DNA of 64,000 bases from an uncultured Shimia sp. (GTDB taxonomy: Bacteria > Pseudomonadota > Alphaproteobacteria > Rhodobacterales > Rhodobacteraceae). The first letter of the stretch is position 1. Each line of letters starts with the position of its first letter. The stretch covers positions 7,253 through 71,252 of the forward strand of contig NZ_CAJXIV010000005.1 of NCBI RefSeq assembly GCF_913054185.1. The letters are read 5' to 3'. Below are positions 1 to 64,000 of this stretch, one piece after another. A program made the translations under genes and the position numbers. The notes under the pieces are model-generated. The model did no database searches. It saw nothing but the letters and a program-made list of their open reading frames with translations, and had not been told where the DNA came from.

Positions 1-2
1 AG

Positions 3-920
3 TTCCTGCCCGCGTCTGAGATTGTCTTTGACGCGATGAGCCACACCGGCATCTTCATCATCATTGCCATCACGTTGGTCGCCTTTGTGAAAGCCACCGG
101 TGCCGACAACCTGATCGCCAAGGCTTTCCAGGGCAATCAAGTGCGCATGATCATCCTTGCGGCCTTTATGGGCGGCATGTCGCCTTTCTGTTCCTGCGAA
201 GTCATCCCCTTTATCGCGGCCTTGCTGGCTGTAGGCGCGCCATTGGGGGCTGTGATGGCTTTCTGGCTGGCCTCTCCACTGATGGACCCCGCCATGTTTA
301 CAATTACTTGGGGCGAGCTTGGTCTGGACTTTGCGCTTGCCAAAACCGTCGCGGCTGTGAGCATCGGCATGATGGGTGGTTTCCTGACCATGACTTTCTC
401 CAACACCGCAGTCTTTGCCGAGCCTCTGCGCGAGAAGCCACAGGTTGGCGGGTGTTGCGGCACGAAGGCGCCGTTCTCCGCCAAACCTGTCTGGAAGTTC
501 TGGGGCGACGCGGATCGTCGGACCATCTTCCGCACCACCTGGGTGGACAACGCGCTCTTCTTGGTGAAATGGCTGCTGATCGCCTACATGTTCGAAGCCC
601 TGATGGTGGTTTACGACACCACAGCCTGGGTCGGTCAGTTCCTTGGAGGCGAAGGTTTTGGCACCATCTTGATTGCCGCGCTGATCGGTATGCCCGCCTA
701 CCTCAACGGCTTTGCCGCCGTGGGTTTCATCAGCGGCCTGATGGAGCAAGGCATGTCCAACGGTGCAGCCATGTCCTTTGTGATCGCAGGTGGCGTGAGC
801 TGCATCCCCGCCGCGATCGCGGTCTGGGCTCTGGTGAAACCACGCATTTTTGCCGCCTACCTCACCTTTGCCCTGACCGGCGCCTTGATTGCTGGCACAA
901 TCTGGCAAGCGGTCGCCTAA
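3..920 (+). CDS. DUF318/ArsP-family permease (5'-truncated at window edge)
   Basis: Frame is open from base 3; multiple hydrophobic helices; motifs SPFCSCEVIPF, GAVMAFWLASPLMD, central GGCCG loop and IGMPAYLNG typical of DUF318 permeases. Confidence 0.8.
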   Translation, partial: FLPASEIVFDAMSHTGIFIIIAITLVAFVKATGADNLIAKAFQGNQVRMIILAAFMGGMSPFCSCEVIPFIAALLAVGAPLGAVMAFWLASPLMDPAMFTITWGELGLDFALAKTVAAVSIGMMGGFLTMTFSNTAVFAEPLREKPQVGGCCGTKAPFSAKPVWKFWGDADRRTIFRTTWVDNALFLVKWLLIAYMFEALMVVYDTTAWVGQFLGGEGFGTILIAALIGMPAYLNGFAAVGFISGLMEQGMSNGAAMSFVIAGGVSCIPAAIAVWALVKPRIFAAYLTFALTGALIAGTIWQAVA

Positions 921-947
921 GCCAACGCAGTTAACCAAATCCAGCCA

Positions 948-982
948 AACCACCGATGCCCACACCGCATCGGTGGTTTTTT
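948..982 (+). terminator. Intrinsic terminator after permease
   Basis: AACCACCGATGC / GCATCGGTGGTT 12-bp stem followed by a T run. Confidence 0.75.
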
Positions 983-1210
983 GTGTCACCGCTTCACAAA
1001 GCAATTAGAAACACCAAATTTCCCTCATTTTCTCCGAGACTTCCGCTTTCCCCTTCAATTTTCGACATTTCTTGCGGCATTCCCGCCTCAGACAGTTGCT
1101 ATCTGCCTGACAAATCCGACATATTGGCCAAAACGCCAGCAGAGCGTTAACCATCGTGTTAGAGAGTTTTGTGCTATAGTGGCGCATAAGAGCAGTTTCA
1201 GGAGCAGGTA

Positions 1211-1870
1211 ATGCTCGAGTTCGACAATGTGAGTAAGTCCTTCTGGACCGGCACGCAGCGCAAGGTCATCCTTGAGCGCGTCTCTTTCCGTGTCGAATTG
1301 GGCAACTCTCTGGGCATCTTGGCCCCCAACGGCACCGGCAAAACCACGTTGATCAATATGATGGCGGGGCTGGAAAAGCCCGACGAAGGCACAATCCGCC
1401 GCGACTGCCGCATTTCCTTCCCGCTTGGGTTCATGGGCGGCGTGGTGAACAAACACACCGCCGTGGAGAACAGCCGCTACATCGCTCGCCTCTATGGGCT
1501 TGATCCAGACTACGTCGAAGCCTTTTGTCGTTGGCTCTGCAACCTGGGCGAATACTTCGACCAGCCGCTTGGCACCTATTCCTCGGGCATGCGCTCGCGC
1601 TTCACCTTTGCGCTGATGCTCGCGTTGGATTTCGACATCTACTTGATTGACGAGGGCATGCCCTCATCCACCGACGTGGACTTTAACAAAAAAGCCGGTG
1701 AGGTGCTCCGCGAACGCCTGCGCACCACCACAATTGTGATTGTGTCACACCAGCCGCAAGTGCTGGAAAAATTTGCCCGTTCGGCCGCAGTGCTGCTGAA
1801 TGGCAAACTGTATATGTTCGACACCTTGGAAGAGGCCAAGCAGCTCTATGACTACCAAACCCAAGGCTAA
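1211..1870 (+). CDS. kpsT: Capsular polysaccharide export ABC transporter ATP-binding protein (KpsT-like)
   Basis: Walker A APNGTGKTT, signature YSSGMRSR, Walker B IYLIDEG, LDFDIYLIDE typical of KpsT; GGAG RBS upstream. Confidence 0.88.
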   Translation: MLEFDNVSKSFWTGTQRKVILERVSFRVELGNSLGILAPNGTGKTTLINMMAGLEKPDEGTIRRDCRISFPLGFMGGVVNKHTAVENSRYIARLYGLDPDYVEAFCRWLCNLGEYFDQPLGTYSSGMRSRFTFALMLALDFDIYLIDEGMPSSTDVDFNKKAGEVLRERLRTTTIVIVSHQPQVLEKFARSAAVLLNGKLYMFDTLEEAKQLYDYQTQG

Positions 1871-3482
1871 GAAATTCCGCGTCCGCCGCAGCGAGACCCC
1901 GCCCGCCCAGCCGGCAGCGGAGGGCACTGCGCAACCTGCGCCTCAACCCGCTCAACAGCCACGGCCGCGTGCAGTGTCCCTGCCCAATCCGGGACAGCCC
2001 ACAGCACAAGCCACGCCCGCCAATCCCGCGCAACCAACGCCGCAAGGCGCAGAGGCCGCCATTGACGCCATCAAACGTGAAGGGCTCACAGGCCGTCAGT
2101 TGCGTATGGCCCGCCGCATGGCACAGAAAAACAATCTGGCGCCAACCTCGGACTATGACGCCGTGCGTCTGTTGCGCGAAGCTGGCATCGACCCGTTCCA
2201 GCGCACCAACATGCTGGACCTGATGCCATCTGACAAAACCGCCACGCCTCCCGCCAAAGGCAGCAAGGTGCAGCTGCCACAGACCATGCCCATGGGCAAA
2301 GAAACCCTGCCTTCAACCGAGACCATGTCTCCGGCGGAAATGCGGGCGCTGGAAATTGGCGAAATTCAGAAAGACATCGCGCGCCGCCGCCGCCGTCGCC
2401 TGCTCCTTCTGCTCGCGCGCCTTTCAGCTTTTGTCTTCCTGCCCACCTTCTTTGCCGGCTGGTACTTCTACTCGATGGCCACGCCGATGTACTCCACCAA
2501 ATCGGCCTTCCTTGTGCAACAGGCCGACAGCGCCGGCGGCTCAGCCCTCGGCGGCCTGCTTCCGGCACAGCTCAACTCCAACCAGGATGCCATTGCCGTA
2601 CAGGATTACTTGACCAGCAAAGACGCGATGATCCGACTGGACAACGATGTGGGCTTCAAAGACCACTTCTCCAATACAGACATAGATCCGATTCAGCGGC
2701 TGGACGAAAATCCATCCAACGAAAAGGCCTATAAGGTCTACAAAAAGTTTGTCAAAATCGGCTACGACCCCACCGAAGGCTCGATCCGCATGGAGGTCAG
2801 CGCGGCAGACCCGGAGATCGCAACGCAGTTCTCAAAAGCCCTGATTTCCTATGCGGAACAACGGGTTGACGACCTGTCTCAACGCAAACGCAAAGACCAG
2901 CTGCGCGACGCCCGCAACAGTTTGGAAACCGCCAAAGAAGAACGTCGCAATGCCCAAATTGATCTGGTGCGCTTGCAAGAAAGCACCGTGCTTGACCCCG
3001 AAGGTGTAATTGCTTCGCTGCGTCAACAGATCACCAATCTGGAAATCCAGTTGCAAGAAAAGCAACTGCAACTGGCCGCCCTCGAAGACAACTCGCGCCC
3101 CAATAAGGCCCGCGTGGATGGTGTGCGGGGTGATGTGCGCCGGCTTCAGGCAGCCTTGGCCACCCAACGCGCCCGCATGACCGAGGCCACCGCCGGCGAG
3201 GAATCCCTTGCCGCCAAAACGTCGCAAATCCAGATCGCACAAGCCGACCTCGCGGCGGCTGATTTGCAAATGCAAACGTCTTTGCAAACCCTGAAGCAAA
3301 CCGAGTTGGAGGCCAACCGACAGGTGCGCTACCTGACCACCTCTGTTGACCCCGTGTCGGCACAAGACCCGTCTTACCCGCGCAGCTTTGAAAACACGAT
3401 CTTGGCCTTCCTGATCTTTTCGGGCATTTATCTGATGATCTCGCTGACCGCGTCCATCCTCAGAGAACAGGTGTCTTCGTAA
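1848..3482 (+). CDS. kpsE: Capsule export inner-membrane polysaccharide co-polymerase (KpsE/RkpR family)
   Basis: TM (AFVFLPTFFAGWYFY), ATPMYSTKSAFLV, DYLTSKDAM, long coiled coil, C-terminal PSYPRSFENTILAFLIF TM. Start taken at ATG 1848 rather than the track's 1800. Confidence 0.82.
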   Translation: MTTKPKAKKFRVRRSETPPAQPAAEGTAQPAPQPAQQPRPRAVSLPNPGQPTAQATPANPAQPTPQGAEAAIDAIKREGLTGRQLRMARRMAQKNNLAPTSDYDAVRLLREAGIDPFQRTNMLDLMPSDKTATPPAKGSKVQLPQTMPMGKETLPSTETMSPAEMRALEIGEIQKDIARRRRRRLLLLLARLSAFVFLPTFFAGWYFYSMATPMYSTKSAFLVQQADSAGGSALGGLLPAQLNSNQDAIAVQDYLTSKDAMIRLDNDVGFKDHFSNTDIDPIQRLDENPSNEKAYKVYKKFVKIGYDPTEGSIRMEVSAADPEIATQFSKALISYAEQRVDDLSQRKRKDQLRDARNSLETAKEERRNAQIDLVRLQESTVLDPEGVIASLRQQITNLEIQLQEKQLQLAALEDNSRPNKARVDGVRGDVRRLQAALATQRARMTEATAGEESLAAKTSQIQIAQADLAAADLQMQTSLQTLKQTELEANRQVRYLTTSVDPVSAQDPSYPRSFENTILAFLIFSGIYLMISLTASILREQVSS

Positions 3483-4315
3483 TGAAACATGTAAATGTTG
3501 GTGCTCTCACCATTGGCAATGACCTTCCACTGACGGTCATTGCTGGCCCATGCCAGTTGGAGAGCAAAGACCACGCCGAAATGATCGTCGGCACCATGAA
3601 AGAGGCCTGTGAAAAGGCCGGTGCGCAGTATGTCTTCAAGGCCAGCTACGACAAGGCCAACCGCACCTCACTGACCGGCATCCGGGGTCTTGGATTGGAC
3701 TCTGGCCTGTCCGTGCTCGACGGCATCCGCAAAGATTTCGACGTACCGGTGCTGACCGATGTGCACACCGAAGAGCAATGTGTTCTTGCCGCTGAGGCTG
3801 TCGACATCTTGCAAATCCCGGCCTTCCTCTGTCGCCAAACGGATATGCTGGTGGCTGCGGGCAAAACCGGCGCTGCGGTGAACGTCAAGAAGGGCCAGTT
3901 TCTGGCCCCTTGGGAGATGGGCAACATCGTCACCAAGATCGAAAGCACCGGCAACACCAACATCCTGTTGACCGAACGGGGCACCTCTTTTGGCTACAAC
4001 ACCCTTGTCGCCGATATGCGGTCCCTGCCGCAAATGGCCCAAACCGGCTACCCGGTTGTGATGGACGCAACCCACTCCGTGCAACAGCCCGGCGGTCAGG
4101 GTGGCAGCTCCGGCGGCCAGCGCGAGTTTGCCCCAGTCATGGCCCGCGCGGCAGTGTCTATTGGTACGGCAGCTGTATTCATTGAAACCCATCAAGATCC
4201 GGACAACGCGCCGTCAGATGGGCCCAATATGATCCACCTTGACCAAATGCCACAACTGATCGACACATTGATGCAGTTTGATGTGTTGGCCAAAGCCAAC
4301 CCAATTGCCATTTGA
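3482..4315 (+). CDS. kdsA: 3-deoxy-D-manno-octulosonate 8-phosphate synthase
   Basis: IAGPCQLES, FKASYDKANRTS, QIPAFLCRQTD, NVKKGQFLAP, ERGTSFGYN, DATHSVQQPG motifs; TAATG coupling to kpsE. Confidence 0.97.
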   Translation: MKHVNVGALTIGNDLPLTVIAGPCQLESKDHAEMIVGTMKEACEKAGAQYVFKASYDKANRTSLTGIRGLGLDSGLSVLDGIRKDFDVPVLTDVHTEEQCVLAAEAVDILQIPAFLCRQTDMLVAAGKTGAAVNVKKGQFLAPWEMGNIVTKIESTGNTNILLTERGTSFGYNTLVADMRSLPQMAQTGYPVVMDATHSVQQPGGQGGSSGGQREFAPVMARAAVSIGTAAVFIETHQDPDNAPSDGPNMIHLDQMPQLIDTLMQFDVLAKANPIAI

Positions 4316-4345
4316 CCGACCTATTTTGACGAGAAAGATTTTGCT

Positions 4346-5842
4346 ATGAAAAAACCATTGCCCGAAGTGCGCCCAAACACCTGGGAATTTCTGCGCGACC
4401 CGATGATCGCCCCTACTGGTTTTCGGGAATATGACGCCCGCTGGCAATTCCCCGAGGGCATCAACCTGCCTGGCATGACCGCCCTTGGCTTTGGCCTTGG
4501 CACCCAAATGCAGCGCCGCGGTATCGAACCGGTGATTGCCGTTGGTAACGATTACCGCGACTATTCTGTCTCCATCAAAATGGCGCTGGTTGTCGGCCTG
4601 ATGAAGGCCGGCATCCACGTCAAAGACATCGGCCCAGCTCTGTCTCCCATGGCCTATTTCTCCCAGTTCCACCTCGATGCGCCTGCCGTGGCCATGGTCA
4701 CCGCATCGCACAACCCCAATGGTTGGACCGGCGTAAAAATGGGCTTTGAAAAGCCGCTGACCCATGGTCCGGATGAGATGGCCGAACTGCGCGACATCGT
4801 GCTCAATGGCGACTTTGACGCCCATGACGGTGGCAAACACGAGATCATCGACGGTGTGCGCGAGGCCTATCTCGACGATCTGGTCGGCGATTTCAAAATG
4901 TCCCGCCCTCTAAAAGTTGTCTGCGCCACCGGCAACGGCACCGCCGCCGCTTTTGCCCCGGAACTCTTCAAACGTATGGGTGTGGAGGTGGTCGAAAGCC
5001 ACTGTGAGCTCGACTACACCTTCCCGCATTACAACCCCAACCCCGAAGCCATGGAAATGCTGCACGACATGTCTGACAGCGTGAAGGCCTCCGGCGCAGA
5101 CCTCGCGCTTGGCTTTGATGGCGACGGCGACCGCTGCGGCGTGGTGGATGACGAAGGTGAAGAAATCTTTGCTGACAAGGTCGGCGTGATCATGGCCAAA
5201 GACCTCGGCAAGCTCTACCCCAACGCCACCTTTGTTGCCGACGTGAAATCCACCGGACTTTACGCGGCGGACCCGGACCTTTTGGCCACCGGCGCCAAAA
5301 CCGACTACTGGAAAACCGGCCACAGCCATATGAAACGCCGCGTGAAAGAAATTGGCGCGCTGGCAGGCTTTGAAAAATCCGGCCACTACTTCCTCGCAGG
5401 CCCTATTGGGCGCGGCTATGACTGCGGCATGCGCGTTGCTGTGGAAATCTGCAAAATGCTGGACCGCAACCCGGACATGAAAATGTCGGACATGCGCAAA
5501 GCCCTGCCCAAAACCTGGTCTACCCCCACGATGTCGCCCTACGCGTCAGACACAGAGAAATACGACATTCTGGAACGTATCGTGGCCAAGTTGTCCGCGA
5601 TGCATGAGGCCGGTGACAAGATCGCCGGTCGCGCCATCAGCGAAGTTGTGACCGTAAATGGTGCTCGCGTGATCCTGGACAACGGCAGCTGGGGCCTCGT
5701 GCGCGCGTCCTCCAATACGCCAAACCTGGTGGTGGTGATCGAAAGCAACGAGAGCGACGCGGAGATGCGCCAAATCTTTGCCGAGATCGACGCGGTGATC
5801 CGCACCGAGCCCGGTGTGGGCGACTACGACCAGTCGATTTAA
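4346..5842 (+). CDS. Phosphomannomutase/phosphoglucomutase
   Basis: TASHNP phosphoserine loop, FDGDGDR metal loop, GFEKSGH sugar loop, RASSNTP. Confidence 0.93.
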   Translation: MKKPLPEVRPNTWEFLRDPMIAPTGFREYDARWQFPEGINLPGMTALGFGLGTQMQRRGIEPVIAVGNDYRDYSVSIKMALVVGLMKAGIHVKDIGPALSPMAYFSQFHLDAPAVAMVTASHNPNGWTGVKMGFEKPLTHGPDEMAELRDIVLNGDFDAHDGGKHEIIDGVREAYLDDLVGDFKMSRPLKVVCATGNGTAAAFAPELFKRMGVEVVESHCELDYTFPHYNPNPEAMEMLHDMSDSVKASGADLALGFDGDGDRCGVVDDEGEEIFADKVGVIMAKDLGKLYPNATFVADVKSTGLYAADPDLLATGAKTDYWKTGHSHMKRRVKEIGALAGFEKSGHYFLAGPIGRGYDCGMRVAVEICKMLDRNPDMKMSDMRKALPKTWSTPTMSPYASDTEKYDILERIVAKLSAMHEAGDKIAGRAISEVVTVNGARVILDNGSWGLVRASSNTPNLVVVIESNESDAEMRQIFAEIDAVIRTEPGVGDYDQSI

Positions 5843-5897
5843 GGCGCTGAACGCAGGCTCGTGCCCGCCTTTGCGCCTCTCCATAGTTCAATTATTT

Positions 5898-5932
5898 ACA
5901 GGCCCACGCGTATGCTGGGCCTGTTTCTGTTT
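5898..5932 (+). terminator. Intrinsic terminator after phosphomannomutase
   Basis: ACAGGCCCA / TGGGCCTGT stem then TTCTGTTT. Confidence 0.6.
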
Positions 5933-6131
5933 GCGGCTGGCCCCTGCCCCTTCCTGCCGAATGATTGCCAAAAACCGACGCACGCTGCGCCCTCCTGCAA
6001 CACCTCTAAACCACTACGTTTCTATTCGCCCATCTGGTCCACAAATGCTGGCAGTTACGACCTGTATCCATTACGCTGCCGCTTATGGAACGCACGAACA
6101 CGCACAGCTCTCAACAGGCACCGGCGCAATA

Positions 6132-6623
6132 ATGACGATCGACGTCTTGCTGCCGGAACTGCGCGCCTATGCGCTGTCGCTGTCCAAACACCGGCATGAT
6201 TCCGAAGACTTGGTTCAAGACGCGATCGAACGGGCACTGCGGTCGGACAAACGCCCCAAACCACTAGCTGATCTGCGCCCATGGATGTTTCGCATCATTC
6301 GCAACCTGCATGTGGATGAGACGCGAAAAAAACGGGTGCGCATGGAATATTCCAATACGCAAAGCCGTTTATCTATTGATCTAACGCAAAGCCACGACCA
6401 TGCCGAAGACATAACTGTACGGACGACATTTGCAACTTTACCGCCCGCCATGCGCGAGGTGTTGTTTCTCGTGGATGTTATGGGCATGAAATACGCCGAA
6501 GCCGCCAAAATCATGGACGTGCCACATGGCACAGTGATGAGCCGGATAAGCCGCGCCCGCCGCGCGTTGATCGAAGCAATTGAGGCCACGCCAGAGCAGG
6601 CCAACAAGGACACCAAAAGATGA
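6132..6623 (+). CDS. ECF-type RNA polymerase sigma factor
   Basis: Region 2 LRAYALSL...SEDLVQDAIERA...WMFRIIRN; region 4 REVLFLVDVMGMKYAEAAKIMDVPHGTVMSRISRAR. Start at ATG 6132; the track's upstream extension is unsupported. Confidence 0.92.
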   Translation: MTIDVLLPELRAYALSLSKHRHDSEDLVQDAIERALRSDKRPKPLADLRPWMFRIIRNLHVDETRKKRVRMEYSNTQSRLSIDLTQSHDHAEDITVRTTFATLPPAMREVLFLVDVMGMKYAEAAKIMDVPHGTVMSRISRARRALIEAIEATPEQANKDTKR

Positions 6624-7357
6624 CCGATCTAAGCGACAGCGATTGGGACCTGATCAACGCCTATGCAGATGGCGAACTGCCCGCCAGTGATCTGGCGGCC
6701 TTCGAAGCGCGCCTGGCCATTGAGCCTGCGCTACAAGAGGCGTTGCAGCAGGTGCAAAAAGTGTCCAGCGCATTGGCACAGATGCGCCCTGAGGTGGCCA
6801 TGCCTGCGCTCGAACCCGTGCAACCCGCAAACCGCAACTGGCGCCCGCTTGCGACTTGCGCCTCAATTGCGGCCATGACGATTGTCGCCGCAGGCCTGTT
6901 TTTCATGTCATCCAAAGTGCCAAAATCTGCCCTTGAGCTGCATCAGGCATTCTTGGACACAAGCTACACACTGCCGTCAGTGTCTGACGTTCAAGACGTT
7001 GACGTTCAGGCAAACCCGCTGGCGCCTGAGCTACTGATGGCCAATCTATATCTGGTGGAGCAGACAAGTTTGTCCGGGGACCGCAGCGCTGCGCATTACA
7101 AAGGGCGCAACAACTGCCGTTTGACACTGATGTCCGGGCCGGAGGTGAGCGCCAAGGACGTGCCGGAAGGCGTACGTTTTGCCCAGTGGCTCAACGACGA
7201 TCGTGGCTTTGTTGTGATGGCTTCAGGCATGGATCAGCGTCGGTTTAATGCCATTGCAGAGTTCCTGCGTCAGGCGACCCATGCGCCAACCCAACCGAAA
7301 ACCGTCTTGGCCATGAAACAGGCCACAGACGCCGCTGCCCCTTGTCAGCAAGTCTGA
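6620..7357 (+). CDS. Transmembrane anti-sigma factor
   Basis: ATGA overlap with sigma; N-terminal LINAYADGEL...FEARLA anti-sigma domain, one TM helix, periplasmic domain with CRLTL. Confidence 0.85.
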   Translation: MTDLSDSDWDLINAYADGELPASDLAAFEARLAIEPALQEALQQVQKVSSALAQMRPEVAMPALEPVQPANRNWRPLATCASIAAMTIVAAGLFFMSSKVPKSALELHQAFLDTSYTLPSVSDVQDVDVQANPLAPELLMANLYLVEQTSLSGDRSAAHYKGRNNCRLTLMSGPEVSAKDVPEGVRFAQWLNDDRGFVVMASGMDQRRFNAIAEFLRQATHAPTQPKTVLAMKQATDAAAPCQQV

Positions 7358-7432
7358 TCCGGATCTCGCTTGAGCCGAGCTAAAGTGGCCCTATGCCGCG
7401 TTTCGCCGGCAAAGGGCCTCAACTTTAAGACA

Positions 7433-8152
7433 TTAGTTCTTTTTGCCCGGGAAGTTCGGGCGATCTACGCCATAGTTCACGGTGAGGTAGTCGAGAATGA
7501 TGCTGCGCTCTGGCTCTTCAAATTCGTCCATGCCCTGGTCTTCGACCATCCACTCGAACAACTCGATCCAGCCATCCCGGCTAAGCCCCTGCTGCGCGAC
7601 AATCATCTCGGAGTGGCAGGCAGAACAGGCATAAAAGGTCTCTTCCACGCCCGGTGCGTCAAAGAGAATGCCGTATTCGTAGTCTTCTTGCGCGTCAGCG
7701 GCCTCACCTGAGGCTGTCTCCGCCGCAGCGTCAAAGCTCAGCGGTGCGTCACTGTTCTGATTAAGAAACGCAATCAGATTGGCCCGGTCAGAGGCTTTTT
7801 TCATGCCCGCAAAAGTCATCTTGGTGCCTTTGACCACGGCTTTTGGTTTGGTCAGAAATGCATCCAATTGATCCACCGACCACGTACCACCCAACGCAAC
7901 AAGCGGCTTGGAGTATTTGTAGCCATCCACGGCGGCCACCGGCGCGCCCACAATACCATAAAGATTGGGGCCGGTCTTTTTCTTGCCGCCCTGATCAACC
8001 GTGTGACAGGCCTTACATTTCTTGAAGGCTTTTTCGCCTTTGGCAATGTCGGCTTGCGGCAACAGTTCGGCGACGGTTTCGGCAGTGGTCATGGCTGGCA
8101 AAGCAAGCGTCAGGCAAAAGCCCAGACTTGCCCCGATGGCGGGGATACGCAT
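7433..8152 (-). CDS. Periplasmic diheme cytochrome c (cytochrome c2-like domain fused to SorB-like domain)
   Basis: Signal peptide; CKACH with [10 protein letters not shown] and GTKMTFAG (class I c2); second CSACHS with W...WM and [10 protein letters not shown] resembling SorB-type cytochromes. Confidence 0.82.
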
Positions 8153-8190
8153 GGAGGTCTCCTGGTGGTGGTGTGAGTGTGTCTTGTCAT

Positions 8191-8212
8191 GGACGGCGCC
8201 GCAACGCCGTCC
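8191..8212 (-). other. Intercistronic hairpin between sulfite oxidase and cytochrome genes
   Basis: GGACGGCG-N6-CGCCGTCC perfect 8-bp stem without U tail. Confidence 0.45.
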
Positions 8213-8224
8213 AAATTGGGTGGG

Positions 8225-9517
8225 TTAGCTGACGCGCAGACCAACCCGGTGCATGGTGTTGTTGAGGTAGCCTTTTGGATTCCAGTCAATGGCAAAAGGT
8301 TGCATCTCGCCATTGCTGTCTGTCGCACGCGCCCAGACTTCGTAGTAGCCTGCCTGCGGGAAGGACACGTTGGAACGCCAATTCTGCCAAGCGCCGGAGT
8401 TCACCGGTGCATCCAGCTCTGCGGTCTGCCAGGTGGCACCAAAGTCTGAGGAAACTTCCAGCTTCTCAATTGTACGGTCACCGGACCACGCGTGCCCGCG
8501 CACTTCAGTTTCCATACCCACTTCTGCGCCATTGGCCGGGAAGGTCACCAAAGATTTCACCGGCATCCGCTCGATGATCACAAAATCTTCGGTTTCCACC
8601 TTTTCACCTGGGGCCACAGGACGGTTTGGTACGCGGTAGGCTTTGCCGGTCATTTTTGGACCGTCATGCACCACATCACGCAACTCGATGCGTGTCAGCC
8701 ATTTTTGAGCTGTGGAGGCAGGCCAACCTGGCACCACGAGCCGCAGAGGTGCGCCGTTCAGCGGGTGCAGCGGCGCACCGTTCATTTCAAACGCAATCAG
8801 GATCTCGTCTGTCATCGCTTTGGCAATTGGCATGCCGCGCGAAATTGGCAGTTTGGCAGGATCACCAGACAGATGCGCATCCGCGCCATAGTGGGCAGTG
8901 TACACCACGTTAGATTGTACGCCTGCCGCTTCCAGCACGTCTTTCAAACGCACACCGGTCCATTCAGAACAGGCCACCGCACCATAGGTCCACTGGTTGC
9001 CTTTGGCTGGCGGATTAAAGAAGCCACGGCCGTTGCCGCCACATTCCAGCGTCAGCGCACTGGTGACCACTTCGAATTTTTCTTTCAGATCGGCGATGCT
9101 CAAGGTGAGGGGCGTGTCAACAAAGCCATCGATGGTCAATGTCCAGCTTGCCGCATCAACATCCTCAGGTGGAATGCCGTTGTTGCGCACAAAGTGGCGC
9201 GACGTGGGGGTGATTGCATCGTCCAGAAGCTCTGGTGGTGTTTCCGCGTTTACCGGCCGGTCGTTGAGCAATGTCAGGCCGTCTTTGCCCACCAGCACGT
9301 CCTCAGACGCCATGGCCGCTGGCACAAAGCCAATTGGCATATTGCGGTGGAACGGGATCGACGTGCCCACCATGGCCGCCATAGTGGCCAGGCCAGTGCG
9401 CTTGAGGAAGCCGCGGCGGTCCGGGTTTGGCACTCGGCCGTAAAACTCCTTGTCCGCCTTCTCCGGATTCTCGGCGAAAAAGCTGTTTACGTCCTTAGTC
9501 TTATCGTCGTCGGCCAT
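8225..9517 (-). CDS. Tat-exported sulfite-oxidase-family molybdoenzyme (SorA/SorT-like sulfite dehydrogenase)
   Basis: Tat motif DRRGFLK; HFVRNNG, LECGGNGR (Mo-ligand Cys), WTGVRLKDVL, HPLNGAPLRLVVPGW, KWLTRI, WNPKGY. GGAGG RBS before ATG 9517. Confidence 0.9.
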   Translation of the reverse strand: MADDDKTKDVNSFFAENPEKADKEFYGRVPNPDRRGFLKRTGLATMAAMVGTSIPFHRNMPIGFVPAAMASEDVLVGKDGLTLLNDRPVNAETPPELLDDAITPTSRHFVRNNGIPPEDVDAASWTLTIDGFVDTPLTLSIADLKEKFEVVTSALTLECGGNGRGFFNPPAKGNQWTYGAVACSEWTGVRLKDVLEAAGVQSNVVYTAHYGADAHLSGDPAKLPISRGMPIAKAMTDEILIAFEMNGAPLHPLNGAPLRLVVPGWPASTAQKWLTRIELRDVVHDGPKMTGKAYRVPNRPVAPGEKVETEDFVIIERMPVKSLVTFPANGAEVGMETEVRGHAWSGDRTIEKLEVSSDFGATWQTAELDAPVNSGAWQNWRSNVSFPQAGYYEVWARATDSNGEMQPFAIDWNPKGYLNNTMHRVGLRVS

Positions 9518-9580
9518 ATTATCCTCCCATGGCGTAGTGCTGTTGGGCGCCCCACTCTGAATTGGTGGTTGCAAGGGACT

Positions 9581-9606
9581 AACGGATGGCACCGCTAAAA
9601 TATTCC
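9581..9606 (-). promoter_or_regulatory. ECF sigma-type promoter of the sulfite oxidase operon
   Basis: Minus strand reads GGAAT-N17-CGTT, 64 nt upstream of the ATG. Confidence 0.6.
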
Positions 9607-9747
9607 TTTGAGAGTCATATTTTTTGGGAATGAGCGTGGAGGTCTGGAACACAGCGGGCAAATTGCCCCCTATACACACGTCCTTCTTCGGGTCACACCG
9701 CAAAAAAGTGGTCACGCCACCCGATCGCGAGACCGCACAGACGCCCC

Positions 9748-9785
9748 AAAAATGAAAAAGCCCCCCGGACGCAAATCCGGAAGGC
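9748..9785 (-). terminator. Intrinsic terminator after chemoreceptor gene
   Basis: Minus strand GCCTTCCGGA-TTTGCG-TCCGGGGGGC then TTTTTCATTTTT. Confidence 0.72.
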
Positions 9786-9809
9786 TGATCCCTAAAACGG
9801 GCTCTTTAA

Positions 9810-12020
9810 TCACGCAACCAAGCTGCCTCTGGCCCCGTCATCAGCGTCCTGATCCGGCGCGTGCATGACTTTGAAACCAGACACGGTGGTGGACAGAATC
9901 TTGGATTCCGATTGCGCCCCTTGCATGGCAGAGTTGACTTCAAAAAACGCCGCTGCATTTTCCTGTGTTGATTTGTCCAAACGACCCACCGCCACGTTGA
10001 TTTCGTTAATTCCAACAGAGGTGTCTTTGGTGGCTGCCGCAATGTGGCGAATTTGGTCCGTGGCGCCGTTTACGCCAACGACAATCTCATCAAAGGCTTT
10101 GCCTGTGTCGCGGACCAAAGACACGCCTCGCTCCACAGTCGATCCGGTGGTTTTGATGAGCTCGGAGATTTGTCTGGCAGACTCTGACGATTTTTGCGCC
10201 AAGGCTCGGACTTCAGAGGCCACAACAGCAAACCCTTGCCCAGCTTCTCCGGCACGGGCCGCTTCGACCCCCGCGTTGAGCGCCAGCAGGTTGGTTTGAA
10301 ACGCAATGTCCTCGATAACGGCCAAGGTGCCATCAATTGAATCTGTCGCCGCTTCGATTTCCGCCATTGCCTCAACCGCCAAGCTCATGACCTGCTGCCC
10401 TTGGGCCGCGCGATTGGTGATGTCGTCAACGGAGGTGTTTGCATCAGTTGCCGACGCCGCCATGGATCCAACCGTAGAGGACATCTGCTCCAACGCTGCC
10501 GCGGTTTCTTCCAAGGCCGCGGCGTTTTGTTCCGAGTTTGCCGCTACAGAATCCGTGGTGCGAGACACTTCTGACGACACATTTTCCACAACCGCCGCGG
10601 ATTTTGACACCAGATTGATTTTTTCAGACAGGCTGTCGGTTGCGGTGTTCATCGAGGTGGCGATATCGCCAAATATCCCCTGAAACCCGTCCGGCATCCG
10701 ATAGGTCAAATCCTGCTGCTCTATATGGCTCAGCCCGGTGCGCACCGCTTCCAGACCTTCATTTGCAGAGCTGCCAATGCTGTTCACCTTCACACAGATC
10801 TCTTTGAAGATGCCCTCTTTGTCCTCAGTGCCAAGCTGCCCGGTGAAATCACCACGGGCACAAGCTTCGACCACTTCGGCGATCTCTTCGGCTGCGACCT
10901 TTTCTGAGGCGCGTTGGGCCAACAACAGCTCAATGGAGGCATGTAATTCGGCAATTTCCTTGGCGGAGCTGCGGTATTTCAGCGGTTCTGCCTCATCCCC
11001 GCGGGCAGCGGAGGCCAATGCCTGTGTGCCTTCACGCAAAGGGCGCAGCTGTCGACGGCACCAGATCATCATGGCGCCAAGGAAAAGCGCGATCATGCCA
11101 AGAAGCGCACCCATAGCCCGGAAAATCACCGCATTTTTCTCGGCTTGTTGCGCCGAGAAATCCGACAGCAAAATCAGATCAAACGCAGTGCCGTTTTGGT
11201 CAACCGCAATCCGATTGCGCGCTGCAACAAAGTGATTGTCCCCGACCGCAATCACATCAAAGGTAAGCTCATTGCCAGCAAGCGCGGTCATCGTCGCAGT
11301 CGTGATCGCTTTTGGAGTCGGCACAGCAGACTCTGCGGCTGTGGAATCTTTGTCAGCTGTCGTTTCGGCCTCAGGCACCGCGGGGGCTTCATAGCCTTGC
11401 AGCTCCCATTGTGAGTCAGGCGTAATTTCCGCAAGCAAAACACTCATTTGCATGGCTTCCGCAATCACCGGAAGGCTGGATTGCGCATCCAAGGCTAGCA
11501 TACCGTAGCCCACCACATCACGGCCGGAAAACAGCGGGAACGCATAAACCGCGCCATACCGTGTTTCATCAATCTGTGTGATGCCAAACGCGCGCTGACG
11601 ACTTTCCTTTACGCCGCGAACAATGTCCGGTGCCGTGGCCTGAGAGAGGTTTTCATTGTGGGTGCTGAAGGCGGCAACAACGGACGTTTCTTTGTCAAAA
11701 ATGATCAGATCAGAGATCTCGCCCGACGCGGAGGCCCGGTTAAACGTCGAGGACAGGTCCTCTTGAACGACCGCAAAATCGCCGTCCTTAAGGGCCTTCA
11801 TACTGTCGCGGGCTCGCGACACAGTGCGCCCATGATTGGTCAGTGTCTTCTCGCTGCGTTGCAACACTTGCAGCGCGGCGACACTGGCGTTTTCAGCGTT
11901 TAGGGACAGCAAAGTTGTCTCAACCCGTTTCAGGATTGCCCCGCCGCCAATAACAAAAGCTGCGGTCATAGCCATTGCAAAAATACAAAGCCCCACGACG
12001 ATACGGTTTGAAAGTGACAT
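9810..12020 (-). CDS. Methyl-accepting chemotaxis protein with large periplasmic (Cache-like) sensor domain
   Basis: Two TM helices, HAMP-like segments, hallmark IAFQTNLLALNAGVEAARAGEAGQGFAVVASEVRALAQ. Start at ATG 12020. Confidence 0.93.
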   Translation of the reverse strand: MSLSNRIVVGLCIFAMAMTAAFVIGGGAILKRVETTLLSLNAENASVAALQVLQRSEKTLTNHGRTVSRARDSMKALKDGDFAVVQEDLSSTFNRASASGEISDLIIFDKETSVVAAFSTHNENLSQATAPDIVRGVKESRQRAFGITQIDETRYGAVYAFPLFSGRDVVGYGMLALDAQSSLPVIAEAMQMSVLLAEITPDSQWELQGYEAPAVPEAETTADKDSTAAESAVPTPKAITTATMTALAGNELTFDVIAVGDNHFVAARNRIAVDQNGTAFDLILLSDFSAQQAEKNAVIFRAMGALLGMIALFLGAMMIWCRRQLRPLREGTQALASAARGDEAEPLKYRSSAKEIAELHASIELLLAQRASEKVAAEEIAEVVEACARGDFTGQLGTEDKEGIFKEICVKVNSIGSSANEGLEAVRTGLSHIEQQDLTYRMPDGFQGIFGDIATSMNTATDSLSEKINLVSKSAAVVENVSSEVSRTTDSVAANSEQNAAALEETAAALEQMSSTVGSMAASATDANTSVDDITNRAAQGQQVMSLAVEAMAEIEAATDSIDGTLAVIEDIAFQTNLLALNAGVEAARAGEAGQGFAVVASEVRALAQKSSESARQISELIKTTGSTVERGVSLVRDTGKAFDEIVVGVNGATDQIRHIAAATKDTSVGINEINVAVGRLDKSTQENAAAFFEVNSAMQGAQSESKILSTTVSGFKVMHAPDQDADDGARGSLVA

Positions 12021-12059
12021 ATGTGCTGTCCCCAATAGTTTTCTTAAATCGTTGGTCGA

Positions 12060-12473
12060 TTATTCAATCGGGAAACCCGCATTTTCCCACGCAGGGTAGC
12101 CATCGCGGAAGTAATATACCTTGCCAAAGCCCCAGGAGACGGCCATCTCAGCCGCTTTTGAAGACCGCATGCAGGAGTGGCCGTTGCAATAGAAAACAAC
12201 CGGCACATCAGCGCCGACAACCTCGGCCAGAGCGTCTTGTGTCAGGGCGGATTTCACATCCAGATGCACAGCACCCGGAATGCGGCCCGCTTCATAATCA
12301 GACGGCTTGCGCACGTCGATAAAGGCCACGCCTTCATCAAAAAGTTGAACCGCCTCTGCCGGGGATATCGTGGTTGCGCCGGATACGGTTTCAGGGGATT
12401 GCGCCGCCAGTGCAGCAAATGGCAACAGCACCAGCGCTGCGACTGCCGCGAGTTTGCTCAGAATATGTGACAT
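12060..12473 (-). CDS. Secreted single-domain rhodanese-like protein
   Basis: Signal peptide ending AALAA; FIDVRKPSDYEAGRIPGAVHL, VVFYCNGHSCMRS, YYFRDGYPAW; GGAG RBS before ATG 12473. Confidence 0.88.
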   Translation of the reverse strand: MSHILSKLAAVAALVLLPFAALAAQSPETVSGATTISPAEAVQLFDEGVAFIDVRKPSDYEAGRIPGAVHLDVKSALTQDALAEVVGADVPVVFYCNGHSCMRSSKAAEMAVSWGFGKVYYFRDGYPAWENAGFPIE

Positions 12474-12531
12474 TTGGATCTCCAAGGTTACAGTCCGATT
12501 GGACAATTGGATCCAAGTAAGCGCAATTCCT

Positions 12532-12546
12532 CTAATTTTCTGCTAA
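12532..12546 (-). promoter_or_regulatory. Degenerate CtrA-like box upstream of rhodanese-MCP pair
   Basis: Minus strand TTAG-N7-TTAG versus consensus TTAA-N7-TTAA. Confidence 0.3.
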
Positions 12547-12694
12547 CCGCGAAATACAGGCAGGCTGCACACCCCACCATCTCCCAAAATTAGGCCGCGT
12601 GGACAACGTCGCTGTTACGACAAAGACATCCGCAAACTCACAATCCGACCAGTGCCAAATTGGAGCCTCTCTCGATGTCTCACAACAGCCCAAA

Positions 12695-12723
12695 CACCCG
12701 CGAACGTTGGCTTCTCGCGGGTG
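12695..12723 (-). terminator. Hairpin/terminator after dcp
   Basis: CACCCGCGA / TCGCGGGTG 9-bp stem, short U tail on minus strand. Confidence 0.55.
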
Positions 12724-12745
12724 CTGCTTATGTCACATCTGTCGC

Positions 12746-14758
12746 TCAGGCCGCCAAACCGCGCCCTTTCAAAAGCGCCTCAACACCGGGCAATCGTCCC
12801 CGGAACCGCTTATACAGCTCATCAGCCTCCACCGAGCCGCCGGTTGACAGAATATGTGTCTCCAGCGCGCGGGCCATTTCCGGATCAAACGCGCTGCCCG
12901 CCTCTTCAAAGGCCTCAAACGCATCCGCATCCATCACCTCTGACCACATGTAGCTGTAGTAGCCCGAGCTATAACCGTCTCCGGCAAACACATGGGCAAA
13001 ATGCGGCGTCGCGTGGCGCATGGTGATCGCTGCGGGCATGCCCAACTCAGCCAAAACCTCGGCCTGCTTGGCCATAGGGTCACTTGGAGCTGCGCCCTCA
13101 TGGAATGCCAAATCAACCAATGCAGACGCCACATATTCCACTGTGGCAAAGCCCTGATCAAAGTTCGCCGCGCCCAGCACCTTTTCCAACATCGCCTGCG
13201 GCATCGCCTCGCCGGTCTCCGCATGGGTGGCATACTCTGCCAGAACTTCAGGCACCTCCAGCCAATGCTCATACAGCTGGCTTGGCAGCTCCACAAAGTC
13301 GCGCGCCACCGATGTGCCGGAAATGCTCTCATAGGTCACATTGGACAACATCTGATGCAGCGCGTGGCCAAACTCATGGAACAACGTGCGCGCATCATCG
13401 TAAGACAACAGCGCCGGATCACCCTTTGCAAAGTTGCAGACATTAATGACAACCGGCCCCTGCACCTCAGGAAATTTCGCCTGCCCCCGCATCGCCGAAC
13501 ACCAGGCGCCGGAACGTTTGCCACCGCGTGCAAAGTAGTCGCCAATGAACACCGCCACATGATCGCCATCCCGCGTGACTTCCCAAGCGCGGCAATCCTC
13601 GTGGTAAAGCGGTACATCCAACTCTTTGAACTCCAAGCCAAACAACTTGGTGGCACAGGCAAAACTCGCCTCAATCATCCGATCAAGCTGCAAATAAGGT
13701 TTTAACGCCGCCTCATCCAGATCATGTTCAGCCTTGCGCCGCTTCTCCGCGTAGTAACGCCAATCCCACGGTGCCAGGTCGCCGTTGATGCCATCTGCAT
13801 GCATCATCTCGGTCAGCACGGCGGCATCCGCCTCCGCCCGCGCTTTGGCGGGTGCCCAGACATCCATCAACAACCCGCGCACGGCCTCCGGCGTCTTGGC
13901 CATCTCGGTTTCCAGCTTGTAGTCCGCAAAGCTGGCATAGCCCAACAGCTTGGCCCGCTCTTCGCGCAGCGCCAGAATCTCGCCCGCAATCGCGCGGTTA
14001 TCGGTCTCGCCACCGTTAGCCCCACGTGCTTCCCAAGCCGCAAACGCCTTTTCGCGCAGATCGCGACGGGGCGAGAACTGCAAAAACGGCACGATGATGG
14101 AGCGCGACAGCGTCACAACAGGACCATCCGCGCCTTTCTCTTCTCCAGCCGCCCGCGCCGCATCCACGGCAAACCCGGGCAGACCTTCAAGATCATCCTC
14201 AGCCAACGGCATGAACCACTCGCGCTCATCCGCCAAAAGGTTCTGTGTGAACTCCGTACCCAACACGGCCAACCGGCCTTTGATCTCTTTCATGCGCGCG
14301 TCCGCATCGCCTTCCAACGCCGCGCCCCCGCGCACAAAGCCGCGATGGGTCAACATCAGCACCCGCTGCTGCTCTTCGGTCAGGTCCAACGTGTCGCGCG
14401 CATCCCAAATCGTCTTGATCCGGCCAAACAACGCCTTGTTGGCTGAAATCTCGGCTGAATGCGCCGCCAGTTTTGGCGAGAATTCCCGCTGTAACTCTTC
14501 CCGCGCCGGATTGCTGTCCGCCCCTGCGACCGAGAAGAATACAGACAACACTTTGTCCAAGCCCTCGCCCGCCACTTCCATCGCTTCAATTGTATTGGCA
14601 AAGCTTGGCGCCTCGGCACTCTCAGCAATGGCGTCGATTTCGACCTTATGCGCCGACAAAGCCTGCTCAAAGGCGGGTGCAAAATCAGTGTCAGAAATCT
14701 TGTCAAACGGGGCAAGTTTAAACGGGGTGTCCCATGCGGACAGCAGCGGATTTGTCAT
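12746..14758 (-). CDS. dcp: M3-family peptidyl-dipeptidase
   Basis: MTNPLL N-terminus, KRSGAW, TLFHEFGHALH (HEXXH), DFVELPSQLYE, GYSSGYYSYMWSEVMDAD. Confidence 0.93.
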   Translation of the reverse strand: MTNPLLSAWDTPFKLAPFDKISDTDFAPAFEQALSAHKVEIDAIAESAEAPSFANTIEAMEVAGEGLDKVLSVFFSVAGADSNPAREELQREFSPKLAAHSAEISANKALFGRIKTIWDARDTLDLTEEQQRVLMLTHRGFVRGGAALEGDADARMKEIKGRLAVLGTEFTQNLLADEREWFMPLAEDDLEGLPGFAVDAARAAGEEKGADGPVVTLSRSIIVPFLQFSPRRDLREKAFAAWEARGANGGETDNRAIAGEILALREERAKLLGYASFADYKLETEMAKTPEAVRGLLMDVWAPAKARAEADAAVLTEMMHADGINGDLAPWDWRYYAEKRRKAEHDLDEAALKPYLQLDRMIEASFACATKLFGLEFKELDVPLYHEDCRAWEVTRDGDHVAVFIGDYFARGGKRSGAWCSAMRGQAKFPEVQGPVVINVCNFAKGDPALLSYDDARTLFHEFGHALHQMLSNVTYESISGTSVARDFVELPSQLYEHWLEVPEVLAEYATHAETGEAMPQAMLEKVLGAANFDQGFATVEYVASALVDLAFHEGAAPSDPMAKQAEVLAELGMPAAITMRHATPHFAHVFAGDGYSSGYYSYMWSEVMDADAFEAFEEAGSAFDPEMARALETHILSTGGSVEADELYKRFRGRLPGVEALLKGRGLAA

Positions 14759-14914
14759 CAGATGAATCTCCTTTGCGCCCACCCTAGGCAGCGCTCCAAG
14801 GAGGTGCAATCCACCTCACCAATCCGTGCGCAACTGCACAACGTCGCGCGTCATGTGCGCCGATCGCCACAGTCGCAAAACAGTCGTGATACAGACACAA
14901 TACCGACGCGTAAA

Positions 14915-15970
14915 TCAGGCGTTTTTGCCGCCGCAGGTTGGGCAATCCGCGCGGGACTTGAGGCCAATTTTGCGGGTCTCCCCCCACAGTGCATCATAGA
15001 TCATCATCTCGCCGCGCAAGGCCGCACCAGCCCCGGTGATCACCTTGATTGCTTCCGCTGCCATCATGGTTCCAACCACGCCGGGCAGCGGCCCAACCAC
15101 CCCGGCCTCTGAGCAGCTTGGCGCCATGCCCGGCGCAGGCGCCTCGGAAAAAATGCATTGATAACAAGGAGTTCCGTTGGCCGGATCAAACACGCTCAAC
15201 TGCCCTTCCCATTGAGAAAGAGCGCCCGAAATCAACGGCTTGCCGAGCGCGACACAAATCTCATTGACCAGGTAGCGCGTGACAAAGTTATCCGTGCCAT
15301 CCAACACCAAATCATAGTCGCCAATGATCTCCGCCGCATCCTCTTCGGTCAAACGACGCGGATACGGCACCACTGTCACAAACGGGTTCTGCGCCGTCAT
15401 AGCCTCCGCCGCCGACAGTACCTTTGGCGTGCCAATTGCCTCATCTTTGTGGATCACCTGGCGCTGCAGATTGGAGTTGTCGACCACGTCGTCATCAACC
15501 ACGCCAACCGTACCCACGCCGGACGCTGCCAAATACAGCAAAACCGGCGATCCAAGACCGCCAGCGCCAATCACCAACACCTTGGATTCTTTCAGTTTTT
15601 TCTGCCCCAATCCACCCAATTCACGCAACACAATATGGCGTGCATAGCGGTTCAATTCGGTGTCGGAAAACAGCTCCTGCGCCGCGTTTTCCTGCGCCAC
15701 ATCTTGCGCTTTATTGTCAGCCTTTTGGCGCAGCCTTTGCAGTATCGAAGAATAGACAACAATCACGGCCACAACCCCGCCAATCAATAGCCACATCGCC
15801 AAGCTCCCGCCAGTCGCAATCACCAATTGATGCTGCGGCGGGAAAACGATCTGCACCCCCAAAACAGCCACATACAGCAGACCAATCATGGTCCAGCGCG
15901 CAGACTTTGGCGCGCCGATCACCATGCCAATCCCCCATAGAGCGGCAACCATCACAAGCACCAACAGCAT
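14915..15970 (-). CDS. moeB: MoeB/ThiF/HesA-family adenylyltransferase with N-terminal membrane segment
   Basis: RYARHIVL, VIGAGGLGSP, DDDVVDNSNLQRQV, DGTDNF, CYQC, CSEAGVVGPLPG, CPTC. Confidence 0.88.
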   Translation of the reverse strand: MLLVLVMVAALWGIGMVIGAPKSARWTMIGLLYVAVLGVQIVFPPQHQLVIATGGSLAMWLLIGGVVAVIVVYSSILQRLRQKADNKAQDVAQENAAQELFSDTELNRYARHIVLRELGGLGQKKLKESKVLVIGAGGLGSPVLLYLAASGVGTVGVVDDDVVDNSNLQRQVIHKDEAIGTPKVLSAAEAMTAQNPFVTVVPYPRRLTEEDAAEIIGDYDLVLDGTDNFVTRYLVNEICVALGKPLISGALSQWEGQLSVFDPANGTPCYQCIFSEAPAPGMAPSCSEAGVVGPLPGVVGTMMAAEAIKVITGAGAALRGEMMIYDALWGETRKIGLKSRADCPTCGGKNA

Positions 15971-16437
15971 CAGCTCACTCCCGTCGAGCCAAACCCACCT
16001 GCGCCACGGCTGGTCTCGCTAAGCTCTTGATCCAATTGAAACTCCGCGACCACAACCGGCGCCACAACCATCTGCGCAATGCGCATACCGTGGCTAATCT
16101 CCACCACCTCCGGCCCCGCGTTTAAGACGATCACTCCCAATGGTCCGCGATAATCGCTATCAATTGTTCCGGGACTATTGGGCAATGTAATCCCATGTTT
16201 GAGCGCCAAGCCAGAGCGCGGCCGCATTTGCACCTCAAAACCTGCGGGGATTTCCAACGCCAATCCGGTTGGTATCAGGGCCCGTGCGCCCGGTACCAAA
16301 GTGACGCCATCCCGTTGATTCGGCGGAAAATTTGCCCGCACATCCGCACCAGCCGCCCCTGCTGTTTCATAGGACGGCAAGGCCACGCCTCGGTCCGCAT
16401 CGTCCAACCATTTTAGCTTAATGGGCACCGCCGCCAT
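15970..16437 (-). CDS. dut: dUTP diphosphatase
   Basis: AGADV, RPRSGLALKHGI, PGTIDSDYRG, RIAQMV, RGAGGFGSTG. Confidence 0.97.
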   Translation of the reverse strand: MAAVPIKLKWLDDADRGVALPSYETAGAAGADVRANFPPNQRDGVTLVPGARALIPTGLALEIPAGFEVQMRPRSGLALKHGITLPNSPGTIDSDYRGPLGVIVLNAGPEVVEISHGMRIAQMVVAPVVVAEFQLDQELSETSRGAGGFGSTGVS

Positions 16438-16478
16438 ATCTTCACTTTCCAAAAAACATTCCCGCCTGAGGCCGCGCG

Positions 16479-17675
16479 TCAGCCGATGAGAGCTGTCGCC
16501 AAACGGGCCGCGAGTTTCTCTGCGACCTCAGCCTTACCCATACGGGGCCAAGCCTCTGATCCCGCGTCCGAAATCAAGGTCACCGCGTTTTCACTGCCGC
16601 CCATAATTCCAGTGGCTGGGCTCACATCATTTGCAACAATCCAGTCGCAGCCTTTGCGCAACCGTTTCGCCGTGGCGTTGTCGATCACATCATCAGTTTC
16701 GGCAGCAAACCCAACCACCAGCCCAGGACGCCCCGCGCCCATCTGGCTCACCGTCGCCAAGATGTCCGGGTTTTCTGCAAACTCCAAAGTAGGCAATCCG
16801 CCCTTGGTCTTTTTTATCTTGCTGTCAGAGGCACTTGCCACCCGCCAGTCTGCCACCGCAGCACAGAAAATTGCGGCGTCCACTTGCAACGCACTCTGCA
16901 CCGCGTCCATCATTTCCGCCGCTGTTTGCACCTCAACCAGCTGAACACCTTCAGGTCGGACGGCATCCGCAGGTCCCGTGACAAACACCACCTCTGCGCC
17001 CAGTTTTACCAACGCATTGGCAAGTGCCGTACCCTGCGCACCTGAGGACCGGTTTGCGATATAGCGGACCGGATCAATTGGCTCATGTGTTGGCCCAGAC
17101 GTCACCAAAACCCGTTTCCCGAGTAACGGCCCCTCCGACAGAGCACCCTGCACCGCATGTACAATTTCCATCGGCTCAGACATCCGCCCTGGCCCAAACT
17201 CACCACAAGCCATGTCGCCCTCATTGGGACCAACAAAGCTCACGCCATCCGCCTTCAACTGCGCCAGATTGCGCTGCGTTGCCGGGTGATCCCACATGCG
17301 CACATTCATCGCAGGTGCCACCAAAACTGGCGTGTCCGTCGCCAACAACAGCGTTGACGCCATATCATTGGCCAGCCCATTGGCCATCTTTGCCATCAGA
17401 TCCGCTGTCCCCGGTGCAACCACAATCAAATCGGCCGAACGCGACAATTGGATATGCCCCATGTCCGCCTCGTCTGTCAAATCAAACAGGTCGCGATACG
17501 CTTTCTCTCCCGCGAGGGAGGACACCGACAAAGGTGTCACAAATTCCTCGGCTGCACGGGTCAAGACTGGCGTCACCCATGCCCCGCGTTCCCGAAGCCG
17601 ACGGATCAGATCAAGCGACTTATACGCCGCGATTCCACCGGCTATGATCAGGAGAATTCTTTTGTCCGTCAGCAT
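16479..17675 (-). CDS. coaBC: Bifunctional phosphopantothenoylcysteine decarboxylase/ligase
   Basis: GGIAAYKS, HIQLSR, PAMNVRMW, GEFGPGRM, TSGPTHEPIDPVRYIANRSSG, AAVADWR, VGFAAET. Confidence 0.96.
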   Translation of the reverse strand: MLTDKRILLIIAGGIAAYKSLDLIRRLRERGAWVTPVLTRAAEEFVTPLSVSSLAGEKAYRDLFDLTDEADMGHIQLSRSADLIVVAPGTADLMAKMANGLANDMASTLLLATDTPVLVAPAMNVRMWDHPATQRNLAQLKADGVSFVGPNEGDMACGEFGPGRMSEPMEIVHAVQGALSEGPLLGKRVLVTSGPTHEPIDPVRYIANRSSGAQGTALANALVKLGAEVVFVTGPADAVRPEGVQLVEVQTAAEMMDAVQSALQVDAAIFCAAVADWRVASASDSKIKKTKGGLPTLEFAENPDILATVSQMGAGRPGLVVGFAAETDDVIDNATAKRLRKGCDWIVANDVSPATGIMGGSENAVTLISDAGSEAWPRMGKAEVAEKLAARLATALIG

Positions 17676-17741
17676 TTAGCAGACCTCTTTTGCGCTCAGG
17701 TGCCCAAACCTAGGCTGTGACAGCCCAAGGGGCAAGTTAGG

Positions 17742-18533
17742 TTATTTGAACGCCGCACAGGGATCATCCCGTTGGGTGGCCTGAGTTACAATCCACAAAT
17801 CAAACGGCTGCTCGCCCTCCGGTTTGTCTTCAAATTGTCCAAACGACATCGAGTAAACTTCCGAGGGCAGGAGCGCCGGTGCGCCCCAATCCGAACGTGC
17901 ATGTCCATTGCCCGTGATCACTGCGACCGGACCACCAGCCTCTGCCAAGGCCTCGGTCACCGCCTGTGCCAAGCGTGCATCGCGCAGCCGCTGCGCCATA
18001 ACCATTCCGGGCAACATATCTTTTGGCAAAGCGTTACAATGGGCCGCCAATTGCAGCGCCTCGCGCTCTTCTTGTTGCCCTTTTGGCAACGGTCTAGTCA
18101 ATCCAAACGCGGCCCCAGCCCCATCCAAAAGAGCCCCAATGTCTCCCCCGCTGAACGCGACACCCGCAGCCTCCCGCGGCACCTGCGCCCCGTAAACCTT
18201 GGCCCCGCCAAGAGCAGCAAACACCGGATAGTACATCTCAAAATCCGGCCAGCCGCTCTCTGCCCAGCCGAGCGCCGCCTCCAATGCGTCTTGGTCATCC
18301 AACAACTCTTCCGTCACTCGTGTCGCCTGTTCCGGCACCAACATCTCAAACACCACCGCTTTTGGCGTGATCGCCATCAATGCTTGCGCCTGGTTGTCGT
18401 GGTGGGTTGGATTGTCATGAATTTCCCCAAGGAAAATCACATCCGCATCGCGGAACACATCATAAGCCACATTTTGTGCCTCGCTTGGCGCTGCAAGCAT
18501 CGAGAACGCCAATAAAGAAAGTATCTGCTTCAT
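17742..18533 (-). CDS. ChaN-family (haem-uptake/Tiki superfamily) secreted protein
   Basis: Signal peptide; VIFLGEIHDNPTHH, VVFEML, MVMAQRLRD, VITGNGHAR. Confidence 0.75.
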   Translation of the reverse strand: MKQILSLLAFSMLAAPSEAQNVAYDVFRDADVIFLGEIHDNPTHHDNQAQALMAITPKAVVFEMLVPEQATRVTEELLDDQDALEAALGWAESGWPDFEMYYPVFAALGGAKVYGAQVPREAAGVAFSGGDIGALLDGAGAAFGLTRPLPKGQQEEREALQLAAHCNALPKDMLPGMVMAQRLRDARLAQAVTEALAEAGGPVAVITGNGHARSDWGAPALLPSEVYSMSFGQFEDKPEGEQPFDLWIVTQATQRDDPCAAFK

Positions 18534-18654
18534 GGCGCCACAAAACCGTGCACCGCCAGCAGATGCAAGCCCACGTCGTGTCGCACATGGTATTCCACCT
18601 TGCTCCGCAAAAGCGAATGTCGCAGGGTGCGGCTAACATGAGAAAGATCTATCA

Positions 18655-19176
18655 ATGCTGCCAAAACTGAGCCTCATTTTAGGGGGCGCTGCGTCCGGAA
18701 AATCCGCCTTTGCTGAAGCTCTTGTGATGGCAACACCGCAGCCCCGCATCTACATCGCGACAGCTCAGACTTTTGACGAAGAAATGCGCCAAAAAGTAGC
18801 CAAACATCTCACCCAACGCGGGCCGGTGTGGCGCACCATCGAAGCGCCTTTGAACGTCGCCGATGTGTTGACGGAGTTGCCCAACGATGCTGTTGTTCTG
18901 CTGGACTGCGCCACAATGTGGCTGTCCAATCAAATGCTTGCTGAACACGATTTGGCGAAAGAGCAAACCAAACTGCTGGATGCATTGGCAGCTTGCCCTG
19001 CCCAAGTCGTGGTGGTGTCAAATGAAGTCGGCCTGGACGTCGTCCCAGAAAACGCGCTGGCCCGTCGCTTCCGGGACGCCCAGGGCGCGTTGAACCAAAC
19101 GATCGCTGCTCAGGCCGATCTGGCCGTGCTTGTCGTGGCGGGGTTGCCGATGGTGCTTAAAGGAGAACTGCCATGA
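18655..19176 (+). CDS. cobU: Adenosylcobinamide kinase/adenosylcobinamide-phosphate guanylyltransferase
   Basis: LILGGAASGKS, YIATA, LLDCATMWLSN, VSNEVGLDVVP, RRFRDAQGALNQ. Confidence 0.95.
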   Translation: MLPKLSLILGGAASGKSAFAEALVMATPQPRIYIATAQTFDEEMRQKVAKHLTQRGPVWRTIEAPLNVADVLTELPNDAVVLLDCATMWLSNQMLAEHDLAKEQTKLLDALAACPAQVVVVSNEVGLDVVPENALARRFRDAQGALNQTIAAQADLAVLVVAGLPMVLKGELP

Positions 19177-19751
19177 CCGAGTTGCATTTGGTGCGCCACG
19201 GCCCCACCCACGCCAAAACCATGGTTGGCTGGTCCGATCTACCAGCCGACCTCTCCGACACGGCGCAATTGGCCCGGCTGGCAGGCCACCTCCCCGCTGA
19301 TGGCATTGTGATCAGCTCAGACCTGCAACGCTGTGTGGCCACCGCAGACGCCATCCAGAGAGACCGCAAACGCCTCTCGCACGACCCTGCCCTGCGGGAA
19401 ATTCATTTTGGTGACTGGGAGCTCAAGTCTTTCGCTGACATTGAGGCCGAGGATCCCGAGCGTGTTCGCGCCTATTGGGAGACCCCTGGTGATGTCCGCC
19501 CGCCAAAAGGGGAAAGCTGGAACGAAGTCACCACCCGTGTCGATGGAGCTATTGATCGCTTGATCTCAACACACCAAGGTGCCAAATTGATTGTGGTTGT
19601 ACACTTTGGCGTGATCCTCACGCAGATCCAACGCGCGGAGCAGTTGACCGCAGATGAGGCCTTTGCACATCGCATCGACAACCTTTCGGTCACCTCAATC
19701 AAAATCGCCAACGACGGCTGGATCACACAACCAATCAATCACATTCCGTGA
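19173..19751 (+). CDS. Histidine phosphatase family protein (probable alpha-ribazole phosphatase, CobC-like)
   Basis: LVRHGPT, SSDLQRC, LREIHFGDWE, VVHFGVI; ATGA-coupled to cobU. Confidence 0.82.
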   Translation: MTELHLVRHGPTHAKTMVGWSDLPADLSDTAQLARLAGHLPADGIVISSDLQRCVATADAIQRDRKRLSHDPALREIHFGDWELKSFADIEAEDPERVRAYWETPGDVRPPKGESWNEVTTRVDGAIDRLISTHQGAKLIVVVHFGVILTQIQRAEQLTADEAFAHRIDNLSVTSIKIANDGWITQPINHIP

Positions 19752-19809
19752 TGAGTTTCGTCAAAATGTTTTAATTTGGTGATATGTCATTCCATGCTAC
19801 GCTTGCGAC

Positions 19810-20676
19810 ATGACCTATGATTTGTACCTCGGCGATTACGCCTATTCCTCCTGGTCGCTACGCGGCTGGCTCTTGTTTGAAAAATTCGGCATCAAACGCA
19901 ATCTCACGTTGGTCGACTTCTCAGACCAATCGGTGGCTGAGCAACTGAAGAAAATTGCGCCTGCCCGCACCGTGCCCACCATGGTGACGCCTGAGGGCGC
20001 GATTGTCTCTGACAGCCTCGCAATTGCGGAAGAGCTCGCAAGCCGTCACCAAGACGCCGAACTATGGCCGGCGGACCCTGGCGCACGTGCCACCGCCCGC
20101 AATTTGGCAGCGGAAATGCACGCGGGGTTCTTCACTTTGCGTAGCGATTGCCCAATGAACCTACGCCAGTCCTACGCGGACTCAGCGCCATCCGAAGATC
20201 TCCTCAAAGACCTGCAACGCCTTGAAATCATTTGGGAGCACGCGCGCGCCACCTATGGAAAAGATGGCCCATGGCTCTGTGGACCTTACAGCACCGCTGA
20301 TGCGTTCTTTGCACCCGTGGCTGCCCGCATTGCCGGCTACAACCTGCCGGTCGGCGACGTGGCCCAAGCCTACGTAGACGCACATTTAACTGACCCGGCA
20401 TTCCGTCGCTGGCGCGCTATGGGGCTTGTGCGCGGCGAAACTCTGCCTTGGTATGCAAAAGACTATCCAACACGCGCTTGGCCCGGCCCGGTACCTCTCG
20501 TTGCCAAAGCCGTCGAGGAAGGCACGCCAGAGAACGCCAACTGTCCTTATTCCGGTAAGCCCTCCACGCACCTGATGGAGTTCAACGGGCGTATTTTTGG
20601 CATGTGCAACGCTTTCTGTCGCGACAAAACCGTGGCTGATCCGGAAGCCTGGCCCGCCTTCATGGCGCTGCTCTAA
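19810..20676 (+). CDS. Glutathione S-transferase with C-terminal YHS/TRASH-like domain
   Basis: YSSWSLRGWL, RTVPTM, SDSLAIAEEL, AEMHAGF, ADAFFAP; tail CPYSGKP...GMCNAFCRD. Confidence 0.85.
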   Translation: MTYDLYLGDYAYSSWSLRGWLLFEKFGIKRNLTLVDFSDQSVAEQLKKIAPARTVPTMVTPEGAIVSDSLAIAEELASRHQDAELWPADPGARATARNLAAEMHAGFFTLRSDCPMNLRQSYADSAPSEDLLKDLQRLEIIWEHARATYGKDGPWLCGPYSTADAFFAPVAARIAGYNLPVGDVAQAYVDAHLTDPAFRRWRAMGLVRGETLPWYAKDYPTRAWPGPVPLVAKAVEEGTPENANCPYSGKPSTHLMEFNGRIFGMCNAFCRDKTVADPEAWPAFMALL

Positions 20677-20683
20677 TCACAAA

Positions 20684-20699
20684 TTAACCTTTCGCTAAC
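20684..20699 (+). promoter_or_regulatory. CtrA-like box upstream of comM
   Basis: TTAA-CCTTTCG-CTAAC versus TTAA-N7-TTAAC; two more TTAA half sites at 20719 and 20729. Confidence 0.55.
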
Positions 20700-20757
20700 C
20701 ATCCCTCGCTACCAATAGTTAACGTTTGTTAATTTGTTTGGTGGCGGGGAGTTTGCC

Positions 20758-22272
20758 ATGGTCGCACGGGCCTACACCGTTGCGTTTGAAGGCGTTGAGG
20801 CACATCAGGTTGAGGTTCAATGCGCATTGGCGCCTGGCCTCCCGGCCTTTGCCATCGTCGGCTTGCCAGACAAAGCGGTCTCCGAAGCCCGCGACCGCAT
20901 CCGCGCCGCGCTCGCCTCCATGGCCATCGCGCTGCCCTCCAAACGCATCACCATCAATCTATCGCCAGCAGACCTGCCCAAAGAAGGCAGTCATTTTGAC
21001 CTGCCCATTGCCGTGGCCTTGCTTGCCGCCCTTGGCATCATCCCCGAAGATGCCTCCGAAAGCACGGTCAGCCTTGGCGAACTCTCCCTTGATGGCTCGC
21101 TTGTAGGCGTCACTGGCGCCCTACCCGCCGCTATGAGCGCTGCCGAAGACGACCGGATGTTGCTCTGCCCCGCCGTCAGCAGCCCGGAAGCAGCCTGGGT
21201 TGCCGCCACGCAGGTGATTGGAGCCGCCTCCCTGGCAGACGTTGTGCGCCATTACACCGGACAATCTCCCCTCGCGCCCTCAAAGCCCGGCGAGGTGCAA
21301 GGCGAGACCAGCACGCTGGACTTACGTGACGTGAAAGGCCAGGAACGCGCCAAGCGGGCTTTGGAAATCGCAGCCGCCGGACGACATCACTTGTTTATGG
21401 TCGGGTCCCCAGGTTCCGGAAAATCCATGTTGGCCGCGCGCCTGCCCACCATCCTGCCACCCATGAGCCCTACTGAAGCGCTCGAGACATCGATGATCCA
21501 TTCGGTGGCGGGCATTTTGGAGCAAGGCGGCATCTCCCGCGCACGTCCGTTTCGCGAGCCCCATCATTCCGCGTCTATGGCGGCCATTGTTGGCGGCGGC
21601 CGCCGCGCCCAACCCGGCGAAATCTCCCTTGCCCACAACGGCGTGTTGTTCATGGACGAAATGCCTGAATTCTCGCGGCCTGTGCTGGAAACCCTGCGCC
21701 AACCTATTGAGACCGGCCAGGTCATGATCGCCCGCGCCAACGCGCATGTGACGTATCCCTGCAAGTTCATGCTGATCGCCGCTGCCAATCCGTGCCGTTG
21801 CGGCCATATGTATGACCCGTCGCAAGCTTGCGCCCGCGTGCCAGATTGCGGGCAAGACTACCTTGGGCGCCTCTCCGGCCCTCTTATGGATCGTCTGGAT
21901 TTGCGCATTGAAGTGCCGCCGGTGGCGTTCCGAGACTTGGACTTGCCCAATGACGGCGATACCTCCGAGCAAGTTGCCCAGCGCGTCGCTGCAGCGCGCG
22001 ACCTCCAAACGGATCGGTTCGAAACCCATGACGGCATCCGCGTCAACGCAGACGCCCATGGTCAAGCACTGGAAGAAATCGCCACACCCGACGCCGAGGG
22101 CCGCGCACTGCTCTCACAAGTGGCCGAACGCTTTGGCCTTACCGCACGCGGCTATCACCGCGTATTGCGCGTGGCCCGCACCATCGCGGACCTTGAGGGC
22201 GCCGAACAAATCCGCCGCCCCCATCTGGCAGAAGCCATCAGTTTCCGCCTGTCTACGTCACAAGAGGTTTAG
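20758..22272 (+). CDS. comM: YifB/ComM AAA+ ATPase (Mg-chelatase-like)
   Basis: IVGLPDKAVSEARDR, INLSPADLPKEGSHFDLPIA, GSPGSGKSM, PFREPHHSAS, GEISLAHNGVLFMDE, AANPCRCG. Confidence 0.93.
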   Translation: MVARAYTVAFEGVEAHQVEVQCALAPGLPAFAIVGLPDKAVSEARDRIRAALASMAIALPSKRITINLSPADLPKEGSHFDLPIAVALLAALGIIPEDASESTVSLGELSLDGSLVGVTGALPAAMSAAEDDRMLLCPAVSSPEAAWVAATQVIGAASLADVVRHYTGQSPLAPSKPGEVQGETSTLDLRDVKGQERAKRALEIAAAGRHHLFMVGSPGSGKSMLAARLPTILPPMSPTEALETSMIHSVAGILEQGGISRARPFREPHHSASMAAIVGGGRRAQPGEISLAHNGVLFMDEMPEFSRPVLETLRQPIETGQVMIARANAHVTYPCKFMLIAAANPCRCGHMYDPSQACARVPDCGQDYLGRLSGPLMDRLDLRIEVPPVAFRDLDLPNDGDTSEQVAQRVAAARDLQTDRFETHDGIRVNADAHGQALEEIATPDAEGRALLSQVAERFGLTARGYHRVLRVARTIADLEGAEQIRRPHLAEAISFRLSTSQEV

Positions 22273-23204
22273 GCCAACTTGCCTTCGATCGCTTCCCAGA
22301 TTTTCTCGGCGATGTTCACGCCGTCAAACCGCTCCAGCTCTTGAATACCGGTTGGCGAGGTCACATTGATTTCGGTCAGGTAGTCACCAATCACGTCGAT
22401 CCCGACAAAAACCTGACCTTTTTCGCGCAGAAGCGGCCCAATCGCAGCACAGATTTCCAGATCACGCTCCGTCAGACCAACTTTCTCCGGACGTCCGCCC
22501 ACATGCATGTTGGACCGGGTCTCGCCGGCCGCAGGCACGCGGTTGATCGCGCCAACCGGCTCACCGTTCACAAGGATCACCCGCTTGTCACCGTTGCTCA
22601 CATCCGGCAGGAATTTCTGCACAATCAGCGGCTCACGGCTGAAGCCGGTGAACAGCTCGTGTAACGAGGTCAAGTTACGGTCATTGGCATCCAGTCGGAA
22701 CACACCGGCCCCGCCATTGCCATACAGCGGCTTTAGGATCACATCGCCATGTTTGGCTTTGAATTCCTTGATGGTTTCCAGATCGCGCGCGATGGTGGTT
22801 GGCGGCGTCAGGTCCGGGAAATCCAGCACCATAAGCTTCTCCGGATAGTTCCGCACCCAAAACGGATCATTCACCACCAGCGTGTCCGGTGCCAGCCGAT
22901 CCAGCAAATGCGTGCTGGTGATGTAATGCATATCAAATGGCGGGTCTTGGCGCAGCCAAACCACGTCAAAATCCTTCAGATTCACGCGCTCATACGGCCC
23001 CAGGTCCACATGGTTGCCCTGCTCACGGCGCACCACCATCGAATGGCCCCGTGCGGTGATCTCGCCTTCTTCATAGGCCAGATGATCAGGCGAGTAGAAA
23101 AACAGCTCATGCCCCCGCGCCTGCGCCTCTTCGGCGATGCGAAAAGAGCTGTCTGCATTGATGTCGACCGAGGTGATCGGATCCATTTGAAAGGCGATTT
23201 TCAT
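22269..23204 (-). CDS. gshB: Glutathione synthetase
   Basis: MKIAFQMDP, DSSF, LRQDPPFD, RNYPEKL, KPLYGNGG, GDKRV, RSNMHVGG, EINVTSPTG. Confidence 0.97.
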   Translation of the reverse strand: MKIAFQMDPITSVDINADSSFRIAEEAQARGHELFFYSPDHLAYEEGEITARGHSMVVRREQGNHVDLGPYERVNLKDFDVVWLRQDPPFDMHYITSTHLLDRLAPDTLVVNDPFWVRNYPEKLMVLDFPDLTPPTTIARDLETIKEFKAKHGDVILKPLYGNGGAGVFRLDANDRNLTSLHELFTGFSREPLIVQKFLPDVSNGDKRVILVNGEPVGAINRVPAAGETRSNMHVGGRPEKVGLTERDLEICAAIGPLLREKGQVFVGIDVIGDYLTEINVTSPTGIQELERFDGVNIAEKIWEAIEGKLA

Positions 23205-23275
23205 GTGCGCATCCTGAGTGTAAGTCCACACTTACATGGCCCATGCTACCCCCGCTTGCAATGGGACACCTGAAC

Positions 23276-23647
23276 TTACCACAAAGCATTCTCAAGGATG
23301 TGAACTTCGCCCCGCCCGTTCACCAAGGCCACATCAAACCGCATCTCGGTGAGAAGACCTTTGGGCTCGCCACCAGCAAATTCCTCCGCCGCACGCCTCA
23401 ACCTCTGGACTTGTTGCGGCAACAATCGCGCCGCAGCGCTATCAAAACTACGGCTGTGTTTGACTTCGACAAACACCAGTTCTTCGCCATCGCGCAGGAT
23501 CAGGTCCACCTCACCAGCTTTGCCGCGCCAACGCGCTTTGGCCAAAACCAGCCCGCGCGCCTCATAATGGCGCAACACAATATCCTCGGCGGCCTGTCCT
23601 GCCAGATAATTGCTGCGCCCGGTTTCTTCCCTGCGCGTGTCACTCAT
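23276..23647 (-). CDS. yraN: YraN-family (UPF0102) nuclease-like protein
   Basis: GQAAE, RWRGKAGEVDLI, LVFVEVK, RFDVALV; sits between rsmI and gshB. Confidence 0.9.
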   Translation of the reverse strand: MSDTRREETGRSNYLAGQAAEDIVLRHYEARGLVLAKARWRGKAGEVDLILRDGEELVFVEVKHSRSFDSAAARLLPQQVQRLRRAAEEFAGGEPKGLLTEMRFDVALVNGRGEVHILENALW

Positions 23648-23663
23648 ACCAAACCTCTGTGGG

Positions 23664-24524
23664 TTAACTCGCCTTTTGAAGCTTCAACGCCAATTGGTAC
23701 ACTTTACGTCGATTGATGCCATAGGCTTTGGCAATGGCATCCGAGGCATCCCGCACTGACAAAGTCTCAAGCGCGTCTTTCAACGCCGCTTCGACATCGT
23801 CTTCACTTGTCGCCTCGCCCCGCTGCCGATCAATCAGCACAACAATCTCACCTTTGATTGTCCGCTCCGGCAACGCGGCGGCCAATTCATCCAACGACCC
23901 GCGCAGCACCTCTTCAAACTTCTTGGTCAACTCACGTGCCACAGCCGCTTTGCGCCCACCGCCCAAAACCTCCGCTGCATCAGCCACCATCGCCGTCACA
24001 CGTTTTGGCGATTCGTAAAACACCAAGGTGCCCGGCACTTCACGCACGGCCTCCAGCGCCGTTTGCCGCGCTTTCTTGGCATTGGGCAAAAATCCAGCAA
24101 AGAAAAACGAATCCGTTGGCAATCCGGCCAGCGACAACGCTGTGATAATGGCGCTTGGTCCCGGCGCGCTGGTCACAAGATGCCCCACTTCTGCCGCGGC
24201 GAGTGACAGGTGATAGCCCGGATCGGCAATCAATGGCGTGCCCGCCTCAGAGGCATAAGCCACTGATTTTCCGGCTTCCAGATGTGCCAAAAGCTTGCTC
24301 CGCGCGCCTTCACCCGAATGATCGTGATACGACAAAACATGCCGCCCATTCAGCGGGACCCCGTGTATTTCAAGGAGTTTCTTCATCGACCGCGTATCTT
24401 CTGCCGCGATCACGTCCGCACTGGCCAGCACATCTAACGCCCGCAATGTGATGTCGCGCGCAGAGCCAATTGGTGTGGCGACAAAGTACAAACCGGGCTG
24501 CAATTTCACGGTCTGGTGATTCAT
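23664..24524 (-). CDS. rsmI: 16S rRNA (cytidine1402-2'-O)-methyltransferase
   Basis: LYFVATPIG, ITLRAL, AAEDTR, SEAGTPLIADPG, FAGFLP, FYESPKR, ARELTKKFEE. Confidence 0.96.
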   Translation of the reverse strand: MNHQTVKLQPGLYFVATPIGSARDITLRALDVLASADVIAAEDTRSMKKLLEIHGVPLNGRHVLSYHDHSGEGARSKLLAHLEAGKSVAYASEAGTPLIADPGYHLSLAAAEVGHLVTSAPGPSAIITALSLAGLPTDSFFFAGFLPNAKKARQTALEAVREVPGTLVFYESPKRVTAMVADAAEVLGGGRKAAVARELTKKFEEVLRGSLDELAAALPERTIKGEIVVLIDRQRGEATSEDDVEAALKDALETLSVRDASDAIAKAYGINRRKVYQLALKLQKAS

Positions 24525-24617
24525 AGCTGGACCCGCCTTTTCACTCGTTTATTATTCGGCAGCAACGCGGCCGGACCTCAATCACGGGCGCGACCCCAAC
24601 GGGAGTGGAGCTTACCT

Positions 24618-25790
24618 ATGTTGTCTTTTCTTAAACCCGCCCACCGCTTTGTGAAAGGGGCGGTCGCAGGGCTGTCCACGTTAGCGCTGGTCTCTTGTGT
24701 CGAAACCACCGGAAGCTCCGGTCCAAAAATTGATGCTTCCGCGCCTGTGCCCGTCGCACTTCTTGTGCCCAAAGGCTCCACCAACTCAGGTGACGCTCTT
24801 CTTGCGCAAAGCCTTGAGAACGCGGCCAAACTGGCGATTGCCGATCTCGGCGGCGTAAAAATCGACCTGCGCGTCTATGCAACAGCGGGAAATCCGAACA
24901 CAGCTCAAGCTGCTGCAGTTCAGGCCGTAGACGAAGGTGCAAAAATCATTCTTGGCCCGGTCTTTGGCGAAGCTGCCAACGCGGCCGCCAAAGCCGTGGC
25001 ATCCCGCAACGTGAATGTGCTGTCGTTTTCCAACAACACCACAATTGCCGGCGGCAACCTGTTTGTGCTTGGGCCAACATTTGACAACACCGCTGACCGT
25101 TTGGTCGCCTTTGCCAAGGGACAAGGCAAAGGCAACATCATGACAGTGCACGCCAACAACTCGGCTGGCCTTCTGGGCAACACCGCCATCGCCAACGCCA
25201 TCACCCGCAAAGGCGCCAACAACGCCGGTGCCGTGGGCTATGAGTTTTCCCAGGAGGGTGTGATTGCCGCTGTCAGCCAAATCAAGCTAAACGCGCAGCA
25301 AAATGGCGCTGACACGCTGTTCCTGACAGCCAACACCTCCGGCGCTCTGCCACTTCTGACGCAGCTCTTGCCAGAAGCGGGGCTGAGCCCGGCAACCACC
25401 CAATACATGGGCCTGACCCGTTGGGACATCCCAGCACAAACTCTGGAACTGCCTGGTGTGCAGGGTGGCTGGTACACGATGCCTGACCCCACCCTGACCA
25501 ACCAGTTTCAGACCCGCTATGCGCAAACTTACGGCGGCCTGCCTCATTCTATTGGCGGCCTGGCGTATGATGGCATTGCGGCAATCGGTGCTCTGGTCAA
25601 ACAAGGCAAATCTGATGCATTGACCACAGGTGCGTTGACACAAGGCGCAGGTTTTCAGGGTGTGAACGGCATTTTCCGCCTGCGCACAGACGGTACAAAC
25701 GAACGCGGGCTGGCCGTGGCCACAATCCGCGACAAGAAGGTGGTTATCATTGACCCTGCCCCAACCCGATTTGGAGGCGCTGGCAGCTAA
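24618..25790 (+). CDS. LpoA-like penicillin-binding-protein activator / periplasmic-binding-fold lipoprotein
   Basis: Lipobox LALVSC; VALLVP, AVDEGAKIILGPVF, GLAYDGIAA, FQGVNGIFRL..DGTNERGLAV; divergent from rsmI. Confidence 0.8.
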   Translation: MLSFLKPAHRFVKGAVAGLSTLALVSCVETTGSSGPKIDASAPVPVALLVPKGSTNSGDALLAQSLENAAKLAIADLGGVKIDLRVYATAGNPNTAQAAAVQAVDEGAKIILGPVFGEAANAAAKAVASRNVNVLSFSNNTTIAGGNLFVLGPTFDNTADRLVAFAKGQGKGNIMTVHANNSAGLLGNTAIANAITRKGANNAGAVGYEFSQEGVIAAVSQIKLNAQQNGADTLFLTANTSGALPLLTQLLPEAGLSPATTQYMGLTRWDIPAQTLELPGVQGGWYTMPDPTLTNQFQTRYAQTYGGLPHSIGGLAYDGIAAIGALVKQGKSDALTTGALTQGAGFQGVNGIFRLRTDGTNERGLAVATIRDKKVVIIDPAPTRFGGAGS

Positions 25791-28563
25791 AGCTGGCGAT
25801 ATCTTCCCAGCCCCGCCCCGCGCGGGGTTGATCTGCTCTGCTGACAAAATCTTCAATTGCGCGGAAATCACCGCCGAGCTTGCTGAAATCCTCAAAAAGG
25901 ACGGCAAGGAAAGCGAGCTGCGCAAAGAAGTAGTTGCACTGCTTATGGCCCGTCGCAAAGCCGCGATGGCGCAGATCGCAGCCTCTTTCCGTGAGAAGCC
26001 CCGCGCTGCCCGCGCGATGACGCGGTCTTACACATGGCTGACCGATTGCCTTGTCAGCTGCGCCTTCCATGTTGCCACCGTCAGGTTCTATCCTTTGGCC
26101 ACGCCCACCGAAGCAGAGCGCATCGCGCTCTTTGCAGTGGGCGGCTATGGCCGTGGTGAAATGGCGCCTCAGTCAGATGTCGACCTGCTGTTTCTGACGC
26201 CGTACAAGATCACCCCTTGGGCAGAGAGCGTGATTGAATCCATGCTTTATCTGCTTTGGGATTTACGCCTGAAAGTTGGTCACAGCTCTCGCACGGTGAA
26301 AGACTGCCTGCGCTTGGGCCGCGAAGACTTCACCATTCGCACTGCGTTGCTGGAAAATCGCTTTCTACGTGGACATGAACCGTTAGACGAGGAACTCACC
26401 TCCCGTCTTGAGGACGAACTGTTCAAAGGCACCGAGCAGGAGTTCATCGAAGCCAAGCTCAACGAGCGGGACGAGCGCCACAAAAAGCAGGGGCAACGCT
26501 ATGTTGTGGAGCCCAACGTGAAAGAAGGCAAAGGCGGCCTGCGCGACCTGCAATCCCTCTTCTGGATCGCCAAATATGTCTACCACGTCTCAGAAGTCTC
26601 TGAACTTGTTGAAAAAGAGGTCTTGGCTCAGGACGAATTGGAACGCTTCATTGAGGCCGAAAACTTCCTCTGGGCGGTGCGTGGCCATCTGCATCTGACC
26701 GCCGGTCGCCCTATGGAGCAGCTGACTTTTGATGTGCAGGTCGAGATTGCCGATCAGATGGGCTATACCGACAAAGGCGGCCGTCGTGGCGTCGAACACT
26801 TCATGCAGGAGTTCTTCCGTCAGGCCACGGCCGTTGGGGATCTGACCCGCATTCTGTTGACCAAACTCGAAGCCAACCACGCCAAAGCAGAACCGATACT
26901 AGAACGCATCTTCCGCCGCCGTCCCCGGATGAAGCCTGGCTACAAAGTGGTGCACAACCGCTTGGACGTGGCAAATGAACAGGTCTTCCTCTCCGATCCG
27001 CTGAATCTATTACGTCTGTTTGAAGAGGCACTGCGCACCGGCATGTTGATCCACCCGGACGCCATGCGTCTGGTCACCGCCAACCTGGATTTGATTGACG
27101 ACGATTTCCGCGCCAACAAAGAAGCCCGTCGCCTCTTCCTCGATCTGCTTCTGAAGCACGGCAACCCGGAACGCGCCCTGCGCCGGATGAACGAACTGGG
27201 CGTGCTTTCGGCTTTCATCCCGGAGTTTGAACCCATTGTGGCGATGATGCAGTTCAACATGTATCACTCCTACACGGTGGACGAGCACACCATTCAGGTG
27301 ATCTCCAACTTCATGGACATCGAGCGCAAGGATCTTGAGGACGAGCTGCCGCTCAGCTCCGAAATCATGACCTCCAGCGGCATCAACCGCAAAGTGCTCA
27401 TGGTCGCGATGTTGCTTCATGACATTGGCAAGGGTCGCGACATCGACCACTCGATTTTGGGCGCCCGCATTGCGCGCAAAGTGGCGCCAAACCTGGGTTT
27501 GAACAAATCCGACAGCGAGACTGTGGAATGGCTGGTGCGCTACCACTTGCTGATGTCCGACATGGCGCAAAAACGCGACATCGCTGACCCACGCACAGTA
27601 CGCGACTTTGCCAAAGCGGTCAAAACCGTGGATCGCCTCAACCTGCTGACGATCCTGACGGTCTGTGACATTCGAGGCGTTGGCCCCAATACGTGGAACA
27701 ACTGGAAAGCTGTGCTGATCCGTGCGCTCTACGGCCAGACAAAATTGGTGCTCGAGGATGGCATGGAATCCATCACCCGCGAAAATCGCGGGACCAAAGC
27801 CAAAAAGCTCCTGCGTGAAGAGTTGGCTGATTGGCCTGCCAAAGACCTCAAGAAAGAAACCGCCCGCCACTACAAACCATATTGGCAAGGCCTGCACATC
27901 ACCGCGCACAAAGCTTTTGCTGAGCTGCTGCGTGACATTCCGGACGACGAAATCCGCATCGACCTGCACCCCGACGAAGACCGCGACGCCACCCGTGTGT
28001 GCTTTGCCATGGCTGATCACCCGGGCATTTTTTCGCGCATGTGCGGGGCGCTGGCGCTTGTGGGGGCCAACATCGTTGATGCCCGCACTTTCACCTCCAA
28101 AGACGGCTACGCCACCGCTGCCTTCTGGATACAAGACGCCGAAGATGCGCCTTATGAGGCTTCCCGCCTGCCGCGCCTGCGCAAAATGATCGAACGCACG
28201 CTGGCCGGAGAGGTGGTCACCACCGAGGCGATCAAGTCCCGCGACGTGATCAAAAAACGGGAACGAGCGTTCAAAGTCCCAACCACCATCCTGTTTGATA
28301 ACGAAGGCTCCGAAATCTACACAATCATCGAGGTCGACACCCGCGACCGCCCTGGGCTGCTGTTTGATCTCACCCGCGCCTTGGCCAACAGTAATGTCTA
28401 CATCGCGTCCGCCGTGATCGCGACCTTTGGCGAACAGGTGGTGGACACCTTCTACGTCAAAGACATGTTTGGCCTGAAATTCCACGCCGAAGGCAAACAA
28501 AAAACGCTGGAGAAAAGGCTGCGCGAAGCCATTCTGCAAGGCGCCGAAAGGGCCAAGGCATGA
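25750..28563 (+). CDS. glnD: [Protein-PII] uridylyltransferase (start codon uncertain)
   Basis: AVGGYGRGEMAPQSDVDLL, EPNVKEGKGGLRDL, MQFNMYHSYTVDEH, LHDIGKG, two ACT domains (DHPGIF, DRPGLL). Confidence 0.95.
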   Translation: MTLPQPDLEALAAKAGDIFPAPPRAGLICSADKIFNCAEITAELAEILKKDGKESELRKEVVALLMARRKAAMAQIAASFREKPRAARAMTRSYTWLTDCLVSCAFHVATVRFYPLATPTEAERIALFAVGGYGRGEMAPQSDVDLLFLTPYKITPWAESVIESMLYLLWDLRLKVGHSSRTVKDCLRLGREDFTIRTALLENRFLRGHEPLDEELTSRLEDELFKGTEQEFIEAKLNERDERHKKQGQRYVVEPNVKEGKGGLRDLQSLFWIAKYVYHVSEVSELVEKEVLAQDELERFIEAENFLWAVRGHLHLTAGRPMEQLTFDVQVEIADQMGYTDKGGRRGVEHFMQEFFRQATAVGDLTRILLTKLEANHAKAEPILERIFRRRPRMKPGYKVVHNRLDVANEQVFLSDPLNLLRLFEEALRTGMLIHPDAMRLVTANLDLIDDDFRANKEARRLFLDLLLKHGNPERALRRMNELGVLSAFIPEFEPIVAMMQFNMYHSYTVDEHTIQVISNFMDIERKDLEDELPLSSEIMTSSGINRKVLMVAMLLHDIGKGRDIDHSILGARIARKVAPNLGLNKSDSETVEWLVRYHLLMSDMAQKRDIADPRTVRDFAKAVKTVDRLNLLTILTVCDIRGVGPNTWNNWKAVLIRALYGQTKLVLEDGMESITRENRGTKAKKLLREELADWPAKDLKKETARHYKPYWQGLHITAHKAFAELLRDIPDDEIRIDLHPDEDRDATRVCFAMADHPGIFSRMCGALALVGANIVDARTFTSKDGYATAAFWIQDAEDAPYEASRLPRLRKMIERTLAGEVVTTEAIKSRDVIKKRERAFKVPTTILFDNEGSEIYTIIEVDTRDRPGLLFDLTRALANSNVYIASAVIATFGEQVVDTFYVKDMFGLKFHAEGKQKTLEKRLREAILQGAERAKA

Positions 28564-30101
28564 AGCCAATCCGCCTGATGCGCGGCTTTCTGACCGTTGG
28601 TTTCTGGACCCTCCTGAGCCGCGTTCTCGGCTTTGTACGCGAAATCCTCTTGCTGAGCTTCATTGGCCCCGGTCCCTTGCTGGACGCCTTTGTGGCCGCT
28701 TTCCGTCTGCCCAACATGTTCCGCCGTTTTTTTGCAGAAGGCGCGTTTAACGCCGCTTTTGTGCCGATGTTTTCCAAGAAACTTGAAGGCGAAGAAAACG
28801 CAGAACATTTTGCCAGCGAGGCGCTCAGCCTCCTGTTTGCCGCCGTGATGACCCTCACCGCGCTGGGTATGATCTTCATGCCCGCATTGGTCTGGCTCAC
28901 CGCTGAAGGCTTTGCTGGCGACGCGCGCTTTGACTTGACTGTTGGCTATGGCCGCATTGTCTTCCCCTACATCTTCTTCATGTCTTTGGGGGCTCTGTTT
29001 TCCGGCGTACTCAACGCAACCGGTCGCTTTGCCGCCGCAGCTGCCGCGCCGGTGCTGCTCAACATCCTGATTATTCCCGCGCTGATATTTGGCCACCTGT
29101 CGGGCGGCGAAGTCATCACTTGGCTGATCTGGACCATTCCTGTCGCCGGGGTCGCACAGTTGGGCCTGGTTTGGATAGCCACCCGTCGCGCGGGATTACG
29201 TATCTCCCTTCGCATACCAAAGTGGACCCCCGACATGGCGCGCATGGTGCGCGTTGCCGTGCCCGCCGCGCTGGCCTCTGGTGTCATGCAAATCAACCTG
29301 GTGGTGGGCCAAATCGTAGCCTCCAACACCGAAGGTGCGGTGAGCTGGCTCTATGCCGCTGATCGCCTGTACCAATTGCCGCTGGGTGTGATCGGCATTG
29401 CCATCGGCATCGTCTTGCTACCCGACCTCTCGCGCCGTTTAAAAGCAGACGATCAAGGCGGGGCTCAGAACGCCTTCTCGCGCGCCAGCGAGTTTGCCAT
29501 GTTTTTGACCATCCCTTGCGCCGTCGCGTTTTTGGTCATCCCTTTGCCAATTGTCTCCGTGCTCTATGAGCGCGGTGCCACCGGCTCAGACGACGTCGCC
29601 GCGATCTCGGTTGCCCTTGCGATCTATGCAATTGGGCTGCCTGCCTTTGTGCTGCAAAAACTGCTGCAACCGCTCTATTTTGCCCGCGAAGACACAAAAC
29701 GCCCGTTCCGTTTTGCGGTCTGGGCCATGGTTGTGAACGCCGCGCTCGCCTTTGGATTGGCGCCTTATGTCCAATGGATGGCCCCGGCCATTGCCGCCAC
29801 CGTTGCGGCTTGGATTATGGTGGCTCAGCTTGGCTTTGGCGCGCGTGGCTACGGCACGGTTGCCAAGTTTGACACCCGGCTGCGCAAGCGCCTTTGGCGC
29901 ATTTGCCTCGCGTCCGCTGCCATGGGCGGCGCCCTCTGGGGCACATGGGTCATTCTGGTCCCGTGGTTCAGCCTGCCCGGCTGGCGGTATGTGGCTTTGC
30001 TGATCTTGCTGGCCCTCGGTACGGTGGTCTATTTTGGCGTCGGCCGTCTGATCGGTGCCTATACGCCGGGTGCGTTAAAAGCCGCTGCCCGCCGTGGTTG
30101 A
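28560..30101 (+). CDS. murJ: Lipid II flippase
   Basis: SRVLGFVRE, AFRLPNMFRRFFAEGAFNAAFVP, ADRLYQLPLGVIG, FAREDTKRP. Confidence 0.95.
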   Translation: MKPIRLMRGFLTVGFWTLLSRVLGFVREILLLSFIGPGPLLDAFVAAFRLPNMFRRFFAEGAFNAAFVPMFSKKLEGEENAEHFASEALSLLFAAVMTLTALGMIFMPALVWLTAEGFAGDARFDLTVGYGRIVFPYIFFMSLGALFSGVLNATGRFAAAAAAPVLLNILIIPALIFGHLSGGEVITWLIWTIPVAGVAQLGLVWIATRRAGLRISLRIPKWTPDMARMVRVAVPAALASGVMQINLVVGQIVASNTEGAVSWLYAADRLYQLPLGVIGIAIGIVLLPDLSRRLKADDQGGAQNAFSRASEFAMFLTIPCAVAFLVIPLPIVSVLYERGATGSDDVAAISVALAIYAIGLPAFVLQKLLQPLYFAREDTKRPFRFAVWAMVVNAALAFGLAPYVQWMAPAIAATVAAWIMVAQLGFGARGYGTVAKFDTRLRKRLWRICLASAAMGGALWGTWVILVPWFSLPGWRYVALLILLALGTVVYFGVGRLIGAYTPGALKAAARRG

Positions 30102-30196
30102 GCAGACACAAACCGACAAATAGACTCAGAAACAAGTTGCCCATTCCCCCATAAGTGCCATTAACCTATGGCATTCTTAAATCTCGGGAGTGAGAC

Positions 30197-30742
30197 ATGA
30201 ATAATTGGATCGTAATGATGATCATCGGCATCTTGGCCGTGGTCTTGGGTGTTTTGGCTTTGGCCAACCCTTTCGCAGCCTCCATGACTGCAACCGTGTT
30301 TGCGGGCTGGAGCTTTCTTTTCCTGGGCGCCATTCAGGCTTTCGCGTCCTTTAGCGCGCCATCCACAGGCGCCAAAATTGCAGGGGTTATCCTTGGCCTT
30401 CTGGCCATGGTGATTGGCGTGCACATCATCGCACAACCGCTTCAGGGCCTGCTGTCCCTCACCTTCGCTGCAGGTATCCTGTTTCTGGTATCCGGCGTGT
30501 TCAAAGGCGTATTTGGCTTCTCAAACTTCGAAGGCAGCGCGCGTTGGGCGTTGTTGCTTTCCGGTCTGATCTCCGTGATCTTGGGCCTGATGGTGCTCAA
30601 CAACTTCCCACAATCCGCCGCAGTTTTGCTGGGTGTTTTGCTGGCCATCGAGCTTCTCTCCAACGGCATCAGCGCCATCGCACTGGCCTTCGCCGTGCGT
30701 AATCTGAACAACGCTGAAACAGACCAAGAGGAAGCGGCCTAA
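30197..30742 (+). CDS. HdeD/DUF308 membrane protein
   Basis: Six hydrophobic helices, LALANPF, LSGLISVILG, LLGVLLAIELLSNG; GGGAG RBS. Confidence 0.8.
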   Translation: MNNWIVMMIIGILAVVLGVLALANPFAASMTATVFAGWSFLFLGAIQAFASFSAPSTGAKIAGVILGLLAMVIGVHIIAQPLQGLLSLTFAAGILFLVSGVFKGVFGFSNFEGSARWALLLSGLISVILGLMVLNNFPQSAAVLLGVLLAIELLSNGISAIALAFAVRNLNNAETDQEEAA

Positions 30743-30753
30743 TCAGGCCATTT

Positions 30754-31440
30754 CTACTGGCGGCGGATCTTTTCGCGGATCCGCTGCCACCCACCAGGGA
30801 TCAGCGCAAAGGACATCACAAATCCTGCGCCAAAGCCGACCACATCGGCGACCCAATCCGGATTGCCCCCAAAAATCAGGTTAAAGCCCAACTGAATGGC
30901 CACCAGCATGCCAATCAATGAAAACGCACGCGCCTGTGGTTCGCCCACTTCCCCCAGACTGGTCCACAAAAGAAACGTAAACGCCCCAATCAGGCCATAG
31001 ACACCGGGGTAGCTGCCCAAAAGCGGCGTGGACACATCCAGGATCAGCGCATAACCCAGCGCCCCCGCAACGCCGGACACCACAAAAATCGCCAATGTGG
31101 CCCATCCGGAGAACACCTCTCCCACCATCTTGCCCATCGCCAAGAGCAACACGCCGCCAAACAGCGCGTGGGTGAAATTGTAGTGCACAAACAAGTAGCT
31201 CACAAAACGGATCATATGCTCCAACGGATACTGTCCGTTGATCACCATCCAATCAAAGATGTCCGCTGAAAACGCATAGCGCTGGATCGCATCCAACCGC
31301 CACCCCACCGCCGTGGGACCACCCACAATCCCTTTGGAGCCAAGCCAAAGCGCCGCCTCAACCCCGACCAATAGCAAAAACAACGCCGTCACCACCGGGG
31401 GAAGCGGGTTCACGGGGCTTTGATCATCTGGGTGCGACAT
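30754..31440 (-). CDS. Rhomboid-family intramembrane protease-like protein
   Basis: [50 protein letters not shown]. Confidence 0.78.
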
Positions 31441-31527
31441 GCCTGTACTCCTTACCCGTCCTGCTTGACGGTGTTTGGCCTCGGAGATAAGCCAAGCAGG
31501 CTAACAAATCCAGATGGAGTATTTCCA

Positions 31528-32565
31528 ATGAACGAGGCGGTCCAAACGTCCTCCACCTTTACCCCACGCGTCTTTTCCGGGATTCAACCCTCGGGCGGTC
31601 TGACGCTGGGCAATTACCTCGGCGCAATGAAGCGCTTTGTCGACATGCAAGAGGCCGGTACCCATGAGACCGTATTCTGCATGGTTGACCTGCACGCCAT
31701 CACAGTCTGGCAAGACCCTGTCAAACTGCAACGCGCCACCCGAGAACTCTGCGCCGGCTTTATTGCTGCGGGCATCGATCCGAAAAAATCGATCCTGTTC
31801 AACCAATCCGCAGCGCCGGAGCACGCGCAACTGGCTTGGATCTTCAACTGCGTCGCCCGCATGGGCTGGATGCAGCGCATGACCCAATGGAAAGACAAAG
31901 CTGGTAAAAACTCGCAAAACGCCTCGCTGGGCCTGTTTGCCTACCCGGCGCTCATGGCGGCGGATATTCTGATCTACCACGCCACCCACGTGCCTGTGGG
32001 CGAGGACCAGAAACAGCACCTTGAGCTGACCCGCGATGTGGCGACCAAGTTCAACCACGATTACGGCGTTGACTTCTTCCCCATCACCGAACCGGTGATC
32101 GAAGGCGCGGCCACCCGTGTGATGTCCTTCCGCGATGGCACCAAGAAGATGTCCAAGTCTGATCCATCTGATGCCTCCCGCATCAACATGACCGACAACG
32201 CGGACACCATTGCCAAGAAGATCCGCAAGGCCAAAACCGACCCGGAAGCCCTGCCATCAGAAGCCAAAGGTCTGGAAGAGCGCCCAGAGGCCCGCAACCT
32301 GGTCAACATCTACGCAGGTCTGTCTGGCCTGACCGTGGATCAGGTACTGGCGGACGTGGGCGGCAAGCAGTTCTCCGAGTTCAAGCCAATGCTGTCTGAC
32401 CTCGCGGTTTCCAAACTGTCTCCGATCAGCACGGAAATGGCCCGCCTGATGGAGCACCAGGACGAGATCGACAAAATCCTCGCCCACGGCGCAGGTCAGG
32501 CCCGCGAGATCGCTGCACCGATCTTGAAAAGGACCTACGAAATTGTTGGCATGGTCGGCGCCTAA
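31528..32565 (+). CDS. trpS: Tryptophan-tRNA ligase
   Basis: [50 protein letters not shown]. Confidence 0.97.
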
Positions 32566-32590
32566 GCCTTCCATATCCCTGCAAACAATC

Positions 32591-32619
32591 AGCCCCGCCA
32601 CTGGCGGGGCTTTTTTTTT
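32591..32619. terminator. Intrinsic terminator between trpS and GNAT gene
   Basis: AGCCCCGCCA-C-TGGCGGGGCT stem followed by a run of T. Confidence 0.85.
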
Positions 32620-32620
32620 G

Positions 32621-33178
32621 TTAGCTCCTTGGGATTCTCCCAAGCGACCGCTCTAAAAATAGCGCCTCCTGATCCCCAAACGTACCCATGACCGGATTGC
32701 CAAACCCAACCTTTTCGGCAACCCGCACAGAGGCCGCATGCGCCGGATCAAAAATCGCACAGGCCATCGGAAACTCCTTGGCCAATACTTCATCCGCCCA
32801 GGTCAAAACCGCGCTCACAGCCTCTGTCGCCAACCCCTGCCCCTGCGCGGACGTCTTCAGCGCCCAGCCCGCTTCCGGCTTCCCGTGCACACTCGGCTTT
32901 GAATTGCGGTGATAATCCGCCACCCCGGCTTCGCCCACAAACGCGCCATCAACTTTGCTTTCGAGCACCCAATAGCCATAGCCCAGCGCCTGCCAATGCC
33001 CGATGTAGCGCAACACCCGCGACCACGATTCCGCTGCTGTTGAGGGCACACCAGAGATATGCGCCACAACTTTAGGATCCGCCCACATCGCCGCACTGTC
33101 TTCAAAATCCGCTAAAGTATGCCCTCGCAGGACCAAGCGCTCCGTTTCCAGAACCGGTACCAAACTGCTTGTTTTCAT
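32621..33178 (-). CDS. RimJ/RimL-type GNAT N-acetyltransferase
   Basis: LETERLVLR, GHWQALGYGYW, FVGEAG, PEAGW, GQGLATEA, ASVRVAEKVGF. Confidence 0.88.
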   Translation of the reverse strand: MKTSSLVPVLETERLVLRGHTLADFEDSAAMWADPKVVAHISGVPSTAAESWSRVLRYIGHWQALGYGYWVLESKVDGAFVGEAGVADYHRNSKPSVHGKPEAGWALKTSAQGQGLATEAVSAVLTWADEVLAKEFPMACAIFDPAHAASVRVAEKVGFGNPVMGTFGDQEALFLERSLGRIPRS

Positions 33179-33350
33179 CTACCTGCCTTTTCTTCCTGGG
33201 GTCCGTTTCATCAGGTCGGTGCACTCTAAATCCAAGCGGGATCAGGCAGCAACTCCGAAGCAACACAAGTGTGAGACAAGAGCGAACCAAATCAGAGGCC
33301 CGAGGCGCAACGCGCCAACAGAACGTCACCAACGGAACCAACCGCTTGAG

Positions 33351-33396
33351 AAGTATACGTACTTAGGGTTAGCCTGAGCGCGTGCAACGTGTTGCA
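33351..33396 (+). promoter_or_regulatory. Two palindromes upstream of BCCT gene
   Basis: AAGTA-TACG-TACTT (33351-33364) and TGCAAC-GT-GTTGCA (33383-33396); possible TTGAGA-N18-TAGCCT promoter overlaps the first. Confidence 0.35.
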
Positions 33397-33422
33397 GGTT
33401 TTCCTGTGCTCGGCTTCGGAAG

Positions 33423-34928
33423 GTGACCACATTTATGCCTGGAAAATCCACAAACCTCCTGCTGATCTCCGCCCTGTTCATTAGCGCGATGATCGCGTTT
33501 TGGGGGATCATCGATCCCAAAGGGCTAGGCGATCTTGCAGCTTCAGCGGTGCACTTACAATTTGGCAGCCGTGGCTGGTTCATCATGTTGGAGGCAAGCG
33601 GGCTGTTGTTTGTCGCAATTTTCCTCGCGTTTTCCCGCTTCGGCAGTATTCGTCTTGGCCCCAATGATGCCGAGCCAGAGTTTTCTACACCTGCCTGGAT
33701 CGCGATGCTGTTTGCTGCGGGCATGGGCATCGGATTGCTGTTTTACGGGGCTGCCGAACCGCTGACCCACTTTGATGAATTGCGCAAGTATATCCGAGAC
33801 CCGGAGGCCGCCGGCTATGCTTTGTTTGTAACCTATTTGAACTGGGGCTTTCACGCTTGGGCAATCTATGGCGTGGTCGGGCTGATTATGGCCTATTTTG
33901 CCTATCGCCGTCACCGCCCCCTGTTGCTCAGCGCACCGCTATCCGACGCCTTGGGTGACGCGGCTTGGATCCGTGTGATGGCCTGGCTATTTGACTTAAT
34001 GGCCATTGTCGCCATTGCGGTGGGCCTGTCTGGCTCCTTGGCCATGGGAGTGTTTCAAATTCAAACCGGCGTTGCAGGCTTGCTTGGTATCAACGATGCC
34101 AACACGCTGACGTTTCCAGTGTTCATCGCAATGTGTGTGGCATTTGTTATTCCGCTTCGGCGTGATCTGGGCGACGGCATGGCCAAGCTGTCAAACGCTG
34201 CAATGCTCATTGCGGTTGGTCTCCTGGTGTATTTGCTGATTGCCGGACCAACGTCCTACCTTATGAACGGTATTGTCTCCGGCTTTGGAAGATATCTGTT
34301 CAATGTACTGCCCGCGGGGTTTTCCACGGCGGAGTTTTTTGATGGTGATCTCGTCAATTGGTTTCAGGGCTGGACGCTTAACTACATGATCTGGTGGTTG
34401 GCCTGGTCGCCTTTTGTCGGAATTTTTATTGCCCGGATATCCCGTGGCCGGACCATCCGTGAGTTTCTGATCGGCGTGATTGTTGCCCCAACCCTGTTTT
34501 CTGTTCTTTGGTTCGGTATCTTTGGCGGCCTTGGGTTCTTTGACGCTCTGCGCAGCGAAGGCGTGCTGTCTGCCATCAACCGCGAAAATCTGGATGCCAC
34601 CACGTTTGCACTTCTGGACAAGTTCCCGGTCAGTCGGATCACTCACGTTGCCACAATCACCGCCGCCTTTTTGTTTGTTGTGACCAGCGTTGTAAGCGCG
34701 GGATTCACTTTGGCGATGATAGGTACCGGAGGTGACGAAAACCCCTCCCCTAGAATCCGCACGGTCTGGGGCGCGATTTTGGCAGCGCTCGGGTTGGCAA
34801 TGGTACTTGTTGGGGACATCGCATTGGTGCGCTCAATCATTGCCCTGTCCGCAATCGCCTTTGTCTTTATCGTCCCTGTACTTGTTATCTGTCTGTTTCG
34901 TACTTTGCGGCGGGAGGAAGGCTCATGA
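33423..34928 (+). CDS. BCCT-family (betaine/choline/carnitine) transporter
   Basis: WIAMLFAAGMGIGLLFYGAAEP, WGFHAWAIY, WWLAWSPFVGIFIARISRGRTIREF. Confidence 0.93.
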   Translation: MTTFMPGKSTNLLLISALFISAMIAFWGIIDPKGLGDLAASAVHLQFGSRGWFIMLEASGLLFVAIFLAFSRFGSIRLGPNDAEPEFSTPAWIAMLFAAGMGIGLLFYGAAEPLTHFDELRKYIRDPEAAGYALFVTYLNWGFHAWAIYGVVGLIMAYFAYRRHRPLLLSAPLSDALGDAAWIRVMAWLFDLMAIVAIAVGLSGSLAMGVFQIQTGVAGLLGINDANTLTFPVFIAMCVAFVIPLRRDLGDGMAKLSNAAMLIAVGLLVYLLIAGPTSYLMNGIVSGFGRYLFNVLPAGFSTAEFFDGDLVNWFQGWTLNYMIWWLAWSPFVGIFIARISRGRTIREFLIGVIVAPTLFSVLWFGIFGGLGFFDALRSEGVLSAINRENLDATTFALLDKFPVSRITHVATITAAFLFVVTSVVSAGFTLAMIGTGGDENPSPRIRTVWGAILAALGLAMVLVGDIALVRSIIALSAIAFVFIVPVLVICLFRTLRREEGS

Positions 34929-35017
34929 GCGGCTCATTTGTCGACACGATGCTCAATGTCTCGGTTTTTGCCTATATCGGTTTTTTGATTTGGCTCAGCC
35001 TGCGGCCTGACCCTTAA
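34925..35017 (+). CDS. Unannotated 30-aa single-helix membrane peptide (MSGSFVDTMLNVSVFAYIGFLIWLSLRPDP)
   Basis: ATGA overlap with BCCT stop, GGAGG 7 nt upstream, one hydrophobic stretch; below the ORF-track size cutoff. Confidence 0.5.
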   Translation: MSGSFVDTMLNVSVFAYIGFLIWLSLRPDP

Positions 35018-35179
35018 GGTCTGGGCCACGGGTCTTCCCTGGATACGTGCGTAAAAGCCTGTCTCGGGCACCTCAAAAGCCCTGCAACCTGCGCAAAACC
35101 GCACATAATCCGCGCCTAATCGCGAGTTTTCAGCCTCTTGGAGCCCGACTATTTTGGTCTCAATCAAAGGAGATCTGTT

Positions 35180-35665
35180 ATGACCGCGCCCTACACCCCA
35201 TCCGCCCGCATTGGCCACGTCCATTTGAAAGTGGCAGACCTCGACCGCGCCATTGGGTTTTATTCCGACGTTTTGGGCTTTGAGGTGCAAACCCGCCTCG
35301 GCAACGACGCCGCCTTTTTGGGATCAGATGGCTACCATCACCACATCGGCCTCAACACTTGGCGTAGCAAGGGCAGCGGCCCCGCACCGGATCACCACAC
35401 AGGTTTGTTCCATACCGCCATCCTGTACCCATCCCGCGCAGACCTTGCCACCGCAGTGCAGCGCGTCATCGACGCAGGGTATCCCGTTTTGGGCGCGTCA
35501 GACCACGGCGTCTCCGAAGCCATCTACTTCAACGATCCCGACGGCAACGGGGTCGAACTCTACCGCGACCGCCACACTGCCGAATGGCCCCGCCACGACG
35601 ATGGCAGCCTGCAGATGTACAGTCGCCCTCTAAGGATGGAAGATTTGCTCGCGGAGGCCGCCTGA
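35180..35665 (+). CDS. VOC/glyoxalase family protein (CatE-like)
   Basis: IGHVHLKVADL, GYHHHIGLNTW, GLFHTAILYP, DHGVSEAIYFNDPDGNGVELY; AAGGAG RBS before ATG 35180. Confidence 0.88.
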   Translation: MTAPYTPSARIGHVHLKVADLDRAIGFYSDVLGFEVQTRLGNDAAFLGSDGYHHHIGLNTWRSKGSGPAPDHHTGLFHTAILYPSRADLATAVQRVIDAGYPVLGASDHGVSEAIYFNDPDGNGVELYRDRHTAEWPRHDDGSLQMYSRPLRMEDLLAEAA

Positions 35666-35674
35666 CACCCGCCG

Positions 35675-35714
35675 TTGTCACAAAACTGCAAAGGGCTTGT
35701 CACGAATCTGATTC
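35675..35714 (+). promoter_or_regulatory. Pho box array upstream of phoX
   Basis: 11-nt periodic heptads TTGTCAC-AAAA-CTGCAAA-GGGC-TTGTCAC-GAAT-CTGATTC versus CTGTCAT-N4 consensus. Confidence 0.72.
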
Positions 35715-35766
35715 CGCGACCTCCTATCTTGGACATCACCAATGATCCAAGCCTCAGGAGCCAGGC

Positions 35767-37653
35767 ATGTCCCACGACGATCTTTCCTTTGACGAAATTG
35801 ACGAGCTGATTTCGCCACGCGCAGAAGAAACTGATTTTGACCAAGTTGTTGAAACCGCCTTGTCGCGTCGCGGCTTCTTAGGCGGTGTGATGACCTTTGG
35901 TCTTGGGTCGTTCTTGGTCGGCACCACCGCGCTTACACGCGACGCTGTGGCTGCCGGAGATCGGTTTGGCTTCAGCCAGGTTGCCGCCAACTCCGAGGAC
36001 ACCATCACCGTGCCCGAAGGCTTTGAGTGGGACCAGGTTGTCACTTGGGGGGACCCTCTGTTTTCCGACGCCCCCGCTTTTGATCAAGCCACCCGCGGTA
36101 CCGCTGCCTCTCAGGCACGCGCCTTCGGCGACAACAACGACGGCATGTCGATCTTCACCAAAGACGGCCGCACCGTCATGGCGATCAACAACGAATACAC
36201 CAACCGCAAATTACTTTGGGGCAACAACCCAGATGGCAAATGGGTCTCTGATGACGATGTACAAAAAGGCATGAACGCCCACGGCATCTCTGTCTTTGAA
36301 GTGACCCGTGACACATACGGCAACTGGCAGGTTGTGGTCGACAGCGACCTGAACCGCCGCATCACACCGCAGACCGACATGGACCTGACCGGCCCCGCCG
36401 CTGGCCATGACCTTTTGAAAACCGACGCAGACCCAACCGGTATGACCACCAAAGGCACCTGGAACAACTGCGGCAACGGCGAGACCCCTTGGGGCACCTA
36501 TTTAACCTGCGAAGAGAATTTCAACGGCTACTTCTCCGCCGAAGATGAAGCGCATGAAGTCTCTGCAGAGCTGAAACGCTACGGCGTCTCCTCCAAAGAC
36601 TGGGGCTACGGCTGGGCCAAGGTGGACCCGCGCTTTGACGTCTCTAAAAACCCAAATGAACCCAACCGCGCAGGCTATGTGGTCGAGATCGACCCATTTG
36701 ACCCAACCTCCACGCCTAAGAAACGCACAGCTCTGGGCCGCTTCAAACATGAAAACGCGGCTGTTGTACTGGCGCCAAACGGCAAAGCGGTTGTCTACCT
36801 TGGCGACGATGAACGCGGCGAATTCCTCTACAAATTTGTCTCCCATGGCACCTACTCCGCCACCGGCGACAACAGCGATCTATTGGAAAATGGCGACCTG
36901 TTTGTCGCCAAGTTCTTTGATGACATGCGCGGCGAATGGCTGGCCCTGACGCCCGACACCACCGGCATGTCCGACGCAGAGATCCGCATCCACACCCGTC
37001 AGGCTGCGTCCCACGTTGGCGCAACCACGATGGACCGCCCAGAATGGGTGGCGGTGAACCCAACCAAGGCAGAAGCCTACGTTGCGCTCACCAACAACAA
37101 AAACCGAGGCAAAAAGCCAAATGCCGGTGGCGATGACACATCTGCAAACGGCCCCAACCCGCGTGACCACAACAACTACGGCCAAATCGCCCGCTGGATG
37201 CCGGACAACGAAGACCACAGCGCCAGCGGCTTTAGCTGGAACCTCTTCGCTCTGGCTGGAAACCCGGATGTGCATGACGATGCCTATGCAGGCAGCGAGA
37301 ACATCAATGCCGGGAATATGTTCAACTCTCCGGATGGCATGGCCTTTGACGAGACCGGCCTGTTGTGGATCCAGACCGACGGCAAATATTCTAACGAAGG
37401 CGACTTTGCGGGCATGGGCAACAACCAGATGCTTGCGGGCGACACCGTAACTGGTGAAATCCGCCGCTTCCTGGTTGGTCCAAAAGAATGTGAAGTTACC
37501 GGCGTGTGCTGGTCCCCGGATCGCCGCACCATGTTTGTCGGCATTCAGCACCCGGGCGAAAAAGGCAACTCGCATTTCCCGGATGGCGGCACCTCCGTGC
37601 CTCGGTCTGGTGTTTTTGCGGTACGGCGCACAGACGGTGGCCTTATCGGATAA
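35767..37653 (+). CDS. phoX: PhoX-family alkaline phosphatase (Tat-exported)
   Basis: SRRGFLGG Tat motif, DNNDGM, NNEY, TWNNCGNGETPWGTYLTCEEN, GRFKHE, MDRPE, NSPDG, QHPGE. Confidence 0.94.
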   Translation: MSHDDLSFDEIDELISPRAEETDFDQVVETALSRRGFLGGVMTFGLGSFLVGTTALTRDAVAAGDRFGFSQVAANSEDTITVPEGFEWDQVVTWGDPLFSDAPAFDQATRGTAASQARAFGDNNDGMSIFTKDGRTVMAINNEYTNRKLLWGNNPDGKWVSDDDVQKGMNAHGISVFEVTRDTYGNWQVVVDSDLNRRITPQTDMDLTGPAAGHDLLKTDADPTGMTTKGTWNNCGNGETPWGTYLTCEENFNGYFSAEDEAHEVSAELKRYGVSSKDWGYGWAKVDPRFDVSKNPNEPNRAGYVVEIDPFDPTSTPKKRTALGRFKHENAAVVLAPNGKAVVYLGDDERGEFLYKFVSHGTYSATGDNSDLLENGDLFVAKFFDDMRGEWLALTPDTTGMSDAEIRIHTRQAASHVGATTMDRPEWVAVNPTKAEAYVALTNNKNRGKKPNAGGDDTSANGPNPRDHNNYGQIARWMPDNEDHSASGFSWNLFALAGNPDVHDDAYAGSENINAGNMFNSPDGMAFDETGLLWIQTDGKYSNEGDFAGMGNNQMLAGDTVTGEIRRFLVGPKECEVTGVCWSPDRRTMFVGIQHPGEKGNSHFPDGGTSVPRSGVFAVRRTDGGLIG

Positions 37654-37717
37654 CAACGACGCAAATTCTGACTACCAAAAGACCTTTTGACACGACAATT
37701 TTAGCACCAAATCTTTG

Positions 37718-37744
37718 GCCCCCGACCTTTCCCCGGTCGGGGGC
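37718..37744. terminator. Hairpin between convergent phoX and SDR genes
   Basis: GCCCCCGACC / GGTCGGGGGC 10-bp stem followed by ATTTCTTTT. Confidence 0.7.
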
Positions 37745-37767
37745 ATTTCTTTTCAGAGCAACTGCGC

Positions 37768-38496
37768 TTAGCCGCGTCCGATGTATGGCATCTTGGTCGC
37801 CATCACCGTCATGAACTGCACGTTTGCATTGAGCGGCAACTCGGCCATATGCAGCACCGATTTCGCGGCATCCTGAACATCCATAGTTGGATTGGGTGGT
37901 TTGCCGTCGGCCTGCAGGCGCGCGTTCAAATCTGCGACCATGTCGGTCTCCGCATTGCCAATATCAATCTGCCCACAGGCAATATCATAGGGCCGCCCGT
38001 CCAACGACAACGTCCGGGTCAGCCCGGTCACCGCATGTTTCGTGAGCGTGTAACATACCGATCCCTCGCGCGGCACATGCGCTGACAAAGACCCGTTGTT
38101 GATGATCCGTCCGCCTTGGGGCACTTGGCGCCGCATCTGCGCAAAAGCCAGCTTTGCCGCAATGAACATGCCGCGCACGTTCACGTCGAGCACCTGATCA
38201 AATCCCCCCAGATCGACCTCGTCGATCGGGCCCGCCGGACCAAACATACCCGCATTATTAAACAGCGCATCCAAACGCTCGGTGCGGGCCACAAACCTCG
38301 CGAAGGCGCTTTCCATTGCCGCCGCGTCCGTCACATCCGCCACCAGCGGCACCGCCGCGTCGTATTTGTTGGCCAATGCCTCCAACTTATCAGCGCTGCG
38401 CGCCAACACACCAACCCGCCAACCAGCGTTCAAAAACGCCTCAGCTGTCGCTTTGCCAATGCCTTGGCTCGCGCCGGTCACAATGATGCTCTTCAC
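37768..38496 (-). CDS. Short-chain dehydrogenase/reductase
   Basis: TGASQGIG, FNNAG, NNGSLS, YTLTK (YxxxK), IDIGNAET; GTG start overlapping helicase stop. Confidence 0.9.
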   Translation of the reverse strand: MKSIIVTGASQGIGKATAEAFLNAGWRVGVLARSADKLEALANKYDAAVPLVADVTDAAAMESAFARFVARTERLDALFNNAGMFGPAGPIDEVDLGGFDQVLDVNVRGMFIAAKLAFAQMRRQVPQGGRIINNGSLSAHVPREGSVCYTLTKHAVTGLTRTLSLDGRPYDIACGQIDIGNAETDMVADLNARLQADGKPPNPTMDVQDAAKSVLHMAELPLNANVQFMTVMATKMPYIGRG

Positions 38497-40025
38497 GCAT
38501 TTTCCTCCTGCGCCATCAACTCCAGCGGCGCAGGCGCCACCGTCAAATCACTCACGTCCAGCGGCCCAGTCGGTTTTGCCAGCCGGTTGCGCACCACCCA
38601 ATGCAGCCGCTCACTTGCCCGCGTGATCGCGACATAGGCCAAGCGCTTCCACAGCGGCTGCCCTGCTTCATTGCGATTCATCCGCGCTGCCACAAACAGG
38701 TCCGGCGCAAAAACCTGCACATTTTCCCATTGGGACCCCTGCGCCTTGTGAATGGTCACCGCCGCCCCATGCAGGAACGTCGCCCCCATGCGCGCGGCAT
38801 AGGGAATAAACGGCTCTTCTTCATCCGGCATTTCGATCTTCACAATTGAGGCCGCTGACACACGCGGATCTTCCGCGCCCATCACATGCAATCGCGAAAA
38901 TCCAGGCTTGCGCCCTGGCCCCAAGTAAATCACCTGCGCGCCTTTGATCAGCCCCCGCGCTTCCAGATCCAACCGCTTCTTGCGGTGCTTCATTGGCAGC
39001 TCAATCCCGTCACAGATCAGCGGCTCCCCTTCCATCAACGCATCTTCGGGCGCGCCGTGCACCTGTCGAAACGCGTTGATCAGCCGGATACGGGTTGCAT
39101 TGCGCCACACCAGTACCGGCGAGCGTGCCATCAAATCAACTTCCACCCGCTGCGCCAGAACCACACGATCATCTTTCCGCGCGGCGTCTTCGATCATGCT
39201 CTCAAAGTGGTGAAATTCCAGCTGCGGATCGGCCAGCGCATGCGCCAAATCCAAAATCGGATTGTCCGCGTCCTGCCGATGAATACGCTCAAGATTGTAG
39301 ACCGCAGGCGCCGGCAATTTGTCAAACACCATCGCACCCGACTGGTTCACAGGCGCCAATTGGGCCGGATCGCCAAACAGCACCAACGTGCTGAAAATCT
39401 CTTTCAAATCATCAAACTGCTTGTCATCCAGCATCGAGCTTTCGTCGATAAACCCGATGTCCAGCGGATCATCCCGCCGTTTCCAACCGGTGATAAAATC
39501 ACTGCCCCGTAACCCCGCCGCCGCCATTGCGCCGGGAATAGATTTGTGCAGCTGATAAAACGCATGAGCCCGATCCAAGGCTTCGTCCGTCAACCCTTCG
39601 ATCTCCGGCCGGTCACCCTTGTCTGCCAGCCACTCTGCGATCTTTTCATATTCAGGGTCATAAACCGGCGTGTAGATAATCCGGTGAATGGTGGTCGCAG
39701 GCACGCCGCGCATCCGCAAAACACTCGCCGCCTTGTTGGTGGGCGCCAAAATCGCCAGCGTGCGGTGATCTTTCTTGCGCTTGCCCTCATAGTCGCCGGA
39801 GACAATGTCCACACCCGCGCCTTCAAGCGCCTTTACCATCTCCGCCAAAAGCAACGTTTTGCCCGACCCAGCCTTGCCGGTGACGGCGGCAATCGCCTGC
39901 TTGCCTTCGATTGCAGGGGTCAACAGGCCCTCGTCCAAATCCACCCCCAGCCCTTTGAGCAAGGAGGAGATATTGTCAAAGGCCTCGGCCTGATCATGGC
40001 TGAATGTAACGGATGTGCTGCTCAT
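38493..40025 (-). CDS. Superfamily-1 (RecD2/Dda-like) ATP-dependent helicase
   Basis: TGKAGSGKT, LAPTNKAA, IDESSM, GDPAQLAPV, RIHRQ, TIHKAQGSQW, YVAITRA. Confidence 0.87.
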   Translation of the reverse strand: MSSTSVTFSHDQAEAFDNISSLLKGLGVDLDEGLLTPAIEGKQAIAAVTGKAGSGKTLLLAEMVKALEGAGVDIVSGDYEGKRKKDHRTLAILAPTNKAASVLRMRGVPATTIHRIIYTPVYDPEYEKIAEWLADKGDRPEIEGLTDEALDRAHAFYQLHKSIPGAMAAAGLRGSDFITGWKRRDDPLDIGFIDESSMLDDKQFDDLKEIFSTLVLFGDPAQLAPVNQSGAMVFDKLPAPAVYNLERIHRQDADNPILDLAHALADPQLEFHHFESMIEDAARKDDRVVLAQRVEVDLMARSPVLVWRNATRIRLINAFRQVHGAPEDALMEGEPLICDGIELPMKHRKKRLDLEARGLIKGAQVIYLGPGRKPGFSRLHVMGAEDPRVSAASIVKIEMPDEEEPFIPYAARMGATFLHGAAVTIHKAQGSQWENVQVFAPDLFVAARMNRNEAGQPLWKRLAYVAITRASERLHWVVRNRLAKPTGPLDVSDLTVAPAPLELMAQEENA

Positions 40026-40183
40026 GGCGCGACCCTACAGGGGGCCGCGATTGGGGGCCAGCCGGTTTGTATCGTAGCGCGACTATTGCGAATACCCCAC
40101 AGGTCGCGGCTGTACGTGAGATCGCCTAAAAATTGCTATCGCTGGGAAAATTTCGCGTTAAATAAAGTTCAAGGAGTTACTTC

Positions 40184-40879
40184 ATGTCTCAAACCGATTT
40201 CTCATCGCGCATTGACCGTATCAAAGCAAACGCCCCAGAGAGGCCGCAAGATGATACCTCCTTCATGTATAAGCCACGTAGGACCGACATCGTCGGCTTA
40301 GGCCTATACGTGAGTTGCCTGGCTCCTCTGTTGTTCGCCATTGCGAACAGGCTCGATACCATCTTCGATCTGGAAAACACAACGTCCCAAAACATCGCAG
40401 AGGTCACTCTCTCCAGCTTTTCAACCGCCGTTTTGATTTTTCTCCCGATCGCATCCATTTTCACGGTAATCGAAGCCTATGTAATTTATCGGGCATCCAA
40501 GAGGAAACTCAAACCAAGCGAGATGTCTCCAGAAAACATCGCTCGCCGTATAGACCGCAGAAAATACTCCGATCGCACCGTTGGCTTGCTCCTGGGCATC
40601 GCGTCGGTCTCATACTACGGGTTGTCACAGAGGGCCGCCGAGTTTGACACAAACATTCTACAGTACTTCGCGAAGTACTGTACCCTATTGGTTTTCTGCC
40701 AACTGTTCGCGGCGATACAAAGGCCCACAGCCATTTTGCTTCAACAACGCAGGTTGGCCTGGCGCACCCCCTTGTTCTTTACGATTGGCGCAACGTTAAC
40801 GTATTCAGCCTTCCATTTTTCTATTCTCAGCTTTTCAGACATGGACAGCATAGCTCTGAGAATACAAAGCGCTTTCTAG
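40184..40879 (+). CDS. Hypothetical polytopic membrane protein
   Basis: AAGGAG RBS; about five hydrophobic segments; no recognisable family; codon usage looks less GC-biased than neighbours. Confidence 0.6.
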   Translation: MSQTDFSSRIDRIKANAPERPQDDTSFMYKPRRTDIVGLGLYVSCLAPLLFAIANRLDTIFDLENTTSQNIAEVTLSSFSTAVLIFLPIASIFTVIEAYVIYRASKRKLKPSEMSPENIARRIDRRKYSDRTVGLLLGIASVSYYGLSQRAAEFDTNILQYFAKYCTLLVFCQLFAAIQRPTAILLQQRRLAWRTPLFFTIGATLTYSAFHFSILSFSDMDSIALRIQSAF

Positions 40880-40956
40880 TCTAGCAGCGCCACGGACGGC
40901 AGTAGAAAGACCAAACAAGGTCAATCCGGCAATGCCATTATAAAGTTAAGTCCCCA

Positions 40957-41027
40957 AACAAAAGCCCCCCGAAACCAAACGGCTCCGGGGGCTGCAGAAG
41001 AAAACAGGGGAAACCGTTTGACCAATC
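40957..41027 (-). repeat. Copy 1 of ~72-nt structured element (sRNA/terminator-like)
   Basis: About 90% identical to 42085-42156, with exact 24-nt and 17-nt blocks. Confidence 0.9.
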
Positions 41028-41101
41028 TCCGACGTTTTCTTCCCCGCTTAAGACGGCTGATCAGACGTAGGTTTCATGAAGCGCCTCAGCTGGTCGGAAC
41101 C

Positions 41102-42001
41102 TCAAAATGAATACATCCGCGTTCCAACCTCAACCGCTTCCCCCGCGATCTGCACCTTCAGTTTGCCGCCCTCACGGGAGACAGTGACATAAACAGTTCC
41201 CGGCAAGCCCAGCGCTACGCCCTGATGCCCCGGATAGGTGCAGCTGCGGTCACAATCGATCAAATCGTGATGCACAAGATACGCGCCCGTTGGTCCGTTT
41301 GCATTGCCCGTAACAGGATCCTCGTCGATACCAATCGCAGGCGCAAACATACGCCCATAGGTGACCGGGTTGGCGCGCGATCCCTCCAATACGAATGGGA
41401 AAAATCCATTACATCCAATGTCGCCACTGAGGGCGGCAAGCTGCGGCATATCTGGTTTCAACCCATCAAGCACCTTGCGCTCACGCAGGGGTATGATGAC
41501 TTTGGAGTGCCCGGTTGAGACAATCTGCACCGGCAGATCCATAAGATCGTCCGACATTATTCCGAGAGCTTTGACCAGACGGTTTTGCTCTATCGCCCCA
41601 AATGGGGTCATAAATTCTGGCACCCCCTGTGTCATCGACACGCGCAACGCACCGTCACCATGCAATTGGCTCAGTTCAACCGGCAGCAAGCCCGCGCCCG
41701 TTTTGGCAACCATTGGGTATTGCCCAGCGTGTCCTCGCACAGCTCGTAGAAAGTGTGTCGCTATCGTCGCGTGGCCGCAAATCGGCACTTCGCGGGTAGG
41801 CGTAAAGTATCTAACATGCACATCATGATCCCGCGCATCTGCGGGAAGAACAAACGCCGTTTCCGAGTATCCTGCAAACGCTGCGATGGCTTGCATCTGC
41901 TGGCTATCCAATCCCGCAGCATCCAGCACAACGCCCGCGCGGTTGCCGCTGTTTGGCGTTCGCGTAAATGCGTCGATGACAAAAACCTCTACAGAGCTCA
42001 C
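41102..42001 (-). CDS. PhzF/YddE-family isomerase
   Basis: DAFT..PNSGNRAGVV, YSETAF, YFTPTREVPICGHATIA, EDPVTGNANG; GTG start. Confidence 0.9.
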   Translation of the reverse strand: MSSVEVFVIDAFTRTPNSGNRAGVVLDAAGLDSQQMQAIAAFAGYSETAFVLPADARDHDVHVRYFTPTREVPICGHATIATHFLRAVRGHAGQYPMVAKTGAGLLPVELSQLHGDGALRVSMTQGVPEFMTPFGAIEQNRLVKALGIMSDDLMDLPVQIVSTGHSKVIIPLRERKVLDGLKPDMPQLAALSGDIGCNGFFPFVLEGSRANPVTYGRMFAPAIGIDEDPVTGNANGPTGAYLVHHDLIDCDRSCTYPGHQGVALGLPGTVYVTVSREGGKLKVQIAGEAVEVGTRMYSF

Positions 42002-42084
42002 GTGGCTGCCTCTCTTCTAAGAACAATTCCCAGAGATCGCAGCATGCAACTCACAGCTGAATAGAACAAGAGGCCACCCCCACC

Positions 42085-42156
42085 AACAAAAAGACCCCCG
42101 AAACCAAACGGCTCCGGGGGCTGAGGAGGGAAACGGGGGAAACCGTTTGACCAATC
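42085..42156 (-). ncRNA. Copy 2: ccr 3'-UTR element, candidate small RNA with intrinsic terminator
   Basis: Starts 8 nt after ccr stop; minus strand AAACGG-UUUCCC-CCGUUU hairpin, CCCUCCUC linker, 12-bp terminator and U tail. Confidence 0.5.
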
Positions 42157-42164
42157 CGTACGCG

Positions 42165-43451
42165 TTACTTGCTTGCGTCGATCACATCTTCCAGCGTGCG
42201 CAGGCCGGTCTTTGGTGCCTGCACCAGCACCGACATGTTGCCCGGCTTGTGCTCGTTACGCAGCATTTTCATGTGTGCATCCGGCAGCTCGGCCCATGGG
42301 AACACTTCTGACATGCATGGATCAAGACGACGCTCTACCATCAACTGGTTTGCAGATGCGGCCTGCTTCAAGTGGGCAAAGTGGGACCCCTGCAAGCGTT
42401 TCTGGTGCATCCACATGTAGCGCACGTCAAAGGTACAGTTGAAGCCAGAGGTGCCGGCACAGATCACAACCATGCCGCCCTTTTTCACCACAAGCGTGGA
42501 CACCGGGAAGGTCGCCTGACCGGGGTGTTCAAACACCATGTCCACGTTTACGCCTTTGCCGGTGATCTCCCAGATCGCCTTGCCAAACTTGCGCGCTTCT
42601 TTCAGCCAGTCATTGTATTCCGGCGTGTTCACAGTCGGCAATTGACCCCAGCAGTTGAAGTCATTCCGGTTGATCACGCCTTTGGCGCCCAGATTCATCA
42701 CAAAATCACGCTTGCTCTCATCCGAGATCACGCCAATCGCGTTGGCACCGGCAGTGTTGATCAGCTGGATCGCATAAGAGCCCAATCCACCAGACGCGCC
42801 CCACACCAGAACGTTCTGGCCCGGCTTCAGATCATGTGGCTCGTGACCAAACAGCATCCGGTAGGCGGTTGCCAATGTCAGCGTGTAACAGGCGCTCTCT
42901 TCCCAGGTCAGGTGCTTGGGACGTGGCATCAATTGCTGCGCCTGTACGCGGGTAAACTGAGAAAACGATCCGTCAGGGGTCTCATAGCCCCAGATGCGCT
43001 GGCTGTCGGAGAACATCGGGTCGCCGCCGTTGCAGTGCTCGTCGTCGCCGTCATCCTGGTTGCAGTGGATCACAACTTCGTCGCCCACTTTCCAGCGCTT
43101 CACCTTGTCGCCAATAGCCCAAACGATGCCCGCCGCATCAGAACCGGCAATGTGGTATGGCTGCTTGTGCACGTCAAACATGGACACCGGCACGCCGAGG
43201 CCAGCCCAAACGCCGTTGTAGTTCACACCGGCGGCCATCACCAGAACCAGAACCTCATGGCTGTCGAGCGTTGGCACATCCACAACTTCTTGCAGCATCG
43301 CCTTGTCCGGCTCGCCCTGACGCTCGCGGCGGATCGCCCACGCGTACATCTGCTTGGGCACATAGCCCATCGGGGGCATTTCACCCACTTCATAAAGATC
43401 TTTTTGTGGTGCGTCGTAAGTCGCAAGGCCGTTTTCGGTATCCAGAGCCAT
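42165..43451 (-). CDS. ccr: Crotonyl-CoA carboxylase/reductase
   Basis: MYAWAIRRER, VMAAGVNYNGVWA, HIAGSD, IWGYETPDGSF, YTLTLATAYRML, WMHQKRLQGSHFA; AGGAGG RBS before ATG 43451. Confidence 0.97.
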   Translation of the reverse strand: MALDTENGLATYDAPQKDLYEVGEMPPMGYVPKQMYAWAIRRERQGEPDKAMLQEVVDVPTLDSHEVLVLVMAAGVNYNGVWAGLGVPVSMFDVHKQPYHIAGSDAAGIVWAIGDKVKRWKVGDEVVIHCNQDDGDDEHCNGGDPMFSDSQRIWGYETPDGSFSQFTRVQAQQLMPRPKHLTWEESACYTLTLATAYRMLFGHEPHDLKPGQNVLVWGASGGLGSYAIQLINTAGANAIGVISDESKRDFVMNLGAKGVINRNDFNCWGQLPTVNTPEYNDWLKEARKFGKAIWEITGKGVNVDMVFEHPGQATFPVSTLVVKKGGMVVICAGTSGFNCTFDVRYMWMHQKRLQGSHFAHLKQAASANQLMVERRLDPCMSEVFPWAELPDAHMKMLRNEHKPGNMSVLVQAPKTGLRTLEDVIDASK

Positions 43452-43471
43452 TTTCGCCTCCTGATTGGTCG

Positions 43472-43487
43472 TTTCGCCGCGATGCAG
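43472..43487. promoter_or_regulatory. Candidate operator upstream of ccr (PhaR-like)
   Basis: TTTCGCCGCGATGCAG, 15/16 identical to 45046-45061. Confidence 0.5.
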
Positions 43488-43569
43488 AATCGCGTTCCTG
43501 CCACCGTGATATTGATGGAGGGGTAACATTGCAACCTTCTTGGGTCCAATTTTGTAATTTAATAACCCA

Positions 43570-43598
43570 GCAGGCGCAGCATGAATTGCTGCACCTGC
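43570..43598. other. Inverted repeat between acyltransferase and ccr
   Basis: GCAGG-C-GCAGC-N7-GCTGC-A-CCTGC; terminator-like or TGC-rich operator. Confidence 0.4.
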
Positions 43599-43602
43599 AC
43601 AC

Positions 43603-44961
43603 TCACGCCACCAAATGCCTTATGGAGTTGGCGTAAAACCGCAAAATCTCAGCTTGATCTGCGTTGACCCCAAAGGCTCCGTTGCGTTCTGTCAGCACGC
43701 GCCGGCCCACCAGTGTTTTTAACGCGCTCTCAATCGCCTCATCCGGCGCATCCCGCATAAACTGGGCCCGGCCCTCTGGCAGCGCGGCCAATCGCGCCGC
43801 AAAGGCAGCGCCCACCTCTTCTCGTGTCATCGGCCCCTGCGCAGCTTCAAAAACAACCGACATCAACGGCACCGGCAAAATCGGAACAACCGCATTGATC
43901 TGCCTCATCAGCTGCACACCCAACGGCTTGGCCAGGTCACCCTGCACATCTTTGGAAAATGCGGTCATCGAAACCGGCTCGCCAAACCGCACCGTGGCAT
44001 TGCCAAACCGATGCACCTTGCCGCGCAGTCGCAACAACAACTGCTTGAAGAAAAACCCAACGATCACAGAAATGCGCGCGTGAAACCCCTTTCCACCCTG
44101 CGCCGCGGACTCCAACAGAATGCGATCTTCCAACACACGGTCGTAATTGATCGCCACCGGCACAAAGACCACATCACGCCCGTCTGGCTGATAAGCGTCA
44201 GTGATGTATTTGATCAGCCCCAGCTTCGGATCCTGCGGCGCCCCGTCTAGCGACAGACGCCCTTCTGGGAACATCGCCTGCGCCACACCCGCCTCAGTTG
44301 CCAATCGCACGTAAGCCGCCAGCACCCTGCGATAGAGATCGTTGCGCGACTTGCGCCGGATAAAATAGGCCCCCATCGCGCGGATCAACCGGCTGAGCGG
44401 CCACACCCGCGCCCATTCACCCACAGCATAAGACAGCGCAGAGCGCCGCGCCGCCAAATAGGTCACCAACACGTAATCCATGTTGCTCTTGTGATTGATC
44501 ACATAAACAACCGTGCTGTCCTGCGGGATTGCGTCTAGCGCGGCCTCATCCACATGTGTCAGCCGCACGCGGAAAAATGCCCGGCTCAAAAACCGCGCAA
44601 TGCGAATGGCCACGCTAAAATACATCGTCGCAGAAAACGACGGCACAATCTCCCCGGCATACCGTTTGGCCGTCTCAAAAGCGACCGCCTCGGGAATACC
44701 CTCCTCCGCTGCGTGTTCAGAAACCGCCCGCGTCACATCCGGCTGATAAATCAGCCGCTGGATCATATCGTGACGTTGCGCCAGCTTGAACGGTTCAATG
44801 GGTCGCTCCAACCGGTCGTTCACCTGCGCAACCACCCGCTCCATCCGCCGCCGGAAAAACCACCGCACCGAGGGGAACAGCAAATGACTGGCCGCTGTGA
44901 TCACCGCAAACAGCAGGATCAGTACAAACAGCCAGAGAGGGAGCTCAATTGTCGACGTCAT
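43603..44961 (-). CDS. Glycerol-3-phosphate acyltransferase family protein (PlsB/PlsC-like)
   Basis: N-terminal TM, NHKSNMDY (HxxxxD), GAYFIRR, FPEGRLS, VPVAINYD. Start at ATG 44961. Confidence 0.85.
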   Translation of the reverse strand: MTSTIELPLWLFVLILLFAVITAASHLLFPSVRWFFRRRMERVVAQVNDRLERPIEPFKLAQRHDMIQRLIYQPDVTRAVSEHAAEEGIPEAVAFETAKRYAGEIVPSFSATMYFSVAIRIARFLSRAFFRVRLTHVDEAALDAIPQDSTVVYVINHKSNMDYVLVTYLAARRSALSYAVGEWARVWPLSRLIRAMGAYFIRRKSRNDLYRRVLAAYVRLATEAGVAQAMFPEGRLSLDGAPQDPKLGLIKYITDAYQPDGRDVVFVPVAINYDRVLEDRILLESAAQGGKGFHARISVIVGFFFKQLLLRLRGKVHRFGNATVRFGEPVSMTAFSKDVQGDLAKPLGVQLMRQINAVVPILPVPLMSVVFEAAQGPMTREEVGAAFAARLAALPEGRAQFMRDAPDEAIESALKTLVGRRVLTERNGAFGVNADQAEILRFYANSIRHLVA

Positions 44962-45045
44962 GGTAAAACTCTGACAACAGCTTGCGCCAAGGACAATAGA
45001 CTTCGCACAACTCTGTCCTGATGTGCCCTGACGGTGACGACGGGC

Positions 45046-45061
45046 TTTCGCCGCAATGCAG
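45046..45061. promoter_or_regulatory. Candidate operator upstream of ecm (PhaR-like), next to a TTGACT -35
   Basis: TTTCGCCGCAATGCAG followed by TTGACT at 45066 and a TACAT -10-like element. Confidence 0.5.
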
Positions 45062-45153
45062 CGAATTGACTTGCAAACGATGTTTCGCGTACATACCCTC
45101 AAACGAAAGATTGTTGCTAGGTCGCTTCGAGACCCCCAGCAGAGGACAGAAGT

Positions 45154-47148
45154 ATGTCGCAGACGCAGAAAAATCAGACCACTGACAAGCCAACCAAGGA
45201 TCGTCCGTGGTTGATTCGTACCTACGCTGGCCATTCCACCGCAAAAGCCTCAAACGCGCTCTACCGCTCCAATTTGGAAAAAGGCCAAACCGGCCTCTCT
45301 GTCGCCTTCGACCTGCCGACTCAGACCGGCTATGACAGCGACCACATTCTTGCACGCGGCGAAGTGGGCAAAGTGGGCGTTCCCGTCAGTCACCTCGGCG
45401 ACATGCGCACCCTGTTTGATCAGATCCCGCTAGAGCAGATGAACACCTCCATGACAATCAACGCCACCGCCCCGTGGCTCTTGGCGCTTTATATCGCCAC
45501 CGCGGAGGAGCAAGGCGCCGATGTCACCAAGCTGCAAGGCACGGTGCAAAACGACCTGATCAAAGAATACCTGTCACGCGGCACCTATATCTGCCCGCCG
45601 GAACCCAGCCTGAAGATGATCGCGGACGTGGCGGAGTACTGCTACACCAATGTGCCCAAGTGGAACCCAATGAACGTCTGTTCCTACCACCTGCAGGAGG
45701 CCGGTGCGACACCGGAGCAGGAGCTGGCCTTTGCGCTGGCCACCGCCATTGCCGTGCTCGACGCGCTGAAACCCCGCGTGCCTGCACAAGATTTCCCAGC
45801 CCTCGCCGGCCGCATCTCTTTCTTTGTGAACGCGGGCATCCGCTTTGTCACCGAGATGTGCAAGATGCGCGCCTTTGTGGATCTCTGGGACGAAATTCTT
45901 GTTGAGCGGTATGGCGTGACCGATCCCAAATTCCGCCGCTTCCGCTATGGCGTTCAGGTCAACTCGCTAGGCCTCACCGAGCAGCAGCCAGAGAATAACG
46001 TCTATCGAATTCTGATCGAAATGCTCGCTGTAACTCTGTCCAAAAAGGCCCGCGCCCGCGCGGTGCAATTGCCTGCTTGGAACGAAGCGCTTGGTTTGCC
46101 ACGCCCCTGGGATCAGCAATGGTCCATGCGCATGCAGCAAATCATGGCGTTTGAAACCGACCTTTTGGAATACGACGACCTGTTTGACGGAAACCCTGCG
46201 GTCGATGCCAAAGTGGAAGAGTTAAAAGACGGCGCGCGTCGCGAGTTGGCCAATTTGGGAAGCATGGGCGGTGCTATTGGCGCGATTGACTATATGAAAT
46301 CTCGTCTTGTCGACAGCAACGCCGAGCGCCTGAACCGCATCGAGGCGGGTGAGACTATTGTTGTGGGCGTGAACAAGTTCCAAAAGGGCGAAGCCTCTCC
46401 ATTGATGACCGGAGATGGCGGCATCATGGTGGTGGATCCTGCCGTGGAGCAGGAACAGATCACCCGCCTCAACGACTGGCGCAGCCAACGCAACAACGCC
46501 GCCGTGGAAAAAGCTCTGGCCGACCTGCGCGCCGCTGCTGCTGATGGCAAAAACGTCATGCCCGCGTCAATTGCCGCGGCCAAAGCGGGCGTCACCACCG
46601 GTGAATGGGCCGCACAGATGCGTGTGGTGCACGGTGAATACCGGGGCCCAACCGGTGTCTCTGGCGCCCCATCTAACAAAACCGAAGGTCTGGACGAATT
46701 ACGGGACGCGGTAAACACTGTCTCTGACAAACTTGGGCGCCGCCTGAAATTTGTCATTGGTAAACCGGGACTTGACGGCCACTCTAACGGTGCAGAGCAA
46801 ATAGCCTTCCGCGCCCGAGATTGCGGTATGGACATCACCTACGATGGCATTCGCCTCACCCCAGAAGAAATCGTCGCCAAGGCCATTGAAGACGACGCCC
46901 ATGTGGTTGGCCTGTCGATCCTGTCAGGGTCGCACATTCCACTGGTCGAAGACCTAATGCAGCGCATGCGCGATGTTGGCTTGGGCGACACCCCCGTCAT
47001 TGTTGGTGGCATCATTCCGGACGAAGATGCCGAGCGTCTGCGTGCCATGGGTGTATCCCGCGTCTATACGCCAAAAGACTTTGAGCTCAACACCATCATG
47101 GGGGACATCGTCACCTTGGCGAATCCCGCCTCTGTGGCCGCGCAATAG
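45154..47148 (+). CDS. ecm: Ethylmalonyl-CoA mutase (MeaA), B12-dependent
   Basis: PWLIRTYAGHS, GQTGLSVAFDLPTQTGYDSD, SYHLQEAG, QLPAWNEALGLP, GKPGLDGHSNG; clustered with ccr. Confidence 0.96.
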   Translation: MSQTQKNQTTDKPTKDRPWLIRTYAGHSTAKASNALYRSNLEKGQTGLSVAFDLPTQTGYDSDHILARGEVGKVGVPVSHLGDMRTLFDQIPLEQMNTSMTINATAPWLLALYIATAEEQGADVTKLQGTVQNDLIKEYLSRGTYICPPEPSLKMIADVAEYCYTNVPKWNPMNVCSYHLQEAGATPEQELAFALATAIAVLDALKPRVPAQDFPALAGRISFFVNAGIRFVTEMCKMRAFVDLWDEILVERYGVTDPKFRRFRYGVQVNSLGLTEQQPENNVYRILIEMLAVTLSKKARARAVQLPAWNEALGLPRPWDQQWSMRMQQIMAFETDLLEYDDLFDGNPAVDAKVEELKDGARRELANLGSMGGAIGAIDYMKSRLVDSNAERLNRIEAGETIVVGVNKFQKGEASPLMTGDGGIMVVDPAVEQEQITRLNDWRSQRNNAAVEKALADLRAAAADGKNVMPASIAAAKAGVTTGEWAAQMRVVHGEYRGPTGVSGAPSNKTEGLDELRDAVNTVSDKLGRRLKFVIGKPGLDGHSNGAEQIAFRARDCGMDITYDGIRLTPEEIVAKAIEDDAHVVGLSILSGSHIPLVEDLMQRMRDVGLGDTPVIVGGIIPDEDAERLRAMGVSRVYTPKDFELNTIMGDIVTLANPASVAAQ

Positions 47149-47205
47149 CGCGGCCCGACCGCCCTCGAATAAGTCTCAATTCTTTCGAATAGCGCAGATG
47201 GAACG

Positions 47206-47223
47206 GGTAGGGAAAACCCTACC
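47206..47223. other. Perfect hairpin between ecm and hns
   Basis: GGTAGGG-AAAA-CCCTACC. Confidence 0.4.
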
Positions 47224-47342
47224 ATCAATTTCAGGTTGCAAAACCTCCTAAACATCTCCCAAAAATAGTCTTCCGGCTTGCAAATCCGCCAAATCCGCTG
47301 CGATTATCCTTCCTGGACGTAATAGACGAGTGGACACTCCAA

Positions 47343-47657
47343 ATGAAATTGGAAGAAATGGGTCGTGAAGAGTTGATTGACCTGCGGGCGCGGATTGATA
47401 TCCAACTCGAAAAACGCGAAGCACAACGCAAAACGGATGCTTTGAAAGCCATTGAAGAAGCCGCCGAAAAATACGGTTTCTCCCTGGAAGAACTGGCCAG
47501 TGTAACCGGCAAAAAGCGCGGCGGCCTGATGAAAGGCGTGCCAAAATACGCGCATCCCGACGACAAAACCAAAACCTGGACCGGCAAAGGCCGCAAACCC
47601 AAATGGTTTGACGAAGCGCTGGCCGCTGGTATCGCGCCGGACGCCATGGAAATCTAA
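47343..47657 (+). CDS. hns: H-NS family nucleoid protein (HvrA-like)
   Basis: N-terminal coiled coil, YGFSLEEL, PKYAHP, TWTGKGRKPKW. Confidence 0.92.
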   Translation: MKLEEMGREELIDLRARIDIQLEKREAQRKTDALKAIEEAAEKYGFSLEELASVTGKKRGGLMKGVPKYAHPDDKTKTWTGKGRKPKWFDEALAAGIAPDAMEI

Positions 47658-47681
47658 GCCTGCCTGAAAGGCTCCAAACAC

Positions 47682-47727
47682 AAAGCCGAAGCGCGTTGAG
47701 ACACGCCGCTTCGGCTTTTTCTTTTTT
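47682..47727 (+). terminator. Intrinsic terminator after hns
   Basis: AAAGCCGAAGCG / CGCTTCGGCTTT stem then TTCTTTTTT. Confidence 0.8.
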
Positions 47728-47849
47728 CAACAGATGTTTTTCAGATTTTCGACTTGTCCCTCGCTACAATTTTGAGCATCTGATTCACTCTTATACGTTT
47801 GCACATGCTGCAAACCTCCCCGCCCATAGAAAAACACAAAGGAATTGTC

Positions 47850-48554
47850 ATGACCGTACATATTGGAGCCCAACCCGGAGACATCGCAGAAACCGTTCTT
47901 CTGCCTGGCGATCCTTACCGCGCCAAATGGGCGGCGGACACATTCCTGACCGACGTGAAACTGGTGAACGAAGTGCGTGGCATGCTGGGCTTCACTGGCA
48001 TGTGGAAAGGCAACCGCGTCACCATCCACGGCTCCGGCATGGGTATGCCCTCGCTCTCCATCTACGTGAACGAGCTGATCAAAGACTACGGCGCCAAAAC
48101 CCTGATCCGCATCGGCTCCTGCGGCGGCATGCAAGACAGCGTGAAAGTGCGTGACGTGATTGTTGCCATGACCGCAACCACGCTCTCCACCCCATCGCGC
48201 GGCATTTTCAAAGAATTGAACTTCGCCCCTTGCGCCGATTACAGCCTGCTGCGCGCCGCAGCTGACGCGGCAGAGGCCAAAGGCACTGCCACGCACGTGG
48301 GCGGCATCTACAGTTCCGACGTGTTCTACGACGAGCGCCCGGACCTGACCGAGCAGATGACCCGCCACGGCATCCTTGGCGTCGAGATGGAAGCTGCCGA
48401 GCTTTACAACCTTGCCGCCCGCCACGGTCGTCGCGCGCTAGCGGTTCTGACCGTGTCTGACCATCTGCTGACCGGCGAAGCCCTGCCCTCTGAGGACCGC
48501 GAAAAGACCTTTGGCGACATGGTTGAAATCGCGCTCGAAGCCGCCTTCGCCTGA
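47850..48554 (+). CDS. deoD: Purine-nucleoside phosphorylase
   Basis: [57 protein letters not shown]. Confidence 0.96.
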
Positions 48555-48569
48555 TCCGCAACACATCCC

Positions 48570-48608
48570 GTCAGGCGGCCGCGCACATCTTGCGACAGGC
48601 CGCCTGAC
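48570..48608. other. Intergenic inverted repeat
   Basis: GTCAGGCGGCC-N17-GGCCGCCTGAC. Confidence 0.45.
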
Positions 48609-48665
48609 ATGCCACACACGCCCCTAACCGCTGCACCCGCAGCCCAACGACACAAGGGGCCCTCC

Positions 48666-49331
48666 ATGACACGTGTATTGCAAGCTCAACGCAAGGAACC
48701 GGTTTCCGGCGAAACCCGCTCTGCGGTGATTTTCCTGCACGGCTACGGCGCCAACGGGGCCGACCTGATGGGATTGGCCGATCCGCTTGCCGAGCACCTG
48801 CCAGACACGTTGTTCCTGGCCCCCGACGCGCCGGAAGAAATCCCCGGCATGCCAATGGGCCGTCAATGGTTCCCAATCCCCTGGATCGACGGCTCTTCTG
48901 AAGAAGAAAGCGAACGTGGCATGATGGCCGCTGTCGAAGATCTCAACGCCTTCCTGGATGCGGTCATGGTTGACGAAGACCTGCTGCCCGAACAGGTTGT
49001 GCTTCTTGGCTTCTCCCAAGGCACCATGATGAGCCTACATGTGGCGCCCCGCCGCGAAGATGAGATGGCTGGCATTGTGGCTTTCTCCGGTCGCCTGCTG
49101 CAACCGGACCTGCTCAAAGACGAAGCCGTCAGCAAACCGCCAATCCTGCTGATCCACGGCGATCAGGACGATGTGGTGCCGCCACAGTCACTGCCCGAAG
49201 CCGCCGAGGCCCTGCAAGAGGCCGGCTTTAGTGATGTCTACGCCCACATCATGAAGGGCACAGCCCACGGCATCGCCCCGGATGGCCTGAGCGTGGCCCT
49301 CGCCTTTATGCGCGACAAACTGGGCCTTTAA
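48666..49331 (+). CDS. Phospholipase/carboxylesterase (alpha/beta hydrolase)
   Basis: VIFLHGYGANGADL, QWFPI, GFSQG nucleophile, HGDQDDVVP, HGIAPDG. Confidence 0.9.
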   Translation: MTRVLQAQRKEPVSGETRSAVIFLHGYGANGADLMGLADPLAEHLPDTLFLAPDAPEEIPGMPMGRQWFPIPWIDGSSEEESERGMMAAVEDLNAFLDAVMVDEDLLPEQVVLLGFSQGTMMSLHVAPRREDEMAGIVAFSGRLLQPDLLKDEAVSKPPILLIHGDQDDVVPPQSLPEAAEALQEAGFSDVYAHIMKGTAHGIAPDGLSVALAFMRDKLGL

Positions 49332-49370
49332 GGCCACGGGCTGCGCATTTTCGCAACAATCTCAAAGCCT

Positions 49371-49395
49371 GTGGCGCAAAAGTGTTTTGCGCCAC
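49371..49395. promoter_or_regulatory. Perfect 11-bp inverted repeat upstream of outer-membrane protein gene
   Basis: GTGGCGCAAAA-GTG-TTTTGCGCCAC, no U tail. Confidence 0.4.
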
Positions 49396-49474
49396 CTGCC
49401 CGCTGCGGTAGGAAAATATAAGATTTGATGAATTGGATTTTATTGTGTTGCACGCCATCAGCCCCAAACCGTCT

Positions 49475-51127
49475 TTGTTCTGCCTGACCGCCCGGCGTGC
49501 AAAACTCGCAGGGTTTCTTTGCGCCACGGCACTTGTGCCCGCGCAGACCGTCCTTGCCCAAAGCGTAAACCCACTGGACAACGGCCCCACCCGCATCGGT
49601 TCGTTTGAAACCGGTAATATGTATGACGCCGGCACGCTGGAGCTCAACGTCGGAGCCCGTCAAACCAGCCCAAGCGACCGCGCTGGCACTGGCAACCAAA
49701 ATTATCACGGCGGCGGATCTTACGCGTTTACCGATCGCTTTGCGCTTGGTCTGGAATTGCAAAACTACATCGACCCGGTTGGCGGCCCCATCGATGGGTT
49801 TCCCGGTGTTGGCCCAGAACGCATTCCTCAGCTGGAAACCAACCAAATTGCCCTCTGGGGCAAATACCAGCTCTACAAAGACGACAGGTGGGCCATCGCC
49901 GCGCTTGGCTCTGCCGAGGTCTTTACCAAAATGCAGACGGATCTCTGGGGCAGCTGGTTCCGCCCCCAGTCCAACGTCACCATCGGCGCTCTCAAAATGC
50001 CGATCACTTACACGCTCAATCCCAAATGGCAGTTTCACCTGACGCCCGGCATAGCCTTGGGCCCGGATGAAATCGACGGCGGTCAGTTCTATGGCAACAT
50101 GATCACAATGGGTGCCGGGGTGTCTTACCGCCCGCACCCACGACTGGCCCTGTTTGGCACAGTCGAGTCCCCCCTAAACGCAGAAAACACCATTGCCAGT
50201 AGCGGCGAATGGGTGACTGAGCCGGTTTGGACCGCCGGTGGTCGGTACAACGTCACCCCCCGGGTCGCATTTGAAGGGTATGTCACCAACGGCTTCGGCA
50301 TTTCGCCGGCCACCAGCACATGGGCCTTTTGGCCAGACGGCGACCACGTAATGGTTGGCGGGCGCCTGATTTACACACCGGGCGACAAACGGGACGAGAG
50401 CTACCGCACGTTGTCTCTGCCCACAACACAGCCGCAACTCAATGCCCAACAGGACGGCTTCACACTGGGATCTGCCGCAACGCTGGAACCTGGCCTGCTG
50501 CGCACAGATCTCTGGTACGGCAGTGACAACAACGCCGGTGCGTCGATCAATTTCAGCCCAGACCGGGACGTTGAGCTCCAGTTCATTTTTGAACAGTTCT
50601 CCGACAACACCACAGCCGACGCCAATCTGGTCCCCACCACCCATGTACGCTACATGATTGGGCCAAAACTGCGCCTGATGGATCAGAACAACGGCAATCC
50701 GTTCTCTCTTGCCGGGCGCATGCTGTATGGCCGCCAGATCAGCTCTTCCTCTCAAAAAGTTGGTGTGTTCTTCACCGACCTGACCGCCAATTACAAAGCC
50801 CGCAACGGTTTTTCCTTCACTGCAAGCCCCAAGATTGCCGCTTGGGGCAGCACAGAGCTTGTCGGTTTGGGCATGGGCATAGGCTATAACTTTGGCAATG
50901 GTCTCGAGCTGATGGCAGAGGCCACGCCGATCGGCCGTGATGGCAGCGAAACCACCTGGGCGGCCGGCGCGCGCTACCACCTCGGTCAATCCGGTTTCTC
51001 TGTGGATGCGCAAGCGACCAACGCGATTGGCCGGCACGGCATAGGCAGCATGATTGCGCAAGACGACACACGGTTTGCACTGACCCTATCCAAAACCTTC
51101 GATATCTCCGGTGCGAAATTCTGGTAA
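49475..51127 (+). CDS. Putative outer-membrane protein with two tandem beta-barrel-like repeats (start uncertain, TTG 49475 assumed)
   Basis: Signal peptide ending VLA-Q; alternating aromatic/Gly strands; duplicated motifs WTAGGRY/WAAGARY and YVTNGFG/QATNAIG; ends in KFW. Confidence 0.68.
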   Translation: MFCLTARRAKLAGFLCATALVPAQTVLAQSVNPLDNGPTRIGSFETGNMYDAGTLELNVGARQTSPSDRAGTGNQNYHGGGSYAFTDRFALGLELQNYIDPVGGPIDGFPGVGPERIPQLETNQIALWGKYQLYKDDRWAIAALGSAEVFTKMQTDLWGSWFRPQSNVTIGALKMPITYTLNPKWQFHLTPGIALGPDEIDGGQFYGNMITMGAGVSYRPHPRLALFGTVESPLNAENTIASSGEWVTEPVWTAGGRYNVTPRVAFEGYVTNGFGISPATSTWAFWPDGDHVMVGGRLIYTPGDKRDESYRTLSLPTTQPQLNAQQDGFTLGSAATLEPGLLRTDLWYGSDNNAGASINFSPDRDVELQFIFEQFSDNTTADANLVPTTHVRYMIGPKLRLMDQNNGNPFSLAGRMLYGRQISSSSQKVGVFFTDLTANYKARNGFSFTASPKIAAWGSTELVGLGMGIGYNFGNGLELMAEATPIGRDGSETTWAAGARYHLGQSGFSVDAQATNAIGRHGIGSMIAQDDTRFALTLSKTFDISGAKFW

Positions 51128-51155
51128 TCGACCGCTTCATCGCTGAAAATTAAAG

Positions 51156-51184
51156 TCGCCCCGCCTCAAATACAGGTGGGGCGA
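51156..51184 (+). terminator. Hairpin after outer-membrane protein gene
   Basis: TCGCCCCGCCT / AGGTGGGGCGA stem then TTGCGTTT. Confidence 0.55.
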
Positions 51185-51358
51185 TTGCGTTTCAGGCACC
51201 AGACGTCACAATTCCGTCATCCACCCCTGCCATGCTGCAACTGCCACATCACAAATGCCGCAAACGCACATTGTGAGGCTTGTCAGAATGAGACCACGAG
51301 ATATAGTAGATGTAGGCCTCGTGCCACTGCGGCACGAACGCAGCGAGGGAACACCCTT

Positions 51359-51943
51359 ATGGACGGCGACTTTAGGACGGAATTTACGCGACATCCTGGC
51401 GGATTGAAGCATCATCCGGCATTGGTGCTCAATGCGGACTACCGCCCCCTCTCCTACTACCCTCTGTCACTATGGCCTTGGCAGGACGCCATCAAAGCCG
51501 CCTACATGGATCGGGTCGATATTGTGGCTGAATACGACCATGTGGTGCGCAGCCCCTCCACAGAAATACGGATCCCCTCTGTTGTGGTTCTCAAAGACTA
51601 TGTAAAATTACAAAAGCGCGTGGCCTTCACGCGCTTTAATCTTTTTCTGCGGGACGGTTTTAGTTGCCAGTATTGCGGCTCGCGGGGAGACCTGACATTT
51701 GACCACGTCATTCCACGCGCCGCAGGCGGGATCACTAGCTGGGAGAATGTGGTCGCGGCCTGTTCCCCCTGCAACCTCAAGAAGGGCTCCAAAAGCCTGC
51801 GACAGATCGGCATGAGCCTGCGCAAACCACCGCGTCAGCCCGGGTCTGAGGAACTGCGCAACATCGGGCGCAAATTCCCACCCAATTTCTTGCATGAAAG
51901 CTGGATGGACTACCTCTATTGGGACGCGGAACTCGACGCCTGA
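51359..51943 (+). CDS. HNH endonuclease family protein
   Basis: LVLNADYRP, RFNLFLRDGFSCQYCG, TFDHVIPR..GG, NVVAACSPCNLKKG. Confidence 0.9.
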   Translation: MDGDFRTEFTRHPGGLKHHPALVLNADYRPLSYYPLSLWPWQDAIKAAYMDRVDIVAEYDHVVRSPSTEIRIPSVVVLKDYVKLQKRVAFTRFNLFLRDGFSCQYCGSRGDLTFDHVIPRAAGGITSWENVVAACSPCNLKKGSKSLRQIGMSLRKPPRQPGSEELRNIGRKFPPNFLHESWMDYLYWDAELDA

Positions 51944-52044
51944 CACATCACGTGAAAAGCGTTAATGCGCCCCAGAGCCAAAAACTGCGCACCTCCGCAA
52001 AACAGTCGTGATACTGACGCTTTACCGACGTGGTTTTTTGCAGG

Positions 52045-52905
52045 TTAACGCCCCACTCCATGGCTCCGATCGTAGCCATTGACCGCGGGCGATCTCCAGC
52101 CCTCCAACGAACCTTCCTCCGGCGCAAACACCTCCACCAGCATCGGGTAACACGCCGCCGTATCAGAGCTGTGTTCACTGGAACAATCGCCCCCCGGACA
52201 AGCACTTAGAGCCCCCAACAGGTCAATTTCGGCAAAGAACTCCAGATAGTCCCCCGGCCGCACCGGACTGGCTTTCATGAAGTACTGCCCCGTGTCACGT
52301 GTGAACCCCGTGCACATAAAAACATTAAGAACATCATGCACATAGGGCTCCGCCTCATAAAGTGACATCCCCGTGTGTGCCGCCAAAGCGCGCGTCAGAT
52401 TGGAGTGGCAGCAGTAGTGATACTGATCTCCATTCAATAAGTTACCAGTATAGGGATCGCAGCGCGTGCCAATCACGTCATGCACAGAGCCGCCATACGC
52501 ATCGATCCCGTACCACCCCAAAGTGTCCTCCACAATGGTCGCCATCGGCCGCAGGGTCGGCAAGCTGGTCCACATCCTCTCGCCGGTTGTGATGTGCGTA
52601 CCGTGCAAAGCTCTTGTTTTACCAGAGAAAAACCGCTCACTTAGGTCTTTTGAGTTCCACAGATTCAAGTCACCAACCTGCGGCCCTTCCACCGAGGAAA
52701 TCCGAAAAAACTGCCCTGCAGGCACCTCAAAACACCGCGCATCCCGCGCCGGAATCAACACCTCGTCAACCTTCTCGGCAGTCTCTCGCGCCGCTTTGTA
52801 AAGCGCCAGCGGCACCTTCGGCAGCGTCTCATTTGGGTAGCAAATCACCGGCGCAATCGCGCGGCGGTCGTCGGCATCAGCGGGGGGCAAAGGCATGTCT
52901 GTCAT
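52045..52905 (-). CDS. Urea-carboxylase-associated (DUF1989) family protein
   Basis: EGPQVGDLNLW, FSGKTR, HDVIGTRCDP, CHSNL, HDVLNVFM, LGALSACPGGD. Confidence 0.85.
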   Translation of the reverse strand: MTDMPLPPADADDRRAIAPVICYPNETLPKVPLALYKAARETAEKVDEVLIPARDARCFEVPAGQFFRISSVEGPQVGDLNLWNSKDLSERFFSGKTRALHGTHITTGERMWTSLPTLRPMATIVEDTLGWYGIDAYGGSVHDVIGTRCDPYTGNLLNGDQYHYCCHSNLTRALAAHTGMSLYEAEPYVHDVLNVFMCTGFTRDTGQYFMKASPVRPGDYLEFFAEIDLLGALSACPGGDCSSEHSSDTAACYPMLVEVFAPEEGSLEGWRSPAVNGYDRSHGVGR

Positions 52906-52954
52906 GCCCCGATCCTGCCCCCGACCAAACGGTCTTGCAATGCAAAAAACCGTG

Positions 52955-53389
52955 TTATTTCACAGTGATGGTGATCACCTCAGACACAACCGGCGGGTTG
53001 TGTGGAACGTGAAACTCATCCCCCAAAACAAGCTGCAATGTGTGTGTTCCCGCAGGCAAATCCAAGGTTACTTCGGTTTGACCACCACCAAAATGCTTGT
53101 GATTGTCATCCGTTGGCACACCGTTCTCCATCAACTCCGTATCCTCAGCCCCTTCGCCCAAGGGCGGGCGGTTGATGAAAATATGATGGTGTCCGGTGTT
53201 TTCTTTCTCTGTTCCGGCAGGAGCAACCCCCATGCCAGACAACCCAAAATTCACCACAAACGGCGCTTCCACAGAATCGCCATCACTGAGATTTATGAAG
53301 TAGACCATTGCCCCATCCGCCGACGGCGTATCCCCTGCAAAAGCCTGGGAACTCAGCATAATTGCCAAAGCAGCTACAAATTTCTTCAT
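52955..53389 (-). CDS. DUF4399 secreted protein
   Basis: Signal peptide AFA-G; VYFINL.DG, FGLSGMGVAPAG, TGHHHI, HFGGGQTE, GTHTLQLVLGD..HVPHNPP. Confidence 0.85.
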   Translation of the reverse strand: MKKFVAALAIMLSSQAFAGDTPSADGAMVYFINLSDGDSVEAPFVVNFGLSGMGVAPAGTEKENTGHHHIFINRPPLGEGAEDTELMENGVPTDDNHKHFGGGQTEVTLDLPAGTHTLQLVLGDEFHVPHNPPVVSEVITITVK

Positions 53390-53396
53390 CACATTT

Positions 53397-53425
53397 CCTC
53401 CGAACTCTTAAACAATGTTCGGAGG
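53397..53425 (-). promoter_or_regulatory. Shine-Dalgarno-occluding hairpin in DUF4399 leader
   Basis: Minus strand CCTCCGAAC-N11-GTTCGGAGG-AAATGTG-ATG. Confidence 0.55.
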
Positions 53426-53447
53426 ATAACACACATCCCAAGGCTAT

Positions 53448-55088
53448 CTAAACGCTCCGGCCTGCAGCCCGCCCAGAGAAGATACAGCCGCCAAGGAACG
53501 TACCTTCCAAGGCGTTGTAGCCATGATACCCACCGCCGCCAAAACCCGCGACCTCTCCAGCCGCAAACAGCCCTTCAAACGCCCTGCCGTCCGGCCGCAG
53601 CACTTGCCCGGTGACATCCGTATGCAGCCCACCTAGGGACTTACGCGTCAGGATATTCAGCCGCACCGCAATTAGTGGTCCGTTGGCTTGATCCAGAATG
53701 CGGTGCGGCTTGGCGGTCCGGATTAGCCGATCCCCACGATAGCTGCGCGCGCCGCGAATGGCTGTCACCTGAGCATCCTTGCAATACTCATTGTCAATCT
53801 GCGCATCCCGCGCCTCAATCTGAGATCGAATTTTCTCAAGTGTCACAGGCACATCCGGCGTGACTTTGTTCATTCCGGCAACCAGTTCTTCCAACGAGTT
53901 GGCCACAACAAAATCTTCGCCGTGCTCCTTGAACGCCTCAACAGGCCCCGGCGCACCTTTGTTCATCACCCGTCGCTTAAGCACCTCCGACCACTTGCCA
54001 GACGTCAGGTCCGGATTCTGCTCAGACCCAGACAGAGCGAACTCCTTTTCGATGATCTTTTGGGTCAGAATGAACCAGCTATGTTCATGACCCGTCGACA
54101 AAATCCGCTTTAGCGTGCCCAAGCTGTCAAACCCTGGCAAATACGGCGCTTCCATTCGGTCTCCCAGGGCATCAAACCACATCGAGCTTGGTCCCGGCAG
54201 AATACGGATGCCGTGATTGGGCCAAATCGGATCCCAGTTCGCCAGCCCCTCAGTATAGTGCCACATGCGGTCAGCATTGATGATCCCAGCCCCAGCCCCT
54301 TCGGCTACGCGCTGCATCTGCCCATCCACATAGTCCGGCACACCGGCCACCATACGTTGTGGCACTTTTCCAAGCCGGTCCTCCGGCCAGTAGCGTCGCA
54401 CCATGTCATGGTCGCCACCAATGCCGCCAGAAGTGATCACCACCGCCTCCGCGCGGTGTTCAAAGTCGCCCACGACCTCACGGGATGTGGATCGTCCTCG
54501 CTCTGCCGCGTCATCAGACAAAACATGCCCTCGCACACCTTTGACAACGCCATTTTCCACAATCAAGTCAGCGACTTTATGCCGAAACGCCAATTCCACA
54601 CGCCCGCCGGAAACATGCTCCCGCACCAGCCTTTCAAACGGTGCCACAACGCCCGGTCCCGTGCCCCAAGTGATGTGAAACCGTGGCACCGAATTGCCAT
54701 GCCCATGCGCCATCTCACCACCGCGCTCGGCCCAGCCCACAATTGGGAACCAGCGCATGCCGATGTCCTGCAACCACGTGCGCATCTCGCCCGAACAGAA
54801 TTCCAGATAGCCTTCCGCAACCTTGCGTGGATTTGCGTCCTCCGGCCGGTCAAACTGCGCAGAGCCTATCCAATCCGCCATCGCCAGATCCGGACTGTCT
54901 TTGATGCCCATGCGCCGCTGTTCTGGCGTATCCACCATAAACAACCCGCCCAGAGACCAAAACGCCTGCCCACCCAGGCTCTGTTCGCCTTCCTGATCCA
55001 GCAGCAGCACCTGACGCCCCCGGCTCGCCGCCTCATTGGCCGCCACAAGCCCTGCCAGGCCGCCGCCCACGATGATCACATCGGTCAT
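53448..55088 (-). CDS. FAD-binding dehydrogenase (KsdD-like, COG3573 type)
   Basis: VIIVGGGLAG, LGGQAFWSLGGLF, WFPIVGWAERG, HGNSVPRFHITWGTG, TRKSLGG, GYNALEGTFLGGC. Start at ATG 55088. Confidence 0.88.
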   Translation of the reverse strand: MTDVIIVGGGLAGLVAANEAASRGRQVLLLDQEGEQSLGGQAFWSLGGLFMVDTPEQRRMGIKDSPDLAMADWIGSAQFDRPEDANPRKVAEGYLEFCSGEMRTWLQDIGMRWFPIVGWAERGGEMAHGHGNSVPRFHITWGTGPGVVAPFERLVREHVSGGRVELAFRHKVADLIVENGVVKGVRGHVLSDDAAERGRSTSREVVGDFEHRAEAVVITSGGIGGDHDMVRRYWPEDRLGKVPQRMVAGVPDYVDGQMQRVAEGAGAGIINADRMWHYTEGLANWDPIWPNHGIRILPGPSSMWFDALGDRMEAPYLPGFDSLGTLKRILSTGHEHSWFILTQKIIEKEFALSGSEQNPDLTSGKWSEVLKRRVMNKGAPGPVEAFKEHGEDFVVANSLEELVAGMNKVTPDVPVTLEKIRSQIEARDAQIDNEYCKDAQVTAIRGARSYRGDRLIRTAKPHRILDQANGPLIAVRLNILTRKSLGGLHTDVTGQVLRPDGRAFEGLFAAGEVAGFGGGGYHGYNALEGTFLGGCIFSGRAAGRSV

Positions 55089-55170
55089 GGCACATCCTCC
55101 CCTGTTTCGGGAAAGGCTAGCCTCAGCTCCGCAAACCGCCAAGCCAGACCTAACGTCAGCGCCGCGTCCA

Positions 55171-55200
55171 AATAAAAAGCGCCCCGATACCTCGGAGCGC
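55171..55200 (-). terminator. Intrinsic terminator after 50-aa ORF
   Basis: Minus strand GCGCTCCGA-GGTA-TCGGGGCGC then TTTTTATT. Confidence 0.72.
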
Positions 55201-55223
55201 TATTCATCAGTTGTATGTCTGGC

Positions 55224-55376
55224 TTAAGCGGCTTTCACATACTCATAATATGTCTCGCTAGACGGTTTCACCTCTGCGATGCGCGGTGGCTGGGTATAGT
55301 AGCCATAGGCTTGTTCCAGGACTTCCTGCGCGCGGACGGCAAAATCTTCAGGGCTTTCGTTTTTAGACGCGGACAT
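55224..55376 (-). CDS. Unannotated 50-aa protein (MSASKNESPEDFAVRAQEVLEQAYGYYTQPPRIAEVKPSSETYYEYVKAA)
   Basis: GGAG 7 nt before ATG; own terminator downstream; sdhB terminator upstream; fills an otherwise empty gap. Confidence 0.62.
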   Translation of the reverse strand: MSASKNESPEDFAVRAQEVLEQAYGYYTQPPRIAEVKPSSETYYEYVKAA

Positions 55377-55510
55377 TGGTGCACTCCATGTAAATCCGGT
55401 GTCCTCCCTCGCCCGCCATTTTAAATTAGATTACGCACCCGTAAACCGCCGATCCTGCAATCACGCTATGCAAGAATTGCAAATGTATGCGGTGGGATAC
55501 ATCTTTGTCC

Positions 55511-55543
55511 AAAGAAAAAGCCCGCCTGAAACAGACGGGTTTT
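55511..55543 (-). terminator. Intrinsic terminator of sdh operon
   Basis: Minus strand ACCCGTCTG-TTT-CAGGCGGGC then TTTTTCTTT. Confidence 0.7.
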
Positions 55544-55564
55544 CCAAAACCTCTTCACATCAAT

Positions 55565-56344
55565 TTAGACGTGCCGTTCGATCAACATCTTCTTGATCTC
55601 GCCAATCGCCTTTGCCGGGTTCAATCCCTTTGGGCAGGTTTTGGCACAGTTCATGATGGTGTGGCAGCGGTACAGCTTGAAGGAATCTTCCAATTCGTCC
55701 AAGCGCTCGCCCGTCGCCTCATCGCGGCTGTCGATAATCCAGCGGTAGGCGTGCAACAGCGCTGCTGGGCCAAGGTATTTGTCGCCATTCCACCAGTAGC
55801 TTGGGCAGGAAGTGGAGCAAGACGCACACATCACACACTCATACAGCCCATCAAGTTTCTTGCGGTCTTCAATCGACTGGCGCCATTCTTTTGCCGGTCG
55901 GTTGGTTTTGGTTTCCAACCACGGCATGATCGACGCGTGCTGCGCGTAGAAGTGGGTCAGATCCGGGATCAGGTCTTTCACCACCGACATATGCGGCAGC
56001 GGGTAGATCTTCACGTCCCCTTTGACCTCATCCAAACCATAAATACAGGCCAGCGTGTTGATACCATCCACGTTCATCGCGCAGGACCCACAAATGCCTT
56101 CACGGCAAGACCGGCGGAAGGTCAGCGTTGGATCAATCTCATTTTTGATCTTGATCAGCGCATCCAAGATCATCGGGCCACACTTGTCCATATCGAGGAA
56201 ATATGTGTCGATCTGAGGGTTTTTACCGTCGTCCGGGTTCCAGCGATAAATCTGGAACTTGCGCACGTTGGTCGCACCTTCTGGCTTGGGCCAGGTCTTG
56301 CCGGTCACAATCCGACTGTTCTTGGGGAGGGCAAATTCGACCAT
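55565..56344 (-). CDS. sdhB: Succinate dehydrogenase iron-sulfur subunit
   Basis: [36 protein letters not shown]. Confidence 0.97.
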
Positions 56345-56396
56345 GGTCTTTCCTTCCTATACGTGGGCGCGCGCGATGCGCATACCTTCGTCCTGT

Positions 56397-57215
56397 TCAG
56401 GCTTTCTGCGATGGCATCGGACCATCGGCAAAAAGCGTTTGATTGTTCTTAATCAGCTCGGCCACCTGTTTGCGGACGGGCTGCGCGAGCGCCAACTGAT
56501 TGAGTTGACGCATAAACTCTAGAGCCCCGGGGTTGAGGCTTTGGTTGGACCGCCCTGCAAGCGGTTCCAACGTATCGATCTCGGCATCCAACAGCCCTGC
56601 AAAGCGCAACAACTGGCGACCTGGACGGTCTGGTGTGATCTCGTTCTCAAGGGCAAACACACGCACACGCTCCGCGCCTAGGAGACCGTGCATTTCTGCC
56701 TGCACCGCATCCCAATCCCGGCTACGCGCGGTTTCCTTGAGGAAATCCTCCAGCGTGCCTTCATAACCATCCGACTTCACTGCCTGGTTATGAACACTGC
56801 GCTTCCAGTTCTGCATATTCCGCGTGTACAGCACGTAGTCGGGCTCAAACGGCGCCAAATGGGTCTCAAACAAACGGATGATCTCAGTCAATCGCGGGGA
56901 AACTTCCCGTACATCGGACCGCCCCATCATCGCGCCACAGATGTTCTCGTGGCTGATGATGCAAACGCGATCATCACCTTCCAACTCCGCACGCACTTGC
57001 TGAAGCAGCGCAACCAAATCTGTTTCATGTTTGGCTGGGCGCATGCTGAACAGAGTACAAGCCCGGCCCAACTCTCGGGTCAGCGAGCCTTTGGATGGCA
57101 CCCGAATATCCAAGCGGTCTGCCAAAGCTTCAAGATTACGCGACAAAAAGCGATGCAGCGACGTTGATCCCGTCTTCTGCGCCCCAATATGCACGATCAC
57201 ACGACGAGACGACAT
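56397..57215 (-). CDS. Sulfotransferase-fold (P-loop) hypothetical protein
   Basis: VIVHIGAQKTGSTSL (HIGxxKTGST), IISHENI, LYTRN..W..SVHNQ. Confidence 0.62.
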   Translation of the reverse strand: MSSRRVIVHIGAQKTGSTSLHRFLSRNLEALADRLDIRVPSKGSLTRELGRACTLFSMRPAKHETDLVALLQQVRAELEGDDRVCIISHENICGAMMGRSDVREVSPRLTEIIRLFETHLAPFEPDYVLYTRNMQNWKRSVHNQAVKSDGYEGTLEDFLKETARSRDWDAVQAEMHGLLGAERVRVFALENEITPDRPGRQLLRFAGLLDAEIDTLEPLAGRSNQSLNPGALEFMRQLNQLALAQPVRKQVAELIKNNQTLFADGPMPSQKA

Positions 57216-57261
57216 CAGATGCCCCCCCGCAGCACAATGTGCAGATCATATGTCCCGCATG

Positions 57262-57816
57262 TTACCGGCAATAGCGGCTCCCACCATGCATGACGTCCGC
57301 ACTCTTGGGACATCCGGTCACGAGATCGATCTGCTTTTGTGCCTGATACTGAGGATCAGCAAGCTTGTTGCAAGACATCTTAAACTTGATGCCACGCCCA
57401 ATTGAAGCCCCACCAACACCGGCTCCCATCAACAGCCAGAACTCAGACGCGGTCCCGTACGAGGCTATTGTTGCAGCAGTGATAATAGTCCCCACAATCA
57501 GATGTGCATTCCCCTGGCGGTGACATTGCGCCACCAGTTCTTTGCTCGCCACATTTGTCGCAGATAGCGCAGCACTGAACTGCACGTCATAGGTGTCGTT
57601 CAAACAGTCGTTGATTTTCTGGACACCGGCTTCCGTCCCACCGGTGGCGACCAAAACCGTCGGAACCTTCTTGTTCACCGCAACAAGATAACTGCCTGGC
57701 GCATGGGTTCTGGACATGCAGGATTGCACCTGTTCAACAACAACCGAGGTCTCAGCTGAAACCTGTGTCGTCAAACCGGCAACAACCATACAAAATCCGA
57801 AACCCAACGCTTTCAT
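57262..57816 (-). CDS. Secreted Cys-rich hypothetical protein with hydrophobic Gly/Ala hairpin
   Basis: Signal peptide VSA-E; six Cys in the mature part; TGATG overlap with sdhA stop. Confidence 0.6.
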   Translation of the reverse strand: MKALGFGFCMVVAGLTTQVSAETSVVVEQVQSCMSRTHAPGSYLVAVNKKVPTVLVATGGTEAGVQKINDCLNDTYDVQFSAALSATNVASKELVAQCHRQGNAHLIVGTIITAATIASYGTASEFWLLMGAGVGGASIGRGIKFKMSCNKLADPQYQAQKQIDLVTGCPKSADVMHGGSRYCR

Positions 57817-59624
57817 CAGAACGTCCGTGCCTTCGGTGCGATCTTCTTCAGACTGATACCACCTTCATCTTCGGTGGTCAGAGGATCTTTGATCACCGGA
57901 CGATAGGTCAAGTCCACCTTGTTGCCGTCCACACGGCTCACAGTGTGCACACGCCAGTTCTTGTCGTCCCGCTCGGAATAGTCCTCATGCGCATGCGCAC
58001 CACGGCTTTCTTTCCGGGCTTCTGCACCATGGATCGTCGCCAGCGCGTTTGGCATCAGGTTGGTCAGTTCCAGCGTTTCCATCAGATCGCTGTTCCAAAC
58101 GAGAGAGGTGTCCGTGACGTGCAGATCGTCGATCTTCGCCGCGATGTCGGTCATCTTCTCGACACCCTCTTTCAGCGTCTTGTCGGTCCGGAACACAGCT
58201 GCATCCGCCTGCATAGTGCGCTGCATTTCCAGACGCAGCTCCGCAGTTGGGGCGCCACCTTTGGCATTGCGCACGTTATCTAGCCGATCAAATGCCGCAT
58301 CAACAGACGCCTGGTTCAGAACCGGATTTGCCGCATCCGCATCCACAACCTTACCGGCGCGAATGGCCGAGGCGCGACCAAACACCACAAGGTCGATCAG
58401 CGAGTTGGAGCCAAGACGGTTTGCACCGTGTACAGAGGCACAGCCCGCTTCACCCACAGCCATCAGGCCCGGCACAACACGGGTTGGGTCTTCGGCGGAT
58501 GGATTTAACACCTCACCCCAATAGTTGGTTGGAATACCGCCCATATTGTAGTGCACCGTTGGCAGAACCGGGATTGGTTCTTTGTTCACATCCACACCGG
58601 CAAAAATCTTCGCAGATTCAGAGATCCCGGGCAGACGCTCCGCCAACGCTTCGGCTGGCAAGTGGTTGAGGTTCAGGTGAATATGATCCCCGTTCTCCCC
58701 CACACCGCGCCCTTCGCGGATCTCCATGGTCATAGAGCGAGACACGTAGTCACGTGGCGCAAGGTCTTTGTACTGCGGCGCGTAACGCTCCATAAAGCGC
58801 TCACCTTCAGAGTTGGTCAAATAACCACCCTCGCCACGTGCGCCCTCAGTGATCAGACAGCCGGAACCGTAGATCCCTGTTGGGTGGAACTGGACAAATT
58901 CCATATCCTGCAGCGGCAAACCGGCACGGGCCACCATGCCACCACCATCACCGGTACAAGTGTGTGCAGAGGTTGCAGAGAAATACGCGCGGCCATAGCC
59001 ACCGGTCGCCAGAACAACCATCTTTGCGTTGAAAACGTGCATTGTGCCGTCGTCGAGCTTCCAACAGACCACACCCTGACACTGACCGTCTTCAGACATG
59101 ATCAGATCAAGCGCGAAATACTCGATGTAGAACTCAGCGTTGTTCTTGACCGACTGACCATACAGCGTGTGCAGGATCGCATGGCCGGTCCGGTCAGCCG
59201 CAGCACAGGTCCGCTGTACCGCTGGGCCTTCACCAAACTCGGTGGTGTGACCACCAAATGGGCGCTGGTAAATCTTGCCTTCTTCCGTGCGCGAGAACGG
59301 CACACCGTAGTGTTCCAGCTCATAAACCGCTTTTGGCGCTTCACGTGCGAGATACTCCATCGCGTCCGTGTCACCCAGCCAGTCCGAGCCTTTCACAGTG
59401 TCATACATGTGCCACTGCCAGTTATCCGGGCCCATGTTGGACAAGGACGCCGCGATACCACCCTGCGCCGCAACTGTGTGCGACCGGGTTGGGAAAACTT
59501 TGGTCACACAGGCGGTGCGCAGGCCTTGTTCAGCCATGCCCAGCGTCGCGCGCAGACCAGCGCCGCCGGCGCCAATAACCACGACATCATATTCGTGGGT
59601 TTCATATTCGTATGCTGCAGTCAT
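57816..59624 (-). CDS. sdhA: Succinate dehydrogenase flavoprotein subunit
   Basis: [58 protein letters not shown]. Confidence 0.98.
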
Positions 59625-59647
59625 CTTTTAGATCCTTACGCGCGGGG

Positions 59648-60019
59648 TCACAGAGCAAGCTTAACAAGCGCAAAAAGGCCTGCCGCGATCAGGGCGACAC
59701 AAAATGCTTTGTTTGCCACCAAAAGCAGTTTGCCAGCCACGCCATGCACATAGTCTTCAATGGCTTCCTGCGCCTCATTCATCAGGTGGACCAGCCCCAC
59801 AACCAGCCCAAGGCCGGTCACAATCGCTGGAAACGGACGGCTGAAGTAGGCAATCACTTCTTCATAGGAGCCGCCAAGGCCGCACCCGAAGGTGAAGATG
59901 AACAAAGGTGCCAAAACACCCATGATCACCGAGCGCACCATCATCTGCCAATGGGCTGCTGTGCCGTTGCGGCCCGAGCCAAGGCCCACGGCGCGTTTGC
60001 GGTCAGTCAGATATCGCAT
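59648..60019 (-). CDS. sdhD: Succinate dehydrogenase membrane anchor subunit
   Basis: MRYLTDRKRAVGLGS, HWQMM, EDYVHG; GGAG RBS before ATG 60019. Confidence 0.93.
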   Translation of the reverse strand: MRYLTDRKRAVGLGSGRNGTAAHWQMMVRSVIMGVLAPLFIFTFGCGLGGSYEEVIAYFSRPFPAIVTGLGLVVGLVHLMNEAQEAIEDYVHGVAGKLLLVANKAFCVALIAAGLFALVKLAL

Positions 60020-60030
60020 CGTGTTTCTCC

Positions 60031-60414
60031 TTACACCGCAATCACAGTGATGATGGTCAGCACAGTTGCGCCGACAAACATGCCCAGCCCCATACGCTCG
60101 GACGTTTTTACATCCATGCAGTAGCCGAGATCCCAGATCACGTGACGCAGACGGCCAAGCGTGTGATACCACAGGCCCCAAGCCCCAGCGGTAAGCAGAA
60201 GACCACCAAACCAGCTGCGCATAAAGCCATCGATGCCGGCGAAAGCACTCGCGGAGGTTGCCGCGGCCAGAAGCCACCAAACAACAAAGAAGGCCACACC
60301 CAGCACGCCGAGGCCACTGATGCGAACCATGATGGACGACGCGGAGGTCATCTGCGGGCGGTAGATACTCAAGTGAGGCGAAAGCGGGCGGTTGCCCCGA
60401 TTGACATCGGCCAT
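60031..60414 (-). CDS. sdhC: Succinate dehydrogenase cytochrome b556 subunit
   Basis: NRPLSPHLSIYRPQ, SSIMVRISG, YHTLGRLRHVIWD. Confidence 0.94.
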   Translation of the reverse strand: MADVNRGNRPLSPHLSIYRPQMTSASSIMVRISGLGVLGVAFFVVWWLLAAATSASAFAGIDGFMRSWFGGLLLTAGAWGLWYHTLGRLRHVIWDLGYCMDVKTSERMGLGMFVGATVLTIITVIAV

Positions 60415-60528
60415 ATTGGCTCCTTTCAGGTTAGCTGAAATCGTTTTACCGCTTTTTTGCACCTTGTCACGGTTTCAATACCCTAAATGTCGTGGTTTTT
60501 TCGTGCAATGCCACGGATTTTCCACTTT

Positions 60529-60558
60529 TGTGATCACGCATTTTTATATGTGATCACA
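60529..60558. promoter_or_regulatory. Tandem GTGATCAC palindromes upstream of sdhC
   Basis: TGTGATCAC at 60529 and TGTGATCACA at 60549, 20 bp apart, AT-rich spacer. Confidence 0.55.
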
Positions 60559-60670
60559 CTTGGGCCGGAGAGTCTTTTTGTCGGGAAAAATTCCTCCAAT
60601 CTCAACAATTCCTCAACCTGTACACTCCCATAAGATGTTTGCGCTCACAAATTGATGGGGCCGAATGCCT

Positions 60671-61339
60671 TTATCGCAGTTCCGACAGTTGCTGAGCCAC
60701 TTCACGCATCAGTTTTTGCCGAATCCTTTTGGGATATTCCTCAAATCCATTTGCGGTCACGACAAACGCTCCCGGCCCTGTGATCACATTTTCCCAGTAG
60801 TACCCCGTGAGGTCATCTTCCTCAGTTTCGATGACCAGACCATTCACCGTCACACCCATCCGGCTAAGCTGTCTTCTTCCAGCGTCAGGGGCGCTGCCTT
60901 CATTTGATGGCCCATCGCCCGACACGTCCAACACCATCCTGCGACACGCAGGACCGACCTCAAACTCAACTGCCGCCCGGGACAATGCATCGCCAATCGC
61001 CGTCGAATACCTGCGCCACCCGCGTGGCGCGGCATCCACCGCAACGGCCAAAGCCTCTGCCTCCACTCCGTTGCGCACCCGCATCCATGGCACCGACATC
61101 ACTTGCCGATCCGCGCCGGTCCACTGCATCACAGCCACCGCAGCCTCCGCCTTGATCAAAGCCTCAACAACAACGCCGTCCCGCAAGCCCGCGGAAAGCC
61201 CCTGCATCTGAATGTCATACTCAGTGGCATCCACACTGCCGGACACATCCACCGCCAACAAAAGCGCGAGATCGCAGGCTTGGAGGCTCACTTTGGAAAA
61301 CGCCAAAATGGCACAAGAAAGAAACAGAGATTTCCACAT
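60671..61339 (-). CDS. DUF1194 (vWA-like) secreted protein
   Basis: Signal peptide; LALLLAVDVSGS (MIDAS), TAIGDAL, LDVSGDGPSNEG, VTVNGLVI, VITGPGAFV. Confidence 0.87.
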   Translation of the reverse strand: MWKSLFLSCAILAFSKVSLQACDLALLLAVDVSGSVDATEYDIQMQGLSAGLRDGVVVEALIKAEAAVAVMQWTGADRQVMSVPWMRVRNGVEAEALAVAVDAAPRGWRRYSTAIGDALSRAAVEFEVGPACRRMVLDVSGDGPSNEGSAPDAGRRQLSRMGVTVNGLVIETEEDDLTGYYWENVITGPGAFVVTANGFEEYPKRIRQKLMREVAQQLSELR

Positions 61340-61391
61340 GCCAGTAGACTATAGGCGCGTTGCACTTCACACGGTCACAAATTTGTGCGCG

Positions 61392-62528
61392 TCACCCTTC
61401 ACGAATAGCCTCGGCCATTACTTTCCCAGTGCTATCAAAGTGCGGAGCCAATTCTCGGTCCACGTCGTCCCAGCGATCGAAATTTAGCAGAGCATCAAGC
61501 AGTTCATCGGGCACCCCCTCAATAAACGCCTTGCGATAACGTGTCGGCGGATGGGTGCTGTCCACAGCCAGTAACTCTGCTTCATGTGTGCTCAACGCAA
61601 CTTGCCGCTCCTCATCCGGCAAGGCAAATACCGTATCGGCCATGCGCTGGCTGAAAACCAGTCCGTTCTCGTCCCTTTTTGGCCAAATCGCGGACCGCAA
61701 GCGTTGGGTTGGCTCGATCAACACGATGATGTCCAAAAGACCTAATACTGCCGGACGACCAGCCACTTCTGCAGATCTTGTATCCGCATGATACTCGGCC
61801 TTTTGGCTGTCTGCATACTTCAGCTTTTCTAGCGCGATCAGCAAAGTCTCCAATATCACACGAAAGGTCGCCGAGATAGCGTCTGCAATCAATCCTTGGC
61901 TCTCACGTTCAACAATCCCGAACTGCGCATCATAGACCATCGTTGGTTCAGAAACTTCCAGCAACCCAACCAGGACGGCCTCCGCTTGATGCCCCCACAC
62001 ACCCTTTTCCGCATCTTTGTTTGCTAGATGTGCAACCTCATGCGCCAATAACGCCAATCTTTGATCACGGTCAGCTGCCAACCAAAGAAGGGACCCGATA
62101 CCCAAAATTCGCTGCCGCTCAGCCTCCTGTGCATAAGCGTTGAAGCCCGCAAAAACTGTAAACTTGTCGACCTTTGGCGCATTCATCCGCTCCGAAATCT
62201 GATCGACCAACTCGGTCAACGCAGGAAAATGAATTCGATCCAAGCAGCGTTCAGGCAGCTTTGTGCGTCGCGGGCGCAGAAACCATGCCATCGCTAAACA
62301 GGTGCCACCAAGCACCAGTAAGATTAAATTGGGGAAGTCAAACTGTATTAACAAAACGCCCAGCACGACAAAAACAAAAGGGCTTGCCAGAACCAGTAAA
62401 CTAAAAAGCAGAAGCCAAAAGCTTGGCTTGCTACGTGCTGGAGTACGGGATGCGACTTCCTTCAGGGCCGAAAGATAGACGCCTTCTCCCATTCTGCGAT
62501 TCAAATCTTTGCGGAAATTTTCAATCAT
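61392..62528 (-). CDS. M48-family membrane zinc metallopeptidase
   Basis: N-terminal TMs, FNAYA, ALLAHEVAH (HEXXH), KAEYHAD, DSTHPPTRYR. Confidence 0.8.
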   Translation of the reverse strand: MIENFRKDLNRRMGEGVYLSALKEVASRTPARSKPSFWLLLFSLLVLASPFVFVVLGVLLIQFDFPNLILLVLGGTCLAMAWFLRPRRTKLPERCLDRIHFPALTELVDQISERMNAPKVDKFTVFAGFNAYAQEAERQRILGIGSLLWLAADRDQRLALLAHEVAHLANKDAEKGVWGHQAEAVLVGLLEVSEPTMVYDAQFGIVERESQGLIADAISATFRVILETLLIALEKLKYADSQKAEYHADTRSAEVAGRPAVLGLLDIIVLIEPTQRLRSAIWPKRDENGLVFSQRMADTVFALPDEERQVALSTHEAELLAVDSTHPPTRYRKAFIEGVPDELLDALLNFDRWDDVDRELAPHFDSTGKVMAEAIREG

Positions 62529-62582
62529 GAGGCGAACGCTATCACTCTCAGGGTTGGCATTCCACCTCTCGAATTGAACCGG

Positions 62583-63347
62583 TCACATCTCAGGTGCCAT
62601 CTCGACCAGTGCATCAGCAAACTCTGTGCACATCACAATCTCGACGCGCTGTGGGTCATAATAAGCATTGGCCTCTCCACAAGGCACAACCGAAATTAAG
62701 AGATCCTCCGGCAACCGGAACTCCTGATTCAGCGCCTCAACCTCCGCCCGCACGACCTCCGCCGTCAGTGAGCCTCCATCGCTATCTATCTCGAAGTCGC
62801 CCAGCTCAAGTGTCTGACCACCTTTGTCATGCACAATCTCATCCAACGCCCCGCCCCAGCTTTGCGCCGCCTGATCATACTCATCCGGACAATACTCTGC
62901 GCGCTCCTCAGGCAGGCCAAGATCTTCGGCGACATCCTCCCGCTCATCCGGGTTTGCCCCATAGAACAAGCAAACGGTATTGTAATAGCGCTGCAAATCT
63001 GGCCCATGTACGTCCCAAAAGGCAACTTCGGCGCTGGCCTCAGCTTCTCCCATGAAGCCAAACGCGGCATCATAAGCCAGTTGAACCGCACTTTCTTCTT
63101 CATAGAAGGCATCGATCAAGAAAATCGACAGCACATCCGCCGCGTCTTCTTCCTGCCCAAAAATCGGCAAGCCAAGAATGTCGATCAGCGCATGACCCAA
63201 CTCGTGATAGAAAATCCCAAGCAGGTTGCTCTCGACATAAGCGATGCTATCATCGCTGGTGCTGTCAAAGGAGAGCTCGGCCTGTGCAGGACAGGCCAGA
63301 GCAAGCGCGGCGGCAGTGCAAAGTGGTCTCAACATGAGACCAATCAC
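62583..63347 (-). CDS. DUF4344-family secreted zinc metallopeptidase-like protein
   Basis: Signal peptide; FYHELGHALID, GQEEDAAD, WDVHG.DLQRYYN..CLFYG, CGEANAYYDP. Confidence 0.82.
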   Translation of the reverse strand: MIGLMLRPLCTAAALALACPAQAELSFDSTSDDSIAYVESNLLGIFYHELGHALIDILGLPIFGQEEDAADVLSIFLIDAFYEEESAVQLAYDAAFGFMGEAEASAEVAFWDVHGPDLQRYYNTVCLFYGANPDEREDVAEDLGLPEERAEYCPDEYDQAAQSWGGALDEIVHDKGGQTLELGDFEIDSDGGSLTAEVVRAEVEALNQEFRLPEDLLISVVPCGEANAYYDPQRVEIVMCTEFADALVEMAPEM

Positions 63348-64000
63348 ATCGGCATCAGAGCCCAGTAGTCAAGATCAAGCAGCACATCCGGCTGGTATTT
63401 CCCATCTTCACCTTTCAGCGCAAACGGCTCCCCGCCCTTCGTGGCCACCAAACGCAAACGGATCGCCCCCACACCAGGTGCCGAGGTTTCCGCCTTGTCC
63501 AGCACCTCAGACCAGGCTTTCACGGTCAGACCAGAGAACGCCGGATTGGCATGTGCACCACCATTGAGACCCACAATCATCTGCGCGTTGGCCAGACCAT
63601 TGAACGACAGCGTCCGTGCCAGCGAAATGATGTGCCCGCCATAAATCAGGCGCTGCCCATCAGGACGGAAGGTGGCATCAAAATGCACCTTGGCGGTGTT
63701 CTGCCACAAACGCGTCGCCATCATGTGCTCTGCTTCTTCCAGCGTCACACCATCAACGTGATCAATGGTTTCGCCAGTCTCATAGTCGCCCCAGCGATGC
63801 GCTTCGCCCGCTTGAGCAAAATCATAGCCGGTGAAGTTCAACCCCTCTGGGATCACCAAATCAGCTGGATCAATCACCTTGGACAGCTCCGGCACCACAG
63901 TCTCCGGCGCCGGGGCATTTATATCGCGTTTGCGCACCATGACCCAGCGCACATATTCCATGACCACCTCGTCACGCTGATTCATGCCCCGCGTGCGCAC
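63344..64000 (-). CDS. mch: MaoC-family dehydratase, probable mesaconyl-CoA hydratase (5'-truncated at window edge)
   Basis: IDHVDGVTLEEAEHMMATRLWQNTAKVHF, LIYGGHIISLAR.LSFNGLAN, LDLDYW; ccr and ecm in same region. Confidence 0.85.
   Translation of the reverse strand: MRTRGMNQRDEVVMEYVRWVMVRKRDINAPAPETVVPELSKVIDPADLVIPEGLNFTGYDFAQAGEAHRWGDYETGETIDHVDGVTLEEAEHMMATRLWQNTAKVHFDATFRPDGQRLIYGGHIISLARTLSFNGLANAQMIVGLNGGAHANPAFSGLTVKAWSEVLDKAETSAPGVGAIRLRLVATKGGEPFALKGEDGKYQPDVLLDLDYWALMPM

Follow-up and report, generated by a model that had tools for sequence, protein, structure and literature searches.

Several periplasmic dCache transducers are encoded beside an exported partner protein that carries the signal. 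Examples are LuxP/LuxQ of Vibrio harveyi, BasB/BasT, CosB/CosT, NspS/MbaA and HptA/HptS (PMC8050422). Indeed, dCache is the fold class most used with adjacent periplasmic partners, as in LuxP/LuxQ, BasB/BasT, NspS/MbaA and HptA/HptS (PMC8050422). The known partners of this type are solute-binding proteins (SBPs) of the periplasmic-binding-protein fold, which bind their ligands non-covalently; a rhodanese goes unmentioned among the partner proteins reviewed in PMC8050422. Indirect sensing of an inorganic or other small ligand via a loaded periplasmic protein is also described for CtpL-PstS (phosphate, Pseudomonas aeruginosa) and for Tar-MBP and Tsr-LsrB (E. coli) (PMC4926252; PMC8050422). In these three systems, the partners are transporter SBPs that are shared with uptake and are not encoded beside the receptor, and the receptors have four-helix-bundle or HBM domains.

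Small single-domain rhodaneses include Sud of Wolinella succinogenes (PDB 1qxn), a periplasmic protein that has one Cys in a standard loop and serves polysulfide reductase in respiration. Its Cys binds sulfur, which Sud then delivers to a membrane protein complex through direct contact. In the E. coli thiosulfate sulfurtransferases PspE and GlpE, of which PspE is periplasmic, the loop is six residues long and contains one Cys, and neither protein is linked to a receptor. Sulfur cycling, both at oxic-anoxic interfaces and in symbioses, is shaped by bacterial taxis to or away from sulfide, thiosulfate and polysulfide. In the searchable literature, no molecular receptor for these three compounds was found, nor any published rhodanese-chemoreceptor sensing pair.

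The locus described here lies in a 64-kb stretch of Shimia DNA, referred to as the window. It shares gene order and tight linkage with the LuxP/LuxQ-type pairs and has a dCache receptor, unlike CtpL, Tar and Tsr, but its partner gene encodes a 112-residue rhodanese domain with presumably reactive Cys residues instead of an SBP.

The rhodanese gene and protein

The following features were assigned to the rhodanese gene.

12060..12473, minus strand: secreted single-domain rhodanese, 137 aa (Pfam, AF2/Foldseek and family alignment; 12473..12060 includes the stop codon)
12402..12473, minus strand: predicted signal peptide, residues 1-24, ...LPFAALA/AQSPE (hydropathy scan; low pLDDT at residues 1-25)
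12162..12191, minus strand: active-site loop Y95-C96-N-G-H-S-C101-M-R103-S104, YCNGHSCMRS (family alignment; profile alignment to solved rhodaneses)

The original prediction had named a signal-peptide rhodanese with two Cys in a YCNGHSC loop, and this was confirmed. The gene product scored 64.9 bits with Pfam Rhodanese (PF00581; cut-off 22.2), all members of the family alignment have a hydrophobic N-terminus, and the loop is encoded at 12191..12162. The AF2 model (pLDDT 90.5) adopts the alpha/beta rhodanese fold. Its top Foldseek matches were the rhodanese domains 3tp9, 6mxv, 2hhg, YgaP, GlpE and Sud, with an rmsd of ~2 Å and E-values down to 6e-9. For Sud, a TM-score of 0.63 was obtained, sequence similarity being marginal (profile E 7.6e-4).

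Alignment of 25 family sequences yielded 31 invariant columns; C96, N97, G98, C101, R103 and S104 are all invariant. Identity between alpha- and gammaproteobacterial members is 50-60%. C96 comes after strand VVFY, and profile alignment places it on the catalytic Cys of solved rhodaneses; a Cys at this position was present in all six further contigs checked. Relative to the CGGGFRS loop of solved rhodaneses, CNGxxC[ML]RS contains a two-residue insertion that carries C101. The six-residue CxxGxR/T-type loop is thus absent from this protein, which has a loop two residues longer and a second invariant Cys. Because this enlarged two-Cys loop is unlike that of characterised sulfurtransferases, sulfurtransferase activity is not to be assumed. 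As judged from the sequence, C101 would allow further chemistries that are absent from the original prediction: a switch based on a disulfide or a trisulfide, or else sulfitolysis.

The subfamily comprises 689 members at E <= 0.001 (protein search) and has no dedicated family model, all NCBIfam matches lying far below the family cut-offs. GlpE and PspE gave 40.4 and 18.9 bits, respectively. The best scores were those of TsoB (NF045694; 64.2 vs. cut-off 805), PQQ_CXXCW (TIGR03865; 50.5 vs. 128) and rhodanese_LYCAU (NF041203; 44 vs. 115). All three are of rhodanese type, and a second residue that is redox-active lies in or beside their active-site loop; TsoB is described as a rhodanese/DsbD fusion-like selenoprotein. 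Their motif spacing is CXXC or CxU, whereas that of the present protein is CX4C, and none has been described with a chemoreceptor.

The chemoreceptor and its sensor domain

The gene downstream of the rhodanese was analysed in the same way, with the following features.

9810..12020, minus strand: methyl-accepting chemotaxis protein (MCP), 736 aa (MCPsignal, HAMP_2 and two TM; stop codon included)
11130..11933, minus strand: periplasmic dCache (dCache_3-like) sensor domain, residues 30-297, Cys-free (AF2, Foldseek and Pfam family matches)
11805..11816, minus strand: family-specific motif R69-A-R71-D72, RxRD (alignment of partner sensors)
11316..11387, minus strand: low-complexity Ala/Pro/Thr/Glu linker between the two sensor modules (alignment; AF2 coil with pLDDT dip)
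10629..11057, minus strand: HAMP/HAMP_2 region, residues 322-464 (Pfam)
9972..10427, minus strand: MCP signalling domain, residues 532-683, with canonical hairpin tip EDIAFQTNLLALNAGVEAARAGEAGQGFAVVA (Pfam and sequence)

The MCP has class I topology (TM1, periplasmic domain, TM2, HAMP), with TM segments placed by hydropathy at about 7-29 and 298-320. MCPsignal scored 145.6 bits (cut-off 34.6) and HAMP_2 28.1 bits (cut-off 24.3), the classical HAMP model remaining under its cut-off (18.5 vs. 25).

Residues 30-297 gave no Pfam match at default thresholds, the dCache profile reaching 18.7 bits vs. a cut-off of 25.7. Within the sensor family, dCache_3 (PF14827) was matched by 39 of 41 members at E <= 1 (best 2.2e-17) and dCache_1 (PF02743) by 21 of 41. 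The AF2 model of the sensor (pLDDT 92.7, pTM 0.86) has a long helix at its N-terminus and then two alpha/beta modules of PAS type. The 50 Foldseek matches listed were dCache-type or related double-PAS sensors (E ~1e-7, TM 0.3-0.5) and included the ligand-binding domains of TlpQ, Mlp24, Tlp3, PctA, DctB and KinD; the best PDB matches were without exception dCache ligand-binding domains. The double-PAS fold, the dCache structural neighbours and the dCache_3 matches of the family show that the label "Cache-like", given earlier to this large periplasmic domain, was right. A search of PDB sequences with the sensor-family profile gave only weak dCache matches, beside spurious ones to designed repeat proteins, and was of no help in mapping a pocket.

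R69 is invariant in all 65 partner sensors, 60 of which have R or K at position 71. The Ala/Pro/Thr/Glu linker was found in members of the Rhodobacteraceae type and is missing from the 620-aa gammaproteobacterial type. Cys is missing from 64 of 65 sensors, including that of the window; since the sensor domain has no Cys, sulfur cannot be relayed onto the receptor in any form, and a persulfide relay was rejected on this ground.

Gene order and transcription

The surroundings of the two genes are as follows.

12021..12059, minus strand: 39-nt spacer from rhodanese stop to MCP start (sequence)
9749..9786, minus strand: intrinsic-terminator-like hairpin (12 bp, 7 G-C) with T-run, 24 nt after the MCP stop
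8225..9520, minus strand: neighbouring TAT-exported sulfite-oxidase-family molybdoenzyme, SorA-like (Oxidored_molyb 175.9 bits, Mo-co_dimer 66.8 bits)
7433..8152, minus strand: neighbouring two-haem c-type cytochrome, CKACH and CSACH (sequence and profile searches)
6620..7357, plus strand: neighbouring anti-sigma factor, convergent with the SorA operon (profile searches)
6132..6623, plus strand: neighbouring ECF sigma factor, convergent with the SorA operon (profile searches)

The rhodanese ends with TAA at 12062..12060 and the MCP starts with ATG at 12020, in agreement with the 39-nt gap reported before; GGGGA is located 9 nt before the ATG. The terminator proposed for the pair was recovered as the hairpin and T-run at 9786..9759, within the feature listed. 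It is backed by position and strength only, since the region has in total as many terminator-like sites as expected from shuffled sequence. Also as described earlier, the pair lies directly upstream of a sulfite oxidase operon, consisting of an Oxidored_molyb/Mo-co_dimer protein and the two-haem cytochrome c. The molybdoenzyme scored below the NCBIfam cut-offs for SorA (256.9 vs. 600), SorT (205.2 vs. 570) and SoxC (196.1 vs. 420), and SorB reached 25.8 vs. 93. With its Mo-binding and dimerisation domains and TAT signal, the protein is by sequence a sulfite-oxidase-family enzyme.

The statement that the 64-kb window holds no che genes held in tblastn searches with E. coli CheA, CheW, CheY, CheB, CheR and CheZ. 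A related Shimia strain is motile and carries the fla1 flagellar cluster (PMC4818494).

The proposed operon structure is in line with metatranscriptome contig X12-11, which runs from the rhodanese through the spacer into the MCP start. X12-11 is a single short contig from a ~94%-identical relative, for which DNA carry-over is possible; related sequence occurred in one metatranscriptome only, at low depth.

Conservation of the gene pair

A neighbourhood survey, proposed earlier as the key test of the pairing, was positive. The rhodanese-anchored survey covered 80 loci, genome matches numbering 228 in total. An MCP was located directly downstream in 71/80 loci, and in 71/74 when loci with at least 2.5 kb of downstream flank were considered. 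The median spacer in these 71 related loci was 48 nt. In the reverse direction, metagenomes were scanned with the gammaproteobacterial subset of the sensor alignment as query, and the rhodanese was found directly upstream in 21 of 22 informative loci. Distant sensor representatives were obtained by an exhaustive HMMER scan, word-indexed searches giving two near-identical matches only; on their contigs the rhodanese was directly upstream in 6/6, one having a histidine-kinase output. This last sensor, P0155 (L111), reads dCache_3-HAMP-Hpt-HATPase_c with the same RDK motif and is preceded by a CNGVDCVRS rhodanese. Within +/-10 kb, matches to the sensor HMM were confined to genes downstream of the rhodanese.

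Single-linkage grouping by flanking families was uninformative because common families joined 42 loci; a per-family count was used instead. By this count there is no third conserved gene, other families recurring in at most 8/80 loci. Exceptions to the pairing were three full-flank loci with a rhodanese and no MCP (L022, L026 and L055), one sensor locus without rhodanese (L092), and some Shimia relatives in which the MCP is deleted or frameshifted.

Chance does not explain the pairing, which was seen in 71 of 80 genome contexts unrelated to one another, and an accident of Shimia gene order was rejected. Linkage in both directions across distant proteobacteria, short spacers and survival of a swap to kinase output support the view, put forward in the original prediction, that rhodanese and MCP form a functional unit. 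Sequence features also support a periplasmic location, as predicted, for both the rhodanese and the sensor.

Carriers of the pair belong to the Alpha- and Gammaproteobacteria, with one Betaproteobacterium. Judged by record titles only, many of them are marine sulfur oxidisers (Sedimenticola, Chromatiales, Thiotrichales, Thiohalophilus and Ca. Thiodiazotropha). Cultivable carriers include Shimia sagamensis DSM 29734, Tritonibacter multivorans CECT 7557, Kiloniella litopenaei P1-1 and Vibrio kyushuensis.

Proposed mechanism and alternatives

Our main reading, to which we assign a probability of roughly 0.5, is that the two genes encode a self-contained periplasmic sensing module, a co-receptor pair with the secreted rhodanese as primary sensor and the MCP as transducer. 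The rhodanese would react covalently at Cys96/Cys101 with reactive sulfur species. Thiosulfate or polysulfide may convert it to a persulfide; alternatively, attack of sulfide or sulfite on a C96-C101 disulfide may yield a persulfide or an S-sulfonate. The altered loop would then change docking of the rhodanese on the dCache domain, or would modify a complex that already exists, as in LuxP/LuxQ. From there, TM2, HAMP and the hairpin of the signalling domain would transmit the signal to a Che pathway whose genes lie elsewhere, by which the cell might be steered in sulfur or redox gradients.

The first alternative is enzyme-assisted direct sensing, in which the dCache domain binds a small anion via conserved RxRD/Asn residues, and the rhodanese, as a periplasmic catalyst, produces, removes or interconverts this ligand and so tunes the signal but does not dock. 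Candidate anions are thiosulfate, sulfite, thiocyanate and tetrathionate, with, for example, thiosulfate being converted to sulfite by the rhodanese. The invariant R69 and the R or K at position 71 favour this reading; on sequence grounds, the invariant Arg and RxRD could equally line a small-anion pocket, the receptor then binding a small molecule itself. Characterised dCache domains mostly bind small ligands in the membrane-distal module (PMC8050422). In addition, the PDB neighbours of the sensor model are ligand-bound, and the rhodanese retains a catalytic-type Cys and the loop Arg and Ser. However, a freely diffusing enzyme would need no strict one-to-one, two-way linkage with one sensor family, and the loop is unlike that of a characterised thiosulfate sulfurtransferase. 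Moreover, we know of no chemoreceptor that depends on a dedicated ligand-converting enzyme from its own operon. We regard this explanation as unlikely, albeit credible enough to be weighed seriously.

A general thiol-disulfide sensor is more doubtful. Here, the C96/C101 pair would be a redox switch that responds to oxidants, to Dsb activity linked to oxygen, or to reductants in general, giving redox or energy-type taxis instead of sulfur-specific taxis. Two invariant Cys five residues apart in an exported protein, a receptor without Cys of its own, and closest NCBIfam relatives (TsoB, PQQ_CXXCW, LYCAU) that are two-Cys or Cys/Sec rhodanese-like proteins of presumed redox function are all consistent with such a switch. 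Nevertheless, N97, G98, R103 and S104 of the anion-binding loop are invariant as well, which speaks for sulfur or an oxy-anion as bound ligand rather than for a disulfide alone, and the enrichment of sulfur oxidisers among the carriers, as read from record titles, also argues against it.

Sensing of a non-sulfur oxyanion (selenite, arsenate or phosphate) in an enlarged loop with Cdc25/Acr2-type likeness appears improbable. Sulfurtransferases have a shorter active-site loop, selenoproteins occur among the nearest NCBIfam families, and 2hhg, a close structural neighbour, is annotated as a possible phosphatase; yet the CX5R motif is absent, the surveyed loci have no arsenic or selenium genes nearby, and carrier ecology, again from record titles, indicates sulfur.

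Finally, the rhodanese could hardly serve the neighbouring sulfite dehydrogenase operon as an accessory, with the MCP merely in between: the order rhodanese-MCP-SorA-cytochrome c-antisigma-sigma is kept in Shimia loci L001-L005, and MAG L001 has mostly lost the MCP and retains rhodanese and SorA, but that deletion also took the rhodanese C-terminus, a strong terminator-like hairpin separates MCP and SorA, and SorA is absent from 75/75 non-Shimia loci, nearly all of which have the MCP. The neighbourhood survey thus contradicts membership of the rhodanese in the SorA operon, and the sulfite dehydrogenase is not counted as part of the conserved system, SorA (with the sigma and anti-sigma genes co-located in L001-L005) adjoining the pair only in Shimia. 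The Shimia position upstream of a sulfite-dehydrogenase-like operon fits the sulfur theme and lies outside the conserved unit.

Implications

Extended from the window to the family, the co-receptor reading becomes more tentative. There may be a widespread class of chemoreceptors, occasionally kinases, in marine sulfur-cycling proteobacteria, in which a CX4C-loop rhodanese, sulfur-loaded or redox-switched, signals to a dedicated dCache receptor. The rhodanese-MCP pair is a concrete and genetically compact candidate receptor for reduced sulfur that is available in cultivable strains. If the reading is true, the rhodanese would be the first co-receptor other than a solute-binding protein, extending indirect receptor activation to an enzyme-fold partner with covalent chemistry. 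Taxis to reduced inorganic sulfur would also gain its first defined receptor, and a role would be assigned to the 689-member rhodanese subfamily.

Gene organization in the window

The pair consists of a secreted rhodanese gene and the MCP gene immediately 3′ of it. The region is organized as follows.

12473..12060, minus strand: secreted rhodanese, 137 codons, hydrophobic N-terminus ...LPFAALA/AQSPE; Pfam Rhodanese 64.9 bits (cut-off 22.2)
12191..12162, minus strand: rhodanese active-site region VVFY-C96-N-G-H-S-C101-M-R-S
Minus strand, rhodanese stop to ATG at 12020: 39-nt spacer, with GGGGA 9 nt ahead of that ATG
12020..9810, minus strand: MCP, 736 aa; MCP signalling domain 145.6 bits, HAMP/HAMP_2
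9786..9759, minus strand: terminator-like hairpin (12-bp stem and T-run), 24 nt past the MCP stop
9520..8225, minus strand: TAT-signal sulfite-oxidase-family molybdoenzyme, downstream of the hairpin
8152..7433, minus strand: two-haem cytochrome c, after the molybdoenzyme
6132..6623, plus strand: ECF sigma factor
6620..7357, plus strand: anti-sigma factor

What was first described from the sequence proved right in every particular. Transmembrane (TM) segments of the MCP were located at residues ~7-29 and 298-320, and the hairpin is the strongest terminator-like one of the region. The original prediction had also reported no che genes, which was borne out by tblastn with E. coli CheA/W/Y/B/R/Z across the 64-kb window, the sole match being this MCP. 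A related Shimia strain is motile and carries a fla1 flagellar cluster and sox genes (PMC4818494). Shimia sagamensis DSM 29734 is a near relative of the window (rhodanese 99% identical, background DNA ~90-93%).

No tRNA or tmRNA genes were found in window 1-64000 using ARAGORN, and no Rfam family reached gathering score anywhere in the 64 kb. Two further genes were recorded. At 14915-15970 (minus strand) lies a 351-aa ThiF/MoeB-family protein, in which a hydrophobic, apparently membrane-spanning N-terminal extension precedes the ThiF domain (from residue 109). A 560-aa ORF at 1800-3482 (plus strand), flanked by an ABC ATPase-like gene and a KDO8P/DAHP-synthase-family gene, matched no Pfam family at E <= 1e-5.

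Conservation of the pair

The rhodanese family is tight, with members of ~137 aa and 689 matches in a protein search. Following a motif scan with one genome per species, which yielded 228 relatives, the best 80 of the 228 loci were taken with 10-kb flanks. A same-strand MCP gene lies immediately 3′ of the rhodanese in 71 of the 80, and the neighbourhood survey thus upheld the pairing. The spacer has a median of 48 nt and is <=120 nt in 63 of these 71. Six of the nine remaining loci are contigs stopping <1.6 kb past the rhodanese, with the start of the sensor domain still visible in two; only L022, L026, and L055 have full flanks yet no MCP. By record titles, carriers comprise ~30 Alphaproteobacteria (including Rhodobacteraceae, Rhodospirillales, Kiloniella, Devosiaceae, and Roseibium), ~46 Gammaproteobacteria (including Sedimenticola, Chromatiales, Thiotrichales, Thiohalophilus, Ectothiorhodospiraceae, Ca. 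Thiodiazotropha, and Vibrio kyushuensis), one Burkholderiaceae, and three unclassified Proteobacteria/Pseudomonadota. When all flanking ORFs were clustered, no third conserved gene emerged, every other family occurring in <=8 of the 80 loci.

Several loci deviate in arrangement. In L022 (10004-11115) the gene after the rhodanese encodes a 226-aa protein containing two CxxCH motifs. In L055 (9923-14775) a PhnD-like binding protein comes next, then a PAS-rich sensor protein of 1068 aa, and in L082 (2280-6040) two MCP paralogues, each bearing the family sensor domain, stand in tandem behind the rhodanese. The MCP following the rhodanese in L032 and L074 has a shorter, unrelated periplasmic domain of ~140 aa.

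The pairing also holds in reverse. One periplasmic domain family is common to the partner MCPs; its HMM matched 65 genes in the 80 loci, all downstream of a rhodanese (63 directly, plus the two tandem L082 copies). A metagenome scan with the sensor motif L[ATI]RDR[DEN]T[RLV][NK]A resulted in 23 loci, four of them on contigs of counted genome loci (L083 = L021, L087 = L048, L089 = L051, and L105 = L030); upstream sequence was available for 22, and in 21 of these, L092 being the exception, a rhodanese lies directly 5′ of the sensor gene. Across 1.84 billion representative proteins, an exhaustive HMMER scan found just 45 relatives of the window's sensor domain. In each of the six whose contigs were inspected, at 26-33% identity to the window, a rhodanese gene lies 10-126 nt 5′ of the sensor gene. 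Aligning and Pfam-scanning 35 of the 45 as full-length representatives identified 34 as MCPs. The sole non-MCP, P0155 (L111, Logan SRR26541458 contig, 2024-4987), is a dCache_3-HAMP-Hpt-HATPase_c kinase which keeps the family sensor motif (LARDK) and has a CNGVDCVRS rhodanese in front. From the surveys in both directions and this kinase-output protein with its rhodanese, it follows that gene linkage goes with the sensor domain in the periplasm rather than with chemotaxis output. No other argument that the two periplasmic parts work together is as strong.

The sulfite dehydrogenase neighbourhood

The molybdoenzyme (SorA), cytochrome, and sigma/anti-sigma pair adjoin the module in Shimia only, as determined by flanking-ORF clustering of the 80 loci. 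The sulfite dehydrogenase beside the pair is thus a Shimia-specific neighbour, and a rhodanese serving the SorA operon is contradicted by the same survey. Among Shimia genomes with differing flanks (L001, a Shimia locus, vs the window), molybdoenzyme, cytochrome, ECF sigma/anti-sigma, and rhodanese-MCP pair travel as a block. The molybdoenzyme (8225-9520, minus strand) scores well under the NCBIfam cut-offs for SorA, SorT, and SoxC, and in the cytochrome (7433-8152, minus strand; 239 aa) a cytochrome c550-like domain is fused to one that weakly resembles SorB.

The rhodanese

The rhodanese model (pLDDT 90.5) is a standard single rhodanese domain, with 3tp9, 6mxv, 2hhg, YgaP, GlpE, TSTD1, and Sud as nearest structures. 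Profile alignment to solved rhodaneses places C96 at the catalytic Cys position and reveals a two-residue loop insertion holding C101 (CNGxxC[ML]RS vs CGGGFRS). C96, N97, G98, C101, R103, and S104 are invariant in an alignment of 25 sequences. Comparison with NCBIfam gave no curated family model for this rhodanese; best similarities were to the two-Cys or Cys/Sec rhodanese-like families TsoB, PQQ_CXXCW, and LYCAU, all far under cut-offs. At L109 (2058-2462) the loop reads CNGKKCGLS, the otherwise invariant Arg being missing, while the partner MCP retains its RDRK motif.

The sensor domain

The window's sensor domain has no Pfam match above curated cut-off (dCache_3 18.7 bits vs 25.7); across the family, dCache_3 is found at E <= 1 in 39 of 41 members, with a best E of 2.2e-17. 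A model based on 35 homologues (pLDDT 92.7) begins with a long N-terminal helix, after which come two PAS-like alpha/beta modules. In the PDB it best matches ligand-binding domains, those of TlpQ, Mlp24, Tlp3, PctA, DctB, and KinD (E ~1e-7, TM 0.3-0.5). The conserved FPL...G hairpin is a general Cache signature, this region aligning weakly with Tlp3, McpH, and McpU. Specific to the family are an invariant Arg (R69 in the window) within [LI][TAS]-R-[DNS]-[RK]-[DE], a TFNR motif, and a DxT motif ahead of TM2. Cysteine is absent from 64 of 65 members. Rhodobacteraceae members, including the window's, have an additional low-complexity linker and a longer HAMP region.

Compared with S. sagamensis DSM 29734 (L003), the sensor-coding segment (window 11100-11850, minus strand) is a divergence hot spot, with DNA identity of 58-79%, compared with ~90-93% for the flanks. 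At the protein level the sensor is 76% identical, whereas the rhodanese, HAMP, and signalling domains reach 98-100%. Elevated dS (~1.4 vs 0.56) and dN (0.158 vs 0.015) suggest that an allele was replaced through recombination, that constraint was relaxed, or both.

MCP decay and transcription

Some close relatives show decay of the MCP (L001 10001-10872; L002 990-2976; window 10548-10594 and 10917-11097 in the seawater metagenome runs X1/X2). In L001 (Shimia MAG GCA_049116215.1), a deletion has cost the rhodanese its last residues and fused it to sensor residues ~43-135; of the MCP C-terminus, a remnant of 61 aa is left. The seawater-metagenome population carries 45-nt and 179-nt deletions, the latter shifting the reading frame, so that two ORFs of 330 and 339 aa stand in place of one gene.

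In one marine metatranscriptome, a 1168-nt contig (~94% identical) spans the whole rhodanese gene and spacer and stops 15 nt inside the MCP, smaller pieces falling within the MCP. This thin RNA evidence is compatible with co-transcription.

Proposed mechanism

The genes are truly paired, the pairing is ancient, and it holds from either side: an exported rhodanese whose CX4C loop looks reactive and a dCache receptor domain free of cysteine form an obligate inherited pair. The best reading of the module is a dCache receptor that depends on a partner protein, the partner being of a new kind. We infer that primary sensing falls to the rhodanese; a sulfur ligand and a mechanism through a persulfide-loaded partner are put forward as hypotheses. 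Sulfur from thiosulfate or polysulfide may pass onto C96 by classical transfer, after which C101 could resolve it into a tri- or polysulfide bridge. Alternatively, sulfide or sulfite might attack a C96-C101 disulfide, giving a persulfide or S-sulfonate; given Dsb systems, a periplasmic protein with two Cys would be expected to rest in the disulfide form. Either chemistry would remodel the rhodanese loop and so alter docking on the dCache domain. Such a mechanism would be analogous to LuxP/LuxQ and other adjacent partner/dCache pairs (PMC8050422). Sud, a periplasmic rhodanese and a structural neighbour of the rhodanese model, provides a precedent for giving sulfur by contact to a membrane partner, in its case polysulfide reductase.

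Three other readings were weighed. The dCache domain could itself bind a small anion that the rhodanese merely processes, which we consider unlikely. That the two cysteines make the pair a general thiol-disulfide redox sensor appears more doubtful still, and sensing of a non-sulfur oxyanion is highly improbable.

Full-text searches gave no description of a rhodanese paired with a chemoreceptor, MCP, or Cache domain, nor any such pair for sulfurtransferase and dCache, thiosulfate and chemoreceptor, or polysulfide/persulfide and chemoreceptor. A 2021 review of partner-protein signalling lists solute-binding proteins only as partners and does not mention rhodanese (PMC8050422). Cultured strains now allow a sharp test of the partner-receptor hypothesis.

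Follow-up and report, generated by a model that had tools for sequence, protein, structure and literature searches.

Directly behind ccr, the signature gene of the ethylmalonyl-CoA pathway, part of the genus Shimia carries a conserved 5' hairpin with a CCUCC motif followed by an intrinsic terminator, and in the 64,000-nucleotide stretch of DNA analyzed here (the window) this element occurs twice. Comparison of related loci shows that E2, the copy next to ccr, has orthologues in several Shimia species and, as judged from its identity among them, is under purifying selection over its whole length. We consider it probable that the two copies represent a ccr 3'-UTR hairpin plus intrinsic terminator of a Shimia subclade, duplicated when the adjoining gene slot was rearranged, and not the pair of small RNAs (sRNAs) proposed in a preliminary description of this DNA. 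If so, this is ordinary biology, nicely resolved: it would date the duplication of a terminator/3'-UTR module during the rearrangement of the slot and show which half of the duplicate stays selected. It also cautions against taking repeated terminator-bearing elements for sRNA paralogues.

The two copies form a direct repeat of 74 nt on the minus strand (42083-42156 and 40954-41027; 89% identical), spaced 1129 nt from start to start, with a gene of the PhzF family between them (Table 1). The repeated unit starts near the ccr stop codon and extends some 10 nt beyond the U-tract, slightly more than the roughly 72 nt first assigned to it. Within the window, the 20-nt 5' part of E2 and its 27-nt terminator part each had two exact matches, against an expectation of zero from shuffled sequences even with three mismatches allowed, and a search with up to three mismatches gave no third copy in the 64 kb. 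Alignment of the copies revealed a single change in stem 1, from C in E2 to U in E1, by which a G-C pair becomes G-U. Four further changes lie in the CU-rich tract (CCCUCCUC in E2, UCUUCUGC in E1), and CCUCC is gone from E1. Both sets of differences had been described correctly.

Table 1. Coordinates in the window of the two element copies, their predicted parts and the neighboring genes
Feature	Position	Strand	Description or basis
RecD-like SF1 helicase gene	38493..40025	-	Conserved right-hand anchor of the slot; Pfam AAA_30, UvrD_C_2
hyp231	40184..40879	+	ORF prediction; convergent with phzF, variable cargo downstream of E1
E1, phzF-distal copy	40954..41029	-	Onset 75 nt past the phzF stop; terminator 40966-40991, then GCUUUUG
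phzF, PhzF-family isomerase, 299 aa	41102..42001	-	GTG start; PF02567 (3.9e-72); NCBIfam NF007625 above cut-off
E2, ccr-proximal copy	42083..42158	-	Onset 6 nt past the ccr stop; covariance-model matches at the same position in relatives
E2 intrinsic terminator	42087..42121	-	12-bp stem GCCCCCGGAGCC/GGUUUCGGGGGU, loop GUUU, then CUUUUUG
CU-rich tract UUUCCCUCCUC	42123..42133	-	Contains anti-SD-like CCUCC; alignments
E2 hairpin 1	42125..42157	-	Stem AAACGG 42143-42148 / CCGUUU 42131-42136, loop UUUCCC
E2 hairpin 1, predicted extension	GGA..GG 42151-42157 with CC.UCC 42125-42130	-	Minimum-energy folds, RNAalifold consensus
ccr, crotonyl-CoA carboxylase/reductase, 429 aa	42165..43454	-	Pfam ADH_N, ADH_zinc_N; homologues 83-93% identical so named
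ecm-like gene	45154-47148		Divergent; MM_CoA_mutase/B12-binding (Pfam)

A terminator scan over 8 kb returned E2 and E1 as the two best terminator-like sites. The two terminators, rightly called near-identical at the outset, are GC-rich stem-loops followed by a U-tract, each a short way behind a gene in the same orientation; that of E2 has 12 pairs, eight of them G-C, and a 4-nt loop, and that of E1 has 11 pairs. The predicted folds of the two copies reach -33 and -34 kcal/mol, and both copies fold better than shuffled sequences (z of about -3). The duplicated structured element of the preliminary description was recovered. In a two-hairpin model, 97.5% of the pairs were formed across nine copies, and for hairpin 1 the pair counts gave 96% of cells paired. 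Six pairs were changed on both sides in the model-fitted alignment, all of them owing to two distant sequences, L088 and L090; the RNAalifold alignment of close E2 orthologues contained no covariation. The terminator stem of E2 is kept in the orthologues through wobble-compatible changes. The element in these respects resembles Rho-independent terminators with an upstream stabilizing hairpin, which share its GC-rich stem of 11-12 bp, 4-nt loop and U-tract behind a conserved metabolic gene, the second hairpin just upstream, and the maintenance of structure by such substitutions. It differs from them in that its sequence, in addition to its structure, is conserved across species whose neutral sites have diverged far, and in that a complete second copy of the unit now follows a neighboring gene.

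The CU-rich tract had been described as an unpaired linker. However, in the minimum-energy folds of the window and its orthologues, the conserved 5' GGA..GG pairs with CC.UCC, which puts the supposed linker in the predicted 3' arm of an extended hairpin 1. In five E2 orthologues, this tract is unpaired with a mean probability of 0.26-0.47. In the same place, L088 has GAGAGA-CGG/CCG-A-UUUCUC. E1 is predicted to fold differently, with GGAGAUUGG/CGGUUUCC enclosed by GAAGAAAAC/GUUUUCUUC, a structure that uses unique upstream sequence.

For the distribution of the element, the window was compared with 80 ccr loci of GTDB species of the Rhodobacterales (Ccr 83-90% identical) and with further contigs of relatives retrieved by acyltransferase proteins and by PhzF. 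The acyltransferase encoded upstream of ccr, a less conserved protein, placed the window in the roseobacter genus Shimia; that of the window was 95% identical to the protein of S. sagamensis, 82% to that of S. marina, and 69% to that of S. aestuarii. The closest relative of the window was a Logan contig, L087, and a covariance model (R1) was built from seven copies of the element. E2 stands at the same position behind ccr in L087, S. sagamensis (L092), L094-98, S. marina (L103), and L107, with 84-101 bits. By blast, the S. sagamensis element matched over 73/73 nt with 97% identity, and that of Shimia sp. L094-98 with 90%. Diverged versions of E2 were detected with the covariance model in L088 (E of about 1e-6) and L090 (E of about 6e-3). 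In S. sagamensis, L094-98, L107, and S. marina, E2 is present once each, with neither phzF nor a second copy of the element at the locus.

Among the 80 GTDB Rhodobacterales, blastn-short found no copy of the element behind ccr; their ccr 3' ends have only a terminator of different sequence, and no phzF either. In other Rhodobacterales, the covariance model gave only weak matches that align to terminators. Within Shimia, E2 is absent from S. aestuarii and S. thalassica, where again only a terminator of different sequence follows ccr and luxRI is still there. A general link of the element to ccr is not supported by these 80 loci and two Shimia species. E1 was found only in the window together with the metagenome contigs L001, and in L087. 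From this distribution, E2 is ancestral and E1 is a lineage-specific duplicate of it.

Selection was assessed from identity to the window at four-fold sites, in the 82-nt ccr 3'-UTR, and in the intergenic region between the acyltransferase gene and ccr. The values were 0.66, 0.89, and 0.94 for S. sagamensis, 0.60, 0.80, and 0.86 for L094, and 0.53, 0.77, and 0.75 for S. marina, respectively, so that the identity of the ccr 3'-UTR resembles that of the ccr 5' regulatory region. With 77-89% identity in the 3'-UTR versus 53-66% at four-fold sites, E2 is kept by purifying selection throughout, and the 5' hairpin and CCUCC are no exception. The CCUCC motif is invariant in six E2 lineages and still recognizable in L088. 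Conservation of the terminator alone across species, named beforehand as an outcome that would speak against an sRNA, is not what was found for E2: within Shimia, the 5' hairpin and CCUCC are conserved too. As this selection exceeds what a terminator alone needs, an extra role, such as an sRNA, protein binding, or mRNA stability, is likely. The UACGGAU of the element may resemble the CsrA-binding consensus, a resemblance on which no conclusion here depends.

The duplicate behaves differently from its source. Between the window and L087, 72 of 74 positions of E2 are identical, whereas E1 has 63 identical positions of 72, against 129 of 157 (0.82) at the four-fold sites of phzF, indicating that E1 diverges at about the neutral rate. 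The changes in the E1 terminator between these two genomes fall in the loop, at the base of the stem, or at wobble-compatible positions, and thus only the terminator of E1 looks maintained. The 5' half of E1, by this comparison, changes at an approximately neutral rate and is evidently drifting. There was no sign of recent gene conversion between E1 and E2; identity within a genome was not above identity between genomes.

The setting of the element is a place where gene content changes. The ccr start is the ATG at 43454, with the ORF open as far as 43529 and an AGGAGG Shine-Dalgarno (SD) sequence 6 nt ahead of the ATG. Most roseobacters have luxR-luxI between ccr and the RecD-like helicase gene, and most of the 80 Rhodobacterales loci have the helicase gene downstream of ccr. 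What stands between them varies by genome: luxRI, phzF, a 232-aa ORF, or others. In comparisons of Shimia genomes, homology ends right behind the U-tract and returns about 40 nt ahead of the helicase gene, and we conclude from the aligned loci that a hypervariable slot extends from the ccr terminator to the helicase gene. A phzF gene occupies this locus in L087 (89% amino acid identity) and in L088 (72%), and database records of the exact PhzF protein of the window come from marine metagenome contigs only (L001). In L088, the order is ccr, element, phzF, and then directly the helicase gene, with neither a second copy nor hyp231. Homology between the window and L087 stops just past E1, and the cargo downstream of E1 differs; the L087 ORF in the position of hyp231 is only 30% identical to it. 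Searches of hyp231 against Pfam and NCBIfam gave no match. The cargo ORFs, comprising hyp231, the 232-aa ORF, and others, belong to no Pfam or NCBIfam family and to no convincing PADLOC family. In the same slot of S. marina, the tail of the 232-aa ORF and its terminator are repeated behind an inserted 175-aa ORF.

On the reading we prefer, the main job of E2 would be to stop transcription of ccr where a slot with changing content begins, and E2 would also provide the ccr mRNA with a 3' end that is stable and resists exonucleases. E1 would be a recent copy of the whole unit from stop codon to terminator, made while the slot was rearranged in the lineage of the window. A likely route is an unequal or single-crossover recombination between two ccr-element alleles, which would leave phzF bracketed by a homologous segment. 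E1 would now serve as the terminator of phzF, its terminator hairpin alone maintained and its 5' half drifting. The S. marina case, a resident 3' tail plus terminator repeated around another gene, suggests that duplications of this kind recur in the slot, and such recurrence fits unequal or single-crossover recombination between alleles. The arrangement is like the repeats left by these events in that a gene is bracketed by resident sequence of about 95 nt, within a slot that is variable among close relatives, and in that an independent, analogous case exists in the same slot of S. marina. It is unlike them in that phzF itself may be old at the locus (L088) and need not be the inserted segment, and in that no recombinase gene lies nearby. 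The 75-nt spacer ahead of E1 and the sequence after E1 matched none of the fetched loci, from which a donor might have been recognized, and upstream of the repeat the resemblance to the coding tail of ccr was not above chance.

With only the terminator hairpin of E1 maintained and the 5' half of E1 drifting, the copies are not likely to be a functional sRNA pair. The proposal of a pair with divergent seed regions is not supported, on several counts: E1 exists only in the lineage of the window and in L087, diverges at about the neutral rate, adopts a different predicted fold, and retains terminator features only. Kinship with known alphaproteobacterial sRNAs had also been suggested. In CcsR/cuckoo and AbcR RNAs, the anti-SD motif lies in hairpin loops, and the sRNA genes stand in tandem in one intergenic region. 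The present element shares with them a CU-rich, anti-SD-like motif and the presence of two similar copies close together. The suggested kinship was not borne out, however: the covariance models of these families gave no match, even at E<=10, and the element has another flanking gene. The hairpin loops are UUUCCC and GUUU, and CCUCC is placed outside them, in a stem arm or between the two hairpins. Moreover, the copies are separated by phzF at the 3' ends of different mRNAs, and the second one is decaying. At the gathering score, Rfam gave no match in the whole window, and at E<=10 the only match between 40900 and 42250 was an irrelevant snoRNA inside phzF. The element had been called undescribed, and this agrees with the absence of any matching Rfam family; a literature search found no paper joining crotonyl-CoA, sRNA, UTR, and Rhodobacter.

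A different case is E2 alone as the source of a 3'-UTR sRNA, processed from the ccr mRNA near the conserved ACGGAU at its 5' edge and ending at the shared terminator. CCUCC would then pair with the SD regions of targets, so that ccr expression, and with it the ethylmalonyl-CoA pathway, would be coupled to ccr itself or to other genes, and E1 would be left as a by-product in decay. An sRNA from E2 is possible, and we regard this alternative, tentatively, as rather unlikely. The conservation of the E2 5' module, far above the neutral rate, and the persistence of CCUCC in the E2 lineages and L088 speak for it, as do the SD of ccr, AGGAGG, which is complementary to CCUCCU, and the usual layout of Hfq-type sRNAs, with a 5' hairpin, a CU-rich tract, and a terminator with a U-tail. 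Other observations speak against it. In the predicted folds, CCUCC is for the most part paired with GGA..GG, likewise conserved, and this pairing by itself would explain the conservation of both; complementarity to an AGGAGG SD is generic. E2 is moreover confined to part of one genus and has no Rfam match, and a crude scan near 42160-42300 revealed no sigma-70-like promoter inside the 3' end of ccr.

Autoregulatory 3'-UTR sRNAs of the OppZ/CarZ type share the terminator of their mRNA, and 3'-UTR sRNAs that use the mRNA terminator, autoregulatory ones among them, are well documented (PMC9438474, a review, and PMC7398697), a precedent in favor of this alternative. Compared with such Hfq-type sRNAs, E2 is alike in its origin at an mRNA 3' end, its length of about 75 nt, its conserved pyrimidine-rich tract before the terminator, and its U-tail. 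It is unlike them in that base pairing is predicted for most of its candidate seed and in that it occurs in only part of one genus. Available RNA reads came from mixed-taxon metatranscriptome contigs, in which the depth drops from hundreds in ccr to 2-4 past the stop codon, a drop confounded by strain divergence. These contigs contained no informative transcript ends, the ccr sequences being from other taxa and the element being covered at depth 2-4.

A more specific form of this idea seems to us unlikely. It would make E2 an undescribed regulatory RNA derived from the ccr 3'-UTR, processed from the ccr mRNA, with CCUCC repressing SD regions in trans or that of ccr. Such an RNA would have evolved after the subclade lost luxRI, and E1 would be a snapshot of a copied sRNA module decaying to a plain terminator.

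As a candidate for pairing between the 5' and 3' UTRs of ccr, GAUUGGUC in E2 is the exact complement of GACCAAUC adjoining the ccr SD, in S. sagamensis as well as in the window. Of the two 8-mers, L094 has retained only the one in the 5' UTR, and S. marina only the one in E2. Since the two sides of this 8-nt match do not covary in these genomes, it was treated as chance; this also counts against an E2-derived sRNA.

That the unit is instead a mobile or recombinogenic repeat, REP/MITE-like or attachment-site-like, which marks cassette boundaries, is very improbable, and by the comparisons made here a dispersed-repeat or att-like role is disfavored. Exactly one inserted gene is bracketed by the direct repeats, the variable cargo starts right behind the U-tract in every Shimia genome, and S. 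marina has a similarly bracketed arrangement. However, each Shimia locus of 11-13 kb holds one copy, always at the ccr 3' end, with two in the window. Neither the 64-kb window nor about 1 Mb of related loci held any copy beyond those linked to ccr or phzF. The PLSDB plasmids contained no match to the element, and a scan of JGI metagenomes with a 19-mer of the 5' module gave five exact matches, each with the rest of the element missing; these are evidently chance matches. There was no integrase or transposase among the neighboring genes examined. Furthermore, the S. marina repeat is the tail of a different gene with a different sequence, so it is the process that recurs and not a specific site.

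Least credible of all is that E2 acts as a conditional terminator, or attenuator, of ccr read-through, its 5' segment pairing with the loop and 3' arm of the terminator as an antiterminator. In its favor, phzF is co-oriented 82 nt downstream of E2, and for the window and L087 the alternative helix of the preliminary description is indeed predicted (CAAACGGUUUC/GGAGCCGUUUG in place of hairpin 1) in a nascent RNA that ends at the terminator loop. Six other orthologues do not share this helix. A G-to-U change in the loop removes it in S. sagamensis, and different loops do so in L094 (GCCU) and in L107 and S. marina (GCAA); L088 and L090 lack it too, and hairpin 1 is kept in all six. The downstream gene changes between species with E2 constant, and neither a sensor domain, a leader peptide, nor an Rfam riboswitch was found. 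The attenuator reading is disfavored by this comparison between species.

A separate observation concerns the ccr terminator outside this subclade. In many roseobacter genera, its stem has the same sequence, RCCCGCGAATC...GRTTCGCGGGY, which is unexpected for a terminator. This shared stem may merit more attention than the duplication of the element.

In Rhodobacterales, the ccr terminator and the RecD-like helicase gene border a hypervariable slot, as seen in the window and in loci L004, L011, L091, L092, L094, L103-L105, and L107 of its relatives. Most roseobacters carry luxR-luxI at this position, other Shimia carry different unknown ORFs, and Rhodobacter-like genomes have an empty slot; in the window it holds phzF, a PhzF-family isomerase gene, and an unknown ORF. 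The end of the terminator U-tract was the exact point where homology stopped. At least one more relative was found in seawater metagenome contigs, in which ccr and a copy of E2 (the hairpin and terminator module of the ccr 3' UTR) with small indels were followed, directly after the U-tract, by another unrelated sequence (DNA runs X1-X3).

The PhzF-family isomerase had two metagenomic relatives, at 89% and 72%. Because the next nearest homologues came from Vibrio and Acinetobacter (62-66%), the sequence comparison indicates that phzF in the window is patchily distributed and was acquired by lateral transfer.

In S. marina, a gene tail with its terminator has been duplicated within the same slot. 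The source was a 232-aa ORF, and the copy sits behind an inserted 175-aa ORF; a second direct repeat of 59 nt was also present. This duplication is an independent parallel to the layout of E2 and its duplicate E1 in the window.

Outside the Shimia loci, the closest Ccr homologue was that of L090 (93%), whose ccr 3' UTR contains a diverged E2 5' module. The other L090 proteins were much more distant (acyltransferase, 57%; ecm, 83%; helicase, 78%), and this disparity suggests recombinational exchange of ccr together with its 3' end.

An identical ccr terminator stem sequence, RCCCGCGAATC-loop-GRTTCGCGGGY, was shared by many roseobacter genera. It was present at the ccr 3' ends in about 22 of the 80 Rhodobacterales ccr loci despite saturated neutral sites, with luxR and/or luxI downstream in 20 of these 22. 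No hairpin with this motif occurred in the 828 kb of loci other than at ccr 3' ends. Such sequence-level conservation could reflect protein binding at this site, a role of the RNA, or phylogenetic inertia.

On the 5' side, GACCAAUC in the ccr 5' UTR adjoins the ccr Shine-Dalgarno sequence, and GAUUGGUC at the E2 5' end is its exact reverse complement. The match is shared with S. sagamensis. Since it has been lost on one side in the Shimia locus L094 and in S. marina, the complementarity probably arose by chance. In the region upstream of ccr, the window shares two motifs with L090-L092, L094, L103, and L104: GGTTGCAATGTTAC and the small palindrome GCGATTCTGCRTYGCGGC. Both are conserved between genera and could serve ccr as promoter, operator, or 5'-UTR elements.

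Coordinates of the features in the window and in the loci of relatives
Feature	Locus	Position	Strand
Variable slot	window	40026-42082	
phzF	window	41102-42001	minus
U-tract boundary, seawater contig comparison	window	42082-42095	
GAUUGGUC	window	42149-42156	
ccr 5'-UTR region with GACCAAUC	window	43457-43480	minus
Upstream ccr motifs	window	about 43470-43545	minus
Closest Ccr homologue outside the Shimia loci	L090 (GCA_947492585.1)	6001-7420	
Gene tail and terminator duplication	L103 (S. marina)	9620-9723, 10364-10453	
59-nt direct repeat	L103 (S. marina)	10311-10369, 11381-11439	
Terminator stem (example)	L004	6315	
Terminator stem (example)	L006	6314	
Terminator stem (example)	L007	6317	
Terminator stem (example)	L010	6316	
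Terminator stem (example)	L020	6313	
Terminator stem (example)	L060	6342
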